In this document: positions 1-54,048 of the stretch, piece by piece | Layout: the number at the start of each line of letters is the position of its first letter | Position numbering within the stretch: the stretch's first letter is position 1 | IMG/VR virus record: IMGVR_UViG_3300018719_000034 | Location: 1-54,048 of that record | DNA length: 54,048 nt | Source of the DNA: a virus | Taxonomy: Duplodnaviria; Caudoviricetes | Reading direction: 5' to 3' (one strand) | Translations under genes and position numbers: made by a program | The notes under the pieces: generated by a model | Database searches by the model: none | The model's input: the letters and a program-made list of their open reading frames with translations, nothing else | What the model was told of the DNA's origin: nothing

Positions 1-282
1 ATGATGACACATGTCAAGCGTTCTCTGATCCCGGACGGGCCTCACGCGAATCGGGTGTATTCACCCGACATTCTCCCGCAGCTCCAATCGCTGCTGGCCG
101 CTCTCGCGGACATTGAAGTTGCCCATGCCCGACGCATCGAGGCGCTCAAGAGCAGCCCGATGGACGATCACCGCAAGGCGCAGCTGATCTCCGATCTGCG
201 CCAGAGCCATCGGCAGCAGCGCGCCCGCTATGTCGGAGAACTGACCGCATTGGAGAAGCGGATGGAATCCGCCTGCGGCTGA
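1..282 (+). CDS. hypothetical protein (helical)
   Basis: 93-aa ORF with plausible composition; no recognisable motif. Confidence 0.5.
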   Translation: MMTHVKRSLIPDGPHANRVYSPDILPQLQSLLAALADIEVAHARRIEALKSSPMDDHRKAQLISDLRQSHRQQRARYVGELTALEKRMESACG

Positions 283-1011
283 GATCGCGGCATTGGGAAG
301 ATTCACCCGATGAAGGTGGGGCGGACGAGCCGGAGAGAAGCCCGCAGCACCCCGCCGGCGACAGAGGGAGCAGGTTCGTTCAAGGAACGGCCTGAGCTTT
401 GCTCCTGTCCATCTCTGACATAGCGCCCTACCGGGCTCTCGTGCCGATCTGCAATCGGCAGACGTCCGGATGCAGCAATGGCGCTTCCTCGATCCGGATC
501 CGCGCGCCTTGCGGTCCGGCCCTCGCATTCGGATCAACGCCGGCAGGCACTCGCCCCCAACCCTGTTATCAGCACCTGATCGCGTCGACGATGGAGTTAA
601 TCCAGGCCGCGTCAATGAATTGGACAGGAGCGCATGCATATCGGCAGCCGCGAGGTGCCCGCTAAGCGCTACGGGCGCTGCATAATAACCTAGAGAGCGG
701 CCATAAGGGTCGCCCCTTCTGTTTGATGCGGGCAGCCATGGACGAAACTGCGGCCCTGGCACTTTCCCTTGGTGCTGGTTTTATCTCTGCTCCAGGCGTG
801 GCAAACATTCTCAGGAAGGATGGCTCCGCACAAACCAAAAGGCAGAGTCTTGCAGCAGTAGTCACGGGCATCGTCATATGGCTCGTGGTTTACTCTGCGC
901 GAACCAAGTAGCCCCAAGGACGAGAAACAGCCTCGCCAGCCGAAGCCGGCAGGGCCAAGGGGTTGAAGAGAGTTGCCGCATCTCCTGGGGATGACGACTG
1001 TCTGAGGAAAG

Positions 1012-1149
1012 ATGGGCGGTAAAACGGCGTTCAAGTGGGGCAGTGAGATTACACAGAAGCAGCTCTCCGAAGAAGACCTGCCGGGCTTTGAACGGTGCGG
1101 GGCTATCTATCCTGATTTTACGAAGCAGCGAGACTTCGGCCGTCGATAA
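1012..1149 (+). CDS. small conserved protein (45 aa), paralogue of 9443-9568
   Basis: MGGKTAFKWGSEITQKQ...RCGAIYPDFTK aligns with the product of 9443-9568; below the ORF-track size cut-off. Confidence 0.55.
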   Translation: MGGKTAFKWGSEITQKQLSEEDLPGFERCGAIYPDFTKQRDFGRR

Positions 1150-1217
1150 AAAATCCGCGGACCCGAGCTAACGGGACACAAATCTTGCGAGAATTTCTGC
1201 GTCGTACAGAGATCATC

Positions 1218-1421
1218 TCACGAGAGGCAAGGCACGTCCTGAGCGATGCCTGATTGCCCCATGCTATCGCCCTGGCAAGGGGAGGCCATGTCGACAGCGA
1301 CCTCTGCAAGACCGCGAAATACTTCCTTCACGTCTTCGGGGGCCTGATCCCAGGTCTGCTCATCGTTATCGACGCCGTAGAACGCTCGAGCGACACGCTC
1401 GATTTGCTGGCTCTGTCCCAT
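1218..1421 (-). CDS. hypothetical protein
   Basis: 67-aa ORF with GAGG RBS upstream. Confidence 0.5.
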   Translation of the reverse strand: MGQSQQIERVARAFYGVDNDEQTWDQAPEDVKEVFRGLAEVAVDMASPCQGDSMGQSGIAQDVPCLS

Positions 1422-1735
1422 TTTGCCTCAAATCTGCTCTTCTGGGGATAAACGCCCATCCGGCCAGTTTTATTCCCTATGACCGATGGCCTAGGCCATA
1501 TGTTCTATTCGGAGGAGATCCGCTGCATGTGCAGGCAACCGAGAATACACCCTGCACCCCGAAAGCCGGGAGGGTGTCTTGTCCAAGCAATGTGCCGCGA
1601 AGTAAATCAAAGGCATGAGACCTTCTTCCTTTGAATCCTCGCGGGGCGCTCGCCCTGTTGTCTTTCCCTTCGTTGCAAATGCCGCAACCAGTGAATAGAA
1701 TCGAATTCCGTCTATCCGATCAAACCTAGGTAATT

Positions 1736-3178
1736 ATGCGAAACCGGCTTGCGCTTCTTAAGATCGTCCTTGCTCTAGCCTGCCTTAATACTGAACTGAG
1801 CGCAAAAGCAGCCGCGCCTGCTCTGAAACAGGACTTCGGCGCAGGAGCCGTGGGCTTGCCCCCGCTTCCACAGCCAAGAACGACGGCGTACCAGTTCTAT
1901 CGCCTGGAATTCCTTCCCGATGGCTATCCCGGTCGTCTGCTGAAAAATGGAAAGACTGTCCCTCACCCGATCTATGGGACCTATGTGATTCGGGATTACA
2001 TCGGGCTCTATACGAAGACTGACGATAGAAGGTATCTCGATGCGGCTAAACGGGTCGCGGATGCCACTATCACTCGGATGGACAGCATCGACGGATTTGA
2101 TGCTCTGGCATACTACTACGACCCTAACAACGGTCTCACTAATCTCCCTAGGCGGTTCTATTCGGGACTGACCCAGGCCCGCTATCTCGCCGCCTTCCAA
2201 ATGCTCTACGAAGCTAGCCGGGAGGAAAAATATAGAGTCGTAGCGCGCAAGATATTCAATAGCCTGAAAGTTCCCTCGCCCCAAGGCGGCGTGCTGGTTG
2301 AGTCGAGTTATGGGACAACCCTCGAGGAGTTCCCCCATGAGATCCCCACATACGTTTTGAACGGATGGACCACGATAATTCTAGAGCTGGTGCGGTACGA
2401 GAAGGCTACACAGGACCCAGAAGCGGCACGACTCATCCAAGACAATCTCTCGACGCTGGAGAAACTGCTACCGAGGTACGATTATCCAGAGCTGTTTCTT
2501 TCACGCTACCAACTTACAGGATCAGCGCGCCTGAAGTTCGTATTCCATCAACCGAACATGTGCAAAATCACGGCGTTTGGGACCTATGTTGATGGAATTC
2601 GATATTCCGCCAGTTCAGGAAGTACGAGCAGGTGGGACAACCATGTTGTCCCCGAGAAGACGGATCAGGATGGATATCCGACGAGCAGCGAAATCCTTGT
2701 CAATGGCGTCTTCAGCGCGATCAACGACAGGCAGCGTTACGACTTCAGCGCTGACTGCAAAGATGCCGCAAAGGTACAGACCTACATCGGCGTCAGCAAG
2801 TACGACGTCTTCCATTCAAGCGTCTTGCCCGAACAGTGGGTGAAAATCGATGAGAGACACCTCCCGAAGGGGGCAAGCACCTCAACCGTTGAACCAGAGA
2901 ACGAGCCGTTCAAGCTGGTCGCCTACCCCACCAACTTCTACAAGAACATTGGCGGAAAACGTTATAATGTTTACCATTGGTTGCACATCACAAATCTCGA
3001 CCGGTTAGCGAACGAGACGGGCAGCGAAATTCTTCGCACATGGTCCGGCAGATGGCACGACTATACGCGGGAGTGGGCAAAATCCGCTATCATCGCTCAG
3101 CCGAATGTGTCCTTCGAGTGCTATCCGGGACCGTGTACAACCGGCGTTTCCGATAAGCCGGACGAGGGCGAAGATTAG
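1736..3178 (+). CDS. secreted D-glucuronyl C5-epimerase-like protein
   Basis: N-terminal signal peptide; YSGLTQ, LEEFP..PTYVLNG and YHWLHITNL motifs resemble the C5-epimerase C-terminal domain. Confidence 0.7.
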   Translation: MRNRLALLKIVLALACLNTELSAKAAAPALKQDFGAGAVGLPPLPQPRTTAYQFYRLEFLPDGYPGRLLKNGKTVPHPIYGTYVIRDYIGLYTKTDDRRYLDAAKRVADATITRMDSIDGFDALAYYYDPNNGLTNLPRRFYSGLTQARYLAAFQMLYEASREEKYRVVARKIFNSLKVPSPQGGVLVESSYGTTLEEFPHEIPTYVLNGWTTIILELVRYEKATQDPEAARLIQDNLSTLEKLLPRYDYPELFLSRYQLTGSARLKFVFHQPNMCKITAFGTYVDGIRYSASSGSTSRWDNHVVPEKTDQDGYPTSSEILVNGVFSAINDRQRYDFSADCKDAAKVQTYIGVSKYDVFHSSVLPEQWVKIDERHLPKGASTSTVEPENEPFKLVAYPTNFYKNIGGKRYNVYHWLHITNLDRLANETGSEILRTWSGRWHDYTREWAKSAIIAQPNVSFECYPGPCTTGVSDKPDEGED

Positions 3179-3198
3179 GCCCCTTCACAAAGCCATCA

Positions 3199-3643
3199 TG
3201 GACGCTCTGAGGCGATTTGATGGGGCGAAGCCGCCTGGTTCCCAGACCGGTGAGTGATGACCACGCGAAGCAGGGGGACATCCATGCCCCACACCCGCTT
3301 TACGAAGGAGTTTCGGATGAGGCTGTGCGGCTTGCTCCGACGAGCGGCCGCAGCCGGCGTGAGGTCGCCGCGGATCTCGGCATCGGCCTGTCGCCCCTGC
3401 GCCCCTGGCTCGACTGCCGCCTCGAGCGCAAGATCGGCGCCCGAGGAGCGCCGAAATCCGAGCTCGTCTGGCGCGCCGTCTTCCAAACGCGCGCCGAGGT
3501 CATGACGGCGATCGGCCGTTGCATCGACGGCTTCGATAGCTCTGTCCGGCGTCCTTCGACGCTCGACTACGTCAGTCCGGTTCAGTTCGAAAGGCTGACC
3601 GGATAGATCCAAAGCCGCTCTCCACCAACCCGAAGCAAGTCCA
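3199..3643 (+). mobile_element. internally deleted IS3-family remnant
   Basis: OrfA-like HTH (EAVRL...REVAADLGIG) joined to an OrfB C-terminus (KSELVWR..FQTR...STLDYVSPVQFE) with no DDE core; right end CTCTCCACCAACCCGAAGCAAGTCCA; left end weak. Confidence 0.7.
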
Positions 3644-4160
3644 CCAGACGCCAATCTCTCGGCTTTGGCCCGGGTTCTGTCCTGGGGGCTAGATCGCGGC
3701 CTCGTGGACGACAATCCGCTGTCGATCTTCGCGCTAGCTTGTTCATCCAACCGGGCGGAGCAGATCTGGCTCCCCGAGCACGTGAAGGCCTTCAATGAGG
3801 CGACGCCTGAGGAAATGAAGGTGGCGCTCGCCCCACGATCATACGGGGACAGCGCCAGGGAGACGTTCTGGTCCTGCCCTGGTCCGCCTATGACGGTAAC
3901 GCCATCAGCTTGCGTCAGGGCAAGATGCGCCGGCACGCTTGATCCCGTGCGCCTCGGCGCTGAAGGAGACGCTAGACAGCCTTCCCTGTCGAGCCATCCA
4001 GATCCTCACTCGGACAGACAGCGCAACGGTATCCGAGATTGCGACCATCACCGACCACACCCAGGCTCATGCACAGAAGATTTTGGATCGCAATTTGGCC
4101 CGGACTCGCACTCTGGCAGAATCAGCCATTGCGAAATTGGGCGAGCACCATAGGAATAAA
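3644..4160 (+). pseudogene. degenerate tyrosine integrase fragment of an older island
   Basis: Frameshifted pieces (RVLSWGLDRGLVDDNP; IPCASALKETLD; EIATITDHT..ILDRNLART) convergent with the tRNA; 5' end interrupted by the IS3 remnant. Confidence 0.6.
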
Positions 4161-4241
4161 CAGGCGCATAGTTTGCAAACTATTCTGCAAACCGAAACTT
4201 GCAGAGGTCGGCGAAGATCCCAAAAACCTCAAGGAATTCAA

Positions 4242-4319
4242 TGGTCGGAGCGGCGGGATTTGAACCCACGACCCCTAGTCCCCCAGACTAGTGCGCTAAC
4301 CGGGCTGCGCTACGCTCCG
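4242..4319 (-). tRNA. tRNA-Pro(GGG)
   Basis: CGGAGCG acceptor stem, CTAGT-CTGGGGG-ACTAG anticodon arm, GGTTCAAATCC T-arm, encoded CCA. Confidence 0.97.
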
Positions 4320-4449
4320 ACTGCCGAAAGGCTTGGATCGTCTAGCTATTTTGCCTTGGCGACGCAACCCCTAAAATTCACGTTCGGAACAGAAAGGAAC
4401 CGAACGGCACAGTTCGGGACGCAAATCCCCGAAAAAGTCCCGAACCGCT

Positions 4450-4464
4450 GTTCTGGGCTTGTTC
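4450..4464. promoter_or_regulatory. candidate alphaproteobacterial LexA (SOS) box
   Basis: GTTC-tgggctt-GTTC, about 30 nt upstream of the 4495 ATG. Confidence 0.5.
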
Positions 4465-4494
4465 CCGCCCCTCTCTCTATCGGGAGGATGTGAG

Positions 4495-4968
4495 ATGAGG
4501 CGGTACGCTGAAGACACGTCCGTCTCGACGGACAAGAGCATTGCTGAGATCCGCAATACGGTTCGACGCTACGGTGCGTCCGAGTTCATGCATGCCGAGG
4601 GCGACACCCAGGCTGTTATCATGTTCTCGATGCACGACCGGCGTGTGATGTTCCGGGTCAACATGCCCGATCCGAAGGCCAAGCAGTTCACCCATACGCC
4701 GGAACAGCGGAAGTTGCGTTCGGCCGCTGCGGCCCAGGCAGCATGGGAACAGGCCTGCCGGGCCCGGTGGCGCTCCTTGGCTCTCGTAGTCAAGGCTAAG
4801 CTGGAGGCGGTCGCCTTGGGTATCACCGAGTTTGAAACTGAGTTCCTCGGCAACATCGTCATGCCCGGCACGAGTTGCACCGTGGGCGAGTTCGTGAAGG
4901 AGGACCTGCGGCTTGCCTATGAGGTCGGGCATACCGTTCCGCTCCTTCCCCATGGAGGCCGAGCATGA
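4495..4968 (+). CDS. conserved phage hypothetical protein
   Basis: GGAGG RBS; MRRYAEDTSVS...WRSLALVVKAKLEAV...FETEFL. Confidence 0.75.
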   Translation: MRRYAEDTSVSTDKSIAEIRNTVRRYGASEFMHAEGDTQAVIMFSMHDRRVMFRVNMPDPKAKQFTHTPEQRKLRSAAAAQAAWEQACRARWRSLALVVKAKLEAVALGITEFETEFLGNIVMPGTSCTVGEFVKEDLRLAYEVGHTVPLLPHGGRA

Positions 4969-5010
4969 GCAAGTCCCTTCCCGCCCCTCTCACGGCTTGG
5001 AGGGCGGGGG

Positions 5011-5340
5011 ATGAGTGAAGCCCTGAAGCCCTGCCCCTTCTGCGGAGGGAAAGCCGAGTTTGAGCGCAAGGGGACTGCCCGTTACTCAACCATCATCAGC
5101 TGTACCAACTGTGGCGCGAGGCTGGAGACGGGAGCGGAGTGGGCCCATGAGCGTGAATGGAACGAGCGCGCCTGCGACAAGGGCCTAGAACAAGTCGCTG
5201 CGGGTCTCGTCATGCTGCAAAGGGCAGTTCAGGAGGGAGATCCTCACAGGGAACTTCTTGTGCGGGTCTCGGACCTCATCAAGGAAGTCGCCGCCCTCTC
5301 CACCCCTCTGTCCTGCCTTGCTCTGGGAGGGGAGGAATGA
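5011..5340 (+). CDS. Lar-like (restriction alleviation) zinc-ribbon protein
   Basis: LKPCPFCGG...CTNCGA...WNER signature. Confidence 0.7.
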   Translation: MSEALKPCPFCGGKAEFERKGTARYSTIISCTNCGARLETGAEWAHEREWNERACDKGLEQVAAGLVMLQRAVQEGDPHRELLVRVSDLIKEVAALSTPLSCLALGGEE

Positions 5341-5510
5341 GTGAGCCTATCGCGTGGGAAAGCACCACGGTTGTGTTCAAGCGGTTTCTCACCGAGACAC
5401 AGTATCAGCGGCTCCGACCCTCATACCGCCGATGGTATCGACCATATCGATGCGCCTGCTGCACCGCCCTCACCTCTCCCCTTGCTCTGGATGGGAGGGA
5501 GGGCGAATGA
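5337..5510 (+). CDS. small hypothetical protein
   Basis: ATGA overlap with the upstream gene, GGAGG RBS. Confidence 0.5.
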   Translation: MSEPIAWESTTVVFKRFLTETQYQRLRPSYRRWYRPYRCACCTALTSPLALDGREGE

Positions 5511-5642
5511 CCGGGATTTGAAGGAAGATAGCCCTACGTAGAAAGGCACCCCCGATGAGATGCGGGAGCGTATGAGCCAGTTTGCCCCCTTGAGTTTAAG
5601 CAAAAGGGCGACCAAAGCCGCCCTTCTTTTCTCGTTCGGAAA

Positions 5643-5969
5643 TTATCCGTAAGCAGCCATTCTCTCTTCAGGCTCATCGCCAATCGAGAGAGCCCTCCGC
5701 ACAACATCGGGCTCTTTATCGATAATGGAAAGAAGCACACGGGCTGGTCCCTCGGGGCGGCGATCCCCCTGCTCCCAATGACGCACTGCAGCTAGGCTGA
5801 ACCCAAAGCGAACGGCAAACTCACGCTGGGTCAGATCGAGCTTTCTACGAATAGCTCGCACATCGACGCTGTCGGGGACGCATACGCTGCGTTCCCGTAC
5901 GTTGGTCGCTTCTCCCCGGGCATGCGCAAGCGCCTCCTGTAGCCCAGCGATGATCTTGCGACCGCTCAT
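5643..5969 (-). CDS. higA: HigA-type XRE HTH antitoxin
   Basis: IRRKLDLTQREFA..FG....VRHWEQG.RRP.GPA; lies downstream of the toxin. Confidence 0.85.
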   Translation of the reverse strand: MSGRKIIAGLQEALAHARGEATNVRERSVCVPDSVDVRAIRRKLDLTQREFAVRFGFSLAAVRHWEQGDRRPEGPARVLLSIIDKEPDVVRRALSIGDEPEERMAAYG

Positions 5970-6014
5970 GACTCACCTCCTGTGTGACCTTCTTACTTTC
6001 TTACTTTTTACTCT

Positions 6015-6401
6015 TTACGCGCCTTTTCCGGTAACCAACCGGAGGGTGACCTTCAATTTCTCACGCACAATCTCATCAACGAGATCGCGCATGAGGCGTT
6101 TCTCCTTAGCGGTGAGATCAAGCTTCTCACCTTTTGCGTAAACCGCCAGGATGTAGACGGGCATGTTGAGATCTCTGAAGTAGTAGATCACACGTGCTCC
6201 GCCGCGCTTACCTTGGCCTCTCGCCGGCCATCGAAGTTTTCGAATGCCGCCAGTATCCGGGATGACCTTGCCAGACTCGGGGTAAACCGCGAGATGGTTG
6301 ATCAACTCTTCATATTCTTCCTGCGTGAAGACTGCATTTGCATCACGAATGCTGGCTTCAAGCTCTGCGATAGTTATGTTGTAGTTACACGCATTGAACA
6401 T
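6015..6401 (-). CDS. higB: RelE/HigB-family toxin
   Basis: P.SGKVIPDTGGIRKLRW...GKRGGARVIYY...YAKGEK.DL; start uncertain. Confidence 0.85.
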   Translation of the reverse strand: MFNACNYNITIAELEASIRDANAVFTQEEYEELINHLAVYPESGKVIPDTGGIRKLRWPARGQGKRGGARVIYYFRDLNMPVYILAVYAKGEKLDLTAKEKRLMRDLVDEIVREKLKVTLRLVTGKGA

Positions 6402-6543
6402 TTTTCTTGCTCTGCGAAGGTTGTCGGGTGCCGCCCCCAGCCCTCCTTCTGGTCCCAGTCCAACCGCAGGCAGCAATGTGTCACTACTCCATTGGAATAC
6501 CGAAAGCAACAAGAAAATGCGCCATTGGAATACTTGTTCCAGG

Positions 6544-6559
6544 TTAAAGCTAAGTTAAC
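6544..6559. promoter_or_regulatory. CtrA-binding consensus site
   Basis: TTAA-agctaag-TTAAC between divergent higBA and the 6584 gene. Confidence 0.55.
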
Positions 6560-6583
6560 GTCGCCCTGATACCCCCCCTCCTT

Positions 6584-6850
6584 ATGACCTACTCCCGCGA
6601 CACCACCGCCCTCTCTGAACTCACCGACCAGCCCGTCAACACCTGGTCTGAGGAATGGCGGATAGAGACTGAAGCCCGTGCCATCCTGAAGATGTCCAAG
6701 GACGAGCGGGACGCCTTCTTCAACGGGAGGAAGGATGCGGACGGGAAGACCATCGACCGGGGCGTAGTCGCCATTCGGGGCCTCACGTCTGCCGAGCAGA
6801 TCAAGGCGACCGTGGAGCGGCTGCAGGCCGCACATGCCCAGCGCTCATAA
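6584..6850 (+). CDS. hypothetical protein
   Basis: 88-aa ORF convergent with umuC. Confidence 0.65.
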   Translation: MTYSRDTTALSELTDQPVNTWSEEWRIETEARAILKMSKDERDAFFNGRKDADGKTIDRGVVAIRGLTSAEQIKATVERLQAAHAQRS

Positions 6851-6970
6851 TCAACGGGTTGGTCGACTATCCGACTGATCATGCGGGCTATCTAGCGTAA
6901 ACCTACTTCAACGGCCCTTTATCTGCCCCTACGGCCGTTCCCTTGAGAGCGCCATCGTGGCGCTTTTCTT

Positions 6971-8233
6971 TTAGGCCACGTGGGGAAGATCGGCCATCCT
7001 TGTCGTGTAGAGAGGCGAGCGGTTCTTGAACTTGGTCTCCCAGGGCTTCTTGATGCCGGCCGCTGCCAGGGTCACGGCGCCTCGACCGAACCGGGCATTG
7101 GCGGCATCCATGGCCGCCATGAGCCGCCCTCCCCGGTCCTGATCGAAGCCGCCAAAGAGCGCCCGCTGGGCCTTGTCCATCGCCACGAGATCGTCCGTCA
7201 CCACCCCGGCCTTGCAGTAATGGTATCCGTCCCGCCAGATCTGGCGCGCGCCAGCCTCGGCCGCCTTGACCAGAATGGTGGTGTCGTTGGTCGCCTCGAT
7301 CAGATGCACCGTCGTCGAGACGCTCCGCTGCGGCCGATCCGTGTCATGACCCGACGTGTGGTAGAAGACCGTAACATGATCGGTCCCGAGACCCTGCTTG
7401 CGCAGCTTCTCCGCGAGCCGGCTGGCATGGGAGGCGACAGCCTCCAGCATTTCCCGCAGCTCCGTGACTCGTCCGGCGAAGTGGCGCGTCACAGCGCATC
7501 CCTTCTGCTGAGGCGCGACGAGCTCCAGCGGTAGGCATGACGTGCCGCGCAACTCGTGCACGATCTTCTCGCCCACCACCGTCAGGAGCTGCCGCGCCTG
7601 GCGCAGGTCCATGTCCTTCAGGTCCGCCACGCTCTCCAGCCCCAAGCGATCGAGTTTCGCCGCGGACGCGCGACCGATCCCCCACACATCCTCGACAGGC
7701 CATCGGACCAGCCAATGGGCGCGGATATCCTCGTCGGTCAGATCACAGACCCCACCGAGTTCCGGCACGGCCTTGGCGATCCGGTTTGCGAGCTTCGCCA
7801 GCGTCTTGGTGGGGCCAATGCCGACACAAGTCGGAATGCCAACCCATTGCCTGACGGTCGAGCGCAGGTCGCGGGCGTAGGCAATCAGGTCCTTATGCTC
7901 GAACCCAGAGACATCGAGAAAGCTCTCGTCGATGGAATAGATCTCCACGTTCGGCGTGAACCGACGATAGACCTCGTTCATGCGCCAGCTCATGTCGCCA
8001 TAGAGCGTGTAGTTCGAGGAGAAGACCGCCACCCCTTCCCGCTTGCAGAGATCGCGGATTTTGAAGAAGGGCTCGCCCATGCGGATGCCGAGGGCCTTGG
8101 CTTCCGCCGTCCTGGCAACGGCGCAGCCATCGTTGTTCGACAGAACGATGACCGGCCGTCCCTCAAGACGAGGATCGAAGACCCGCTCGCACGAGCAATA
8201 GAACGAGTTGCCGTCGATGAGGGCGAAGGTCAT
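6971..8233 (-). CDS. umuC: Y-family DNA polymerase V catalytic subunit (UmuC-like)
   Basis: [45 protein letters not shown]-terminal SPLYTT. Confidence 0.95.
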
Positions 8234-8658
8234 TTGCGCGCCTCGTACATCCGGCGATAGGTGCTCAGAGCAACCCCGAAGATTTGGTACTCGGAGTGCT
8301 CCGACATCTGGAACGGCGGAAACTCGTCGTTCTCGAAAGCGAAGCGAGCCCGCCCGCCGTTGATCAGCAGGCGCTTGACGCTGCGCTCGCCGTCGATGTC
8401 CACGACGACGATATGCCGGTTGGCTGGAGTGATGCTGCGGTCGACGATGAGGAGATCGCCAGGGAAGATCCTGGCCTTGACCATCGAATAGCCGCCGACC
8501 TTGAAGAGGAAGGTGAAAGCAGGATTGGGCGCCATCCATCGGGGAAGCTCAACCTGTTCCTCGATGTAGTCCTGTGCCGGGGATGGGAAGCCCGCACACA
8601 AAACATGACCGTACATCGGGACGTGCACCGTCCCGCTGTCACTGACTTGTGCCAGCAC
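8230..8658 (-). CDS. umuD: UmuD-like S24 peptidase
   Basis: [11 protein letters not shown] cleavage site, GYSM serine, SVKRL lysine; GTG start with GGAG RBS; ATGA overlap with umuC. Confidence 0.9.
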
Positions 8659-8679
8659 GTCTGCTCTCCATGTTCCTGA

Positions 8680-8694
8680 GAACATAAAGAGAAC
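8680..8694. promoter_or_regulatory. LexA (SOS) box upstream of umuDC
   Basis: GAAC-ataaaga-GAAC. Confidence 0.85.
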
Positions 8695-8977
8695 ATGCTT
8701 CCCTAAGGTGTGTCAAACCGCCCCACAATTACATGTGGATAGCGGGGAAATCCGGGTTGCCAGAACATCAATAAGGAACCCGCTGACCAGAGGCAGTAAG
8801 GTGTCCGATAGATGGCTCAAGAAGGCAGAACCTGAGAGCCCTCCACCATCCGATATACTTAAGAGCCATTTGAGTTGAGCTATCTCCGCATTGCTTGGCA
8901 GAGTCAGTACAACTAATCTGCTCATCAAGGAAAAGGCCGTATTCGATCATTCTGTACTCCTGACTTGGAGCCGGAAC

Positions 8978-9316
8978 ATGAAGAAGATCGCCACGATATG
9001 CCTAGTTCTTCTCAACCTAAATTTAGGGGTGGTGGCCTCCCCCTTCATAGCTGCTTTGGCCGCGGACAACCCAATTCAGTTCGCCCAGAGCGATGAACAA
9101 AAGCGAAGGGAAGCTGAAGAGAGACAACGGCAGTGTGAGCGGGCCAAAGCAGACACGCTAGCTCGCTGCCTGAGTAATGTAAGCTCTGAATTTAGTAGAT
9201 GCGAAAGCGGTTGCAGTTCCAGCACTGATCACTTCGGCTGTCGTGATCGGTGCAGATCGAGCGAAAGTAGCAATCGGAGTACCTGCCATTCAGGCCTTAG
9301 CAGCATGTCTTGCTAG
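8978..9316 (+). CDS. secreted cysteine-rich small protein
   Basis: Signal-like N-terminus MKKIATICLVLL; eight Cys in the mature part, including CxxxC pairs. Confidence 0.65.
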   Translation: MKKIATICLVLLNLNLGVVASPFIAALAADNPIQFAQSDEQKRREAEERQRQCERAKADTLARCLSNVSSEFSRCESGCSSSTDHFGCRDRCRSSESSNRSTCHSGLSSMSC

Positions 9317-9442
9317 ATTAGCTCGCACTGTTGTCACATCGTTATCTCCAAAAACCCCGCCAACCTGAGCCAGCGGGGCGTGGTGTCCAAGCGATGTACC
9401 GCATCTCCTGGGGGAGTAACTGTCAGAGCGAAGAGAGGCGCC

Positions 9443-9568
9443 ATGATGGCAAAGTGGGGGTGCGAGATCGCCCAGAAGCAGGCTGCGGGGGAGTACCTGC
9501 CCGACCTCCTCAGGTGCGGAGCCATTTATCCGGATTTGGCGAAGCGGTTCGCGCCTACGTCTAAATAA
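9443..9568 (+). CDS. small conserved protein (41 aa), paralogue of 1012-1149
   Basis: KWGCEIAQKQ...LP...RCGAIYPDLAK; GAGG RBS. Confidence 0.55.
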   Translation: MMAKWGCEIAQKQAAGEYLPDLLRCGAIYPDLAKRFAPTSK

Positions 9569-9684
9569 CGAGTCTCCGGCGCCTCGACCGGGACCAGTGG
9601 CCCCGCTATTCTTAGATCGAGATCCATGGTTTGCCCCTACGGTCAGACTTAAGCGCCTTCGGACGGATGGCGCTTTCTTTTTGT

Positions 9685-10014
9685 CTACTCCCTCCGCTGC
9701 TGGATGACCTCCCGAAGCAGGCTGTCCAGCCGGTCGCCGAGCTTCTCGATCGAGCCCGCTAGCCGCTCCTCAACCTCCCGCAGCACCTCTCGCGACACGA
9801 GCCGTTCCGCCTGTGTGACCTGATAGGCGTTCACGGAAGCCTGGAGGATGGCGATCTTTTCATGTGCCTTGTCGGCTTTCTCTTCGGCCGAGATAGCCCG
9901 CTTTTCGGCTGCCTGTGCTCTCTGCTCTGCCGCGATCAGGAACCTGATGATGCCGAGGGCGGCGCCCCCAATCATGAAGACGGTCGCGAAGCTGATTTCC
10001 CAGTTGAACTGCAT
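9685..10014 (-). CDS. lysis-cassette membrane protein (one TM + coiled coil)
   Basis: N-terminal hydrophobic helix; follows holin and endolysin. Confidence 0.65.
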   Translation of the reverse strand: MQFNWEISFATVFMIGGAALGIIRFLIAAEQRAQAAEKRAISAEEKADKAHEKIAILQASVNAYQVTQAERLVSREVLREVEERLAGSIEKLGDRLDSLLREVIQQRRE

Positions 10015-10016
10015 GC

Positions 10017-10559
10017 TCAGCCACCCGCCTTTCCGGACGGCCGGACGGTCTCGGCAATCGCTCTCACCGTGTCCCCGCTCCGCTTAGAGCCTGCCGACGA
10101 GCCGAGCCAATACTGCACCACGGTCCCAAAGGCCGGGATGAGCGCGCCGAAGAGTACGTTCAAAAGCTGGGCCTGCGACGGGGGGAGATCGGCCCGCACC
10201 ACGAACAGCAATGCCATGACGGCGAAGAAGCCGACGATTACGATCACGGACACGACTGGAGCGCCCCAGGCGGCATTATGGCCTTGACGGGCGAGTTCCA
10301 AGGTCTGTTGCCTGGCGCTCTGCACGTCCTCGACAGCTAGGCGCGTTTCCTCGAGTTGGATCTTCGCCTGCTCGACAAAGGCATGGGCAAGCGTCGGGTC
10401 CATCTGGATCCGGTTTTGCGCCTTCTGCGGGTCGTCCGTGCCGAATACGATTTTGGCAGCGTCGGCCACCTTCCCGGCCGCCGTACCCGCTTTGCCTCCA
10501 GCGAACACGCCGATGAGATCGGGAGCGTATTGCAGTAACAGTCCGATAATGGGGTGCAT
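10017..10559 (-). CDS. putative holin
   Basis: C-terminal TM segments ending FGTVVQYWLGSSAGS; directly after the endolysin. Confidence 0.7.
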   Translation of the reverse strand: MHPIIGLLLQYAPDLIGVFAGGKAGTAAGKVADAAKIVFGTDDPQKAQNRIQMDPTLAHAFVEQAKIQLEETRLAVEDVQSARQQTLELARQGHNAAWGAPVVSVIVIVGFFAVMALLFVVRADLPPSQAQLLNVLFGALIPAFGTVVQYWLGSSAGSKRSGDTVRAIAETVRPSGKAGG

Positions 10560-10569
10560 GGAAGGCCTC

Positions 10570-11244
10570 CTAGCGGATCATTTCCTTGAGGGTTTTGCTG
10601 TCGATGCCGAGGAGCGCGGCCACGGCCACAAGGGCCGCCACAAGGGCGGACATGGCTGCGAGCGCCGCAGCGGAGGGGGCGGGTGTCTCAATGGGCTCGA
10701 TATCAGGAGGCGGCGGGATGTGGTCGGCCGCGGCCGCCATGGCGAGGGCTTCCTTGCGGACGCCTTCCACGCGGCTCGACCAGCCCTTGCCAAACGTGTC
10801 CCAAGTCGCGAGCCCGCGAAGGAAGTTCAGCCGATCGTCACAGATGCGGTTGATGACGGTCGAAGGAGGAACCGCCTTTACGGCTTCCAGGGTCTTGGGC
10901 CCTACGACCCCATCAGCCGGAGCGAGGACGGCTCGCTGGAGCCACTTGGCGGCACGGCTCGGACCCGAGTTCACGGCTGCATCGAACACGCAGAGGTCCA
11001 CCCCGGCGGGCAGATCATCCGCCCTCACCCTGTCCCAATAGTTCTGCTTGTAGATCGGAGTCACGGCGGGCACCGTCAGGGACCGGACCTCGGCCTTCGT
11101 AGCGGGGCGGCCGAGCCACGCCGACAGAGTGCCGATCGTCACGCCCAGGTTCGTAGCACCGCCTGGGTCCTTCGGGTGATCCACATACCCGCCCTCATGC
11201 CTCAGGACGAGCTCCAGCGCCCTCCCGAACGTATCGGTAGCCAT
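10570..11244 (-). CDS. endolysin, GH108 family with peptidoglycan-binding domain and C-terminal hydrophobic tail
   Basis: HEGGYVDHPKDPGGATNLGVT, FDAAVNSG, DGVVGPKT, FGKGW. Confidence 0.9.
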   Translation of the reverse strand: MATDTFGRALELVLRHEGGYVDHPKDPGGATNLGVTIGTLSAWLGRPATKAEVRSLTVPAVTPIYKQNYWDRVRADDLPAGVDLCVFDAAVNSGPSRAAKWLQRAVLAPADGVVGPKTLEAVKAVPPSTVINRICDDRLNFLRGLATWDTFGKGWSSRVEGVRKEALAMAAAADHIPPPPDIEPIETPAPSAAALAAMSALVAALVAVAALLGIDSKTLKEMIR

Positions 11245-11269
11245 GGGTATCCTCTTACTGTTGGACATG

Positions 11270-11294
11270 AAAAAGCCGCCCGGTGAGGGGCGGC
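11270..11294 (-). terminator. intrinsic terminator-like hairpin before the lysis genes
   Basis: GCCGCCC-ctcacc-GGGCGGC followed by TTTTT on the minus strand. Confidence 0.6.
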
Positions 11295-11328
11295 GGGAAC
11301 TCAGGCTAGAGGTATGGCCATCATGGTC

Positions 11329-11612
11329 ACACCTTCGCTTGAAGGGGTGTACCGTCTGGTGCTCCCCTTGCGGTTATGTCTGAGGGGGTACAGTGCACCG
11401 CCTCAGGGCCTCCGCACTATGGAGGCCCTTCGAGGGATACTCGTACTGTGAGTACCCTATCTGCGGGCAGCAAAGGCGAAGGGGTACCGACAGCACAGGC
11501 CCCCCTGTTTAGGATCAGGGCGTCCATAGTGTGGACACTCTAAGGGGTGGGTCTACTATACCGCCCCCTTGCACCGCCAAGCGCCGCCCGAAGTTCTCGG
11601 TGGTCATAGTGC
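11329..11612. repeat. tandem array of AGGG...CCCT hairpins with related 7-nt loops (candidate structured ncRNA or site array)
   Basis: Six hairpins at 11380-11406, 11405-11429, 11433-11458, 11480-11506, 11517-11541 and 11542-11570; loops ACAGTGC, GCACTAT, GTACTGT, ACAGCAC, ATAGTGT, CTACTAT. Confidence 0.65.
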
Positions 11613-11656
11613 CCTCGTGATGGGGGTGTGGAAAAGGCCGCCGAAGCGGGTGGGCC

Positions 11657-13654
11657 TTAGTGCGCGCCTACCGAGGTCAGTCGATGTTGAAGGTAGGGCG
11701 CAAGTGACCGCGAATAAGTGCGTGTGAAGTGCCCTCTATCTCGCCACACGATTACATTCCCGACAACTTCGGGGCAGATCCCGTCCGGACAAAAGGCATC
11801 AATCATATTGACTATTGTTGCGCCAGCTTTGTTTGCAGCCGGCACTATTGGGTCAAAGCGTTCAATTTCCGTCTTTCGCACAAAACAATCTTCGGGGGGC
11901 TTAGTCCCCAAGCACCCTAGCAAATCCTCAGGGAGATTGGGGGTATCCGCCATAACTAGAATACGGGCGCCGCTACGCTTCATTCTCTCAAAAGTTCTGA
12001 AGATCGCTTCCACCATGGTATCATTGTTATGTTCCGGGTACAGGCGTTGAAGCGCTGACTGGCTATAAATGATAAGGTCTGGCTTCTCACTCTCAATCCA
12101 TTTGAGAACATTCTGCCCCCAGACCAAGCATTCAGCGTATTCCTTGCCGAGCCTAACGACAGGCACATCAAGGATCGGGCAAGCTGACTTTGTTTGCAAC
12201 GTTACTCGCCATCGCTGTTGCTCGCTAATGCTACGCAGAGCCGGGAGCCAGTTTGTAGCCTTTGAGTCACCGGCGAGAACTACATGAAAATTTGAGTTTC
12301 GATCGCCAAACTCACACGACCGAACGACTTCGGCAGGCGGGTCAAGGTGGCACTTGTCTCTATAGACGTCGGAGTAATCGCCTCGTGCACTGTGGATTGG
12401 GGGCAAAAACTCGGAAGTCGGCGGGACAGCCGCTTTCTCGAACAGGGCTGCAGCTCCGGGATACAACAGGCGCTTGTCGGTATGTGTGGACGCTACCACG
12501 TTCTGGCTATTGAGGACGCTCAAAGTGAGTAGTGGCACTGCGATACAACTAAAAACAGCGACGACGACGGTGGGAACAAAAGCGAACGGCGGGAGAGTTA
12601 CCTTTCTGTAACGGATAGGATCTTCGATCAATACCTTCGAGGCATAGCCAGCAAGCAATGATGCAGTAAGCAATACAATACCTTCGGCCAGAGAGAGCCT
12701 CTCAAGACCGAATATGCTCAGATAAAATACAATGAGAGGCCAGTGCCACAGGTATACGGAATAGGAAATATCCCCGATCCGCTGGAATGCAGCAGATGAG
12801 AGGACAGGATAAAGAAGGCTGTCTTGCTGATCCCCAGACGCGATCAAGAGGAGCGCCCCGGCGACCGGGAGCACTGCCCAATAGCCTGGGAATGCTGTAC
12901 TTGCGCTAAAAGCGAAGGCCGATGCAAGTATCAAAAGAAGACCCGTGGCGCGCATCGCCCCTGCGAGCACAGCACGGGGTTTCGGGCATGACAATACGGC
13001 TAGAAGCCCGCCAGAACCTAGCTCCCATATACGAGCGTGAGTAGCAAAATATGCATAGGCAGGGTCAGCACGGGTCAGCACTACTGACACAGAAAAGGAC
13101 AGTACAGTTACAACTGCAAGGATCCACAGCAGGAGAGTCAGGAAACTAAGCCTCCGCCAACATTGCGCTATGACTCCAGCGAAAATTACTAACAGAGGCC
13201 AAGCAACATAGAATTGCTCTTCTATGGCAAGAGACCAATAGTGCTGCACCGGGCTAGCTGGGCCATCGGCATTCAAATAGTCTACCGCCATCTCTGCAAG
13301 CCGCCAGTTCTCGACATACAAGGCGCTTGCTACAAGAGATCCCGCTACGTCGCGCATATTTGCTGGTGGGAGCAGAGGCATTGCCAGCCCAACTATCAGC
13401 AGGACAAAAGTAGCGGCTGGTAAGAGCCTACGGATACGCCCCCCATAAAACTTCGCGAGAGATACCTTTCCAGTTGCCTCGATCTGCCTCAGGAGAGCCG
13501 AGGTAATCAGATATCCAGAGATAACGAAGAACACATCGACGCCGACATATCCGCCGGGAAGCACCTCTGGCCAAAGGTGAAATACAAGAACAGAGAGCAC
13601 TGAGACTGCACGCAGGCCCTGAATATCCGACCGAAAGGCGACATTTTCCTTCAT
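11657..13654 (-). CDS. acyltransferase-3/SGNH O-acetyltransferase (OafA-like), lysogenic-conversion moron
   Basis: FRSDIQGLRA, GGYVGVDVFFVISGYLI, HYWSLAIEEQFY, GDS and DxxH SGNH motifs; visibly lower GC than flanks. Confidence 0.92.
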   Translation of the reverse strand: MKENVAFRSDIQGLRAVSVLSVLVFHLWPEVLPGGYVGVDVFFVISGYLITSALLRQIEATGKVSLAKFYGGRIRRLLPAATFVLLIVGLAMPLLPPANMRDVAGSLVASALYVENWRLAEMAVDYLNADGPASPVQHYWSLAIEEQFYVAWPLLVIFAGVIAQCWRRLSFLTLLLWILAVVTVLSFSVSVVLTRADPAYAYFATHARIWELGSGGLLAVLSCPKPRAVLAGAMRATGLLLILASAFAFSASTAFPGYWAVLPVAGALLLIASGDQQDSLLYPVLSSAAFQRIGDISYSVYLWHWPLIVFYLSIFGLERLSLAEGIVLLTASLLAGYASKVLIEDPIRYRKVTLPPFAFVPTVVVAVFSCIAVPLLTLSVLNSQNVVASTHTDKRLLYPGAAALFEKAAVPPTSEFLPPIHSARGDYSDVYRDKCHLDPPAEVVRSCEFGDRNSNFHVVLAGDSKATNWLPALRSISEQQRWRVTLQTKSACPILDVPVVRLGKEYAECLVWGQNVLKWIESEKPDLIIYSQSALQRLYPEHNNDTMVEAIFRTFERMKRSGARILVMADTPNLPEDLLGCLGTKPPEDCFVRKTEIERFDPIVPAANKAGATIVNMIDAFCPDGICPEVVGNVIVWRDRGHFTRTYSRSLAPYLQHRLTSVGAH

Positions 13655-13809
13655 ACGGGTGCCCTTAGCAGATAGCTTTCACGGGTCAAGCAGCTGTGGC
13701 ACCCAGCTTTGCGCAATGTAAGGTAGTTATATTCAGTCGCATACTGCGGGGCCTGAGAGGTGGAACGGGAAGTCAGGCCAGTGGGCTGCTATAGAGCGTT
13801 GCGAGCAAG

Positions 13810-15663
13810 CTAAGACGCCGGCTTCAGCTCGCTTAGGAAGAACGAGAAATCCAAATCCTCACGGGTCGCCGTGCTGCCAACGGTGCCCATTGTCACCTGT
13901 AGGCTGTTAGACGAGGCGACGTAGCGGTATGCTGCACGATCGCTGCCGGCCGCCACCATGGCCACAAAGGCATAATCCGTATGGCCGAGATTGTGCGTGA
14001 TCTGGAAGACGCCGGTCGCCACCTGTGATACAGACCAGCCATTCGGGAGAGTGCCCGTGACGCTGGCACCGAGGCTCCCGCGGACAAATCCCTGGTATGG
14101 CAAACCCTGCCCGATAATCGGAGCTTCGACGGCGTCTTTCCAGCGGTTGCCGACATCGCGCAATTTGGTCTGAGCGGACAGGTTGAGATACTTCCTGCCA
14201 GCATCGGCCACGTAGGTTCCGAGCCGCGAGAACGTGTTCCCCATCAAGTTGAGGTCGATCGCCCCAGCCGTTCTGATGTTGTTGGTGACAAAACTCGTTG
14301 TGCTGATGCGGTTGAAGTTATTGCCGATGAAGGTTGCCGCAACGCGCCCGGCGCCGGCGTTGCTCAGGGACACGTCGAACCCGCCGCGATTGGTCTCGAT
14401 ATAGCACTGCATGAAGGTCGGCCCGGCTTCGCCCGTGGAACCATCCATGCGCAGGAGAACGCCGCCGGTCGAGTTATTGCCCTGCGTGCCGTTGCCCTCG
14501 ATCTGGCACTTGATGAACGATACGCCCGAGGTGTTATCGTACCCGTCGAAGGCCATCGTGAGGTTCTGCCGCCATTCGCAGCCCAAATAGAGATTGGCGT
14601 TCGGCGCACTGTCGCCCTTCTGGGTTTGCGTGCCCTTGTTGTTCGAGGTGAAAGTGAGGCCGGTGAAATTGCTCGACAAACAGCCTTGGTTGAGCAGGCC
14701 GACATGGAGGTTGGTGAAGGTGCACTCGGCCACGGTGAGGAATGCGACATCCTGCAGGAATAGGCCAGTCGCCGTTCGGGGCGTCGGAGTGCCGCCCGCA
14801 AAACCGAGATCCGAAATCGTGATGTGCGCATGCGAGGCCGATGTGAGAGGATTGTCGCCCTGGATATGGAACGTGTTCATCGCGTCCGTGGACGCCTTGA
14901 TGATCGTGTTCCCCTTACCATCACCCTTGATGTTTACGCGGCGGGTATTGGTGTTCGGCTCACCAGTCACGCCGCGCAGGTCGAGGAAAATCTTCTGGTA
15001 GACGCGGTATGTTCCAGCCGTGAAGTGTAGGGTGCCGCCGCGGGCGAAGATAAAATCAAGCGCCGCCTGGGTCGCCGCGCTGTCGTTGGCGCTATTGTCA
15101 CCCTTGGCACCGAACATCTTGACGTTCGGTGATGCTTCCGAGAGTTCCCACCACGCACCATCGGCGCTCTGGAAGTGCCACGCCTCCGCGGGGGACGGCG
15201 CGGGGGTCCTTTTGTAGAGTGCCCTGCCCCCATCGCCTGCGGCCTCGTACCCAGCTGTCATGATGTAGGTACGCGCGGCCGGGATGTTGGACGCCATGGC
15301 CAGAGCCCGAGAGGGATAGGTGGGCACGTCGCCCGCGCCGACAACCGCGGCCTGATCTGCCGCTTGGATTGCCAATTCGGCCGCGGCCTCCGCCTCCTCT
15401 GTAGATGCGGCGACCTCGGCCAGCGCTTCATTTTTGGCCGCTTCAATGGCTGGGATAGCCCCCTCCACTGTGGCGATGCCTTCCTCAAGCTCTGTGGCAA
15501 GACCCCCGAAGACACCGCGAAGTTCTGCCTTTTTCGGGTGGTAGACGCCCGACTGCGGATCACCGACCGGGAGCGGCGCATTGGTCGGCGGGTTCGGCAG
15601 ACCATCGCCCGTGAAGCGGTTGAACTCACGGAAGATCCGGTTGATGTCGTCTGAAGCAGCCAT
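13810..15663 (-). CDS. tail fibre/tailspike with pectate-lyase-like beta-helix
   Basis: NVKMFGAKGDNSANDSAATQAALD motif followed by beta-helix repeats; position after the tail tip gene. Confidence 0.85.
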   Translation of the reverse strand: MAASDDINRIFREFNRFTGDGLPNPPTNAPLPVGDPQSGVYHPKKAELRGVFGGLATELEEGIATVEGAIPAIEAAKNEALAEVAASTEEAEAAAELAIQAADQAAVVGAGDVPTYPSRALAMASNIPAARTYIMTAGYEAAGDGGRALYKRTPAPSPAEAWHFQSADGAWWELSEASPNVKMFGAKGDNSANDSAATQAALDFIFARGGTLHFTAGTYRVYQKIFLDLRGVTGEPNTNTRRVNIKGDGKGNTIIKASTDAMNTFHIQGDNPLTSASHAHITISDLGFAGGTPTPRTATGLFLQDVAFLTVAECTFTNLHVGLLNQGCLSSNFTGLTFTSNNKGTQTQKGDSAPNANLYLGCEWRQNLTMAFDGYDNTSGVSFIKCQIEGNGTQGNNSTGGVLLRMDGSTGEAGPTFMQCYIETNRGGFDVSLSNAGAGRVAATFIGNNFNRISTTSFVTNNIRTAGAIDLNLMGNTFSRLGTYVADAGRKYLNLSAQTKLRDVGNRWKDAVEAPIIGQGLPYQGFVRGSLGASVTGTLPNGWSVSQVATGVFQITHNLGHTDYAFVAMVAAGSDRAAYRYVASSNSLQVTMGTVGSTATREDLDFSFFLSELKPAS

Positions 15664-15726
15664 AGAAAAACCCATGCGAAAGCGCCCGCGGAAGCGGGGC
15701 GGGTGGACAAGAGGGGGTGGAGTTTT

Positions 15727-17760
15727 TTAGAGAGTGACCGTCACTGGCCCTGTGGGGGCAGACGGGGTTGCGGCGACATTGACCGCGCGGACCCAGTAGC
15801 GCCTGGTTCCGGTGCCTGGGGCGGAGTCGGTAAAGAACGCCTCGGCGCCTGCCGCGCCATAGACTTCGGCAATCTTGGTCGCCGCACTGAAGGTCGTGGT
15901 CGTGCCGCGATAAACTTCCGTGTAGTAGAAGCCGGTTGTATCTGGATTATCCCAGGAGAGGTTGACCGCACCGCCTGCGACAACGGCCGACAGGTCGGTC
16001 GGGGCTGCTGGTGTGGGCGGGTTGATCGTGACCTTGATCTCACGCGTCGGGGACCACGGGCCGGCCGTGCCCTGCGATGTTCGCCACCGCGCCCGAACCT
16101 GATAGGTCTTGCCGTCATCGACCAGGCCGGAGAACGCTTCCAGAGACCCGGAGGCGACATCCATCTTCTCCCACTGGTCTCCGGCGAGCCTGTATTCGGC
16201 GTCGAGTTGGAGATCCTCACGGCTGGGAGCGGCGACACGGGCCCGGATGGCGGAACCCGTTATGGTGCTCGTGATCGTGCGGTTGACGAGGCGCAGAGCC
16301 GGCGTCACGGGCGTCTCAAGCGTCAGGTCAGGGCGAGTATCCTGTGCCGGAGGCGGAGCGTCGAGCTCTTCCGTTGCCGGGTTCCACGCATAAGCAGACG
16401 AGTTCAGAGCCGAGATGGAGATTTCGCACCCCGTCAGGTCCGGCCGGATCGAGAAGCCTAGAACAAGGAATGTATCGTCGATCTCCAGTTCCGGCAGCAC
16501 AACGCGGATGGTGCGTTCGCCCAAGGCATTCAGGCCGGCCAGATTGGTCGTGATCGTGCCACGCCAGCGCGGGTTGCTCTTGGCGATATGGATCTTGGCG
16601 AGACGCCGCGCCTGCGAGGCCGAAGGCACGAGATCGAGAGCGAGGTCACTTGTCAGCGGCCCTTGTTCAGCCTGCGCCGCGAGGTCGACCCATGCCGCCG
16701 CTTCCGTCGTCTGATAGTCGTGCTGCGGTGACGTGTAGAGTACCTTCAGCTCATTGAAGGCAGCAAACCTGTTGTTACCCTGCTCAAGCTGATGGGCGAG
16801 GATGTCCTTCTCTTCGATGGTGACGGTTGGAGGCGTCCAGACGCCGCCGCGAATGGCGATCTTGCCCTCTGCCGTCTGATAGAGCTCCGCATCGCAGGCG
16901 GCTCGCATGCGGTCGAGCACGTCCTGCGGGTCCTCCGTCAGAGAATAGATCCCCCAGATGCGATAGCGCTCCTCGGTGCCCCCGCCCTTGAGCGGAATGT
17001 GCTCATCGCACACATTCGCAAAGGCGCGGAAGCTTTCCAGGTCGATATCCGACAGGCTGCGCTTGTAGCCGTCAGGGCTGGTCAGATAGTCCAGGATGCA
17101 AAGCGCCGCGTTGTCGCTCCAGGCTGTAACACCCGTGCGCGGATCATAGACCTTGGAGAGCCGCGCCACGACGCGCACGGGCGTGTTGTAGCCTTCGGGG
17201 AAGACGGCCTGATACTCCTCTGCCGGAGGCGACCGGAAGTTCGAAACGTAGTAGGCAATACCCCGCAACCGATGCGCGGTCGTCCAGATCCCCGGGAAGC
17301 CATCCATGAGAACCGGATCCGCTGCCTGATTGGACGTTCCGAGATGCCCGAACAGGCGCACATATTTGCCGTCAAACGGCTTGTTGGTCACAAAGCCCGT
17401 CGATGCCACATCAACGCGGCGGTCTCCGACCCACCATTGCTCGATAGCGTCCACTTCGCCGGAATGGAACATCACGGCTTGATACAGGTTCATGCCGCGG
17501 CTTTCCCAGAAGGCTCGCGTGCCCGCCAGTTTGGCGCGGCCATAGCCCCTGATGCGGTCGCCTACAGCTTGATTGAGCGTCGCCTGTGCCTGTGGCGTCT
17601 TGCCGACCGGTAGCTTAGTCCGTGTCAGCCCCGACAAGGCAACGCTTGCGCCGATGGCGAGCGCGCCGCCAATCAGAGAGGCGGTCGACATGCCAAGGAT
17701 TGTTGCCGGCAGCAGGAGAGCGCTTGCGATGAAGCCGCCAATTACAGTGAAGATAGCCAT
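15727..17760 (-). CDS. tail tip/host-specificity protein (J-like) with fibronectin III domains
   Basis: YGRAKLAG, HRLRGIAY, WSDNAALCILDY, YQVRARW, YWVRAVN. Confidence 0.85.
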   Translation of the reverse strand: MAIFTVIGGFIASALLLPATILGMSTASLIGGALAIGASVALSGLTRTKLPVGKTPQAQATLNQAVGDRIRGYGRAKLAGTRAFWESRGMNLYQAVMFHSGEVDAIEQWWVGDRRVDVASTGFVTNKPFDGKYVRLFGHLGTSNQAADPVLMDGFPGIWTTAHRLRGIAYYVSNFRSPPAEEYQAVFPEGYNTPVRVVARLSKVYDPRTGVTAWSDNAALCILDYLTSPDGYKRSLSDIDLESFRAFANVCDEHIPLKGGGTEERYRIWGIYSLTEDPQDVLDRMRAACDAELYQTAEGKIAIRGGVWTPPTVTIEEKDILAHQLEQGNNRFAAFNELKVLYTSPQHDYQTTEAAAWVDLAAQAEQGPLTSDLALDLVPSASQARRLAKIHIAKSNPRWRGTITTNLAGLNALGERTIRVVLPELEIDDTFLVLGFSIRPDLTGCEISISALNSSAYAWNPATEELDAPPPAQDTRPDLTLETPVTPALRLVNRTITSTITGSAIRARVAAPSREDLQLDAEYRLAGDQWEKMDVASGSLEAFSGLVDDGKTYQVRARWRTSQGTAGPWSPTREIKVTINPPTPAAPTDLSAVVAGGAVNLSWDNPDTTGFYYTEVYRGTTTTFSAATKIAEVYGAAGAEAFFTDSAPGTGTRRYWVRAVNVAATPSAPTGPVTVTL

Positions 17761-18191
17761 CAGAGCACCTTCGCCCAGGCAATTTCGGAGCGGGCAAAGC
17801 CCTTGCGTTCGAGAATGAGAGCCGGGCCTTCGGCGCCGGGAGGGGTCGACATGCGGATGGCGAAGCAGCCCTTGTCGCGCGCCCATTGCTCATAGCGGGC
17901 GAGCAGCTGGCCGCCGACGCCGCGGGCATGCGGTTCGACGTACCAGCCGTGTTCGATTGCTACCGGCGCGGGCGAGATTGATGACGTGCCGATGGAGGCA
18001 ATCAGCATACCGACGGTCTCGCCATCCTTTTCCGCCACAAGTGCTAGACCGTCGGCGTGCGCCAGGAGGGCCTGCACGAAGCCCTCGGTGAAGGCGCGGT
18101 ACATGGGGATGACAATCCCGGCTACCTCATGCAGGCGCGCGGTCATGTCGAGGATGGCCGGGATGTCGGCGGGAGTAGCAAGGCGGATCAT
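17760..18191 (-). CDS. GNAT-family acetyltransferase within the tail operon
   Basis: MIRLATPADIP, WYVEPHARGVGGQLL acetyl-CoA motif, LERKGF; overlapping start/stop with both neighbours. Confidence 0.8.
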   Translation of the reverse strand: MIRLATPADIPAILDMTARLHEVAGIVIPMYRAFTEGFVQALLAHADGLALVAEKDGETVGMLIASIGTSSISPAPVAIEHGWYVEPHARGVGGQLLARYEQWARDKGCFAIRMSTPPGAEGPALILERKGFARSEIAWAKVL

Positions 18192-18829
18192 GCAATGCCT
18201 CCACCCGATGCGAGCGCCAGTCCCGCGGCAAAGAGCCAAGCGAAAACGGGCCAGCGGATCGTCTTGGTGACGAGGTTCGTGACCTGCTCGAGCCCCCTAT
18301 CTCCCGGGAACCGAGCGTTCTGGTCGCGATCGGTATAGAGCCCATAGGCGGGGCGACGGCGGTTGACCCACAGGCTTTCGGCCGTCACCGAGACGCTGCG
18401 GGCTGTCGGGCCTTCAGCGGCATAGGACATCTGATCCATCAGCCCCGACCAGACGGCGAAAGGCTGATCGAGGTTCGTCCAGGGCTGCACACCGGCATTG
18501 TCCGGCGTGGCGTCGAAAAATTGAATGTAGACCGTTACACGACGGTCTTTCACACGGTCTGACGCCTGCCGAGCGAGGGTTACGATGGTGGAGTCGACAC
18601 CCGACAATGTGAACGTGGCCTTCGGGGCGACCGTGCCGATCGGCTGGTCGAGGCCGCTTACCGAGATGAGCTCTCCGGTCCCCTGCCAGGTCTGGCCGCC
18701 TGCCTGAAGCGGCCCGAAACCTGGCCACCAGCGGCGGGGCGCGTTCTTGAAGTCCATGAACACGAGGAGCGATGCGGCAATCGTGCGGCCAGAGAGTTTG
18801 GCCGCGATAGTCTGCGGGAAGAAGCCCAT
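18188..18829 (-). CDS. minor tail protein (gpL/hub-like)
   Basis: WQGTGELISV, YTDRDQNARFPGDRGLE; position. Confidence 0.75.
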   Translation of the reverse strand: MGFFPQTIAAKLSGRTIAASLLVFMDFKNAPRRWWPGFGPLQAGGQTWQGTGELISVSGLDQPIGTVAPKATFTLSGVDSTIVTLARQASDRVKDRRVTVYIQFFDATPDNAGVQPWTNLDQPFAVWSGLMDQMSYAAEGPTARSVSVTAESLWVNRRRPAYGLYTDRDQNARFPGDRGLEQVTNLVTKTIRWPVFAWLFAAGLALASGGGIA

Positions 18830-18884
18830 TTTTGTCTCTGGTTAACCGCTTGGGGGCTAGCTTGATTGCACGGGAGAAGCGGCC

Positions 18885-19133
18885 ATGAAGCAGTCTGAGT
18901 TATTCAGCATATCGACCTTTGCCACCACGCAGTTCAGCTTCAGGCTCTGCGAGATGCTGGTAGCAAAGGGGATACTAACTCAGGCCGAGGCCTCAAGGAT
19001 CATGGTCCAGACTGCCGATGATTTACGCTCGGCGACCGAAGACGATCATATGAAAGCCGCTGGAGAAACTGTTGCGCGCACCTTTGAAAAGATGGCCGCG
19101 TGGCTTCAAGGAGATCCTGGCGAAGGTCTCTGA
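18885..19133 (+). CDS. antisense moron, hypothetical protein
   Basis: 82-aa ORF with GGAG RBS in an intergenic gap, opposite to the tail genes. Confidence 0.65.
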   Translation: MKQSELFSISTFATTQFSFRLCEMLVAKGILTQAEASRIMVQTADDLRSATEDDHMKAAGETVARTFEKMAAWLQGDPGEGL

Positions 19134-19187
19134 AGGCGGCTTTGATGTCCTGGCTGCTCGGGCTGTACACGGGGCGCTCCTGCTGCA

Positions 19188-19877
19188 TCATACTGCCTCA
19201 ATGAAATCGAGACTGGCGTTCCCCCAGCGACCGAATTCAAGCGAGAGTTCGCCGGAAGTGTCATCGGCCAAGCGCATCAGGCAGACAGGACGGTCCAGGA
19301 TCACGCGGGTTGAAGACGAAGCCGCAGCCCGCAGCCTAGGCCAGAAGCGAACCTGCGTTGGGCTTGTTGGCGTCTCCTGCCAAACGGCATGAGCCAGATA
19401 CAGACGATTGCCTATGCCAAAGTATTGACCGGGCTGGGGTCCCCTGCCATTGACGAGCGTGAGGCTGATCTGGGTCGCGCCGAGCGCGGCAGCCGAAGCA
19501 AGCCGCGCATGCGTGAATTCGTCCTGCCCCCAGCCCGATAGGTCCCAATTGTAGAGATCCTCCGCATAAGAAGCCGAGCCAATCTGTTCCAGTCGCCTTC
19601 CGTTGATGTCGCGCGGACCTTGCAGCTCCCACTTCGGCACGAGGATGGTTCCGGTTCGCCCCTCCAACTGTGCAAGCATGGCCCTCCACGCTAGGATGGC
19701 ATTTTCGTTGGTGATAGGCACATCGACGCGAGCCTTCCAACGCCCCGCGTTCGATACTGTTACCTGTTCGAACCCGGTGATCGAGAGCCCGCCAGAGCGT
19801 GAAGGCGTGTCAGGATGGAACATGGCCTGACGAGGGAATATCGCCGCAGGCCATTGCATCGCATTCGCAGCCATCAA
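19188..19877 (-). CDS. distal tail protein-like
   Basis: Directly after the tape measure; FWPRLRAA and DFIEA motifs. Confidence 0.7.
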   Translation of the reverse strand: MMAANAMQWPAAIFPRQAMFHPDTPSRSGGLSITGFEQVTVSNAGRWKARVDVPITNENAILAWRAMLAQLEGRTGTILVPKWELQGPRDINGRRLEQIGSASYAEDLYNWDLSGWGQDEFTHARLASAAALGATQISLTLVNGRGPQPGQYFGIGNRLYLAHAVWQETPTSPTQVRFWPRLRAAASSSTRVILDRPVCLMRLADDTSGELSLEFGRWGNASLDFIEAV

Positions 19878-21685
19878 CTGAACCTTTGATTGATATCAGA
19901 CAGACGGGACGGCAGGGCACGGTCATAGGCAGACAAACCTTGCCGAACCCCAGCCTGAACCATTTGCATGATCTCAGCATTGCCGCGAGCACCCTCGACG
20001 TTCACGCTGATGCTGACTGCCGTGTCACCGCCGCTCTTGCCTATTTCATGGTTCGGGATGACCTGGGAGCCACGCGGGAGGTTGACAATCTCCGGGCCGC
20101 GTTCGCCGACCCAGGTGGGACCACCTCGCCAGTTGTTCGTACCTTGGGCATTCTTGCCGATATTGAGATTTAAGAAGCCGAGGGGGCCTTCCTTACCGAA
20201 GGCGTAGTTGAGGAACCCTGAGATGATCTTGTTCGCCATCATCTTGGCGATGTCGGCGACGAGTTTCCTGAGAGCGTCTGCCGCGCGGAAGGTCCCGTTC
20301 ACGATATCGTCGAAGACCGTCATGAACGAGCTCTGCATCGTCATGGCAATCTCGTTCGACTTCTTGCCCGCGTTCTGCATCTTGTCCTGCGCCTGCTCGA
20401 CGGCGCGCTGATAGGTGTCCCAATCAATGGCGCCAGCATTGAGCAGCGTGTTGAGACGCTCGATCTCGATCGCCAGGGCTTCGGCGGGCGTGCGAGTGGC
20501 CTCAAAGACGCGCTTGCCTTCTTCAGCCAGACGGTTCGCAGATGCGCTTGCAGCCTGGGCGGCTTTATCGATGCCGCCCTTAGCTTTGTCCGCGCCCGCG
20601 TTGATCATGATTGCCGCCGCGTCAATGGGGGCCGCAATCTTGCGGGCCGTCTCAGGGGCCGCCGCCTGGATCTCATCCGCCTTGCTCCAGAGCCGCGAGA
20701 GCATGTCCTCCACGCCCTTCGTGACCTGCTGCGAGCCAGAGCCCTCGGCCCATGTCTTCCCGACTGCCTCGAAGTCGAGAGACCCAATGCTGCCAAGGAG
20801 CTTTGCGGCGAAGGCAACATCCTTCGCGACGGCGATCATGGCGCCGGACGCGACCGCAGCGACACTCACAAGGCCTTTGAGAACGACAACAACCGCCTCA
20901 AGCGCGATCTCGAAATTCTTGGACTCGGACGCGGCCTGAACGAACCAATTGGAGAGCGCCTCCAGAGAGGGGGCAAGGCGGGCCGTCAGTTCGGTCCACA
21001 TGCCCTCCATCATTTTCGTCAGGCGCGATAGGTTGTCATTGAACGCCTCAGCCGCTTTGCCGGTCCGCGCGTCGATGACAATGCCGAGGGCATCCGCCTC
21101 GTCCTTCATCTGCTGGAGACCGTCGCGTCCAGCGTTGAGCATCGGGATCATATCGGCGCCCGCGCGCCCGAACAGCTGGACCGCAAGCGCCGTCTTTGCC
21201 GCCCCATCCTCCATGCGCGAGAAGCGGTCGGCAAGGTCGGACATGACCTCAGACGAGGTGCGGGCCGAGCCATCCGCGTTCGTGAGCGCAATTTGCAGCC
21301 CCTGGAAGATCAGCGCCGCCTCACCCGTAGGCTTGGCGAGCGCTTCCGTCATGGACTGCCCGAGCCGCCGTAGACTGGTCGAAAGCCCCTCAAAGGAGAC
21401 GCCCGACATATCGGCAGCATGCTTGAGCCGTGACAACTCCTCGATAGGAACGCCCAGGCTCTGAGCGGCCTTGCTCATGGTGTCGGCTTCGTCGAGCACG
21501 CCCTTGATAGCGAGCGCCATTGCAGAGCCGGCCGTGGCGACCGCAGCCGCAGCCGCGGCAAGCCCGACCTTGACGGCCGTGGAGAACTTGGAAAGTCCGC
21601 CCTCGGCCTTCTTCAGGCCATCCTGGAATTGTGCGCTATCGAGCCCCAGGTTGACCCGGAGCGCGCCGACGACAGCATTTGCCAT
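19874..21685 (-). CDS. tail tape measure protein
   Basis: 603-aa Ala-rich helical protein; GALRVNLGLDSAQF start; C-terminal VGERGPE. Confidence 0.92.
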   Translation of the reverse strand: MANAVVGALRVNLGLDSAQFQDGLKKAEGGLSKFSTAVKVGLAAAAAAVATAGSAMALAIKGVLDEADTMSKAAQSLGVPIEELSRLKHAADMSGVSFEGLSTSLRRLGQSMTEALAKPTGEAALIFQGLQIALTNADGSARTSSEVMSDLADRFSRMEDGAAKTALAVQLFGRAGADMIPMLNAGRDGLQQMKDEADALGIVIDARTGKAAEAFNDNLSRLTKMMEGMWTELTARLAPSLEALSNWFVQAASESKNFEIALEAVVVVLKGLVSVAAVASGAMIAVAKDVAFAAKLLGSIGSLDFEAVGKTWAEGSGSQQVTKGVEDMLSRLWSKADEIQAAAPETARKIAAPIDAAAIMINAGADKAKGGIDKAAQAASASANRLAEEGKRVFEATRTPAEALAIEIERLNTLLNAGAIDWDTYQRAVEQAQDKMQNAGKKSNEIAMTMQSSFMTVFDDIVNGTFRAADALRKLVADIAKMMANKIISGFLNYAFGKEGPLGFLNLNIGKNAQGTNNWRGGPTWVGERGPEIVNLPRGSQVIPNHEIGKSGGDTAVSISVNVEGARGNAEIMQMVQAGVRQGLSAYDRALPSRLSDINQRFS

Positions 21686-21697
21686 GAAACAAACCTC

Positions 21698-22010
21698 TTA
21701 GGGCTGTGCGCGGGCGTTCACCCGCTTGTCGAAGGCGATGACGGCCGCCAACTGCTCTTCCCAGGTCTTGCGCCGTTGGGGTTTAGCGCCGATCAGCAGA
21801 TCCTTGAGCGGCGGGAACTTCTTTGTGCGCGGGAGGGCCGCCGTATGCCAGGCGAGCCATGCCCGCTCATCGTGCTCGCGCTTGAGACGCTCGGTCGCGC
21901 CATCAAGCCGCGCCTGCATCTCCTTGGGTGTGATCCGCCAGAAGCTATCCGGATCCAGCCCCGCCGCCGTATAGGTGGAGAGAAGCTCTAGCCAGCTCCA
22001 CCCGCTTTCC
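21698..22010 (-). CDS. tail assembly chaperone C-terminal part (gpT-like, probably reached by -1 frameshift)
   Basis: Open -1 frame WSWLELLSTYTAAGLDPDSFWRITPKE overlaps the end of the gpG-like gene. Confidence 0.6.
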
Positions 22011-22350
22011 GAGGGCGCGAGCCGTTTGCTTTCCCCTCCTTGGGATCGGGGAATGCCTTGGCGAAGGCCTCTCCAATGGCTTCCATCGTCGCCGGAACGC
22101 CCGCCGCCGAGATAATGTTGCCCGCCTCCTCCACCGAGGTGCCGGGATGATGGTCTAGCAGAGCTGCCCAGACGAGCGTCCGGATGGTCTTGAGACGCAC
22201 CTTGGAGCTATCGCCCATCTGCGCTGCAATGGCATTCACGCTCTCCCCGAGCGCATCCTCCAGTTCGCACAAAGCATTGATGGAGAACGACAAGGTGTAG
22301 ACCTTGCCGTCCACGTCGAGGGCTACTTGCCCCTTGTGAGGATTAGCCAT
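21988..22350 (-). CDS. tail assembly chaperone (gpG-like)
   Basis: MANPHKGQV..YTLSFSINALCELED; lies between tail tube and tape measure. Confidence 0.8.
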   Translation of the reverse strand: MANPHKGQVALDVDGKVYTLSFSINALCELEDALGESVNAIAAQMGDSSKVRLKTIRTLVWAALLDHHPGTSVEEAGNIISAAGVPATMEAIGEAFAKAFPDPKEGKANGSRPRKAGGAG

Positions 22351-22781
22351 TAGGGAGTCGCCGTGCCAGTGACATAGGAGCCCGTCACCTTGAAGGTCAC
22401 GGTCGCGGTCATCTTGTCTTCGGTCGGAACGGCCGGTTCATAGCCGGTCAGGATGCCCGAGAAGGTCCACGTCACTTCGTTCGGGAACGTGATCCGGCAG
22501 CGCACGCGCTCGCGGGCGGTGCGGACGGTCTGAATGGTCGTGTCGGCGTCCGAGCCCGGGATGAAGTTCATCTCGAACGAGGCTTCGCCCGGGTCGTTCA
22601 GCCCGAGGATGAACTCTCGGGTTGCGTTCGGGGAGGCCATATGCGTGGCATCGATCACGTCGATGTTGTCGCTCGGCGGCGTGATGTCCGTGACTTCGGC
22701 AATGTCGTTCCACGTTGCGCCATCGTCGGTCGAGATGGCAAACCGGGAGCCGTAGCCGATCATGGCTTCAGTTTCGGCCAT
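22350..22781 (-). CDS. major tail (tube) protein
   Basis: IDATHMASP..REFILGLNDPG, TATVTFKVTG. Confidence 0.9.
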   Translation of the reverse strand: MAETEAMIGYGSRFAISTDDGATWNDIAEVTDITPPSDNIDVIDATHMASPNATREFILGLNDPGEASFEMNFIPGSDADTTIQTVRTARERVRCRITFPNEVTWTFSGILTGYEPAVPTEDKMTATVTFKVTGSYVTGTATP

Positions 22782-22793
22782 TGGTCAGTCCTT

Positions 22794-23162
22794 TCAGGTG
22801 TGAGAGAGAAGGAAGTCGATGGAGACGCGATGAAGGGCTTGATCGCCCTCGTAGAAGTCGCGCTCGCCATCGACGAACGCGCCCTGAAACATTCCGCCCT
22901 TGTGCCCGCTCAGGCGCGCGATCAGCGCACGGCCGGCAGTCTTGGCCGCCGCGTAGGTCTTGCCGTACACATCCGCCTGAACCCGGCTGGAGACAAGCCC
23001 GGAGGGGCCTTGGGTGTGATAGTCGCGATCCCCGCTGATACGGGTCAGGACGATGGCCGGCACCTCTGACGCCTGCGGGCGCTGCACCCAATATACCCGG
23101 TTGCCGACAGCCGCTTGCACCCCGGTGTCAGCCAGGATGAACGCAATCAATGCTTCTTCCAT
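22794..23162 (-). CDS. tail terminator/completion protein (DUF3168-like)
   Basis: VGNRVY, RVQADVYG; position. Confidence 0.8.
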   Translation of the reverse strand: MEEALIAFILADTGVQAAVGNRVYWVQRPQASEVPAIVLTRISGDRDYHTQGPSGLVSSRVQADVYGKTYAAAKTAGRALIARLSGHKGGMFQGAFVDGERDFYEGDQALHRVSIDFLLSHT

Positions 23163-23163
23163 G

Positions 23164-23634
23164 TCAGCCTTTCGCGGCCTTCGCAGCCAGTCGAGCGGCG
23201 CGGCGTGCCAGACGCTTCGCCGCCTTTTCGATCTCGTCGCCCAGCTCTTCTTGGATGGTCTTCAAAACCGCGCTTTTGTTCTGGTCCCATGCAGGCCGGA
23301 GGAAGGGACGCGGCGGGGTCTTCGCGGTTCCAAACTCCACAAGGTGAGCATGAGGGAGGGCCGCCGCGCCTGCGAAGAGTTCAACGCCGGCTTTCTCGTC
23401 CGCGGCGCGCTTCCGATTGAGACGCCGCTGCCGCTTGGAGAGCCGGGTCGTGACACGCAGGGAGTCGCGCAATTGTCCCTCATCCACCGGGACCAGTTCC
23501 TTGGCCGTCGAGATCACTGGAGCAATTGCCCGGATACCGATCCGCCTGAGCACTGCCTTGCTCGTGGACTTGGGCAGCTCCGAAAGAGCCGTCTCTAGTT
23601 CCTTCAAGCCCTCAAGTTTGACGGTGGTCTTCAT
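23164..23634 (-). CDS. HK97 gp10-like neck protein
   Basis: LEGLKELETAL, PVDEGQLRDS, EFGT..TPPRPFLRPA. Confidence 0.88.
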   Translation of the reverse strand: MKTTVKLEGLKELETALSELPKSTSKAVLRRIGIRAIAPVISTAKELVPVDEGQLRDSLRVTTRLSKRQRRLNRKRAADEKAGVELFAGAAALPHAHLVEFGTAKTPPRPFLRPAWDQNKSAVLKTIQEELGDEIEKAAKRLARRAARLAAKAAKG

Positions 23635-23969
23635 GCTACCCGCTCCGCACGGGCTGCGGCCGTGATCTCCAGCCCCACGCGGCGCCCGATTTCCTTCACC
23701 GCATTGATGGCGTAGATACGCCCGTCGAACAGAACACGGTCCCTCGGGTCGATGTCCTTCACAGTGTTCGACCACCGGATCCGGAAGCGGGTCGTGACCT
23801 CGGCCGCCACCTCGGAGGCCTGCCACCGCTCACTGTCGCGGATGTCCTCTTTCGATGCCCAGACGGTTGCCAGATCAGCCCAGGTCTGAACGTCCTCGTT
23901 GAACTCGTTCTTGGTCGTGGTGAACCGCTGGAGCGTGATGCGGCGGTCGAGTTTCCCGGCTTCCATCAC
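23631..23969 (-). CDS. head closure/head-tail adaptor
   Basis: AGKLDRRITLQ, W..ATVWA, FRIRW, YAINAV. Confidence 0.88.
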   Translation of the reverse strand: MMEAGKLDRRITLQRFTTTKNEFNEDVQTWADLATVWASKEDIRDSERWQASEVAAEVTTRFRIRWSNTVKDIDPRDRVLFDGRIYAINAVKEIGRRVGLEITAAARAERVA

Positions 23970-24328
23970 GCACCCCGGCTGATGTTGCGGGCCACCTCAA
24001 CAAGAGACACGCCCGTTGCATTGGCGAACTTGCAGAGAGACATTACAGCTTCTTCCTCAAGCCAGTGGATTTCGGTCGCTGGCTTGCCGTCCGCCACGTC
24101 TCGAAGGGTTGGCGAGCAGTCCAGCCCGAGCCAATAGGCCAGCAGGCAGTGGGCAAGATCATGCTCGGTATTCATGGCTTCAGCGTCCGGATAGCCGAGC
24201 CCCTTGGCAGTCTCCGCCTGCCCCGGCTGTTCTGCATGCAGGGCGTGAACTTCCTTGCCGTCAGCAAAGCGAGTGACGGTGTAGCCGTCGTGGATCTCGA
24301 CGGTGATAGAACCGAGTTGGATCATCAT
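23966..24328 (-). CDS. hypothetical protein in the neck module
   Basis: Overlapping start/stop with both neighbours; EHDLAH motif. Confidence 0.65.
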   Translation of the reverse strand: MMIQLGSITVEIHDGYTVTRFADGKEVHALHAEQPGQAETAKGLGYPDAEAMNTEHDLAHCLLAYWLGLDCSPTLRDVADGKPATEIHWLEEEAVMSLCKFANATGVSLVEVARNISRGA

Positions 24329-24600
24329 GCCAATGTCGGATCGCGATGCCACACGAGGAGATCCTTCACGGTCTGGGACAGGATCTCCTCGTGATGGTCA
24401 TAGAGCGCTTCGAAAACGAGCAGGATGGCGGCCTTGATGTCGTGTGGAACGGTTTCGGCCGTCCACTCGTAATCGGTCCGCTTGATGTAATGGGCCACGA
24501 TACTGGTTGCCTGCTCCATCTTGCGGAGAACGTCGGCCTCGTCATATGCAGCGTCGATACGCGCCTGATCCTTGGCCTCTTGGAGGGTAATCAGCGCCAT
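24325..24600 (-). CDS. head-tail connector (HK97 gp6-like)
   Basis: LITLQEAKDQARID, VP.DIKAAILL. Confidence 0.85.
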   Translation of the reverse strand: MALITLQEAKDQARIDAAYDEADVLRKMEQATSIVAHYIKRTDYEWTAETVPHDIKAAILLVFEALYDHHEEILSQTVKDLLVWHRDPTLA

Positions 24601-24601
24601 G

Positions 24602-25471
24602 TCACGCCCCCTTGGCCGGGACGCCGACGCGCACGGGCTCGCTGGGCTTGGCTTCCTTCATCACGCCGTCGCGGCCGTCCCTGCCCTTCTTCACGGCAAG
24701 ACGCCAATCCCCGCCCTCGCCAGGCTTGGACGAGGTGTCCTTTTGGGCAATCCAGAAGGATCCTGCCCAGGTCGCGCCATCGCCCGCCTTGTATTCCTTG
24801 CCTTCCGCATAGATCCCGCGATCGATCACGACCGGGAGCGTGAAGGCGAATTCCTTGACGCGCTCGCCCTTGGTGAACTTCAGGGTGACGGTCTTCTCGC
24901 CGTCATAGGAGGCTTCCAGATCATCGAAACCGAAGCCGTCTGCGCCAGGCTTACCGTCTTCCCCATCCTTGCCGACCACGGGGCCGAGGTTTCGCGTCTC
25001 GCCGTTGGTGAGGGTCACGACAAGCTCGCCCGACCGATCGATGATCGCGCCTGCGAGGCCGACCCCATCTTTGCCGTCCAGGCCGTCTTTGGGAGTGGGA
25101 AGTTCCTTGATGCGCTTTTCGACCTCGGAGGTAATGAGCGGGGCAACGTCCTCGACGGTGACGCTCTTGCCATCCTGCGGCGCCGGAATGGCGGCGACCG
25201 CCTTTTGAACCTCTTCCATCACCATGGCCGGGATATCGGGTAGCGCCGGAAGCTCGATGGCCTCAATGGCGCCCTTCAGCCCTGCGACCTCCTCCTCGAT
25301 CATCTGGCGAACCTCGCCAAGGTCGGCATCCTTGCCGTCTCGCGGCGCCGGCAGTTCATTGAACCGCTTCTCCAGAGCCTCCATGCGTTGCAGGATCGGG
25401 CCCAACTCCTTGCCGACGAACTCCTTGACCACGCCGACGATCTCTTGGCCGAAGGCTTTTCCATCGAACAT
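24602..25471 (-). CDS. phage head-region protein with collagen-like GxD repeats
   Basis: PRDGKD, DGLDGKDG, WRLAVKKGRDG; follows the portal. Confidence 0.75.
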   Translation of the reverse strand: MFDGKAFGQEIVGVVKEFVGKELGPILQRMEALEKRFNELPAPRDGKDADLGEVRQMIEEEVAGLKGAIEAIELPALPDIPAMVMEEVQKAVAAIPAPQDGKSVTVEDVAPLITSEVEKRIKELPTPKDGLDGKDGVGLAGAIIDRSGELVVTLTNGETRNLGPVVGKDGEDGKPGADGFGFDDLEASYDGEKTVTLKFTKGERVKEFAFTLPVVIDRGIYAEGKEYKAGDGATWAGSFWIAQKDTSSKPGEGGDWRLAVKKGRDGRDGVMKEAKPSEPVRVGVPAKGA

Positions 25472-26814
25472 CAGCGAAGTCCCTTGTAGATTTCCACGAG
25501 AGCGGCGCGAGCCTCGGCCTCGAGTGCGTTGTCGTTGGCAACCGGTTCCGCCACCGGGGGCTCTGCCGGCGCGTTCGCCTGCGCAATGAGTTGGGCGTCA
25601 CGGGCCGCGATGGCCTCAATCGAATGATCCTGCATTTGCAGGTAGATCGTATTCCCGCCCGGGACCTTCTTGAGCTCCAGCTTCTTGCGGCGCTCGTCCA
25701 GGGTCATGACGCTCTTAGCCTTTTCGAGCACGTCCATCTGCGTCACGCTGTCCATGCGCAGGAGGTTGTCCGTGTCGAACTCGGTGCCGATGTTCTCGCC
25801 CATGCCGAGGCCTTCATCGAGGCAGAGTTCGATAGCTTCGATGAGCACCTGCAAGCACTGGGCGTAGTACTCGACGTTCAGGCTCTGGATGTTGTTGTAG
25901 GTCGGCATCTGTCCGACGCCGATCTTGTAGGGCGGCACATGGTAGGTTGAGCAGATGACCTCGGCGGACCACTTCAGCTGCTCGATGAGTTGCGAGTCGA
26001 CGGCCTTCGCCCTCATGGCCTCATACTTCAGGCCATCGCCAAGAACCGCCACCTTGCCGGAATTCTTGCCGGAAAAGTTCGTGTCCCAGTGCTCCTTGAG
26101 GCGCTTGGCCGTCTCGTCGCTGATCGCGCCCGGGGCGGTCAGGATGCCGCCCGGTTGCGCCCCGTTCTGGAAGAAGAGCGTGCTGTCGTTCTGGATCGCG
26201 AGACCCTGGACGGCGGCCAGCCCGCCCGCGAAGATGGGAGAGAGGCCGATCAGCGGGTGAAAGAAGCAGTTGAAGCGGTCATGGATGACTTCCCGGGCCG
26301 GAACGGTGACACTCGCAGGCAAGCCACTCAGGTTGTCTGTGTTGAGCTGGTAGAAGACCGAGCCGTCATCCGCCACAAGCGGGGTGACGAGGGTCCAGTC
26401 CAGCACATAGAGCCGGTTGACCACGCCGCGGGCGTCCCGCTGCTTCAGGATGAGCGCATTGCCCCGCTGGAGCTTCGACAGCACCCAGCTTTCCATGAAC
26501 TGCATGCGGTTCTGGAAGTGGTTCGGCTTACGCAGGACAGGCGAATAGGCCGGATTGGTCGTCTCCGACCAGATCCCGTCCGCATCTTTCTGCACGAGCT
26601 TGATGCGGAGCTTTGCGATGTCCGAAGCAATGAGCGTGCGGCAGGCAAAATCGGCATGATTGGACAGAACGGAGTCATAGCGGACTTCGACATTGCTTTG
26701 CCAGTTACCCGCCGCCGCTTCGAGAATACGCCACCATCCCCTCTGCACCTGGCCAACAGGAGCAAGGGCTTTCTGTTGTGTACTGCGGGAGATCTCTAGA
26801 CCAAAGATCCGCAT
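25471..26814 (-). CDS. HK97-family portal protein
   Basis: PNHFQN, RGNA, EVIHDR, GLSPI, FFQNGAQPGGIL, YHVPPYKIG. Confidence 0.93.
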   Translation of the reverse strand: MRIFGLEISRSTQQKALAPVGQVQRGWWRILEAAAGNWQSNVEVRYDSVLSNHADFACRTLIASDIAKLRIKLVQKDADGIWSETTNPAYSPVLRKPNHFQNRMQFMESWVLSKLQRGNALILKQRDARGVVNRLYVLDWTLVTPLVADDGSVFYQLNTDNLSGLPASVTVPAREVIHDRFNCFFHPLIGLSPIFAGGLAAVQGLAIQNDSTLFFQNGAQPGGILTAPGAISDETAKRLKEHWDTNFSGKNSGKVAVLGDGLKYEAMRAKAVDSQLIEQLKWSAEVICSTYHVPPYKIGVGQMPTYNNIQSLNVEYYAQCLQVLIEAIELCLDEGLGMGENIGTEFDTDNLLRMDSVTQMDVLEKAKSVMTLDERRKKLELKKVPGGNTIYLQMQDHSIEAIAARDAQLIAQANAPAEPPVAEPVANDNALEAEARAALVEIYKGLR

Positions 26815-27623
26815 TCTAATTCCCTTCTGCGCCGAGCCCATGAGGCTTTGACGGCGCGAGAGAGCTTCTTTCGATAATCGGGGTCATCGAACACCTTGCG
26901 CATCTTCGCTTTGTGTTCGGGCGTCATTCGTGCCTTCGCGGCTTTTTCAATCACCTCGCGAGAGGCTTTCTTGAGGTTTGCGCGACAGACATCCGCGTTC
27001 TGCGAAGTCGCCCAGAACCGCTTCGATGCTCTAGATACTCTCTGCCTTACCTCGTCCGTGATGCCGCTTCGTATCTTGGCTCGCTTTTCGCGATCCGCCC
27101 ACGCAGCTCGGGACTTTGCCGCCATCATGGCCTTGTATTCCGGCGTTGCTCTACGCTTTGCAGCCTCAGCAAGTCGTGCTCGTTTCTCGGGACTCCGGTT
27201 CGCCGCAGCAGCAGCCTCCCGCTTAGCGGGGTCATCCCATCGGGCCTTAGCTGCCTCCGACATTCTGCGGCGAGTCTCAGGATCGCGCATTCGCGCGGTC
27301 TTCTCTGCCAGCTGCCTGTCCGAAAGAGGCGCACCCTCCCCACCCATGGTCCGGTTGAATAGACTGAGCCCCCTTGCCAGGGCGGCGGCTATCTCATCCT
27401 GCTCTGCCTTCGTCCAGTCGTCGCCATCCGCGACCTCACGAAGAATGACCAACTCCGGTTCGAGCCCTTTTGCGACCAGCCCCTTGATCCAGCAGTCTTT
27501 CGGATGCCTCGGATTGCGCAAGCCTAGGTGCGCCCTCAGCCTGCGCTTCGGGTCGTCTGACTTACCAACATAACGGATTTCGCCGCGCAACGGGCATCGG
27601 AGCCCGTAGATATATACGGTCAT
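26796..27623 (-). CDS. GIY-YIG homing endonuclease with NUMOD3-like repeats
   Basis: YIYGL...RYVGKS..PKRRL..H, E and N catalytic positions, repeated ETRRRMSEA-type motifs; GGAGG RBS. Confidence 0.85.
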   Translation of the reverse strand: MTVYIYGLRCPLRGEIRYVGKSDDPKRRLRAHLGLRNPRHPKDCWIKGLVAKGLEPELVILREVADGDDWTKAEQDEIAAALARGLSLFNRTMGGEGAPLSDRQLAEKTARMRDPETRRRMSEAAKARWDDPAKREAAAAANRSPEKRARLAEAAKRRATPEYKAMMAAKSRAAWADREKRAKIRSGITDEVRQRVSRASKRFWATSQNADVCRANLKKASREVIEKAAKARMTPEHKAKMRKVFDDPDYRKKLSRAVKASWARRRRELECGSLV

Positions 27624-27658
27624 AGCCTCCTCCTATAGAAGCTGTTCCTAGATGAAGG

Positions 27659-27710
27659 TGTGCGTCAGGCCGCTAGGAAACGGCTTTTCGGGAGCTACCC
27701 TAGACGCACA
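27659..27710 (-). ncRNA. C4-like antisense RNA
   Basis: Cloverleaf TGTGCGTC/GACGCACA closing GGG-TAGCT-CCC and GCCG-TTTCCTAG-CGGC; loop is complementary to CTAGGAA just before the downstream RBS. Confidence 0.7.
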
Positions 27711-27766
27711 AGGTATTTGTATCTGTTCTCGATAAGATTTGCGACTGCTGATGCCGAATGTTCACA

Positions 27767-27961
27767 TCAGGATTGCTGCGCCTTAATGGCCGCCATCTTT
27801 GCGTCTATCCGACCCCGATCGACTTCTTCTAAGTATTCTCTAGCGGCAGCCTCAGGATCGTCATAGACCAAGCCCCTTTTCTTCCACGTCGCGGCTATCC
27901 ATTGGATCCGAGCTTGATCATCGCCAAGTCGCTTTACAGGTGCGAAGACGGGCTGCCTCAT
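27767..27961 (-). CDS. hypothetical protein
   Basis: 64-aa ORF in the head operon. Confidence 0.5.
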   Translation of the reverse strand: MRQPVFAPVKRLGDDQARIQWIAATWKKRGLVYDDPEAAAREYLEEVDRGRIDAKMAAIKAQQS

Positions 27962-27963
27962 GG

Positions 27964-28176
27964 CTATTCAGCCTCGCTGCTGATCACACCAAGCCGCATA
28001 CCGCTCTCGAGGATGAGAACAGGAGCATCCTCCCCGGCGAACTGCTTCCAGACCTGCACAATGCGTTCGCGCTGGTCCATGGAGATACAGCCTGGAGTCG
28101 TCAGCACGAACTTGTCGCCTGGCTTAATCTCTAGCCTTTGCAGATCACCTAAGAAGCGGATTTCATTGTCGCCCAT
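27964..28176 (-). CDS. hypothetical protein, paralogue of 32771-32992
   Basis: LQRLEIKPGDKFVL...VLILESGMRLGVI. Confidence 0.6.
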   Translation of the reverse strand: MGDNEIRFLGDLQRLEIKPGDKFVLTTPGCISMDQRERIVQVWKQFAGEDAPVLILESGMRLGVISSEAE

Positions 28177-28180
28177 ATCG

Positions 28181-28414
28181 TCAGCCCTTCGCTTCAGCGA
28201 TCTTGGCTTTGAGCGTCTCGGCATCCCAGCCGTGGTACGGCTTCTTACCGACCGCCTCCTGATACTCTTCGCGAAGAGCCTTCAGCTCCTCTTCCGGGTT
28301 CACGGTCTGGCGCGCCTGCATGTCGCGCCGGCCATAACCCAGCCTGCCGAGAATACGGGCGTAGCGGGGATCGCGAGCGCGAAGGGCACGGTCCATGTAG
28401 CTGTGAGATTTCAT
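28181..28414 (-). CDS. small head-associated hypothetical protein
   Basis: GGAGG RBS; LREEY..AVGKKPYHGWDAETLKAKI. Confidence 0.7.
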   Translation of the reverse strand: MKSHSYMDRALRARDPRYARILGRLGYGRRDMQARQTVNPEEELKALREEYQEAVGKKPYHGWDAETLKAKIAEAKG

Positions 28415-28432
28415 GAAGGCCTCCTATGAGGG

Positions 28433-28460
28433 AACCGGCCGCAAGTGATTGCGGCCGGTC
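28433..28460 (-). terminator. hairpin after the capsid gene
   Basis: ACCGGCCGCAA-gtga-TTGCGGCCGGT inverted repeat. Confidence 0.55.
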
Positions 28461-28479
28461 ATGAGGTTTAGGCTACCGA

Positions 28480-30492
28480 TCAGGGAGTCGGGGCAGCCGG
28501 GGCGCCCCAGGCGACGCCCGACAGAAGCGCGACACCGCTGGCGCGACGGCGAGCCCAGTTGATCGTGCGCTCGGCGCGGAAGCCGACCGAGTTGGTCTGC
28601 CAGAGCGACACGAGGGACGCGCCGGTCGGGGCGCCGGAATCACCGGTCGGGTTGTCGGCCATTTCGAGCGAGGCCTCGCGGCTCATATCGACGGCAATGC
28701 CGCCGTCATCCGCAAGGTAGATGTCGCTGGCGTTCACCAGAGCCACGATCCCATCCGGCACATACTCGGACACGATAGCCGGCAGGCCGAAGAAGGTGCC
28801 CCCGTTCATGCCGATGCCGGGGAATTCCGCCTGTCCAAGCGGGTTCTGCATCAGCGACAGGGCGAGGGCCGTCGTGGCCCGCATGATCCACACGCCGGAG
28901 GTCGGGGCGTTGTTCGCAGCGATGAAGGCCGCGAAGAGAGCCTGGATGTCGGCGCGGACATCATCCGCCGTGGTGCCGGTGGACGCGACCGGAGTGACAC
29001 CGTTCGTGATGGACGCCGGAGACACGCCTGCAACTTCGGCCTTGGCCGGGTTGATGAAGTCCAGATCCAGACGTTCCCGCAGGGCTGCGGCGAGCTGGTC
29101 ACGGACGATCACCTCGGCGGACGGGCTGGAATTGCGGAGGACCTCCTCCGTCACGACCGCGATATTGGCGACCTTCAGGGGCTCCATGGTGCGGCGCTCG
29201 AAGTCGAACTTGGTGAGCGGCTTTGCCTTGCCTTCACCAACCCAGTAACCGTCGCCGCCCGAGGTCTGACCGACAAGGGCAACCCGGAACGGAACGCGGC
29301 GCAGGGCCGGAACGCCATTGGCGCCGAAGCGGCCAAGGATGGTCTGGGGGCGCAGGAACTCGACGAAGTCGGCAAACACCGAGCTTTCCTCACCCACCAG
29401 AGCGCCGGCCCAAGTGGGGTCGGTCGTGGTGGCCGCGGGAACGGCGGCCTTGGACACGATACCGTAAACGACCGAGTCCTCGCCGTAGAGCTCCTTGGCG
29501 ACCGTGCGGGGGCTCTCGCCGTCCAACTTCGCCAGGGCCTTGACGCGGGCGAGGCGGGCGAACCCGATACCCGGATCGAGCTTCGGCTGAGCCTTCACGA
29601 TCACGCCCGATCGAGCAGCGGCGCCTTCGTTGCCGGTCTTGATCTGGTTGTGAACAACCGGCTTGGCAGAGGCGGCCTGCGCCTTCTCCAGCGCGCGGAG
29701 GCGCTTCAGGTCGCCGTCGATGGCGTTGACTTCCTGCTCGAGAGTGTCGAACTCCTCCTGCTCCTCAACCGTGGTCGAACGGCCTTCATCGATGGACTTC
29801 TGCATGACGTCGCCCATGCGTGCGGACTTGGCCTGACGCGAGGCCTCAAGTGCCGCAATCTGTTCTGCGATAGTCTTCATGTTCGTGCCCTCCTTCGGGC
29901 GCAAGTTGACGGATGTGATGGTTTTTCCGGAGGCGCCCGGAGGGGTCTTCACAGGACGCTCGATAGTGCCAGTCGCGGCGGGAGCGTTCGTGTCGAAGGA
30001 CTTGATGAGAGCGACACCTGTCGCGTCCATGTTTTTGATGCTCGTCATGATGGCTTCCGGCTGGGCCGGGATCGTGACGGCAGAAAGCTCGTAGACTTCC
30101 GTCTCTGAGAAGCGGATACCGCCATTCTCGATGAAGCTGTATTCGATGGCACGGAAGCCGATGGACACGGCCCGGACCAATCCAAGCTTGATCGACTGCC
30201 AGGCCTCCTCAATGCGATCCCGAAGCGTTCCATCTTCGGCAATCGTCGGGATCTCGGCTTCGAAGGTAATGCCGTCCTTCGTGGGCTTGTCGAACTTCAC
30301 CGTGCCGATCGGCTTGGTCGCATCGTGTTGCCAAAGGAACGGCAAGGGGTTGTTGAACTTAACGCCCAACGGCTCGACTACATCACCAACTCTGTCGACA
30401 GCGGGGGTCGTCGCGATACCCCGAATGATGCGCTTCTCCTCGTTCACCGCTTTGATGGTGAGGTATGAGTATGCGCGGCGCGTCACAGTCAT
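28480..30492 (-). CDS. fused prohead protease / HK97-fold major capsid protein
   Basis: N-terminal protease (DRVGDVV, LWQHD, VSIGF, ELSAVTIPA) and capsid motifs (WVGEGKAKP, LWQTNSVGFRAE). Confidence 0.92.
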   Translation of the reverse strand: MTVTRRAYSYLTIKAVNEEKRIIRGIATTPAVDRVGDVVEPLGVKFNNPLPFLWQHDATKPIGTVKFDKPTKDGITFEAEIPTIAEDGTLRDRIEEAWQSIKLGLVRAVSIGFRAIEYSFIENGGIRFSETEVYELSAVTIPAQPEAIMTSIKNMDATGVALIKSFDTNAPAATGTIERPVKTPPGASGKTITSVNLRPKEGTNMKTIAEQIAALEASRQAKSARMGDVMQKSIDEGRSTTVEEQEEFDTLEQEVNAIDGDLKRLRALEKAQAASAKPVVHNQIKTGNEGAAARSGVIVKAQPKLDPGIGFARLARVKALAKLDGESPRTVAKELYGEDSVVYGIVSKAAVPAATTTDPTWAGALVGEESSVFADFVEFLRPQTILGRFGANGVPALRRVPFRVALVGQTSGGDGYWVGEGKAKPLTKFDFERRTMEPLKVANIAVVTEEVLRNSSPSAEVIVRDQLAAALRERLDLDFINPAKAEVAGVSPASITNGVTPVASTGTTADDVRADIQALFAAFIAANNAPTSGVWIMRATTALALSLMQNPLGQAEFPGIGMNGGTFFGLPAIVSEYVPDGIVALVNASDIYLADDGGIAVDMSREASLEMADNPTGDSGAPTGASLVSLWQTNSVGFRAERTINWARRRASGVALLSGVAWGAPAAPTP

Positions 30493-30526
30493 GACGACCT
30501 CCGATTAACTGCGGGTTCCATTGTGG

Positions 30527-32083
30527 TCAGCCCAGCACGAGCATCTGATAATCGGGCTTGCGCTCTTCGACGTGCGTGCCCGCAACGCTCTTCGCCATGG
30601 CAAGGGCAATCATGCCGTCGATACGTCCGCGGCTCTTAGCCTTGGTTAGTTTCCGGTTGCCCGCCGGATCCTGCTGAACCACGGCATTTGCGGCGCACAT
30701 CGTCAGAACCGGGTGGTTGCCGTGTGCGATCTTCCCGTTCAGGAGGTCGCTTTCCAGATCACGCAAGGCGGGGCTCATCGACTGGAAGCCCTGCCCAACC
30801 TCTACGAACTTCGCCAACTCGGCTTCGGTGAAGCCTGCCTTCTCGAGCCAGGGCTTGAGATGCCGCCAGTTCCAGCGGTCGAACCCGACCTTCTGCACGT
30901 TGTAGCGATCGAAAAAGCGCCGCAGATGTCCGGCGACGAACTCATATTCGATGCTCTTAGCGCCCGGGATGGCTTCAAGGTGCCCTTGGTCAGCCCAGAC
31001 ATCGTAAGGCACCCGGTCCTGCCGCGACCGCTCCCGCAGGCCTTCGCCCGGGAGCCAGAATGTTGGCTTCACGTTCCAGATGCCGTTGACCGGCGCCATG
31101 GGCACAAAAGCCGTAAGGTCGTTCACCTCTGAGAGATCGAGGCCCGCATAGACCGGCAGATCCCCGAAGTCGTCTATCACGTCGTCGCCGTTCGCCACCC
31201 AGATCGCCCGCGAGATGAAGGGGTTGTTCATCTCCACGCGCTGGTTCAGCACGAGGTTGCGATATTCCGCCTCTCGCGAAGGCATCCGGCGCGCATCCTC
31301 GGCCATGGCGAGGACTTCGCGCTTGTTCATGAACACGTCGAAGGCAGGGTTCGCGGCCCTGATTGCCTTCTCACTGAACGGGTCGAGGTCTTCCGGTGCC
31401 GTGTCGAGACGCAGCACAGTCCGAGGATCGTGGCCGGCCTTCGCGTCATCGATCAGAAGCGACAGCAAGTCCGCCTCGGTCGGGGCCTGCGTCGAGATGA
31501 TGATCGAGAGCGGGTCCTCCTGCGCTGCGGTTGCCGTTTCCAGCGCCTCGTAAAGATCGAACTTCGGCCCCCTCACCTGCCCGAGCTCGTCGTGAATGTT
31601 CAGGACGGGCGAAAGTCCGTAAGCCGTGGAGGCTTCTGCCGAGAGCGCCCGGTAGACTGACCCAAGCTCTGGACAGACAAGCTGCTTGCCGGAGTCCTTG
31701 ATTGCCACATAGGCGGACAGCCTTTCCGACATGCGAACCATCTTCGACGCCAGGGCGAAGAGGATGGCCGCCTGATCGCGCGACTGAGCGCCCGAATAGA
31801 TCTGCGAGTTAGGCCGCGCCTCCGGTCCGCACAGGTGCAAAAGCACGATCATGGCGGACTCGGTTGTCTTGGCGTTCTTACGGCCCCGGGAAATGATCGC
31901 TCGGCGGGTGCCGTGCGGGTTGTCGTAGATCGCCCGGAAGTCCTCCTTCATGTATTCGGTCATCTTGAGAGGCTGACCGACGAACTTGCCTTCAGGGATC
32001 CGGATATTCTCTTCGCACCACCGAATGTTTCGCTCGGCTCGCGTCTCTGGGCGGTCCTTCTTCCTGCGCTTTACGCTTCCCAT
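30527..32083 (-). CDS. terL: terminase large subunit
   Basis: GRKNAKT Walker A, IHDELG Walker B, IISTQ, GLDLS, RIDG nuclease motifs. Confidence 0.95.
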   Translation of the reverse strand: MGSVKRRKKDRPETRAERNIRWCEENIRIPEGKFVGQPLKMTEYMKEDFRAIYDNPHGTRRAIISRGRKNAKTTESAMIVLLHLCGPEARPNSQIYSGAQSRDQAAILFALASKMVRMSERLSAYVAIKDSGKQLVCPELGSVYRALSAEASTAYGLSPVLNIHDELGQVRGPKFDLYEALETATAAQEDPLSIIISTQAPTEADLLSLLIDDAKAGHDPRTVLRLDTAPEDLDPFSEKAIRAANPAFDVFMNKREVLAMAEDARRMPSREAEYRNLVLNQRVEMNNPFISRAIWVANGDDVIDDFGDLPVYAGLDLSEVNDLTAFVPMAPVNGIWNVKPTFWLPGEGLRERSRQDRVPYDVWADQGHLEAIPGAKSIEYEFVAGHLRRFFDRYNVQKVGFDRWNWRHLKPWLEKAGFTEAELAKFVEVGQGFQSMSPALRDLESDLLNGKIAHGNHPVLTMCAANAVVQQDPAGNRKLTKAKSRGRIDGMIALAMAKSVAGTHVEERKPDYQMLVLG

Positions 32084-32484
32084 GGCTTTTTGACTACGCT
32101 CGGCTTGCGCGCCTGCTCGGCCCGAACCGTCGCCTGCTGAGAGATCCGCATCCGGGTTGCGAGCGACGAGATCGCCCGACCTTCCCGTTCCTGCATCTTC
32201 AGAAGACGGTCATAGTTCTCCACGTCGAAATCGGGGGACTTCTCCAGGTCGGCGATGAGTTGAGCCACCCTCCGGGCAGCAACGACATGCCGACAATACT
32301 GGGCGAGCATGCCGTGAGTTTCGCGCGGAAACCAATCGGCCGGCATTCGATTAACGACCGCCCACCATTCTTCCGCCTGTTCGTCCGTCAGATCATACGG
32401 AGCGTCCGGGCGCTGAACCGTCTCCACTGCGACTGCCGCCGGGACGGCCAGCGATGCCGCTGACTTGCGTCCTCGCGTAGCCAT
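32071..32484 (-). CDS. terS: terminase small subunit
   Basis: MATRGRK, P.DL...A.EWW, LAQYC; immediately upstream of terL. Confidence 0.85.
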   Translation of the reverse strand: MATRGRKSAASLAVPAAVAVETVQRPDAPYDLTDEQAEEWWAVVNRMPADWFPRETHGMLAQYCRHVVAARRVAQLIADLEKSPDFDVENYDRLLKMQEREGRAISSLATRMRISQQATVRAEQARKPSVVKKPWEA

Positions 32485-32519
32485 GTCGTGAAACCTTTTT
32501 TCTACAGGTTTTGGAAAGG

Positions 32520-32582
32520 AAGAGTTCGCCCGCCGGTCCTAGGCGGAATGGCTCTGAGGTCTCAGATACCCCCCCCGGGGCA
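32520..32582. other. possible cos/packaging region
   Basis: Non-coding gap upstream of terS with a G8 run (minus); expected position in HNH-terS cos phages. Confidence 0.35.
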
Positions 32583-32774
32583 TCACTCGGGCCTGACCAC
32601 CTCGAACTCGTGAATGTCGCGGTAGTCCTTGTTCACCTCGAGCCGCGCAGCGCCTGTGTTCTCATCGGTGCATGCCGCAAGGGCAGCTTCCTTCGTGTCA
32701 TAGACGCCATTGAGTTCCCACGCATGTGGGCCTTGTTCAGGGAGCAGACGGCACACAACCCAGACTTCCTTCAT
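32583..32774 (-). CDS. hypothetical protein
   Basis: 63-aa ORF with ATGA overlap. Confidence 0.55.
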   Translation of the reverse strand: MKEVWVVCRLLPEQGPHAWELNGVYDTKEAALAACTDENTGAARLEVNKDYRDIHEFEVVRPE

Positions 32775-32992
32775 GCTGCTTCCTCTGCCTTGCTCACGAC
32801 AGCCAAGCGAGCGCCGTGGTCTAGGATAATCACGTCGCCTTCGCCTAAGCCCTTGCGTTCGAGGATGGGCTTTAGTCTGTCGCTGAGGCGACGAGCCATC
32901 TCATCTGTCAGGGCGCAATCGAACGTGATGACGAGCAGGTCATCCTTCTGAAGCTCAAGCCTCTCGACCTTGCCCTCTAGGATATCGGTCAT
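32771..32992 (-). CDS. hypothetical protein, paralogue of 27964-28176
   Basis: VERLELQKDDLLVI...VIILDHGARLAVV. Confidence 0.6.
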   Translation of the reverse strand: MTDILEGKVERLELQKDDLLVITFDCALTDEMARRLSDRLKPILERKGLGEGDVIILDHGARLAVVSKAEEAA

Positions 32993-33486
32993 ATGGTGCA
33001 TCCCTCATGGTAGGTGCGCTTAGCATTGAGGTAGGCTGCCTGCGCTCGATCGACCGTATCGAACCGGCCTAAGTGCACCTTCTGGCTCCCGACTGTGATG
33101 TTGGCCTCATACTTCCTGCGCGAGGGGACATACGAGACGCCAAGGACGCCGGTGCTGTGGTTGTTCTTCCTTGCCCTGTGCTCGTTCTGGGCATTGATGG
33201 TGTGTGGCACGTCCCGCAGGTTGGTGATGCGGTTATTGGACCGGGTGCCATCGATGTGGTCTATCTGCCCCTCGGGCCATTCGCCGTAGTGGAGAAGCCA
33301 CACAAGGCGGTGCAGGTAGACGCGGCAGCCAGCGAAGACCACGCGAGAATAGCCATCGCCATTATCGTTCCTGACCGGGCCCGCTTCTCCGCGGGTGCTC
33401 TTGGCTCTGCGAGAAACGATGCCCGTCGTAGGGTCATACGAAAAAACCGCCCGTGCTTGGGCGGCTGTAATGTCTCGATATCCCAT
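32989..33486 (-). CDS. HNH homing endonuclease with AP2-like domain
   Basis: HRLVW, IDHIDGTRSNNRITNLR, GVLGV, HLGRF. Confidence 0.9.
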   Translation of the reverse strand: MGYRDITAAQARAVFSYDPTTGIVSRRAKSTRGEAGPVRNDNGDGYSRVVFAGCRVYLHRLVWLLHYGEWPEGQIDHIDGTRSNNRITNLRDVPHTINAQNEHRARKNNHSTGVLGVSYVPSRRKYEANITVGSQKVHLGRFDTVDRAQAAYLNAKRTYHEGCTI

Positions 33487-33489
33487 TGG

Positions 33490-33831
33490 TCAGTTCTCTA
33501 AGGGCCAACCATCCGCGTCTACAGCCTGGAACCTGCCTCGCTCTTCCCTTTGCTTGTCCCTGTTATGGTGGGTCTCGCAAAGCGATTGAGTGTTCTCGTA
33601 CGAGAAGAACAAGGCGGCATCGCCTTTATGGGGCTTGATATGGTCCACGATCCAGGCCTTACCGACCCTTCCCTGCTCGGCACACATCCGGCACAGAGGC
33701 TCGTCTCTCAGTCTCTTGGACCTGATGGCGTACCAACGTTGGGTCTTGTACCAAGCACGCCACGGCTTCTCTGCCCTGCGCTTGGCGTCGTATTCCCTGT
33801 TGCGGGCTCTGTGGTCGAGGGGCTTGGGCAT
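33490..33831 (-). CDS. HNH endonuclease (terminase-associated, HK97 gp74-like)
   Basis: PLCRMC, VDHIKPHKGD, NTQSLCETHH. Confidence 0.88.
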   Translation of the reverse strand: MPKPLDHRARNREYDAKRRAEKPWRAWYKTQRWYAIRSKRLRDEPLCRMCAEQGRVGKAWIVDHIKPHKGDAALFFSYENTQSLCETHHNRDKQREERGRFQAVDADGWPLEN

Positions 33832-34019
33832 CACGCCGCCGATGGATTTGCCTTCTGATTGTGGGCCCGCAAACAGCGAGCAACGGACGACTGTTCCAAT
33901 TCCCGAAGCGCTTGCTCTATGCAAAGATAGTCATAGGAGCGGACATCGAGAACATCGCGCCCTTCGGCCTTAGCCCTCCGAACCCATGCGGAAGTTTCGT
34001 CACCGACCTCTGGTCTCAT
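33831..34019 (-). CDS. hypothetical protein
   Basis: Overlap-coupled 62-aa ORF. Confidence 0.5.
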   Translation of the reverse strand: MRPEVGDETSAWVRRAKAEGRDVLDVRSYDYLCIEQALRELEQSSVARCLRAHNQKANPSAA

Positions 34020-34225
34020 TGGCCGTCTCTCGACAGGAGAGCGGCATTAATGCGGAGACGGTCATCAATCCGAGCCAGAACATCGCTTAGTTCAGCCTGG
34101 GCCTTGTCGATGTCGTAGATCCTCAAAGCGTCTTGAACGCGCTTAAGATGGGCTGCCACGGCGCAAAGCATCGGGCTCTCGCCCATCTTCAAAGCGGCTT
34201 TGGCAGACTCGTCTAAGGTGATCAT
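34016..34225 (-). CDS. hypothetical protein
   Basis: 69-aa ORF with GAGG RBS. Confidence 0.55.
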   Translation of the reverse strand: MITLDESAKAALKMGESPMLCAVAAHLKRVQDALRIYDIDKAQAELSDVLARIDDRLRINAALLSRDGQ

Positions 34226-34825
34226 GGTGCCTCTCGTTCAAAATGAGGAGCCATCCGGGGTGCGCGTCATAGAGAGGCGTGGACGGCTTTGTTAAGCGAC
34301 TTGTATAGAAAAGGCCCGGCTTCTATTCACATCCTAATCATGTGCATAGGGGCTTGGGCATCATGCCAGCAACAGTTCCCGGCGCATTGCCTGCTGGCTA
34401 TCGAGATGGAGCATGAACACCTGCTTCTTGCGCATCTCGGATAGTTGCAATTCGGTTTGGTTTTCCCTGAGTGTCTGGGTGAGGAAGCGGCGCAACTGAT
34501 CCATGGGATTACCCGAACAGAGAGCCAAGGATGAAGCCCGCAGCGAACAGGCCAACTAGCAGAAGCACGATCACTTCAGAGGCCATCTCTCTACCTCAGC
34601 CAGCCGTTTCGCTCGGCAATGGCCATCTGCACATAGATGCCGGGAGAAACCTCGACCATCACAGCCCCATCGAGTGTGCGGGTGTAACTTCTTCGCTTTG
34701 ACATTTGGGCATGAAAAAGCCCCTGTGCTCGCTTCGGGCAGAGTGCCGAAGGTACTGGCAGGGGCGGGTCCTAGAAACGCTAACGCACTCAGGGTGAAAT
34801 CACCGCCGAGCGCTATGTGAAGATA

Positions 34826-34854
34826 TAACTAGCGCATGAGCTATTCGGTTGCAA
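34826..34854 (-). promoter_or_regulatory. putative late promoter
   Basis: TTGCAA-N17-TAGTTA; a long hairpin plus TTTTT follows at about 34713-34766. Confidence 0.5.
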
Positions 34855-34856
34855 GT

Positions 34857-34887
34857 GAGAAGCGACAGGTTATCCCCATCGCCTCTC
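34857..34887 (-). terminator. stem-loop closing the pentamer array
   Basis: GAGAGGCGA...TCGCTTCTC inverted repeat directly downstream of the array. Confidence 0.5.
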
Positions 34888-34896
34888 TGCTGGCAT

Positions 34897-35151
34897 CAGC
34901 CGAGACCTAACTAGCCCTGCCAAAACAGAACCCGCCAGAACCTACCTCACCTGCCCCGCCCTGCCTTTCCCCGACCGACCTAACCCTGCCTTGCCTGCCA
35001 TGCCTGCCTCGCCTTGCCTCACGCGACCGTACCTCGCCATCCCCGGCCTTGCCTCACCACACCTGCCCTGCCGTGCCTCACCGCAACAGACCTGAACTAA
35101 ACACGCCTTGCCTGCCCAACCGTACCTCACCCCACCTAACCCAACCACGCC
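34897..35151 (-). repeat. GGY-NN pentamer array (candidate guide ncRNA)
   Basis: Manual parse: 47 pentamers (35 start GGY, 9 GTY, 3 other) in blocks of 7, 9, 11, 1, 8 and 11 separated by five GGCA tetramers; last two bases variable. Confidence 0.85.
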
Positions 35152-35159
35152 AATAGCCC

Positions 35160-35639
35160 TCATGCTGCCTTTTGCGGCTGCATGTTCTCGATAACAGCGA
35201 AGAGACGGGCGAACTCTACAAGTTCTGAATGCCTCTTGCGCCAATCCTGCAATTCCTTCCAGGCCTGTGCAAGGACCTGAGCCCGCAACTCGGCGTCAGA
35301 CATCGCGTGGACGACCGAAGTATATGAGCGGTCCTCATCACGCCGGACGTTGACGAACGCTCGGATTGGCTCCTTGCCTTGGTCTGTTTCGCCGTCGCCC
35401 ACCATCGTAATCATGCGGATGACATAGCCAGCCTGTGTGAGGCGGTACTGATGGGCGGCTTTCTTGTCGTTCCACTCAAAAGCAGGATGCAGCGGATTGT
35501 CTTTGTTCCGGGCCTCTTGAACCACATCCTCTTGCGTCAAACGCCCGTTGCGAGAGACGCGGATGCGTTCAAGCTCCTCACCAGCTGCTTGGGCGGGCAC
35601 CGGGACGCCCGCTTGTGGTTTCCAGAAGTAAGTTGTCAT
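35160..35639 (-). CDS. conserved hypothetical accessory protein of the Cas7-like cassette
   Basis: 159 aa; starts 2 nt after the upstream stop; PLHPAFEWND..AAHQYRL.QA motif. Confidence 0.8.
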   Translation of the reverse strand: MTTYFWKPQAGVPVPAQAAGEELERIRVSRNGRLTQEDVVQEARNKDNPLHPAFEWNDKKAAHQYRLTQAGYVIRMITMVGDGETDQGKEPIRAFVNVRRDEDRSYTSVVHAMSDAELRAQVLAQAWKELQDWRKRHSELVEFARLFAVIENMQPQKAA

Positions 35640-35641
35640 GA

Positions 35642-36277
35642 TTACACCTCCACTCCACTAGCGACATGGAAACGGCCATAGACGCCATCGCGTTCAGGCC
35701 GCCACTCTCCAACACCGACCGCAAAACCGGCCGTCTGGAACAGGTTCACCACTTGAGCCGCCGACATGACGTTGGCGTTGTATTTGACCGTAAGAATTGC
35801 CGACCACGGGTCGAACTCGCCGCGATATCGAAGATCAGCCGTTCCCATGCCGACGCGGGCAATGTCCTCGCGCATGGACGGAGGGGGCCCTTTGATCTCC
35901 ACGAACTCGCCCTCGACGTGAAACGCCTGACGAGCTGCCACCTTCGTGATTGAGCCAATGGAGGTGCAGGCAGTCACAGCGGCAGCCTTGAAGGCCACGG
36001 CAGGGAAGCCAAAGCGGCCCTTTTGCACGTCCTCTTCGCTCGGCTGATCCGGCATGCCGTCGAGCCAATACATGCTTTCCACGAAGTCGCGCCAAGGGTC
36101 TTTGGCCTCACGGCCTGCCGACGCCTTCTTGGTCTGTTTGGCGAGCATCTGCTCACGAGCCTTCTTGGAGAAGGCATGAACGATCAGCGGGCTATCCCCG
36201 ACGATGGGAATTTCGATGGTCTTGATAGCCAGAGGAGGCAACTCGATAGCGACGCTGGAACTTGACTTAGCAACCAT
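35642..36277 (-). CDS. stand-alone Cas7/RAMP-like protein
   Basis: 211 aa with AGGAG RBS; IVGDSPLIVH first strand, FPAVAFKAA helix, C-terminal Gly-rich loop GFAVGVGEWRP..G.YGRF; fold inferred from motif order. Confidence 0.7.
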   Translation of the reverse strand: MVAKSSSSVAIELPPLAIKTIEIPIVGDSPLIVHAFSKKAREQMLAKQTKKASAGREAKDPWRDFVESMYWLDGMPDQPSEEDVQKGRFGFPAVAFKAAAVTACTSIGSITKVAARQAFHVEGEFVEIKGPPPSMREDIARVGMGTADLRYRGEFDPWSAILTVKYNANVMSAAQVVNLFQTAGFAVGVGEWRPERDGVYGRFHVASGVEV

Positions 36278-36350
36278 TACGGTCTCCTTTCTCGACTTTG
36301 CGTTTACAAAACTAACCCTAGCGTTTATGATACTGTTCGTCAACCAAAAA

Positions 36351-36365
36351 TAACCGAGGCGGTTA
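36351..36365. promoter_or_regulatory. palindromic candidate operator
   Basis: TAACCG-agg-CGGTTA in the AT-rich divergent intergenic region. Confidence 0.45.
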
Positions 36366-36406
36366 AAATGATTGCCCTGAGTAAGCGTCCTGTGTACGAA
36401 GCGGCT

Positions 36407-36643
36407 ATGATTACGCCCGCTCAAATCCGCGCTGCCCGTGCCCTGCTCGGCTGGAAACAGACCGACCTAGCGGAAGCCTCTGGCGTGTCCGAGATGAGCG
36501 TGAAGAATATCGAGCGCGGCGCGTCCGACCCTCGCATGAGCACCCTTCGGGCCTTGCAGGAGGCGTTCGAGGCTCATGGGGTGATCTTCCTTGAGCCGGG
36601 AACGAACCGGGAGGGCGGCCATGGGGTGCGCTTCAAAGGCTGA
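36407..36643 (+). CDS. XRE-family HTH regulator
   Basis: ITPAQIRAARALLGWKQTDLAEASGVS...IERG..DPR. Confidence 0.9.
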   Translation: MITPAQIRAARALLGWKQTDLAEASGVSEMSVKNIERGASDPRMSTLRALQEAFEAHGVIFLEPGTNREGGHGVRFKG

Positions 36644-36646
36644 CCG

Positions 36647-37315
36647 CTACTCCGCCGCCTCCAGCCGCTGCAATTCCGTTGCCTTGATCTTCACCTTCGA
36701 TGCCCTGCCCATGATGTCGAGCACCACCTCCACCCTGCCCTTTGAGAGCATGGACACGACTTGTGCCTGAAGGTCTGCGAAGGCTCCGACAGTAAGCCGC
36801 ACGACCTCGCCAGGGTTGTACTGAGGGCCAACGTCCGGCAGGCGGGTGAAGTCGAACTCGCCGGCCAACTCCCGCTCAAGCAACCGCGTGAGCGGGCCTA
36901 CGGGCACCTCGACAGGCACCCCCTCGAAGCGGACCACCTTCTCGACACCGTCGACGCCCCGGAGATTGTAGAGATCCTGTCCGCCCTCATTCACGGGCCG
37001 CCCGTAATTCTTCAGACCAATGAACAAATATCTCGGGAACAAGGGCGACTCCCGGGCTTCCTTCTTGCGGGCGTGCACGACCCAGCGCTTGGTCTGTGGC
37101 AAGTAGGTCTGATACCCGGCACGACGGAGGCCGAGCTGCGCCCTCCTCTCGCACTTGGGATTGCAGACGACGACGAACCAGGTGAAGCCTTCGAAGGACT
37201 CCGGAGGCTCGTGGTTGATGGGCGGCACTTCCCGGAACTGAGATACCAGATCCGGGGCGAGCTGCATAAGCCCTTGGGCTTCGGCAGACAGTTGAAGGCG
37301 GGGGAGATTGGTCAT
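36647..37315 (-). CDS. NusG-like late antiterminator
   Basis: WFVV..NPKCE, PLFPRYLFI (NGN), GEVVRLTVGAFA (KOW); Q-equivalent position. Confidence 0.88.
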   Translation of the reverse strand: MTNLPRLQLSAEAQGLMQLAPDLVSQFREVPPINHEPPESFEGFTWFVVVCNPKCERRAQLGLRRAGYQTYLPQTKRWVVHARKKEARESPLFPRYLFIGLKNYGRPVNEGGQDLYNLRGVDGVEKVVRFEGVPVEVPVGPLTRLLERELAGEFDFTRLPDVGPQYNPGEVVRLTVGAFADLQAQVVSMLSKGRVEVVLDIMGRASKVKIKATELQRLEAAE

Positions 37316-38514
37316 TATTCGGCTGCCTGTAGCTGGGGGATGGAGATCAGGTCTTCGACGGCTTGGATGCGCTCGCCGATGAAACGCATGCAGGGGACGG
37401 CCATGGAGTTGCCGAGGGCCTTGTATCGGGGGCCATCGGGGGGCATGCCCTTGCGCCAGGGGGTCAGGGTGTAATCGTCGGGGAAGCCCTGAAGGCGCTC
37501 GCACTCGCGGGGAGTGAGACGACGGGCAGACGATCGAGCGAGCAGACCGATCGTCTGCCCGTCGGTGTCGAGCGGGCCAGTCATGTCGCCATACTGGCAG
37601 ACGTCAGACTGGCGGGCATCAAATGCATGCGCGATCAGGTTTTCATGGCTGTCCTGCGCCCTGCCGCGCAGAGTGCCGAAGCCTTCTTGCCAGAAGCCCG
37701 CGCCGGTTGTGTGGACGGGCACGAGAGGAGTGCCGCGCCCGGTGCCGTCCTCTGATGCGTCGAAGCCTTCACCGCGTAAGGAATGAGCGACGAGCGTCTC
37801 GGTCTCGTAGTCCTGCCGCCCCATGCCGCCCGCATTCAGGCAATGTGCCACATTGCCTGTCGAGGGGATCAAGTGCCCTGCCTGTCCTTGGTTGCCGTCT
37901 GCGCCACATGTTCCAACGCCGTTTGCAGTGAGGGCGGCAACTGCCTCCCGCGCTTTTCGGCTCGGCGCAGAATGCCCTTGCAGGCTGTGGCGCTCAAAAA
38001 GAACCGCTGCGGCAGGTCGCCAGTCTCCAAGATATCCGACAACGAAGACGCGACGGCGCCGCTGTGGAACTCCAAAGTACTGAGCGTCAAGCACTCGGTA
38101 GGCGAACCCATACCCGAGTTCGACCATGCCCCCGAGAATGGCACCAAAGTCCCGTCCTCCGTTCGATGACAGGACGCCGGGGACGTTCTCCCAAACCAGC
38201 CATCGGGGCCGTGTGCGGTCAGCCAGCCTAAGATACTCGAGCGCCAGGTTACCGCGCCCGTCTGCCAATCCGCCTCTGAGGCCCGCGACCGAGAAGGATT
38301 GGCAGGGAGTTCCGCCGACAAGAAGGTCAATTGCATCGTACTCGTCGCCTTTGATAGTGGTGAAGTCGCCGTGCAGCGGCACATGCGGGTAGTGGTGCTG
38401 AAGGACAGCGCGGGGGAACGCCTCGATCTCGCTGAAGAACGAGGGCTTCCATCCGAGAGGATGCCAAGCGACGGTTGCCGCTTCGATGCCGGAACAGACG
38501 GAACCGTACCTCAT
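37315..38514 (-). CDS. C5 cytosine DNA methyltransferase
   Basis: SVCSGI, GGTPCQSFS, WENVPG, PQRRRRVF, RRLTPRECERLQGFP, YKALGNS. Confidence 0.95.
   Translation of the reverse strand: MRYGSVCSGIEAATVAWHPLGWKPSFFSEIEAFPRAVLQHHYPHVPLHGDFTTIKGDEYDAIDLLVGGTPCQSFSVAGLRGGLADGRGNLALEYLRLADRTRPRWLVWENVPGVLSSNGGRDFGAILGGMVELGYGFAYRVLDAQYFGVPQRRRRVFVVGYLGDWRPAAAVLFERHSLQGHSAPSRKAREAVAALTANGVGTCGADGNQGQAGHLIPSTGNVAHCLNAGGMGRQDYETETLVAHSLRGEGFDASEDGTGRGTPLVPVHTTGAGFWQEGFGTLRGRAQDSHENLIAHAFDARQSDVCQYGDMTGPLDTDGQTIGLLARSSARRLTPRECERLQGFPDDYTLTPWRKGMPPDGPRYKALGNSMAVPCMRFIGERIQAVEDLISIPQLQAAE
37869..38336 (-). CDS. overlapping alternative-frame ORF, candidate methyltransferase beta subunit
   Basis: SSLSDILE..PQRFFLSATACKGILRRAEKRG..LP..L..AL, nested in the C5 MTase gene. 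Confidence 0.6.
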   Translation of the reverse strand: MQLTFLSAELPANPSRSRASEADWQTGAVTWRSSILGWLTAHGPDGWFGRTSPASCHRTEDGTLVPFSGAWSNSGMGSPTECLTLSTLEFHSGAVASSLSDILETGDLPQRFFLSATACKGILRRAEKRGRQLPPSLQTALEHVAQTATKDRQGT

Positions 38515-38825
38515 GCTGCTGCCTTCCGTTCGTTGTGGCGTGAATGGGCGACCTGGCGAAGGGCTCGGCGGATGGTGCTTTCATGAACGCCTAGGCGCTC
38601 GGCAATGAGGCACAGGGCGACGCCGCTCGCCTTCATCCTAACCGCCTCAGCATAGTCGAACCGGCGTCGCTGCCCCGGTTGCCTTCCGCTCGGAATTCCC
38701 TTGACGATCTTCTCCATGGACGTGCGGCCGATGTTGAACTTGTCTTGGATGTCGAAGGGGTCCGTGCCTTTGCGCCATGCATCCCGGATGGCGACCTTCA
38801 TCTCGTCCGTGATCTTGACGCTCAT
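38511..38825 (-). CDS. HTH DNA-binding protein
   Basis: IAERLGVHESTIRRAL. Confidence 0.7.
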   Translation of the reverse strand: MSVKITDEMKVAIRDAWRKGTDPFDIQDKFNIGRTSMEKIVKGIPSGRQPGQRRRFDYAEAVRMKASGVALCLIAERLGVHESTIRRALRQVAHSRHNERKAAA

Positions 38826-39451
38826 GCAGCCACCCGTTCCATGCTGGCGAGAGCCTGTGAGACTGCCGACTTGGATACGCCCATGCGCTCCGCGACTTCG
38901 GTGAGCTTGAAGCCCTGGCGAACCAGAGCGGCCGCTCTGCCATGGTCGAATGACCGAGGGCGGCCCATGGGCGGAGTGGCCTGCCTCTGCAATCCCCTGA
39001 CGTGGTAGAGAATGGCGGCCTCGGTGACATTGTGCTCGGCGGATAGATCAGAGAGGCTAGCGCCAGCGATCCAGTCCGCCTTGATCTTCGCAACAGCGCG
39101 GGCATTGAGCTTATGGGGGATCGATACACCGCGGCTGCGGCCCCGGGACAGTTCCGAAGGCGTGCACCCGAACGCCAGCTTGCACACGCGGAACACATGA
39201 ACTCGGGAGACACCTAGGCGCTCGCAGATCAAGGTGACGGAAAGCCCCTGAGCGAGGAGTTGCGCGACTCTCTGGCGGGATTGGCAGGGACGCCTTCCGG
39301 GCTTCGCCTGTACCGGGATGTCGGCCGTGTAGCGGGAGACCGTGCTTTGGTCGACACCTAGCTCGATGCTGATCTCGAACTGAGGGGCACCTGCCCAACG
39401 GGCCTTGCGGATGGCTTTGATCTTTTCCTGGGGGAGCGGATGGGCGCTCAT
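38822..39451 (-). CDS. multi-HTH protein
   Basis: Four HTH-like repeats (LGVDQSTVSRY, LGVSRVHV, HNVTEAAI, MGVSKSAVSQ). Confidence 0.7.
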   Translation of the reverse strand: MSAHPLPQEKIKAIRKARWAGAPQFEISIELGVDQSTVSRYTADIPVQAKPGRRPCQSRQRVAQLLAQGLSVTLICERLGVSRVHVFRVCKLAFGCTPSELSRGRSRGVSIPHKLNARAVAKIKADWIAGASLSDLSAEHNVTEAAILYHVRGLQRQATPPMGRPRSFDHGRAAALVRQGFKLTEVAERMGVSKSAVSQALASMERVAA

Positions 39452-40179
39452 GCTGCTTGCCCTCTCTTCATGCCTGCGAGGATCTTGGCGAGACCGGCGC
39501 CGATGGTGACGGGCGCCTTGGCCTGCGCTTCCAGACGTTCCAGCACCTGCTCTGGCGTCTCCCGCGGCTTCTTCGGCTCGTCCTTGGCGGCCATCTGCGG
39601 GCGGATGTCCTTCTCCCAGCGCATCACCGCAGCGGCGCGGGCAGCTTTGTCCGGGTCCGGAGCAGGGACAACCTCCGCATCAAGCACGTCAGCAATAGGC
39701 CCAAGTTCGTCTCTGACAGGCGAGATGATCGCGCGGCACTCCTGGGCTAGCTGAGCGGACGAAGGGCACTCAGAGGCCTTCCAGGGGGTTTCGTTGCGAC
39801 CATCGCGGAAACGGGCGCAGGCTTCCTGCACGGCCCAGAGCGGAAAGCTGTCGAGAGCCTTGAGGTAAAACTCAACCTGGAACTTCGCGCCGGCCGGATC
39901 GGCGCCATAGGTCGGGAAGCCTGCCTTGAGGGCTCGGATCGCCTGCCTCATGGGCTCCTCGTCTCCAGGGGACAGCGCCGCCATCAATTCGGCGCGGCGG
40001 GACTGCAACGCCTCAAGCTCAGCTCCGGTAGGTGCCATTTGCTCGGTAATCGAGAATTTGCGGTACGGGCCGGGAATGGCTTCCAGACGGTTCGCGAACT
40101 TGGCAATCGTATTCGACAAGTCGCGGCCCATAGGAGCGGGCATGCGGGGCTGCTGATAGGTCGTCATCTGGCGTGTCAT
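39448..40179 (-). CDS. replication-module protein (helicase-loader position)
   Basis: L..FPLWAVQEAC..F..PS.AQL motif; follows the initiator. Confidence 0.6.
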   Translation of the reverse strand: MTRQMTTYQQPRMPAPMGRDLSNTIAKFANRLEAIPGPYRKFSITEQMAPTGAELEALQSRRAELMAALSPGDEEPMRQAIRALKAGFPTYGADPAGAKFQVEFYLKALDSFPLWAVQEACARFRDGRNETPWKASECPSSAQLAQECRAIISPVRDELGPIADVLDAEVVPAPDPDKAARAAAVMRWEKDIRPQMAAKDEPKKPRETPEQVLERLEAQAKAPVTIGAGLAKILAGMKRGQAA

Positions 40180-40969
40180 GGCGAGGATCCATGTGGTTCA
40201 AGAGGTCGGCAACGAAGGGGTTCTTGGAAATCGGCTGGGGGCGGCTTGTCGGCGGCGGGGCCTGGGATGCAGACCGGGGCCGGTACTCGTTGGTCCAGAG
40301 TTCTTTCTTGAGCCAGCGGTGCAAGGCGGGTGCGTACTTCGGCTCTTCGATGTGAGCGGCGAGGCGCCTGATGCCGTCCACGATCACGTCGAAAGGGATC
40401 TTGTCGCCTTTGAAGACAGCATCCAGGGCGGCCATGCTGTCTTTCTTGTCGTCGCGCTTGGGATAGATCGCCCAGACCTGTTCCCGATAATCGGAAGGCC
40501 AAGGGTTCTTGCGCTCACGAGGAGAGAGTGAAGATACGCTAGTATCTGAACTCTCTTTACTAGGGTTAGGGTTAGGAGCTTTTTTCTGGGCTGCCCGCGA
40601 CGAACCCGCTGGGTTTTGCGATTCGTTATTTTCCAATGACTTAGGGCGCCCACCATGCAAACCATTCTGGCGTGCGACCTCAGCACGTTTGCTTACGATG
40701 TCCCGCTCTTTGCTCAAGCGCTTCTGCATCCAGAAGCCATCCTGAAGGGTCCAGAACTCCATGATGGTCGGCTTGATCCGAAGCCATGTGCGCTTGTCGA
40801 CACGAGCCCAGCGGGCGAGCTTTGCATCATCGTCAGGCAGGCGGCAATCAGACGAGCGCCAGGCGACCATGATCAGGAGAAGATAGGCGCCGGTCTCTTG
40901 GGCGGAGAGATGGCCGGTATCGGCAAGGAAGGCATCAGTGAACAGCGGGAGGCTGGGGAATGCGCTCAT
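40019..40969 (-). CDS. YdaU/DUF1376-family replication initiator
   Basis: LPLFTDAFLADTGHLS..ETGAYLLL...W, LPDDD..LAR, W.QKRL, NG..GGRP. Confidence 0.85.
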   Translation of the reverse strand: MSAFPSLPLFTDAFLADTGHLSAQETGAYLLLIMVAWRSSDCRLPDDDAKLARWARVDKRTWLRIKPTIMEFWTLQDGFWMQKRLSKERDIVSKRAEVARQNGLHGGRPKSLENNESQNPAGSSRAAQKKAPNPNPSKESSDTSVSSLSPRERKNPWPSDYREQVWAIYPKRDDKKDSMAALDAVFKGDKIPFDVIVDGIRRLAAHIEEPKYAPALHRWLKKELWTNEYRPRSASQAPPPTSRPQPISKNPFVADLLNHMDPRHDTPDDDLSAAPHARSYGPRLVEYDCQVREPSGSHSRPVPQILDYRANGTYRS

Positions 40970-41382
40970 TGGAGCACCTCGCCTTCCTTGATGACGCACT
41001 GTGCGTGCTCCCAGGCCTCGCGGGCCAGAGTCTTCTCATAAGCGGCATCGATCTGTTCCGCGCTCCACCCTGCGAGGTTAACCTCAAGAGCGGCGCGAAT
41101 ATTCAGGCACATCAACTGGATCGCCACGATCGGGTCGATGGCAAACCATTCTCCATGCAGGCGGTGATCAACCTGTGTCTCGTGGAAGCAAGACTCGATG
41201 TAGCGGGCGACAGCCTTGTTAGGCATCCGAAAGACCCACACATACGCAACCTTCTCAGGCGAACCTGTTTGAATGGCTCGCAGACGGGCATGGAAATTAT
41301 GGGTGATCCCGATCTTAACCGGTCTGTCCATCAGGCCGTTTCGGATCGTGCCGACGATGTAGACATAGCAGTCATCGCTCAT
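40966..41382 (-). CDS. GIY-YIG-like (T5orf172-type) protein
   Basis: YVYIV, VKIGIT..RL..IQTGSP, GEWF. Confidence 0.8.
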   Translation of the reverse strand: MSDDCYVYIVGTIRNGLMDRPVKIGITHNFHARLRAIQTGSPEKVAYVWVFRMPNKAVARYIESCFHETQVDHRLHGEWFAIDPIVAIQLMCLNIRAALEVNLAGWSAEQIDAAYEKTLAREAWEHAQCVIKEGEVLQ

Positions 41383-41579
41383 GCTGCTTCACCTTTCGTT
41401 TCGGTCTCCATCCGATGCGAGAAGCACCGCCAGCGGCCGGGGATGTTGCGGAGGTAGGAAACGTCGTAGCCGAACGATGCGCGCTCGCCGCAGACCTCAC
41501 AGGCATGCTGACCGATGATGTCGCGCTTGGCTTCAGGCTTCGGAGTCGTGAGGAATTGGAGCTGGAGGGACTTGCTCAT
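41379..41579 (-). CDS. small zinc-binding hypothetical protein
   Basis: HACEVCG..ASFG..WRCFSH. Confidence 0.6.
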   Translation of the reverse strand: MSKSLQLQFLTTPKPEAKRDIIGQHACEVCGERASFGYDVSYLRNIPGRWRCFSHRMETETKGEAA

Positions 41580-42340
41580 AGAAGCGCCTCCTGCACAGGA
41601 GCCGCAGGACGCTGAATAAACATGTCGGGTTCAGCGAGAGCGCGATCGATGCGGCGGCAAGCAAGGTCGAAGTACTTCGGATCAACCTCACAGCCGATGA
41701 ACTTGCGGCCGAGTTTGGCTGCCGCTACGCCCGTCGTGCCCGACCCCATGAAGGAATCCAGAACGGTCTCGCCGGGAGACGTGAACAGCGACACGATTTC
41801 CCGCATAAGGCTGACGGGCTTCTCGGTCGGGTGCTGACCGGTGCGGTCGGCATTGTTGGTCGGGTGCGTGAATACGCCCCTTTTCCCGCCACCGTTCCAC
41901 TTGGCATGACCACGCCCGCACCACGTCGTAGTGATGCACTCATATGCCAGCGCAGGCCCTTGCCCGTTCAGTTTCGGGGTGGCGTCAGGCTTAACCCAGA
42001 TGCAAGTCGTCTTGAACTTCAGGCCGCTGGCAACAAGTGCCTGCCGCCAATGCCACACCCCCTCGACATTGCAGAAGGCGAGGAGCCAGCCCCGATTGAG
42101 GCGTTTAACCTCCTCAATGAACGGCTGCCTAATCTCGTCAATGCCGGCGAACCCAAGGGACTTGCGCTCGTTGCCGCCGTCCGTCCGTCGCAGCTTCACG
42201 GATTCATGCAGGTCGTGCATGAGTTGCTCATAAGGCGGGTCGGTGATGATATGGTCGACCGGGGCAAGCGTCGGCAGGATCTCGCGGCAGTCGCCCAGAT
42301 AGAGGGTCACATCGTCGGAGAGTTGTTCGATACGCGACAT
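41576..42340 (-). CDS. N6-adenine/N4-cytosine DNA methyltransferase (beta class)
   Basis: ITDPPY, HPTEKP, VLDSFMGSGTTG. Confidence 0.92.
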   Translation of the reverse strand: MSRIEQLSDDVTLYLGDCREILPTLAPVDHIITDPPYEQLMHDLHESVKLRRTDGGNERKSLGFAGIDEIRQPFIEEVKRLNRGWLLAFCNVEGVWHWRQALVASGLKFKTTCIWVKPDATPKLNGQGPALAYECITTTWCGRGHAKWNGGGKRGVFTHPTNNADRTGQHPTEKPVSLMREIVSLFTSPGETVLDSFMGSGTTGVAAAKLGRKFIGCEVDPKYFDLACRRIDRALAEPDMFIQRPAAPVQEALL

Positions 42341-42801
42341 CAGCGGACCTCCGTGAACTTCACGCGGAGGCAGCCCCAGGCGTTCAGGGTCTCAACCGCA
42401 TCCTTGAAGGTGTCGACAACGGCATGGGGGATGCCGTTCTTGCGGCAGAAGGTGGCGAAGTCTTCCTGATTGTCGTTCAGGGTCTCTCCTTCCCGCTTGA
42501 GCTCCAGAGCATGGAAGAGGCCCGTGGGGGCGACGAGTTGGAAATCTGGCCAGCCAGCCTTCAGGCCCATTCGCTTGAGCTTGGCGCCCGTCTTGTCGTC
42601 GCGCAGTTCGCCGGCCGGAAAGTGCGTGTAGCGCCAATCCGGATGGCAGAAGTCCTTCAGGAACTTCGCGACATCAAACTGTAGCTTCAGTTCTTTCGGG
42701 CTCGGTATCTGCTCTCGGCTGATCACCTCGCCCGTGAACAGCGGGAGGCGCGGCTTCGGCGCTCTCTTACGCGTGCGCGTGCACGTGCGAGGGGCGGTCA
42801 T
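42340..42801 (-). CDS. VRR-NUC-like nuclease
   Basis: E..LQ, GLKAGWPD, LELK, Q..F. Confidence 0.75.
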   Translation of the reverse strand: MTAPRTCTRTRKRAPKPRLPLFTGEVISREQIPSPKELKLQFDVAKFLKDFCHPDWRYTHFPAGELRDDKTGAKLKRMGLKAGWPDFQLVAPTGLFHALELKREGETLNDNQEDFATFCRKNGIPHAVVDTFKDAVETLNAWGCLRVKFTEVR

Positions 42802-43058
42802 CAGATCATCCCCAGCGCTTGCATGTAAGTTTCGAGGATGGCGTCCTCTTCCTGGCGCTCGGCTACGTCCTGGCGGCGGATAGCGACGATCTTCTTGATG
42901 GCCTTCGTATCGAAGCCACAGCCCTTGGCTTCCGCGTAGATATCCCGCTTGTCGCCGTTCAGGCCCTTGATCTCTTCCTCGACACGCTCGATGCGCTCCA
43001 CGAAGGCACGGAGCTGGTCGGCAGCAACGGACTCGGTGTTGAATGCTTGATCGTCCAT
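42801..43058 (-). CDS. gapR: GapR-family nucleoid-associated protein (DUF2312)
   Basis: [27 protein letters not shown]...LETY..ALG. Confidence 0.9.
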
Positions 43059-43360
43059 CAGGCGGCAGCCTTTCCGGTCTTGAGGGTGTTGTGGACGGCG
43101 GACACCGCGCAGCCGAGGGCGGCAGCAATCGCGCGGTAGCTGTAGCCCTGCTCACGGAGGGCCTTGCACGTGTTGAACGCGACCTTCTTCCTGGGCCCGC
43201 GCTTCAGAGGTCCGAAGGGAAGCTGAATGCCCTGCGTGTAGCGGTGGATAGCGCCCCTGCCCTTCACCTTGGTAAGAGAGGACACTTCGCTGATGCTGTG
43301 GCCCTTGGCGCGAAGGGCTTTGATGGTGGCGATCTTCTCGTCAGGAAGGCGGCGGGGCAT
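43058..43360 (-). CDS. HTH protein
   Basis: [16 protein letters not shown]. Confidence 0.65.
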
Positions 43361-43863
43361 TATGCGGCTCCCCGGATCTTGGTGACGTTCTTGCGAGCGT
43401 CGAGCTTCGCCTGCGCGGCCAGTTCGGCGGCTGCTGCAGCCTCGCGAAGCTCCCTGGCCTCCCTGACGATGCGGGCGAGTTCATCCTCGTCCCAGTCCTG
43501 ATCCGCGATGCCCTCGGCAATCGCCTGGATGGTCTGCCCGCTCTCAGTAGCCAGCGTGGAAAGGTGAGCAACGAGGCAGGCGCTGGCAGACACGGCCGTC
43601 TTCTTGACGATCAGATACCCGGCCATGTCGGCGAGGTGCTTCGTCACGACCGGCTCGCCGATTTCTCGCTCAAGATCCGCAATCACGTCGATGGGCGCAT
43701 GGCAGTCCTCTTCCTTCGGATTGCCATAGCGGTTCAGCGTCTGGTGACGACCACGGGTGACGAGTTCTGCAGCCTCTTGGCCGCCTGCCTTCTTCAGAAG
43801 CTGCCGGAAAGCAGCCTTGAGGGAGAAGCGGTCCTGCTCTGTGGTGGGGCGTGTCGGGTTCAT
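43360..43863 (-). CDS. CII-like phage regulatory protein
   Basis: LLKKAGGQEAA, PIDVIADLE; downstream of cro. Confidence 0.65.
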   Translation of the reverse strand: MNPTRPTTEQDRFSLKAAFRQLLKKAGGQEAAELVTRGRHQTLNRYGNPKEEDCHAPIDVIADLEREIGEPVVTKHLADMAGYLIVKKTAVSASACLVAHLSTLATESGQTIQAIAEGIADQDWDEDELARIVREARELREAAAAAELAAQAKLDARKNVTKIRGAA

Positions 43864-44317
43864 GTGCAAAGGTTCCTACGAGTGCACGGTGACGCTTGCC
43901 CCGCCTGCTGCGATAACCGCAGCCGTAGACAGGGGGCTGGAACGATGAGCGACGGCAAAGGAGCGAAGGGCGCGAGTGACCGAGAAGTGCGCGCTCACAT
44001 TCGCCGCGTGCTGAAGAAGCTGTTGCCGAAGGGTGGAGAGAGAAAAGGCGCGGGCGACCCAAAGCGGTTGACGGTCGCCCGCGCAGTTAGCGTCGGCGGG
44101 GGGCGTTGTGCCGACGCGGGAGAACAGATTAAATCCAGTATACGTGCCCATGAACGTAGCGATGTACTTTGCTGGACCTCTCGAAGGAGCAAGTTTCATC
44201 TACCTAACTCCGAGGGAGTACGCTGGCGCATAATAGTAATACGATACGTAGCAATGATGTGCTTTGATGTTGCTGGGATCAACGAAGCCGCATTGGCGCA
44301 GAAGAGCTGAAAGGCCA

Positions 44318-44590
44318 TCATGCGGCTTCCTTCTTCGAGGGGGCCGCTCGCCGGGATGATGCAGCTCCCTCGCTGCACGAGGGACGAGCATGAGCGTTCA
44401 CAAGCACTTCGTAGCTGACGCCCTTTATTCCCCGCTTTTTGGCGGCCTTTACCAGGGCGGGCCAGTAGTCAACCGGAATGGAGCCCCTAGCCTTCATGAC
44501 GGTGGCGTGGCTCTCCCGCTTCAATCCAAGATCTCTGGCCAACTCAGAGGCCGATGGCCACAAGGCGATAATGTCGTGAACGCTGCTCAT
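44318..44590 (-). CDS. Cro-like repressor
   Basis: IIALW..ASELARDLG...RGSIP..YW; divergent from CI. Confidence 0.8.
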   Translation of the reverse strand: MSSVHDIIALWPSASELARDLGLKRESHATVMKARGSIPVDYWPALVKAAKKRGIKGVSYEVLVNAHARPSCSEGAASSRRAAPSKKEAA

Positions 44591-44597
44591 GCCCTAT

Positions 44598-44614
44598 TGC
44601 TACAGTACGTAGCA
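44598..44614. promoter_or_regulatory. OR operator inside the PR-like promoter
   Basis: TGCTAC-agtac-GTAGCA; minus-strand TTGACT-N17-TAGCAA. Confidence 0.8.
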
Positions 44615-44662
44615 GATGAAGTCAACCCCCATCGTAGCAGCGAGTTTGCTACAGACTGGAGA

Positions 44663-45397
44663 ATGAAAACACGGGGCGAACGTCTGGCCTGGGCCAGAGA
44701 ACAGGCTGGTTATGCGTCCAAGAGTGAGGCTGCGCGCGCACTCGGGGTGAAGATCAGCACATACAACGCACACGAGCGGGCCGGCCAGCCTGGCGCCCGC
44801 GACTTCTCCCCTGAGGATGCGGAGAAGTACGCCAGGGCTTTCCGCGTGGCACACTCTTGGCTTGTCACGGGCAAGGGCGACCCGAAGGCGGGAGGCGACG
44901 AAGTGCCGCCGCAATTAAAACCCGCAGACGTATCCCTAGGAAGGTATGTGGTTGCTGGCAAAGTTGCAGCTGGCTCCTTCCGCGAGGTTGATGAGTATTC
45001 CGACGAGGAGCCGGTTAAGATCGAAGCTCCGGCGGATATGAAGTACCCAGACGCACGACGCATAGCATTCCAGATCGAGGGCGACTCGATGAACAAGGCG
45101 AAACCTCCCATGCTGGAAGGTGGATATGTGCTTTGCGTGGATTTCGATGACCTGGAGAACCGGGTCCCGCTCCGCGATGGTATGAAGGTCGTCGTTGAGC
45201 GCACCAAGTTGGGCGGGCAACTCCGCGAGTGGTCCGTAAAGGAGGTGGAGCTCTACGAGGATCGCGTTGAGTTCCACCCTCGCTCGGACAACCCGCATCA
45301 CAAGCCAATCGTCGTCCCGCGCAACTACGAGCCGGAAGATGGTACCGAGGTAAGGATCCTGGCACTTGTCCGGAGCGTGCACTACCCTGCTGATTAG
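44663..45397 (+). CDS. CI-type repressor (HTH + S24 peptidase)
   Basis: RLAWARE..EAARALGV HTH, VAAG cleavage site, GDSM and SVK catalytic residues; GGAG RBS. Confidence 0.92.
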   Translation: MKTRGERLAWAREQAGYASKSEAARALGVKISTYNAHERAGQPGARDFSPEDAEKYARAFRVAHSWLVTGKGDPKAGGDEVPPQLKPADVSLGRYVVAGKVAAGSFREVDEYSDEEPVKIEAPADMKYPDARRIAFQIEGDSMNKAKPPMLEGGYVLCVDFDDLENRVPLRDGMKVVVERTKLGGQLREWSVKEVELYEDRVEFHPRSDNPHHKPIVVPRNYEPEDGTEVRILALVRSVHYPAD

Positions 45398-45654
45398 TAC
45401 GGCGGCTCAATCCATTCGACCTTCACTCCGGTAACTGTCCCAATCGGGCACTCGCATTTCCCGCACATGAAGGACTGCCTCGCCAGAAGGCCACTCTCAA
45501 TCAGCTCGTCTTCCGTTGTGATGTACGGCGGAAGGGCCTGCAGGTATCGCGAAGAGGGCCTCTGGCAGTTGTAGCAGTTCAGAAAGACTTGGAAGCGCGG
45601 CACCTCGCCCCGATACCCGCTGTCATAGTCTTGCTGAATCATTTGGCTCGACAT
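45394..45654 (-). CDS. small CxxC...CxxC zinc-binding protein
   Basis: CYNC and CGKC; GGAG RBS; LexA box upstream. Confidence 0.7.
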   Translation of the reverse strand: MSSQMIQQDYDSGYRGEVPRFQVFLNCYNCQRPSSRYLQALPPYITTEDELIESGLLARQSFMCGKCECPIGTVTGVKVEWIEPPY

Positions 45655-45697
45655 CCGTTTCTCCCGTTGACGCTGCGTCAGGCTGACTCAGAAATGA

Positions 45698-45712
45698 GAA
45701 CAGAACAAGAAC
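45698..45712. promoter_or_regulatory. LexA (SOS) box
   Basis: GAAC-agaacaa-GAAC. Confidence 0.75.
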
Positions 45713-45818
45713 ATGGTCCTGTGGATAGTGGGGATCACTCTCCATAATTTCCTAACTGCCTGAAGGCTAAGGAAGAAAGCCATCTGCTACGACCTGTGAC
45801 AAATGACTTGACCCGTAC

Positions 45819-45835
45819 TGCTACGTGCTGTAGCA
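45819..45835. promoter_or_regulatory. OL operator inside the PL-like promoter
   Basis: TGCTAC-gtgct-GTAGCA; TTGACC-N17-TAGCAA; second degenerate site at 45785-45801. Confidence 0.8.
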
Positions 45836-45866
45836 ATAGGTTCATCGATTTCACAGGTGAGCCGCA

Positions 45867-45977
45867 ATGCAGACCCTCCCCACCTTCACTCTTGAAGTCC
45901 TCCGCGATGGCTTTGCCATTGTGTTCCTGATCGGCGTTGTCGCGCTCGCTTGTGTGGCTCTCGGTGGGGGCTACTGA
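45867..45977 (+). CDS. small membrane peptide (36 aa)
   Basis: First ORF after PL; one hydrophobic helix. Confidence 0.5.
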   Translation: MQTLPTFTLEVLRDGFAIVFLIGVVALACVALGGGY

Positions 45978-45978
45978 G

Positions 45979-46467
45979 ATGGCACAGCAGGCAATCACTC
46001 CCCGCCCAACCCGCCGCTCTCCCGAAGTGCTTCGCGCTGCCGCTGAGGCCATGGCGCCCGAAGTGGCCCAATGGTGCGAAGAGCCGGTTAGCGAAGAGAT
46101 CATCTCGGGGCTCGAAAAAGCTCTCCGCTATGACCAGGATGGGTACGAGTTGGCTCAAGCGCTTGAGCGAGCTTGGGGTATCTCGCCTGACGCGGAACTG
46201 GTCGAAATTCTCGATAGTGCGTGGTCCCACCTTTGGGATGCGGAGCGCAAAGCCGTCTGCGATTGGGTGAAGGCGAACGGTATCAGCCTTGACCTCGATC
46301 TTGAGACGATGGTCGAGACACCGGGTGGCGTCGGCCCGATCCGCGCCAGGAATGAAGCAGAGGCAACATACACGGTCTTCCTTGAGGACCATGGCAAGGA
46401 CAAGCCCGGCACGTACATCGGCAGCATCTATGTCGCTGAGAAGTGCAAGGCCGTGGAGGTTGTGTGA
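45979..46467 (+). CDS. hypothetical protein
   Basis: 162-aa ORF in the early-left operon. Confidence 0.65.
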   Translation: MAQQAITPRPTRRSPEVLRAAAEAMAPEVAQWCEEPVSEEIISGLEKALRYDQDGYELAQALERAWGISPDAELVEILDSAWSHLWDAERKAVCDWVKANGISLDLDLETMVETPGGVGPIRARNEAEATYTVFLEDHGKDKPGTYIGSIYVAEKCKAVEVV

Positions 46468-46685
46468 TGTTCCACTTCCCACGCCGCTCTCTCTCCCGCT
46501 TCGACTTCGACATGGCTCTTCGCGACATGAAGAACAGCCGCGAAGCCGAGAAGCTCCTTGCCGCCGAGACGCTCCAGGCCATCAAGGACGCAGACATGAC
46601 CCTTGGCGTTCTTGGCGTTGGTAAAGCCGACGATCTGCGCCGCCGTCTCTATGACCTGACCTGCAAGCTGGAGGCGCGTCGATGA
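46467..46685 (+). CDS. hypothetical protein
   Basis: TGATG overlap, GGAGG RBS. Confidence 0.6.
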   Translation: MFHFPRRSLSRFDFDMALRDMKNSREAEKLLAAETLQAIKDADMTLGVLGVGKADDLRRRLYDLTCKLEARR

Positions 46686-46999
46686 GCAAGCATACTCCTG
46701 GGCCGTGGGCGGTAGAGTTCAACAGCTATGGGACCGCGTTCGTATACGGCGGCCCTGCTACTGAACAGACATCATCTACAGGCGTGAAGTACCGCGCCAT
46801 TGTGTGCGGAGGCGACAACCCCGCCACTCTTAAGAGGGACGACGCCCGTCTTATCGCCGCCGCTCCTGAGATGCTGCAGGCGCTGAAATGGGCAGAAGAG
46901 CACGCCGCCGAAAGCGAAGCCGGACGTGACGATGCTTGGTACCAGAACCTTGCGAAGCTGGAAGCAGTCATCGCCAAAGCGGAGGGCCGCAATGTCTAA
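46682..46999 (+). CDS. phage protein (HTPGPW...ARLIAAAPE family)
   Basis: MSKHTPGPW, DARLIAAAPEML..L, IAKAEG. Confidence 0.8.
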   Translation: MSKHTPGPWAVEFNSYGTAFVYGGPATEQTSSTGVKYRAIVCGGDNPATLKRDDARLIAAAPEMLQALKWAEEHAAESEAGRDDAWYQNLAKLEAVIAKAEGRNV

Positions 47000-47225
47000 C
47001 GTCATTCGCCCCCGCCCTCGCCTTCGCGCCCTCCCCTTGATCACCTCTGAGCAGATCGCCGTCAGGGATGCTCTGGCAGAGGACGACAAGCCCGCCTGCT
47101 CCGCATGTGCTGACCGTGGGGTGATCTTCTTCCAGACGGCATACGGCCCGAGCTACCGCCCCTGCCCTTGCGGCGGGACTGATGCGGATCGGGTGGAACT
47201 GCCTGAATTCGATGGAGCTGCGTGA
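46992..47225 (+). CDS. small zinc-finger protein
   Basis: CSACADRG...CPC. Confidence 0.6.
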   Translation: MSNVIRPRPRLRALPLITSEQIAVRDALAEDDKPACSACADRGVIFFQTAYGPSYRPCPCGGTDADRVELPEFDGAA

Positions 47226-47497
47226 TGAGTCTGCAGCAGATTGAGCCGGATGATTTCGACATCTTCGTTGCTGGGCATGTCGGCGTTCTAAAGCGATGCC
47301 CGTTCTGTGGTTCCGACCCTCTGGTCCACAACAGCGTGCGGACGGAAGGTACCTTCAGCGGCAAGCCAGTTTACCGCAGCACCGTTTCCTGCGTGAGGAC
47401 CGATTGCATGGCCAGCGTGGGCTACAACGCCGACAACAAAGAGGACGCTCGGAAAGGCGCGATAGATCGCTGGTCTCGTCGGGTGGAGGCCGACTAA
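47222..47497 (+). CDS. Lar-like zinc-ribbon protein
   Basis: LKRCPFCG...C...C...AIDRWSRR. Confidence 0.7.
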   Translation: MMSLQQIEPDDFDIFVAGHVGVLKRCPFCGSDPLVHNSVRTEGTFSGKPVYRSTVSCVRTDCMASVGYNADNKEDARKGAIDRWSRRVEAD

Positions 47498-47688
47498 TGC
47501 CCCGTTTCAGCAGCCAAGAGTCCACGGTTCTCCTCGAAGTCGTCGAGACATTCGCTGGCACCACACAGGACGCCAAGATCCGCGCCTGCCTGAACAGCAT
47601 CTCCCGCAAGGTCCGCCAGTGCAGAGATCACCACGTCCGCAGAGCAACCGAACAACGGAGGGCCGGTCGTGTCGTTCAAAAGCCCTGA
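47497..47688 (+). CDS. hypothetical protein
   Basis: TAATG overlap, GGAGG RBS. Confidence 0.5.
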   Translation: MPRFSSQESTVLLEVVETFAGTTQDAKIRACLNSISRKVRQCRDHHVRRATEQRRAGRVVQKP

Positions 47689-47939
47689 GTGCCGCGCCTT
47701 CAGCCGGAAGGCTCACAATCTCGCTCTCTTCCTCTTGGGGGCAGTGACCCTCGTAGCCTTTGGCGTCCTGCTTCATTCGGTTTGGGTACTGCGTCCATGA
47801 GGCAGGTCGTCATCAATCTCCGGTGGGAAGGCCCTGAAACCAAACGGTTAGCCCGCCTGAAAGCCACCACCACCGCCCGACTCTGCAAGGAGCTTGGACG
47901 GCCGAAACCCATCCTGAAGCTGCCGAAGGACAAGCATCA

Positions 47940-48686
47940 ATGAGCAACCAATCCAACGCCGTGGCTGTCCAAGAGTCTGTCTCTGCTCCCGCCATTCCAG
48001 AGAGCGCCGCGATCATCCAGGTGATCGAGCGCGCCGCCATGAACCCAAATGTCGATATCGACAAGATGGAGAGGCTGTTGCAGATGCAGGAGCGCATCAT
48101 GGAGCGGAACGCCAAGGCTGCCTATGCGGCTGACCTCGCCCGGATGCAGCCCGATCTCCCGATCATTACCGAGCGCGGCGGCATCAAGGATCGAAGCGGC
48201 AACATTCAGAGCACCTATGCCCTCTGGGAAGACATCAACGAGGCCATCAAGCCGGTCCTCGCCAAACACGGCTTTGCCCTGAGCTTCCGCACCGGTCAGG
48301 AAGAGGGACGCATCACGGTGACGGGCGTCCTCTCCCACCGTGACGGCCACAGCGAAGAGACGACCATGCATCTGCCGATCGACACCAGCGGCAGCAAGAA
48401 CTCCGTCCAGGCGCTCGGCTCCTCCATCTCCTACGGCAAGCGGTACACCGCAGGCGCCCTGCTCAACATCACCAGCCGCGGCGAGGATGATGACGGCAAG
48501 GCAGCCGGTGGCGGTGAGACGATCACCGAAGAGCAGGCCATGACCATCCGCGAGCTAATCGAAGCTGTCGGGGCCAACGAAAAGAGATTCCTCGAATACC
48601 TGAAATCGCCAAGCGTCTCGGCTATCCCGGCCAAGGACTACGAGCGTGCTGTTGCGGCCCTCAACGCAAAGAAGGGCAAGCAATGA
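47940..48686 (+). CDS. ERF-family single-strand annealing protein
   Basis: YA.WEDI..AIKPVL..HG, H..GH.E, QALGSSISYGKRY, EDDDG. Confidence 0.9.
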   Translation: MSNQSNAVAVQESVSAPAIPESAAIIQVIERAAMNPNVDIDKMERLLQMQERIMERNAKAAYAADLARMQPDLPIITERGGIKDRSGNIQSTYALWEDINEAIKPVLAKHGFALSFRTGQEEGRITVTGVLSHRDGHSEETTMHLPIDTSGSKNSVQALGSSISYGKRYTAGALLNITSRGEDDDGKAAGGGETITEEQAMTIRELIEAVGANEKRFLEYLKSPSVSAIPAKDYERAVAALNAKKGKQ

Positions 48687-49315
48687 GCGAGATCGTTCAA
48701 GGCTCTGAAGAATGGCTCGCCATTCGCGTCGGCAAGGTTACGGCCTCCCGAGTGGCAGACGTGATTGCCAAGACGAAGAGCGGCTGGGGAGCGTCCCGAG
48801 CGAACTACATGGCAGAACTCATCGCAGAACGCCTGACCGGTGAACCTGCTGAGAAGTTCACCAGCGGGGCGATGAAGTGGGGCACGGAGATGGAGCCGGA
48901 CGCCCGCATTGCCTACGAGTTCCGGACGGATGCCGAGGTGGTTCAAGTCGGCTTCGTCCCGCATCCGGCTATTGCCATGACGGGCGCGAGCCCCGACGGC
49001 CTCGTTGGGGTGGACGGGCTAGTCGAGATCAAGTGTCCCAGCACGGCCACCCACATCGACACCCTCATCAGCCAGACTGTCCCGGGCAAGTACGTCACGC
49101 AGATGTTCTGGCAGATGGCCTGCACCGGCCGTCAGTGGTGCGACTTCGTTTCCTTCGATCCTCGCATGCCCGAGCACATGCGGCTGTTCGTGAAGCGCGT
49201 CCCTCGCGACGACGCCCGCATTGCGGAACTCGAGCGGGATGTTGCCGACTTTCTGGCCGAGCTGGATGGCAAGCTCGCTGAGCTCACCGCCCTCTATGAG
49301 AGGAAGGCTGCGTGA
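48683..49315 (+). CDS. lambda-exonuclease/YqaJ-family exonuclease
   Basis: QGSEEW..R.G.VTAS, WG..EP.AR, GASPDGLV, EIKCP, W.DFVSFDPR. Confidence 0.92.
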   Translation: MSEIVQGSEEWLAIRVGKVTASRVADVIAKTKSGWGASRANYMAELIAERLTGEPAEKFTSGAMKWGTEMEPDARIAYEFRTDAEVVQVGFVPHPAIAMTGASPDGLVGVDGLVEIKCPSTATHIDTLISQTVPGKYVTQMFWQMACTGRQWCDFVSFDPRMPEHMRLFVKRVPRDDARIAELERDVADFLAELDGKLAELTALYERKAA

Positions 49316-49830
49316 TGTCTGCCGCTCCTATTCTCTTCCAGTGGACGGGCGAGGCCATGGCACCTCACCCTCGCTTCCGGCGAGAGTGTGACGCCTCGTT
49401 CGTGGTCGGTGAGAACTACCGCCTTGCCGTTCAGGAGCACCGCTCCCAGGCCAATCACAATCATTACTTCGCGGCCATTCAGGAAGCCTGGATGAATCTG
49501 CCCGACCTCATGGCCGAGCGGTTCCCCACGACCGAGCATCTTCGCAAGTATGCGCTGATCAAGGCTGGCTATCGGGACGAACGGTCCATTGTCTGCAACT
49601 CCAAGGCCGAGGCGCAACGCATTGCCGCCTTCATTAAGCCCATGGACGAATTCGCCGTCGTGACCACTCACGAGGCCGTTGTGACGGTCTGGACGGCTAA
49701 GAGCCAATCCAAGGCCGCCATGGGTAAGCAGGTATTTCAAGAGAGCAAGAACAAGGTTCTGGATGTGCTGGCTGAGATGATCGGCGTCCAGCCTGAGACG
49801 CTCACGCGGAATGTCGGGAGGGCGGCATGA
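49315..49830 (+). CDS. recombination-module hypothetical protein
   Basis: RS..NHNHYFA, AKSQS..AMGK; follows the exonuclease. Confidence 0.7.
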   Translation: MSAAPILFQWTGEAMAPHPRFRRECDASFVVGENYRLAVQEHRSQANHNHYFAAIQEAWMNLPDLMAERFPTTEHLRKYALIKAGYRDERSIVCNSKAEAQRIAAFIKPMDEFAVVTTHEAVVTVWTAKSQSKAAMGKQVFQESKNKVLDVLAEMIGVQPETLTRNVGRAA

Positions 49831-50189
49831 CCAAGCGCAAGCACCGCTCGGCCAAGGAACGCGCCCGCCTGTTCAAGCTCTTCGGCGGCAAGTGCTACCT
49901 CTGCAATGGAGCCATCGACGGCACGAAAGAGGCATGGGAGATCGAGCACGTGATCCCGCTCGCTCAGGGAGGTGACGACGAGGACAGCAACCTCCAGCTC
50001 GCCCATGCCAAGTGCCACAAGGCCAAGACGGTTCAGGATGTAGGCAACATCGCCAAGGCCAAGCGCCGGGAAGCTCGCCACACAGGGGCGGCAGTTCCGA
50101 AGCGTTCCATCCCGCAGCCTCCGAGGGCTCCCAAGCGCCCCTCCAAAGAGCTTCCGCCCCGCCGCCCCCTATTTCGCCAAGCATCGTAA
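49827..50189 (+). CDS. HNH endonuclease
   Basis: CYLC, EHVIPLAQGG, NLQLAH..CH..KT. Confidence 0.85.
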   Translation: MTKRKHRSAKERARLFKLFGGKCYLCNGAIDGTKEAWEIEHVIPLAQGGDDEDSNLQLAHAKCHKAKTVQDVGNIAKAKRREARHTGAAVPKRSIPQPPRAPKRPSKELPPRRPLFRQAS

Positions 50190-50198
50190 GGCAGACAA

Positions 50199-50549
50199 AT
50201 GACCTTAGTGAAACGATTGGAAGACGCCATTGAACATCACCGGATCATGTGCTGCGCACTGACCGTCCGAGCCATGGATCGAGAGACGAAGGGCGAAGGC
50301 ATCCGTGAAGAGCTTTCCAATGCAGACGCCAAACTCCTCGACACGATCATAGCCGCTCTATCCGAAGGAGAGATGGTGAGGGTGCCGAGAGAGCCGACTG
50401 AGGAGATGCTTATTCGTGGCAGCGAGGCAATCGACCTTGCGGAAGACGACGGACACAACGCTGACAACTGGAAGATTGAAGCGCGAGAAGCCTACCGCGC
50501 CATGATCTCCGCTTCCCCCTCTGTCAAGGAGCACGGGAATGTCGAGTGA
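50199..50549 (+). CDS. hypothetical protein
   Basis: VPREPTEEM...YRAMI motif common in phage early proteins. Confidence 0.65.
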   Translation: MTLVKRLEDAIEHHRIMCCALTVRAMDRETKGEGIREELSNADAKLLDTIIAALSEGEMVRVPREPTEEMLIRGSEAIDLAEDDGHNADNWKIEAREAYRAMISASPSVKEHGNVE

Positions 50550-52290
50550 GAAGAGAAATCAGGGCGCACCCTTCGGGTCAGGCTCTCGTCGTTCCGATCA
50601 AGCTGCTTCGCATCTTGACCCTGCGGGCCTCGATCCTTTGCGCAAGAACTCGCCGCCTACGTTGGAATGGGAGTACGTGTCCGGCGTCGGCCACGTGTCC
50701 CGCACGTCATTGACTTATTTTTTCAATGCGCCAAGCGGAGGATGGGAAGCTAGTGGGTGGAAGGGCATTCACCGCATATTTCATGCGACCAGGAAGACGT
50801 TCGAAGAGGCAAAGGCGGCAGCGCAATCGGATTATGAGAGCCGACTTGCTTCCGCCGCATGCGTCAGCGATGGCAACCGGAACGGCGAAGACCGCGATAG
50901 CGGGCTGAGTGCGAAGCATGCCAGCGCGGTGCCCAACGGGCAGACGCCCTCTCCCTCTCTTCCTGAGACTACCGGGAGTGAGGCAAAGCGCGTCTCGATC
51001 TCGAAAGAGCTATTCGATGATTTGCGGAGCGTTCTAAGCGATGCCAGCAGCGGCAATGACCCCGACGATGACCCGATAGCCGATCTTGTGAAGCGGCTGA
51101 ATGCTGAGACCGCCTCCCCCCTCCCCACCAGGACGGACTATGCGGAGGAAGCATTCATCCTCTTGACAACAGGCGACGGCGAAGGAGCGGAACTTGTTCT
51201 TGGCCGAGACACGCTGCGTCAGAAGACCCGCGAGTGTCTTTGGTGCGGGGACGAGCCGGATAATGAACTTGAGGACTACATCCAGCGCATTCTTAGTATC
51301 GTCTCAGACCCAGATCATCCCGAATGGCAAGAATATGGGAAAACGCCTCGTCTCGTATTCAGCTTCGAGGATGGCGGCATTGAAATCATCAAGGTTCAGG
51401 TTTCCCAAGCCCTCCTCACCCTCCAGCAGGACCGGGACGAGGCCAAGTGCCATAATTCCAAAATGACCGTTCTGGCATTTCGTCATGCAGTAACCGTAGC
51501 TCGGCAACTGAAAGAAATCGCCACCCTCCAGCAGGAGAACGAGAAGCTGAAAGCCGAGATTGCGTCCGGCTCGTGGTTCAAAGAGGCGGACATCGATGCT
51601 CTCCTGCGGAGGATCACGGAACTGGAGAAGGAACGGGACGAGTGGAAGCGTCTTTGCGACGAGGGCGGCAAGGTCGAAGTCTATTGGAGCAATCGCGCCG
51701 AGGCTGCGGAGGCTCAAGTCGCCACCCTCCAGCAGAAGACCGCAGGGCTTGAGGAAACCTTGCGCCGTGTCCATCCCAACCCGGCAGACTATCGCTATTG
51801 GGAAGGCCGGTATCGTGATGAAGCCGCTCGCGCCGAAGCCCTCCAGCAGGAGAACGAGAAGCTGAAGGCCGAGATGGCGTCCGGCTCGTGGTTCAAAGAG
51901 GCGGACATCGATGCTCTCCTGCGGAGGATCACGGAACTGGAGAAGGAGCGGGACGAGGCGAGGACAATCGTTGCCTGCGCGAACAACTCAGCTTTCGGCT
52001 CTCACGGGTATTTCACGGAGGCTTCAGCAGGCAGGACGCTGGCGGAAGCCATCGAGGATCTGAAAGCGGATTGCCGGATGCAGTTCGCCCGCGCCGAGAA
52101 AGCCGAAGCCGCCCTCACCGCCTCCCAGGCAGAGCGCGACCGTCTCAAGGGTGAGGTGGAGCGGAAGGACAAGGCGCTAGAGGAGATTGCCGCCCTTGAT
52201 TATCGGTATGCGGCCACGAACGGGTGCGCTTCCAAGGCTAACCGGATCGCCCGCACCGCCCTCTCCTCAAAGGCAGGAGACGGGGAATGA
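50539..52290 (+). CDS. mosaic coiled-coil phage protein
   Basis: 583-aa ORF with patchwork segments and an internal duplication. Confidence 0.6.
   Translation: MSSEKRNQGAPFGSGSRRSDQAASHLDPAGLDPLRKNSPPTLEWEYVSGVGHVSRTSLTYFFNAPSGGWEASGWKGIHRIFHATRKTFEEAKAAAQSDYESRLASAACVSDGNRNGEDRDSGLSAKHASAVPNGQTPSPSLPETTGSEAKRVSISKELFDDLRSVLSDASSGNDPDDDPIADLVKRLNAETASPLPTRTDYAEEAFILLTTGDGEGAELVLGRDTLRQKTRECLWCGDEPDNELEDYIQRILSIVSDPDHPEWQEYGKTPRLVFSFEDGGIEIIKVQVSQALLTLQQDRDEAKCHNSKMTVLAFRHAVTVARQLKEIATLQQENEKLKAEIASGSWFKEADIDALLRRITELEKERDEWKRLCDEGGKVEVYWSNRAEAAEAQVATLQQKTAGLEETLRRVHPNPADYRYWEGRYRDEAARAEALQQENEKLKAEMASGSWFKEADIDALLRRITELEKERDEARTIVACANNSAFGSHGYFTEASAGRTLAEAIEDLKADCRMQFARAEKAEAALTASQAERDRLKGEVERKDKALEEIAALDYRYAATNGCASKANRIARTALSSKAGDGE
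51526..51957 (+). repeat. 117-bp in-frame direct repeat (51526-51642 and 51841-51957)
   Basis: Three mismatches by eye, all at third codon positions. Confidence 0.9.
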
Positions 52291-52649
52291 GCCAGCCCGT
52301 TCGCGTTCAGCTATCCCGTCGCAAGGGCTGGAGGATGCCAGAGAACACCGTGAAGGTGACGCGGCCTGGACCATGGGGGAACATGTTCGTGGTCTCGACC
52401 AAGGTGAGGCCAGGGGCAGGTGTCGGCGGACACTATATCGCCGTGCCAACTGTCGAAGATGCGGTCGAATGCTTCCGGCTGCTCATGGAAGAGCGGCCAG
52501 ACTTGTCCGACGCCGCACGCGAAAGGCTCCGAGGCAAGAACCTCGCCTGCTGGTGCCGCCTCGATCAGCCCTGCCATGCTGACGTGCTGCTTGAGATTGC
52601 GAACCGTCCGGTTTGCGAGGCAGTTTCCCCCTCTCCCTCACAGGTCTAA
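52287..52649 (+). CDS. DUF4326-family protein
   Basis: RPGPWGN.F, LRGKNLACWC...PCHADVL. Confidence 0.85.
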   Translation: MSQPVRVQLSRRKGWRMPENTVKVTRPGPWGNMFVVSTKVRPGAGVGGHYIAVPTVEDAVECFRLLMEERPDLSDAARERLRGKNLACWCRLDQPCHADVLLEIANRPVCEAVSPSPSQV

Positions 52650-52741
52650 CCCATGGAACGCAACCCATTGAAGGACAAGCTTCGGGCTGAAGACCGGGAA
52701 GGCTTTCGGCTCGTTACTACGCTCACTCAGATAGGTGGAAG

Positions 52742-53122
52742 ATGAGCAATCTCCTGACCCTTGCAGAGGCGGCCGAAGCGCTCAGGATGTCCGAGCGCAC
52801 CTTGCGCGAACACGTGAGACAAGGTGACATTGCCTACATCGCCATCGGGCGCGGGGCCCAGCGACGGCGCCGCATGTTTGACCCGGCAGACCTCGACGCC
52901 TTCAAAAACCGGCAGCGGAGAACCGACCTTTGTCCGTCTACAAGCACAAGAAATCGCCTTTCTACCACTACGACTTCCAATACAAAGGTCAGCGTCTTAC
53001 CGGTTCGACCGAATGCACGAACAGGCGGGACGCCGAGAGGAAGTTCCGTGAGGAAATCCGGCCCGCGCGCCGCGCGGAAGTGGATCAAGCCGTCCGAGAC
53101 TCCTCCCCCGGCAAACCCATGA
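52742..53122 (+). CDS. xis: excisionase-like HTH protein (3' part overlaps the integrase)
   Basis: LLTLAEAAEALRMSERTLR...DLDAF; directly upstream of the integrase. Confidence 0.8.
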   Translation: MSNLLTLAEAAEALRMSERTLREHVRQGDIAYIAIGRGAQRRRRMFDPADLDAFKNRQRRTDLCPSTSTRNRLSTTTTSNTKVSVLPVRPNARTGGTPRGSSVRKSGPRAARKWIKPSETPPPANP

Positions 53123-54048
53123 GCTGGGGCGAGGCCCGTGACCGGTATTGGGCAGAGGTGGGCCAGCACCATGCGGGCGAAGGTGCCGCCAACACTCAGC
53201 GGGCTCTAGAATGGCTGGACACCCACATCGGGCGCGGGACGCTCCTCCGGGATATCGGTAACGGTAAGGTGGCTGAGATCGTGGCCAAACGGCGCGGCGA
53301 CGGTGTGGCGCCGGCCACCGTCAATCGGTCCGCAACGGAGCCCCTGCGCAAGGTCATGCTACGGGCCCGGGATATCTGGGAACAGCAGATCCAGGCGATC
53401 CGCTGGAAAGAGCATCTCCTGCCAGAGCCGGAAGAACGGGTACGGGAACTGACGCAGGAGGAGGAACAGCGGCTGTTGGAGAACATTCGCCCCGACTACT
53501 TGCCCCTCTTCCTGTTCTCGTTGGCCAGCGGCGTCCGTCTGGGTGGCTGCCTGGCCCTGCGCTGGCAGGACATCGACTGGGGCGGCCGCGAGGTCCACAT
53601 CAAGGGCAAGGGCGGCAAGAACTACAAGATCCCGCTCTCCGTCACTATGCGCGAAATCCTGTGGCCGCTGCGGGCCCATCACCCGGAGGCCGTCTTCACC
53701 TACGTGGTGCAGCGGACGCGCGGGAAGCGGATACGGGGCACTTGCCTCCCGATCACGGCCTCGGGGCTCAAAACGGAATGGCGAAGGGCCCGTGAGGCCG
53801 CAGGACTGCCCAGCACGGGCGAGGATTGGGAAAGAGGCTATCGCTGGCACGACAATCGCCATACGCGGGCCACGCGACTTCTACGTCAGAACGGCAACCT
53901 GAAAATGGTGCAAAGGCTGTTGGGCCACCGCAAGATCGAGACGACGGTGAAGTACGCGCACGTTACAATGGATGACCTTCGGGATGCTCTCGACACAGAG
54001 TCCCGAACTCGTCCACAAAACCACGGAGGTCAAAAGCGCCTAAGATGA
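52930..54048 (+). CDS. int: tyrosine integrase
   Basis: SGVR, KGK, HDNRHT, LLGH and KYAH catalytic residues intact. Confidence 0.95.
   Translation: MSVYKHKKSPFYHYDFQYKGQRLTGSTECTNRRDAERKFREEIRPARRAEVDQAVRDSSPGKPMSWGEARDRYWAEVGQHHAGEGAANTQRALEWLDTHIGRGTLLRDIGNGKVAEIVAKRRGDGVAPATVNRSATEPLRKVMLRARDIWEQQIQAIRWKEHLLPEPEERVRELTQEEEQRLLENIRPDYLPLFLFSLASGVRLGGCLALRWQDIDWGGREVHIKGKGGKNYKIPLSVTMREILWPLRAHHPEAVFTYVVQRTRGKRIRGTCLPITASGLKTEWRRAREAAGLPSTGEDWERGYRWHDNRHTRATRLLRQNGNLKMVQRLLGHRKIETTVKYAHVTMDDLRDALDTESRTRPQNHGGQKRLR

What the first reader, a model, noticed from the sequence alone, without database searches (positions are those of the whole stretch)
34857..36643. Candidate non-CRISPR RNA-guided system: lone Cas7/RAMP-like gene, accessory gene and GGY-NN repeat RNA
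Seen: a 1.8-kb cassette between the NusG-like antiterminator and the putative late promoter. It has a divergent XRE gene, a 211-aa gene, a coupled 159-aa gene, a 255-nt non-coding pentamer array starting 8 nt after the last stop, and a closing stem-loop. Established: Cas7/RAMP proteins have an N-terminal strand (..SPL..), a P..S.KG-like helix and a C-terminal Gly-rich loop, and they polymerise along guide RNA with fixed periodicity. The 211-aa protein shows those motifs in that order (IVGDSPLIVH, FPAVAFKAA, GVGEWRP..G.YGRF). I recognise no cas1/2/3/5/6 and no CRISPR array in the window. Inference: subunits bind one 5-nt unit each, holding the constant GGY and displaying NN for target recognition, possibly against competing phages. 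I recall recently reported phage RAMP plus GGY/NN repeat systems (called VIPR); that recollection needs checking before any novelty claim.
Basis: partly seen in the sequence, partly recalled or inferred. Interest (0 to 1): 0.95.

Follow-up and report, generated by a model that had tools for sequence, protein, structure and literature searches.

The report
Phage VIPR RNA-guided silencing cassette
This prophage carries a VIPR system, a recently described phage relative of CRISPR that uses GGY-NN repeat RNAs to silence rival mobile elements, and its guides appear aimed at sibling prophages while its own gene avoids a perfect match through synonymous codon changes.

Summary
Window 34851-36277 (minus strand) holds a VIPR system, a family described in three 2026 bioRxiv preprints.

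- **Effector:** the 211-aa protein matches one solved chain, the SUSP1 Vipr protein (profile E 3.7e-13; hhalign 98.4%). It keeps the GGY-contacting residues and folds as a Cas7-type RAMP (pLDDT 95; Csm3 Z 11.1).
- **Accessory gene:** a 159-aa gene follows the homologue in 84 of 93 related loci.
- **Array:** a same-strand GGYNN array follows in 78 of 88 related loci. Here it has 52 units in six phase blocks separated by 1-nt overlaps at GGCA|GG. This matches the published "staggered" architecture.

It is therefore a new member of a known kind.

- Guide 5 spells the PLFPRYLF codons of the NusG-like antiterminator in 13 of 16 closest sibling phages.
- Guide 6 hits a second site in 11 of 20 siblings.
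- Guides 3 and 2 hit replication-module genes of two small mobile elements.

The phage's own antiterminator gene matches guide 5 at only 13 of 16 positions. All three mismatches are Leu/Arg codon-family switches. Expression and binding remain untested.

The parts
35642..36277 (-). vipr: 211-aa Vipr (RAMP/Cas7-like) effector
   Evidence: It is homologous to the solved SUSP1 Vipr. The only PDB sequence match is 36pp_D 'SUSP1 Vipr protein': E 9.5e-4 with the single sequence, 3.7e-13 with a 65-sequence profile. hhalign against the SUSP1 gene product gives 98.4%, E 5.8e-15, over 169 columns. The AF2 model has pLDDT 95. Best fold matches are Csm3/Cmr4/Cas7 (Z 11.1, 11.0, 10.3; Foldseek E 1e-5). PHROG hit is phrog_4652, unknown function. 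SUSP1 contact residues H17, R138, D177-W178-R179 align with H34, R152, E191-W192-R193. R152 and R193 are invariant in the 65-sequence alignment.
35160..35639 (-). vap: 159-aa accessory gene, translationally coupled to vipr
   Evidence: A homologue lies directly after vipr in 84 of 93 related loci with enough DNA. It has no Pfam family; the PHROG hit is phrog_15946, unknown function. No solved relative was found by sequence. There is no detectable similarity to SUSP1 vap1 (hhalign 0.08%). The AF2 model has pLDDT 90: an alpha/beta N-terminal domain plus one long helix at 116-153. Only weak winged-helix-type fold matches appear (Z 5-6, below the tool's trust level).
34897..35151 (-). vrRNA array: 52 GGYNN units (255 nt) in six phase blocks separated by GGCA|GG 1-nt overlaps
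   Evidence: The array was parsed. The same parser recovers the four published SUSP1 vrRNAs as a positive control. In related loci, 334 of 465 phase slips are GGCA|GGY and the median block is 10 units. No Rfam family matches.
35112..35151 (-). guide 1 (7 units + terminal GGCAG), target unknown
   Evidence: Segmented. No match with 1 mismatch or fewer was found in five whole sibling phage records or in 1.31 Mb of fetched loci.
35063..35112 (-). guide 2 (9 units + terminal GGCAG)
   Evidence: One exact 18-of-18 match in IMG/VR (L100 2919-2944). It lies in frame in an 87-aa phrog_18541 gene next to an AAA_25 primase-helicase. The backward-pattern control gave 0 hits. This target is tentative.
35004..35063 (-). 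guide 3 (11 units + terminal GGCAG)
   Evidence: One exact 22-of-22 match in IMG/VR (L099 5329-5360). It lies in frame in a DUF927 / phrog_1139 primase gene, with the skip base at the wobble position. The backward control gave 0 hits. The much larger metagenome collection also gave 0 hits.
34995..35004 (-). two-unit stub between guides 3 and 5
   Evidence: Segmented. It is too short to act as a guide by the published range of 9-16 units.
34951..34995 (-). guide 5 (8 units + terminal GGCAG): antisense to PLFPRYLF codons of NusG-like antiterminator genes
   Evidence: It has 61 exact IMG/VR matches. Of these, 47 lie in an open frame coding PLFPRYLF. It matches 16 of 16 positions in 13 of the 16 closest relatives that carry the motif. 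Locus L016 has a homologous guide that differs at one NN base.
34897..34951 (-). guide 6 (8 guide units, then a 3' part conserved with L016)
   Evidence: The first 7 units match exactly in 11 of 20 sibling loci. Hits with 1 mismatch or fewer number 27 against 1 for the backward control in 1.31 Mb. The full 11-unit pattern has 0 IMG/VR matches. The GGTTCTGTTTyGGCA block is shared with L016.
34851..34890 (-). closing stem-loop after the array
   Evidence: dG -29.1 kcal/mol, z -5.7. No U tract follows it. L016 has a hairpin at the same place with changed stem bases (read by eye).
36278..36367 (.). divergent control region between vipr and the XRE gene
   Evidence: A sigma-70-like site for the XRE gene lies at 36303-36331 (+), matching 10 of 12 positions. 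The vipr-side promoter (TTGACG, 17 nt, TAGGGT) was read by eye and the scan did not call it.
37022..37045 (-). own PLFPRYLF codons in the NusG-like gene: non-target by three codon-family switches
   Evidence: The codons read CCC TTG TTC CCG AGA TAT TTG TTC. That matches guide 5 at 13 of 16 positions. The mismatches are Leu TTG, Arg AGA and Leu TTG. The gene is 36647-37312 (-), Pfam NusG E 5.6e-12 and phrog_6386 antiterminator.

Best explanation
The cassette vipr-vap-array (window 36277-34851, minus strand) is a VIPR system carried by a near-complete alphaproteobacterial-type provirus. It sits between the NusG-like late antiterminator gene and the packaging and head genes.

**Established elsewhere for the family (preprints).** Vipr protomers coat a GGYNN repeat RNA, one per unit. 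They bury each GGY and present the NN pairs. The filament binds double-stranded DNA whose sequence reads NN-x-NN-x (one skipped base per unit), and this blocks transcription.

**Shown here.**
- The protein is a Vipr homologue with the contact residues.
- The array has the family's form in its staggered variant.
- The three-part cassette is conserved in related loci.
- Four of its five full-length guides have exact or near-exact 1-nt-skip matches in other mobile elements and none in the phage itself.

**Inferred.**
- One transcript runs from a promoter in the 90-nt divergent region through vipr, vap and the array.
- Each 1-nt register slip at GGCA|GG ends one filament, so the array yields guides of 8-12 units.
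- Guides 5 and 6 silence the late antiterminator gene and a second nearby site of VIPR-less sibling prophages, blocking their late genes.
- Guides 3 and 2 silence replication-module genes of two small integrative or satellite-like elements.
- The phage spares its own antiterminator gene because that gene uses TTG, AGA and TTG where the guide reads CTN, CGN and CTN.
- Vap is a small accessory protein, perhaps DNA-binding, whose role is unknown.

The confidence given is for membership of the VIPR family and the general mode of action. The specific target assignments and the self-sparing idea are less certain (see the section on the most novel reading).
For: **Homology and fold**
- Sequence and profile matches to SUSP1 Vipr.
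- Fold.
- Contact residues of the cryo-EM paper align with H34, R152, E191-W192-R193. R152 and R193 are invariant.

**Family size**
- 6964 of 7178 candidates at E <= 1e-3.
- 3528 representatives at 50% identity.

**Cassette conservation**
- Vap follows vipr in 84 of 93 loci.
- The array is downstream in 78 of 88 loci, upstream only in 3 of 88, and neither in 7 of 88.

**Array form**
- 89 of 95 loci have arrays of 20 or more units, and 334 of 465 slips are GGCA|GGY. Positions 4-5 are near-uniform in base use.
- The preprint's legend for staggered arrays describes 1-nt overlaps.
- L016 (97% identical Vipr) has an almost wholly different NN content.

**Targets**
- Guide 3: 1 hit against 0 for the control, in frame in a DUF927 gene.
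- Guide 2: 1 against 0.
- Guide 5: 47 of 61 hits in PLFPRYLF frames, and 13 of 16 siblings perfect.
- Guide 6: 11 of 20 siblings exact.
- Eight siblings hold exact sites for both guides 5 and 6.
- In guides 2, 3 and 5 the skip base is the wobble base, as the preprints report.
- No self-target above shuffled-order controls.

**Self-sparing**
- The own gene matches at 13 of 16, through Leu/Arg family switches only.
- L016's guide reads AGN at the Arg codon while its own gene has CGG. The window's guide reads CGN while its own gene has AGA.
- TTR is 12% of Leu codons and AGR 16% of Arg codons in a crude 51-ORF set, giving a joint expectation of 0.0024.
Against: - There is no expression or binding data. 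No RNA run holds this DNA.
- Guide 1 has no target, and one block is a 2-unit stub.
- The guide 2 and guide 3 targets rest on one exact hit each, with one control scan each.
- Guide 2's one hit in the metagenome collection (L184) lies in a 43-aa open stretch with no similarity to L100. It may be chance.
- The guide 6 site ends a 22-23-aa mini-ORF in only 8 of 13 rows. The other rows have stops just upstream, so it may be a non-coding element, and the wobble rule is not shown there.
- The own-gene match of 13 of 16 (81%) would pass the preprint's 80% threshold, so self-sparing is not proven.
- The self-sparing pattern rests on two VIPR-bearing phages.
- Two VIPR-less records (L177 and L179, identical proteins) carry TTG/AGG/TTG too.
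- The gene tree is unresolved, so independent origins are not shown.
- Vap shows no similarity to the one Vap tested at the bench.
- The vipr-side promoter and the late promoter were not called by the consensus scan.
Confidence: 0.9

Rival explanations
1. Self-regulation rather than conflict. Guide 5 binds the phage's own NusG-like gene through its 13-of-16 match. This damps late antitermination, for example to hold lysogeny or time lysis. The perfect matches in siblings would then be a by-product of gene homology.
For: The own-site match of 81% exceeds the preprint's 80% cut-off. The cassette sits next to the antiterminator gene and shares a control region with an XRE regulator.
Against: - Matches of 13 of 16-18 arise by chance in this 54-kb record, as shuffled-order controls show.
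- The three mismatches fall in three different units.
- The guide is perfect against 13 of 16 siblings.
- The guide/gene pairs in the window and L016 are reciprocally mismatched at the Arg codon.
- Guides 2, 3 and 6 have no own-genome site.
Confidence: 0.1
2. A decaying or inactive cassette. The genes and array are inherited but no longer used. The target matches would be relics.
For: The array has a 2-unit stub, a guide without a target, and several degenerate units such as GTYNN, GGGAT and CGTGA. No RNA data exist.
Against: - Both reading frames are intact, with a strong ribosome site and coupling.
- The contact residues are kept.
- Degenerate units are common across the clade; position 2 is T in 17% of units. 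The preprint reports frequent internal degeneracy.
- Exact 16-22-base matches to contemporary elements argue for current selection.
Confidence: 0.06
3. Not an RNA array at all. The G-rich repeat would be the 100-aa frame 34942-35244, or plain simple-sequence DNA.
For: An ORF of 100 aa spans part of the array. In Mycobacterium phage Donkeykong the equivalent array is annotated as a protein-coding gene.
Against: - The period is 5, not 3.
- The register slips by 1 nt at a fixed motif in 334 of 465 cases.
- NN content is unrelated between phages whose Vipr is 97% identical.
- The NN strings read as codon positions 1-2 of genes in other elements.
Confidence: 0.01

Closest known systems
SUSP1 / Pseudomonas fulva VIPR (type II; bioRxiv 10.64898/2026.04.26.720920 and .720927; PDB 36pp)
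   Same: - The gene order is the same: vipr, vap, then the array (SUSP1 record KT454805.2).
- Vipr is homologous over 169 columns, with H, R and the D/E-W-R contact residues kept.
- The repeat RNA has GGYNN units.
- The setting is viral.
- Guides match coding DNA with the wobble base skipped.
   Different: - Identity to SUSP1 Vipr is only about 25%.
- Vap has no detectable similarity to vap1.
- SUSP1 guides are separate units of 13-16 repeats, each with its own invariant tail. Here guides abut with a 1-nt overlap and no tail between them.
- One closing hairpin ends the whole array.
- The host range is alphaproteobacterial-type prophages rather than a lytic coliphage.
Staggered-array VIPR systems (legend of fig. 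S18 of 10.64898/2026.04.26.720920)
   Same: [quoted passage not shown] That is what the GGCA|GG slips show here.
   Different: I could see the legend only. The figure and supplementary tables are closed. So I cannot say which of the seven types this is, or whether this clade is the one depicted.
CRISPR type III / VII Cas7 backbone subunits (Csm3, Cmr4, Cas7)
   Same: They share the RAMP fold (Z 11.1 over 152 residues to 9g9a_D; Z 11.0 to 6s6b_I). Both have a glycine-rich loop and polymerise along a guide RNA at fixed periodicity (family knowledge).
   Different: - Sequence identity is 7-18%.
- No Cas1 was found.
- There is no repeat-spacer array.
- The period is 5 nt, with 3 of 5 bases hidden, instead of 6 nt with 1 flipped.
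- It has no cleavage partners.

Membership tests
VIPR | Effector homologous to a characterised Vipr protein | tested here: met
   36pp_D 'SUSP1 Vipr protein' is the sole PDB sequence match for the profile (E 3.7e-13). hhalign against the SUSP1 gene product gives 98.4%.
VIPR | Minimal RAMP fold: RRM core, glycine-rich loop, thumb; no second RRM | tested here: met
   The model has pLDDT 95 and is a single domain of 211 aa. Top fold matches are Cas7-type RAMPs. The loop GVGEWRP aligns with the SUSP1 G-loop. Assigning the thumb to the 134-155 hairpin is my inference.
VIPR | Residues that hold G1, G2 and Y3 (SUSP1 H17, R138, D177, W178, R179) | tested here: met
   They align with H34, R152, E191, W192 and R193. 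D to E is the only change. R152 and R193 are invariant in 65 sequences.
VIPR | Adjacent array of at least 4 tandem GGYNN/YNNGG units | tested here: met
   The array has 52 units at 35151-34897, including an 8-unit perfect run.
VIPR | GGY conserved, NN hypervariable among relatives | tested here: met
   Position use is G 89%, G 75%, Y 88%, with positions 4-5 near-uniform over 5656 units. The parser favours GGY, so only the NN part is unbiased. L016, at 97% Vipr identity, has different NN strings.
VIPR | vap accessory gene beside vipr | tested here: met
   A homologue follows vipr in 84 of 93 loci.
VIPR type II | vap1 homologue, and separate vrRNAs each with an invariant 3' tail | tested here: not met
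   There is no similarity to SUSP1 vap1. There are no tails between guides, which instead overlap by 1 nt (compared with SUSP1).
VIPR types I, III-VII | Clade in the Vipr tree, vap2-6 identity, array style | not testable with these tools
   The definitions are in figures and supplementary data that are closed. The text says only that types II, VI and VII have predicted DNA-binding Vaps.
VIPR | Targets obey the 1-nt-skip rule with wobble-aligned skips; no self-target | tested here: met
   Shown by computation only.
VIPR | Array transcribed, processed and bound by Vipr; DNA binding silences transcription | not testable with these tools
   No RNA data are available. This needs bench work.
CRISPR-Cas (class 1) | cas1/cas2 adaptation genes and a repeat-spacer array | tested here: not met
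   Cas1 (PF01867) is absent from the 54-kb record, while the control genomes rang. No tandem repeat has a period above 24. Other cas families were not searched.

The most novel reading that the evidence does not exclude
VIPR conflicts are fought partly in synonymous-codon space. The guide ignores wobble bases, so the only silent way to evade it, or to spare one's own copy of a gene shared with rivals, is to switch between the two codon families of Leu (CTN/TTR), Arg (CGN/AGR) or Ser. This prophage and its relative L016 each carry a guide against the PLFPRYLF codons of the late antiterminator. Each has its own gene switched at both Leu codons. They hold reciprocal Arg families in guide and gene. 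This would be a guide-gene arms race among sibling prophages. It would also be a loophole in the published statement that escape requires amino-acid changes.
Probability: 0.4. Interest if true: 0.7.

Novelty: new member of a known kind. Interest (0 to 1): 0.5.

Why it matters
The system itself is not new. VIPR was described in 2026, and this locus fits it feature by feature. The locus still adds several things.

- **A worked example outside enterobacteria and Pseudomonas.** It shows the staggered array form. The boundary motif (GGCA|GG) and guide length (mode 10-11 units) were counted over 89 arrays.
- **A coherent predicted target set.** Two guides converge on the late-gene control region of VIPR-less sibling prophages. 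Two others hit replication genes of small integrative elements. This fits the published picture of conflict between mobile elements.
- **A possible limit to a published claim.** The Leu/Arg codon-family switches in the phage's own target gene suggest how a VIPR carrier can aim at a gene it also needs. They also suggest how targets could escape without changing protein sequence. The passages I read in the preprints do not consider this route.
- **Tractable relatives.** The same clade is present in well-studied Mycobacterium smegmatis and Gordonia phages. In at least one of them the array is annotated as a protein-coding gene.

Tried and rejected
- **Pfam:** no family for either cassette protein.
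- **Rfam:** nothing over 34400-36700 except a sub-threshold sRNA match inside vipr. No hammerhead.
- **Vap:**
  - No solved relative by sequence.
  - Foldseek found nothing at E <= 0.001.
  - VIA-align best Z was 6.0, below the tool's trust level. Winged-helix proteins recur among the hits, which is a lead only.
  - The protein atlas gave only unnamed viral clusters.
- **Complex prediction (Vipr with Vap):** no verdict, score 0.00. This is not evidence either way.
- **The look-up of sequencing runs:** no RNA holder is listed. The one holder is a DNA run that may be the source of this DNA.
- **Guide 1:** no site in five sibling records or in the fetched loci. No collection-wide scan was made, because 14 specified bases would give mostly chance hits.
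- **Guide 6 as 11 units:** 0 hits. Read as 7-8 guide units plus a conserved 3' part, it has hits.
- **Guide 5 pattern against L099/L100 records:** 0 hits. Each of those two elements is matched by only one guide.
- **tRNA genes in sibling loci:** my guess from odd translations was wrong. ARAGORN found none.
- **NusG-like gene tree:** a 16-row polytomy, so no statement on independent recoding is possible.
- **Type assignment (I-VII), and whether this clade is in the preprints' 667 loci:** the supplementary tables and figures are closed, so this could not be checked.
- **Claim that codon-family switching is not discussed:** this rests on term searches in two preprints.
  - Terms in .720920: synonymous, codon, wobble, escape, self-targeting, antiterminat.
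  - Terms in .759431: synonymous, codon, escape, self-target, Vap, mismatch, staggered, type II, leucine, arginine, six-fold.
  - I did not read the whole texts or the supplements.
Full report
**The locus**

The window is one IMG/VR provirus record of 54,048 bases, with CheckV completeness 98%. On the minus strand the order is as follows.
- DNA methyltransferase genes.
- A NusG-like gene (36647-37312; Pfam NusG E 5.6e-12; phrog_6386 'transcription antiterminator').
- A divergent XRE gene (36368-36643, + strand).
- A 211-aa gene (36277-35642).
- A 159-aa gene (35639-35160) that starts 2 nt after the previous stop.
- A G-rich array (35151-34897).
- A strong hairpin (34890-34851; dG -29.1, z -5.7).
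- A sequence block conserved with a related phage.
- Two HNH genes, the large terminase and the major head protein.

**Is the named system real?**

Yes. A full-text search found three bioRxiv preprints from one laboratory.
- 10.64898/2026.04.26.720920 reports the discovery. I read the Results, several Methods sections and the figure legends.
- 10.64898/2026.04.26.720927 reports cryo-EM structures. I read the outline and the first part of the Results.
- 10.64898/2026.10.15.759431 reports competition with satellites. I read the abstract, one Methods section and passages found by term.

They define VIPR as a Vipr RAMP protein, usually a vap gene, and vrRNAs of 9-16 GGY/NN units. Each protomer binds one unit. 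The NN pairs read double-stranded DNA with one base skipped per unit. Binding silences transcription. Natural targets are rival phages and satellites. Seven types are named. Some arrays are 'staggered', with vrRNAs overlapping by 1 nt.

**The protein**

Pfam finds nothing. PHROGs places it in phrog_4652, of unknown function.
- Against all PDB sequences, the only real match is 36pp_D, 'SUSP1 Vipr protein'. The E-value is 9.5e-4 with the single sequence and 3.7e-13 with a profile of 65 diverse relatives.
- I fetched the SUSP1 record (KT454805.2) and located its vipr with that profile. hhalign then gives 98.4% probability and E 5.8e-15 over 169 columns, with about 25% identity.
- The cryo-EM paper names H17, R138 and D177-W178-R179 as the contacts for G1, G2 and Y3. 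In the alignments these fall on H34, R152 and E191-W192-R193. R152 and R193 are invariant in the 65 sequences.
- The AlphaFold model is confident (pLDDT 95, pTM 0.89).
- Its best structural matches are Cas7-type backbone subunits. VIA-align gives Csm3 9g9a_D Z 11.1 (rmsd 3.7, 152 residues), Cmr 6s6b_I Z 11.0 and Csm3 6ae2_B Z 10.3. Foldseek gives type VII Cas7 and Csm3 at E about 1e-5.
- The family is large: 6964 of 7178 candidates at E <= 1e-3 among 90%-identity clusters, and 3528 representatives at 50% identity.

**The accessory gene**

- It has no Pfam family, and its PHROG family is of unknown function (phrog_15946).
- It has no solved relative by sequence and no similarity to SUSP1 vap1.
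- The model (pLDDT 90) has an alpha/beta N-terminal domain and one long helix at 116-153.
- Fold searches give only weak winged-helix-type matches (Z 5-6). I treat these as a lead.
- Its link to vipr is positional and strong: a homologue follows vipr in 84 of 93 related loci.

**The array**

GGY triplets recur at 5-nt spacing, with occasional 4-nt steps. I wrote a dynamic-programming parser that scores GGY at unit starts and allows 4- and 6-nt units at a penalty.
- It reads the array as 52 units in six blocks of 8, 10, 12, 2, 9 and 11 units. Every block boundary is GGCA|GG.
- As a positive control, the parser recovers the four SUSP1 vrRNAs, each 13-16 units followed by a tail.
- I applied it to 94 related loci, 14 from genomes and 80 from viral contigs, plus the window. 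In all, 89 of 95 have an array of 20 or more units.
- Of 465 four-nt slips in those arrays, 334 are GGCA|GGY and 361 are GGCA|any.
- Blocks have a median of 10 units, with modes at 10 and 11.
- Positions 4-5 are near-uniform in base use. The GGY frequencies are biased by the parser's scoring.
- This matches the legend of the preprint's figure on staggered arrays.
- With a simpler parser-free count of in-phase GGY pairs, the array lies downstream on the same strand in 78 of 88 loci, only upstream in 3, and is not detected in 7 (L013, L021, L063, L067, L076, L089, L090). Medians are 17 pairs downstream, 0 on the reverse strand and 1 upstream.
- Locus L016, whose Vipr is 97% identical, has a longer array with almost entirely different NN content. 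It shares one homologous guide and the same 3' end.
- The XRE gene is found beside vipr in only 3 of 89 loci, and the NusG-like gene in 1 of 89. The mobile unit is therefore vipr-vap-array.

**Targets**

Following the preprint's method, I replaced each GGY by one wildcard.
- **Own genome.** Within the phage's own 54 kb, no guide scores above shuffled-order controls at any skip length.
- **Guide 3.** With 22 specified bases and the terminal GGCAG unit left off, it has one exact match in IMG/VR (L099 5329-5360).
  - The backward pattern has none. The far larger metagenome collection has none.
  - The site lies in frame in a DUF927 / phrog_1139 primase gene, with NN on codon positions 1-2 and the skip on the wobble base (peptide VEKRIETRDKE).
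  - The element also has a P4-type integrase.
- **Guide 2.** With 18 specified bases, it has one exact match (L100 2919-2944), against 0 for the control.
  - The match is in frame in an 87-aa phrog_18541 gene.
  - That gene lies just upstream of an AAA_25 primase-helicase, in an 11-kb record that also has a portal gene.
  - Its one metagenome hit is unconvincing.
  - The terminal GGCAG unit does not match in either case (0 of 2 and 1 of 2 bases). It is probably a boundary, not guide.
- **Guide 5.** With 16 specified bases, it has 61 exact matches. Read on the other strand, the pattern is CCn CTn TTn CCn CGn TAn CTn TT, which spells P-L-F-P-R-Y-L-F.
  - Of the 61, 47 lie in an open frame with that peptide inside NusG-like proteins.
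  - The remaining 14 have stops or other residues nearby and look like chance.
  - I then fetched the 20 closest IMG/VR relatives of the phage's own NusG-like protein. Sixteen have the motif, and 13 of the 16 match at a perfect 16 of 16.
  - None of those 13 has Vipr, Vap or an array within 2.5 kb.
- **Guide 6.** It has no match as 11 units. Its first seven units match exactly in 11 of the 20 sibling loci.
  - The eighth unit also matches in the rows where the site is followed directly by TAG.
  - There were 19 exact rows, 8 of them the same contigs fetched twice.
  - Hits with 1 mismatch or fewer number 27 against 1 for the backward control in 1.31 Mb.
  - The site lies about 0.8-2.5 kb beyond the NusG-like gene. 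In 8 of 13 rows it ends a 22-23-aa mini-ORF. In the others only the roughly 24-nt core is kept, so it may be a non-coding element.
  - Eight siblings have exact sites for both guides 5 and 6.
- **Guide 1.** It has no site in the data I could search.

**Self-sparing**

- The phage's own motif (37045-37022) reads CCC TTG TTC CCG AGA TAT TTG TTC. That matches guide 5 at 13 of 16 positions. All three mismatches come from using the other codon family for Leu, Arg and Leu.
- L016's homologous guide reads AGn at the Arg position, and L016's own gene has TTG, CGG, TTG. Guide and gene are therefore mismatched reciprocally in the two VIPR carriers.
- In a crude set of 51 long ORFs of this phage, TTR makes up 12% of Leu codons and AGR 16% of Arg codons. 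The chance of this triple is about 0.0024, or about 0.014 with the gene's own usage.
- Cautions:
  - There are only two carriers.
  - One VIPR-less lineage (L177 and L179, identical proteins) also has TTG/AGG/TTG.
  - The gene tree is a polytomy.
  - 13 of 16 is 81%, above the preprint's 80% working threshold.
- The preprints argue that wobble skipping defeats synonymous escape and that escape needs amino-acid changes. In the passages returned by my term searches they do not mention codon-family switches.

**How it most likely works**

- **Shown elsewhere for the family:** filament assembly on GGYNN RNA, gapped pairing, triplex R-loop and transcriptional silencing.
- **Shown here:** homology, conserved contacts, array form, cassette conservation, exact gapped matches to other mobile elements, and wobble alignment for guides 2, 3 and 5.
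- **Inferred:**
  - Co-transcription from the divergent 90-nt region. Only the XRE-side promoter was called by the scan.
  - Guide boundaries set by the register slip.
  - Silencing of siblings' late antitermination.
  - Self-sparing by codon-family choice.
  - A DNA-binding role for Vap.

**Verdict**

The system is a new member of a known kind, probably not type II. The type cannot be assigned without the closed supplements. Its interest lies in the predicted target set and the codon-family observation, not in the system's existence.

Noticed in passing
L183 (Mycobacterium phage Donkeykong NC_051648.1) about 1490-1860 of the locus, record 36870-37256: The annotated 'hypothetical protein' gene 48 is a staggered GGYNN array, with up to 33 in-phase GGY pairs per 200 nt on one strand only. 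It lies directly upstream of the Vipr homologue gp49 (43% identity). A Vap homologue, gp50, follows (34% identity, E 3e-15). Thirty-four phage records, 27 Mycobacterium and 5 Gordonia among them, hold a homologue.
   Followed up: partly
L163 3916-3984 and the matching sites in L164, L167, L170, L172, L173, L180, L182: A conserved 22-23-aa mini-ORF (MVEI..VEES.AERLGLLR) lies where the window has its VIPR cassette. In other siblings only a core of about 24 nt is kept. The window's closing hairpin begins with a related GAGAGGC string, which may mark the cassette's insertion point.
   Followed up: partly
window 34854-34826 and 34765-34714 (minus strand): A block conserved with L016 (TTGCAACC..GCGCTAGTTATAT) is followed about 60 nt later by a long hairpin plus UUUUU. 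This layout would suit late-gene control by the NusG-like antiterminator. Neither the promoter scan nor the terminator scan called them. The hairpin's fold energy is not unusual (z -0.98).
   Followed up: partly
L126 and L059 (same IMG/VR contig): A phage that carries its own VIPR (Vipr 55% identical) is also an exact 16-of-16 target of the window's guide 5. VIPR carriers can therefore be targets of other carriers.
   Followed up: no
L006-L010, 40-90 nt upstream of their arrays: A conserved leader (GGTTACGGCGAGAGTTCT ... CAACCTCGCG) lies between vap and the array in Rhizobiales-type loci. It looks able to form a hairpin. It is absent from the window, where the array starts 8 nt after vap.
   Followed up: no
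L057, L074, L088, L095: In these relatives the array lies upstream of vipr instead of downstream, with up to 99 in-phase GGY pairs per 600 nt in L057. L074, L088 and L095 are the three loci counted as upstream only.
   Followed up: no
L099 5173-5721 and 5594-7027: The DUF927 primase gene targeted by guide 3 is split into two overlapping frames that match the first and second halves of the Pfam model. The cause could be a frameshift, an assembly error or programmed slippage.
   Followed up: no
L177, L179: Two VIPR-less records with identical NusG-like proteins carry the same TTG/AGG/TTG codon families as the VIPR carriers (13 of 16 to guide 5). They could be escape variants or former carriers.
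   Followed up: no
window 34942-35244 (minus strand): A 100-aa ORF rich in Gly, Arg and Ala spans the array. It is a by-product of the G-rich repeat and could be mis-called as a gene.
   Followed up: yes
contig names: L016 (VIPR carrier) shares its metagenome number with three VIPR-less siblings (L173, L181, L182). Guide 2's target L100 shares its number with sibling L172. Carrier, rivals and targets seem to occur together. I did not look into the samples.
   Followed up: no

What the first reader, a model, noticed from the sequence alone, without database searches (positions are those of the whole stretch)
34897..35151. The pentamer array looks like an information-bearing code split into guide-sized blocks
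Seen (minus strand): the first three bases of each pentamer are constrained (35/47 GGY, 9/47 GTY) and the last two vary. The 5-nt phase is broken five times, always by GGCA. NN strings per block: 35151-35117 GT,TG,TA,GG,GA,AC,TG; 35112-35068 AA,GT,TA,CA,CT,GC,GA,AC,AG; 35063-35009 GT,GA,AA,CG,AT,GA,AC,CG,GA,AA,GA; 35004-35000 AT; 34995-34956 AA,AG,TA,CG,GG,AA,AG,GG; 34951-34897 GA,AG,CT,GG,CT,TT,AG,TA,AG,TC,TG. A decaying microsatellite would not confine variation to two positions. Inference: GGCA marks processing or unit boundaries, giving about five guides with 14-22 informative nt each. If each NN is followed by one skipped target base, the 2+1 rhythm matches codon phase and would tolerate synonymous escape.
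Basis: partly seen in the sequence, partly recalled or inferred. Interest (0 to 1): 0.88.

Follow-up and report, generated by a model that had tools for sequence, protein, structure and literature searches.

The report
Phage VIPR guide-RNA array, staggered form
The five-base repeat tract is the guide-RNA array of a prophage VIPR system, a CRISPR-like RNA-guided DNA-silencing system first described in 2026 preprints, and at least two of its guides match genes of a rival integrating phage, so it is real but already explained.

Summary
On the minus strand, 35151-34897 holds 47 pentamers (35 GGY, 9 GTY, 3 other) and five GGCA tetramers.

In VIPR, a Cas7-like Vipr protein binds GGY/NN vrRNAs, and the NN pairs read DNA with one base skipped.

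- The 211-aa gene 490 nt upstream is a Vipr homologue. A family profile hits the SUSP1 Vipr structure 36pp at E 4.3e-24, and the predicted fold matches Cas7.
- The GGCA breaks fit the paper's "staggered arrays", in which neighbouring vrRNAs overlap by 1 nt.
- With one skipped base, block 3 (22 nt) and block 2 (18 nt) each hit one IMG/VR contig exactly. Both hits are in frame, with the skipped base on the wobble position.
- The targets are a DUF927 primase/helicase gene and a small early gene of an integrase-bearing phage-like element.
- Three guides of the closest relative hit the same element family (18/18, 18/18, 21/24). Skips of 0, 2 and 3 and permuted guides give background.
- The matches stop at the GGCA breaks: 97/100 NN bases match inside the blocks against 18/60 outside.

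No RNA data exist for this locus. This scan has noted VIPR arrays on other DNA before: 66 notes in at least 59 genomes. I file it as a new member of a known kind.

The parts
35642..36277 (-). vipr: 211-aa Cas7/RAMP-like Vipr protein (phrog_4652)
   Evidence: A single-sequence search hits PDB 36pp_D 'SUSP1 Vipr protein' at E 9.5e-4. A profile of 40 homologues hits it at E 4.3e-24 over 175 of 197 profile positions. The AF2 model has pLDDT 92.3. The top Foldseek PDB hits are Cas7 of type VII, Cas7-11 and Csm3, at E about 1e-5. The five residues the cryo-EM preprint names as binding the two guanines and, in part, the pyrimidine of GGY (H17, R138, D177, W178, R179) align to H34, R152, E191, W192, R193 (alignments; R152 and R193 are invariant).
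35160..35639 (-). vap-like accessory gene, 159 aa (phrog_15946), start 2 nt after the vipr stop
   Evidence: ORF; phrog_15946 at E 6.3e-22. Homologues sit beside vipr and the array in L009-L014, and 28 of 120 pattern-found loci have a profile hit. The AF2 model has pLDDT 91.3. Foldseek gives only weak matches (best E 1.3), mostly winged-helix DNA binders. Which of the published vap1-6 it is could not be determined.
35117..35151 (-). guide block 1: 7 GGYNN units (14 informative nt)
   Evidence: Parses. No target found: exact or 1-mismatch search of 5 target-family records gave 0, and the local scan was at background.
35113..35116 (-). GGCA phase break 1
35068..35112 (-). guide block 2: 9 units (18 nt); target found
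   Evidence: The one-base-skip pattern gives 1 exact hit in viral contigs, at L150:2919-2944. The hit is in frame in an 87-aa early gene (phrog_18541). The skip-2 control gave 0 hits. Skips 0, 2 and 3 gave at most 14/18 locally.
35064..35067 (-). GGCA phase break 2
35009..35063 (-). guide block 3: 11 units (22 nt); target found
   Evidence: The one-base-skip pattern gives 1 exact hit in viral contigs, at L149:5329-5360, and 0 in metagenome contigs. The hit is in frame at the start of the DUF927 domain of a primase/helicase-like gene. The skip-2 control gave 0 hits. Orthologous sites in four related elements match 21, 19, 17 and 18 of 22.
35005..35008 (-). GGCA phase break 3
35000..35004 (-). 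one-unit block (GGCAT) between two GGCA; too short to be a guide
   Evidence: One-unit blocks recur: 8 of 165 blocks between two GGCA.
34996..34999 (-). GGCA phase break 4
34956..34995 (-). guide block 5: 8 units (16 nt); the only block shared with relative L009
   Evidence: Alignment. The best skip-1 matches are 14/16 (L152:4334, not in wobble phase) and 13/16 in the window itself at 37023. Both are at or near the permutation maximum of 13, so no target is assigned.
34952..34955 (-). GGCA phase break 5
34897..34951 (-). guide block 6: 11 units, 5 of them GTY; its 3' part is conserved in L009
   Evidence: No exact hit in viral contigs or metagenome contigs, and 0 hits with up to 3 mismatches in 5 target-family records.
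34851..34890 (-). stem-loop closing the array (13 pairs, extended by 3 more across a 3-nt bulge)
   Evidence: RNA fold of 34700-34910: z-score -4.1, and 0 of 200 shuffles fold as well. L009 has a hairpin at the same place, and L010 and L011 have GC-rich hairpins straight after their arrays.
34714..34766 (-). GC-rich hairpin followed by UUUUU, terminator-like
   Evidence: Sequence, fold. The consensus scan did not call it.
36368..36643 (+). divergent XRE-type HTH gene next to vipr (neighbour; its role in the system is not shown)
   Evidence: Pfam HTH_3 at E 8.9e-12. It is 98% identical in L009 and 36% in L014.

Best explanation
The tract is the vrRNA array of a prophage VIPR (Viral Interference Programmable Repeat) locus: vipr (35642-36277), a vap-like gene (35160-35639), then a 255-nt 'staggered' array.

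Inferred from the published mechanism: the array is transcribed on the minus strand. One Vipr protomer binds each pentamer and hides GGY. The exposed NN pairs read double-stranded DNA while skipping every third base. The bound filament then silences the target gene.

Shown here in silico: the GGCA tetramers delimit five guide-sized blocks of 7-11 units plus one single-unit block. Blocks 2 and 3 match, in codon phase, a small early gene and the DUF927 primase/helicase gene of an integrase-bearing phage-like element with HK97-type head genes. The likely role is therefore to silence a competing mobile element in the same host.
For: Protein:
- The family profile matches the SUSP1 Vipr structure at E 4.3e-24.
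- The fold is Cas7-like.
- The residues that contact GGY are conserved.

Association of array and gene:
- 120 viral loci were found only by a 9-unit GGYNN DNA pattern.
- 89 of them have a Vipr profile hit.
- 77 of those have it within 500 nt of an array, and all 77 are on the same strand.

Code:
- Exact skip-1 hits for block 3 (22 nt) and block 2 (18 nt), one contig each.
- The same blocks at skip 2 give 0 and 0.
- Block 3 gives 0 hits in the larger metagenome collection, so such patterns do not occur freely.
- In 72,249 nt of target-family loci, guides of relative L009, which were not used to find those loci, match 18/18, 18/18 and 21/24 at skip 1 only.
- Skips 0, 2 and 3 give at most 17/24 or 15/18.
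- 30 permutations per guide give at most 18/24 or 15/18.
- All 5 strong hits lie on the sense strand starting at codon position 1.

Boundaries and turnover:
- 97/100 NN bases match inside the blocks against 18/60 outside.
- Only one block is shared with L009.
- No self-target in the window exceeds its permutation maximum (window guides).

Print: GGY/NN vrRNAs, the 1-nt skip, the wobble alignment and staggered arrays with 1-nt overlap (Results, Discussion, three Methods sections and figure legends read).
Against: - No RNA evidence: transcription, the ends at GGCA and RNP formation are all untested for this locus.
- Three of the five guide-sized blocks (1, 5, 6) have no target. Block 6 has 5 degenerate GTY units.
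- The block 2 hit (18 nt) would not be convincing on its count alone. It rests on codon phase, the sharp boundaries, the element family and one skip-2 control.
- The large-database controls covered skip 2 only. Skips 0 and 3 were tested only locally, on loci that had been chosen through the skip-1 hits of the window guides. The L009 guides are independent of that choice.
- The window's Vipr is only distantly related to the tested SUSP1 protein (single-sequence E 9.5e-4).
- The preprint says the other two architectures it lists were confirmed by sRNA sequencing, but does not say this of staggered arrays.
- The host, and whether the target element lives in it, are unknown.
Confidence: 0.93

Rival explanations
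1. It is a VIPR-derived array that no longer works: a decaying or orphan remnant that keeps the repeat form but is not expressed or loaded.
For: Block 6 has 5 of 11 GTY units, and blocks 1, 5 and 6 have no target. No RNA run exists (one search says nothing either way).
Against: vipr and the vap-like gene are intact and tightly coupled. The residues that bind GGY are conserved. Two guides match targets perfectly over 18 and 22 informative bases, which decay would have eroded. Degenerate units inside L009 guide 2 (GTCTA, CGAAA, GTCCC) still sit in an 18/18 match.
Confidence: 0.05
2. It is a structural nucleic-acid element with no sequence information: G-rich DNA or RNA forming two-tetrad G-quadruplexes or R-loops, or a repeat array bound by a DNA-binding protein (iteron- or centromere-like).
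For: GC skew is strong, reaching -0.49 over the tract. The GG runs recur every 5 nt. The tract lies between an early-type module and the HNH/packaging side of the prophage.
Against: A purely structural element would not have NN strings that spell in-frame gene segments of another element at exactly one skip length. It would also not stop matching at the GGCA breaks.
Confidence: 0.01
3. It is a decaying microsatellite, or a translated Gly/Arg-rich low-complexity segment (ORF 34942-35244).
For: A 100-aa ORF covers most of the tract, and Tandem Repeats Finder reports short imperfect repeats there.
Against: Variation is confined to two of the five positions. The same architecture, with different NN strings, recurs next to vipr homologues in 77 of 120 pattern-found loci. 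The array of the closest relative has 4-5 stops in every frame. The ORF has no Pfam or PHROG hit.
Confidence: 0.01

Closest known systems
VIPR systems with staggered vrRNA arrays (bioRxiv 10.64898/2026.04.26.720920; main text and legend of fig. S18 read)
   Same: A vipr gene, an accessory gene and GGY/NN pentamer repeats. Adjacent vrRNAs share one base, which here reads as GGCA followed by the G of the next GGY. The system is phage- or provirus-borne, targets are read with a one-base skip, and the skipped base falls on the wobble position.
   Different: None that I could establish. The figure itself and the type table are not held, so I cannot say which of types I-VII this is, or whether GGCA is the junction shown there. 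The text says the hammerhead-ribozyme and single-vrRNA architectures were confirmed by sRNA sequencing, and does not say so for staggered arrays.
Type II VIPR of Escherichia phage SUSP1 and the Pseudomonas fulva prophage (same preprint; cryo-EM in 10.64898/2026.04.26.720927; PDB 36pp)
   Same: Homologous Vipr (profile E 4.3e-24). Residues that contact GGY are conserved. Guides of about 9-16 units there, 7-11 here. Targets lie in competing mobile elements. A small vap gene is adjacent.
   Different: SUSP1 vrRNAs are separate ~100-nt RNAs, each ending in an invariant structured 3' tail with a pseudoknot. Here the guides abut in one 255-nt tract, are separated only by GGCA, and share a single hairpin at the far end. 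D177 of SUSP1 is E191 here. The targets here are the replication, portal and early genes of an integrase-bearing phage-like element rather than a tail-only satellite or lysis-lysogeny regulators.
Class 1 CRISPR-Cas backbone (Cas7/Csm3/Cas7-11 on crRNA)
   Same: RAMP fold: the Foldseek top hits are Cas7 of type VII, Cas7-11 and Csm3. One protomer binds per RNA repeat unit and flips bases periodically (from the preprints).
   Different: The RNA period is 5 nt, of which three bases are hidden, rather than 6 nt with one flipped. Target reading is gapped. There is no repeat-spacer array (one search lists none). No cas family was hit in the 9 neighbouring ORFs scanned. The locus lies in a provirus.

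Membership tests
VIPR system | Vipr protein: a minimal RAMP (RRM core, G-loop, thumb) homologous to characterised Vipr | tested here: met
   Profile against PDB 36pp_D at E 4.3e-24, nearly full length. AF2 pLDDT 92.3. Foldseek hits Cas7-family chains at E about 1e-5, probability 1.00. The G-loop reads GVGEWRP, against GVGDWRP in SUSP1.
VIPR system | vrRNA locus: tandem GGY/NN (YNNGG) pentamers next to vipr, at least 4 units | tested here: met
   47 pentamers, 44 of them GGY or GTY, lying 490 nt downstream of vipr on the same strand.
VIPR system | Residues that bind the GGY bases (SUSP1 H17, R138, D177, W178, R179) | tested here: met
   They align to H34, R152, E191, W192, R193. R152 and R193 are invariant in 40 homologues. 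D to E at one position.
VIPR system | Target recognition by NN pairs with one skipped base, the skip falling on the wobble position | tested here: met
   In silico only. Two of the 5 guide-sized window blocks and 3 of 7 L009 blocks have matches of at least 87% at skip 1. Skips 0, 2 and 3 stayed within the range of the permuted guides (four of their entries reach 81-83% of short guides).
VIPR system | Accessory vap gene beside vipr | tested here: inconclusive
   A conserved 159-aa gene is coupled to vipr. Its fold resembles winged-helix proteins only weakly (best E 1.3). Identity with the published vap1-6 cannot be checked, because the supplements are closed and the profile hits no PDB entry.
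VIPR system | vrRNAs are expressed, processed and loaded on Vipr | not testable with these tools
   No RNA holder is listed for the locus.
VIPR staggered array | Adjacent vrRNAs overlap by 1 nt, with no tail or ribozyme between them | tested here: met
   All five phase breaks are GGCA followed directly by GG. GGCA makes up 237 of 361 tetramer breaks across 153 arrays. Target matches end at the breaks. RNA ends were not tested.
CRISPR-Cas | Array of identical direct repeats of about 23-50 nt separated by unique spacers, with cas1/cas2 or an effector module | tested here: not met
   The tandem-repeat scan of the whole window lists no such array. The 9 ORFs around the tract give no cas family in Pfam. 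PADLOC and NCBIfam give nothing for the two genes.

The most novel reading that the evidence does not exclude
In staggered arrays the four-base GGCA unit is itself the whole punctuation signal. It shifts the register by one base, so a Vipr filament ends there and the next one starts. Guide length would then be set without any structured tail, ribozyme or dedicated nuclease. The RNA might even act as one multi-guide particle, cut only by host RNases between filaments or not cut at all. That would be a tail-independent way of defining guides, and it has not been shown experimentally. The preprint text I read reports sRNA-seq confirmation only for the hammerhead-ribozyme and single-vrRNA architectures.
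Probability: 0.3. Interest if true: 0.5.

Novelty: new member of a known kind. Interest (0 to 1): 0.3.

Why it matters
VIPR is a very recent discovery, and its experiments come from a few type II, III and V systems expressed in E. coli. This locus is a tail-less staggered array from an uncultured provirus whose vipr relatives lie mostly in alphaproteobacterial genomes.

Its guides can be matched to natural targets purely in silico. Those matches independently reproduce the one-base-skip rule, the wobble alignment and the guide boundaries. They also point to a concrete conflict pair: a VIPR phage family against an integrase/DUF927/HK97-head element. A relative of each partner carries the same dataset number in its contig name (L009 and L152).

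The locus is a useful test case for how staggered arrays are processed. It is not a new kind of system.

Tried and rejected
- Rfam gave nothing for the tract. The gathering scan found only a tRNA and an int-alpA RNA elsewhere in the window. The E-value scan of 34400-35400 gave four hits, all far below their thresholds.
- blastn of 34600-35700 against GenBank phages found no match.
- Pfam, NCBIfam and PADLOC gave no family for either gene. PHROGs gave only families of unknown function.
- Before the PDB hit I considered several ideas from memory and then dropped them: a TRAP-like ring binding 5-nt repeats, CsrA or Hfq sponges, rut or anti-Rho elements tied to the NusG-like gene, Chi-like decoys near cos, switch-region-like R-loop or G-quadruplex tracts, and a frameshifted Gly/Arg tail. 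None predicts NN strings that spell foreign genes.
- Block 6 gave 0 exact hits in viral contigs and metagenome contigs. It also gave 0 hits with up to 3 mismatches in the five target-family records.
- Block 1 gave 0 hits with up to 1 mismatch in those five records.
- Block 5 reached only near-background matches.
- Block 3 gave 0 hits in metagenome contigs.
- For the vap-like protein, PDB phmmer gave only designed repeat proteins. The profile gave nothing below E 0.2. Foldseek gave nothing below E 1.
- Sequencing runs: no RNA holder is listed. Read laying was not called, because only DNA contigs were on offer.
- The VIPR type (I-VII) could not be assigned. The type tree, the locus table and fig. 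S18 are in supplements or images that are not held.

Full report
**The observation**

- The first three bases are GGY in 35 units, GTY in 9, and GGG, CGT or GGA in 3.
- Position 1 is G in 46 of 47 units.
- Positions 4 and 5 use all four bases.
- All five phase breaks are GGCA, and all six NN strings are as listed.

An independent dynamic-programming parse gives the same 52 units and the same ends.

Five phased GGY with at most one mismatch occur 15 times in the window, all inside the tract. Shuffles give a mean of 0.47, and none of 100 reaches 15.

The window is a complete IMG/VR provirus record.

**Context**

All genes named here lie on the minus strand unless stated.
- A NusG-like antiterminator gene (36647-37504) and a divergent XRE-type HTH gene on the plus strand (36368-36643) lie upstream.
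- A 211-aa gene (35642-36277, phrog_4652) follows.
- A 159-aa gene (35160-35639, phrog_15946) starts 2 nt after it.
- The array starts 8 nt after that gene's stop.
- A 16-pair hairpin follows the array (34851-34890; fold z-score -4.1), then a terminator-like hairpin with a U5 run.
- HNH endonuclease genes lie further downstream.

**Relatives**

Five of six viral contigs found through the 159-aa protein hold DNA downstream of it. Four of these (L009, L010, L011, L013) carry a GGYNN tract at the same place. The tracts differ in length (about 130 to over 800 nt) and in sequence, and they also contain GGCAGGY junctions.

I then scanned IMG/VR with nothing but nine phased GGYNN units.
- 89 of the 120 have a profile hit to the 211-aa family.
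- 77 of those have the hit within 500 nt of an array, and all 77 are on the array's strand.
- 28 of the 120 have a hit to the 159-aa family.
- 31 of the 120 have no hit. Several of these are short or end-truncated loci.

The repeat tract and the 211-aa gene therefore form a conserved pair.

**Identity of the system**

The 211-aa protein weakly hits PDB 36pp, 'SUSP1 Vipr protein' (E 9.5e-4). A profile of 40 homologues hits it at E 4.3e-24 over nearly the full length.

The AlphaFold model is confident (pLDDT 92.3). Its best solved-structure neighbours are Cas7 subunits of type VII, Cas7-11 and Csm3 (E about 1e-5, TM about 0.45). That fold library ends in April 2026 and does not contain 36pp.

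Three 2026 preprints describe VIPR. I read the following parts.
- 10.64898/2026.04.26.720920: outline, Results, Discussion, three Methods sections and figure legends.
- 10.64898/2026.04.26.720927: outline and one Results section.
- 10.64898/2026.10.15.759431: outline, Introduction and passages.

According to them:
- Vipr is a minimal RAMP.
- vrRNAs are 9-16 GGY/NN pentamers.
- One protomer binds one repeat and hides GGY.
- The NN pairs read double-stranded DNA with one base skipped.
- The skipped base usually falls on the wobble position.
- The natural targets are competing phages and satellites.

The five residues named as binding the two guanines and, in part, the pyrimidine of GGY (H17, R138, D177, W178, R179) align to H34, R152, E191, W192 and R193 of the window protein.

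The first preprint also lists 'staggered arrays with overlapping vrRNAs'. The legend of fig. S18 says that the vrRNAs derive from positions overlapping by 1 nt. GGCA followed by GG is what a terminal unit GGCAG sharing its last G with the next GGY looks like.

**Testing the code on this array**

The one-base-skip pattern of block 3 (22 specified bases) has exactly one match in IMG/VR, at L149:5329. It has none in the much larger metagenome collection.

Block 2 (18 bases) has one match, at L150:2919.

The same two blocks with two skipped bases give 0 and 0.

Both hits lie on the sense strand and start at codon position 1, so every skipped base is a wobble base.
- The block 3 site is at the start of the DUF927 domain of a primase/helicase-like gene.
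- The block 2 site is in an 87-aa early gene (phrog_18541).
- Both contigs belong to one kind of element, carrying an integrase, small early genes and a DUF927/primase gene. L150 also shows portal, protease, major head and head-tail adaptor genes.

**An independent test**

I fetched five relatives of the DUF927 target. I scanned 72,249 nt of target-family DNA with all guides of at least 7 units from the window and from its closest relative L009. The L009 guides had played no part in finding these loci.

At skip 1:
- L009 guide 2 matches 18/18, in a portal-like gene at L152:8973.
- L009 guide 5 matches 18/18, in the DUF927 gene of L151 and L152.
- L009 guide 4 matches 21/24, in the portal gene of L150.

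At skips 0, 2 and 3, no guide of either phage exceeds 17/24, 17/22 or 15/18. Thirty permutations of each guide at skip 1 give at most 18/24, 17/22 or 15/18.

The other seven guides stayed at or near background (window 1, 5, 6; L009 1, 3, 6, 7).

Orthologous sites show what the gap buys. The block 3 site keeps 21, 19, 17 and 18 of 22 NN bases in four diverged elements. The L009 guide 5 site keeps 18, 17, 17 and 16 of 18, despite many wobble differences.

**Boundaries**

In the five strong matches, 97 of 100 NN bases match inside the block. Only 18 of 60 match in the three units on either side, counting GGCA(G) as a unit. That is about the chance level. GGCA is therefore a non-pairing boundary.

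Across 153 arrays from 119 sources (7,327 units), 237 of 361 tetramers are GGCA. Of the 153 arrays, 54 have at least one GGCA. The 165 blocks lying between two GGCA have a median of 9 units, IQR 8-11.

**Turnover and self-targets**

L009's Vipr is 97% identical to the window's. Yet only block 5 and the 3' end of the array are shared, and the rest of the guides differ.

No window guide matches its own provirus above its permutation maximum. Blocks 1, 5 and 6 have no target.

**Limits**

- No RNA run holds the locus, so transcription, processing at GGCA and loading on Vipr are inferred from the preprints, not shown here.
- The vap-like protein folds confidently. It resembles winged-helix proteins only weakly, and I cannot equate it with the published vap1-6.
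- The VIPR type is not assigned.
- Supplements and figures of the preprints were not available and may already contain this clade.

**Verdict**

The system is already described, and this scan has already noted VIPR arrays on other DNA: 66 notes in at least 59 genomes. I file it as a new member of a known kind. It has some added value as a staggered-array example with identifiable natural targets.

Noticed in passing
window 27646-27710 (-): Rfam int-alpA RNA (RF02996), 50.6 bits against a gathering score of 35.8. The Rfam family assignment is the tested fact.
   Followed up: no
window 4245-4319 (-): tRNA gene, 61.7 bits, inside the provirus record. It may be an attachment-site tRNA or a phage tRNA.
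   Followed up: no
window 37023 (+), inside the NusG-like gene 36647-37504: Block 5 matches this site 13/16 at skip 1, and its L009 counterpart matches it 14/16. The permutation maximum is 13. This is the one guide conserved between the two phages. The evidence is too weak to call it a self-regulatory target.
   Followed up: partly
window 34811-34890 (-) and L009:2497-2613: The hairpin after the array is conserved between the window and L009, as is a block with TTGCAA, a short palindrome around CATGCGCTA and an AT-rich stretch. The inner guides, by contrast, are exchanged. The consensus promoter scan did not call a promoter here.
   Followed up: partly
31 of the 120 loci L015-L134 (listed): These GGYNN arrays have no Vipr profile hit in the DNA held. 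Some are truncated contigs. Others could be orphan vrRNA arrays of the kind the October 2026 preprint describes.
   Followed up: no
L149:5173-5721 and 5594-7027: The targeted DUF927 gene is split into two overlapping ORFs that cover the two halves of the domain. This is either a frameshift or an assembly error.
   Followed up: no
L080:1618-2328 and L062:670-1491: In these loci the array starts directly at the vipr stop codon, so that reading through the stop continues into a Gly/Arg-rich pseudo-ORF. Gene callers may over-extend vipr here.
   Followed up: no
window 35000-35004 (-): A single pentamer (GGCAT) lies between two GGCA breaks. One-unit blocks recur in the family: 8 of 165 blocks. Their meaning is unknown.
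   Followed up: partly
L009 and L152: The closest VIPR relative and a target element that matches its guides 2 and 5 at 18/18 carry the same dataset number in their contig names. This suggests that predator and prey co-occur.
   Followed up: partly
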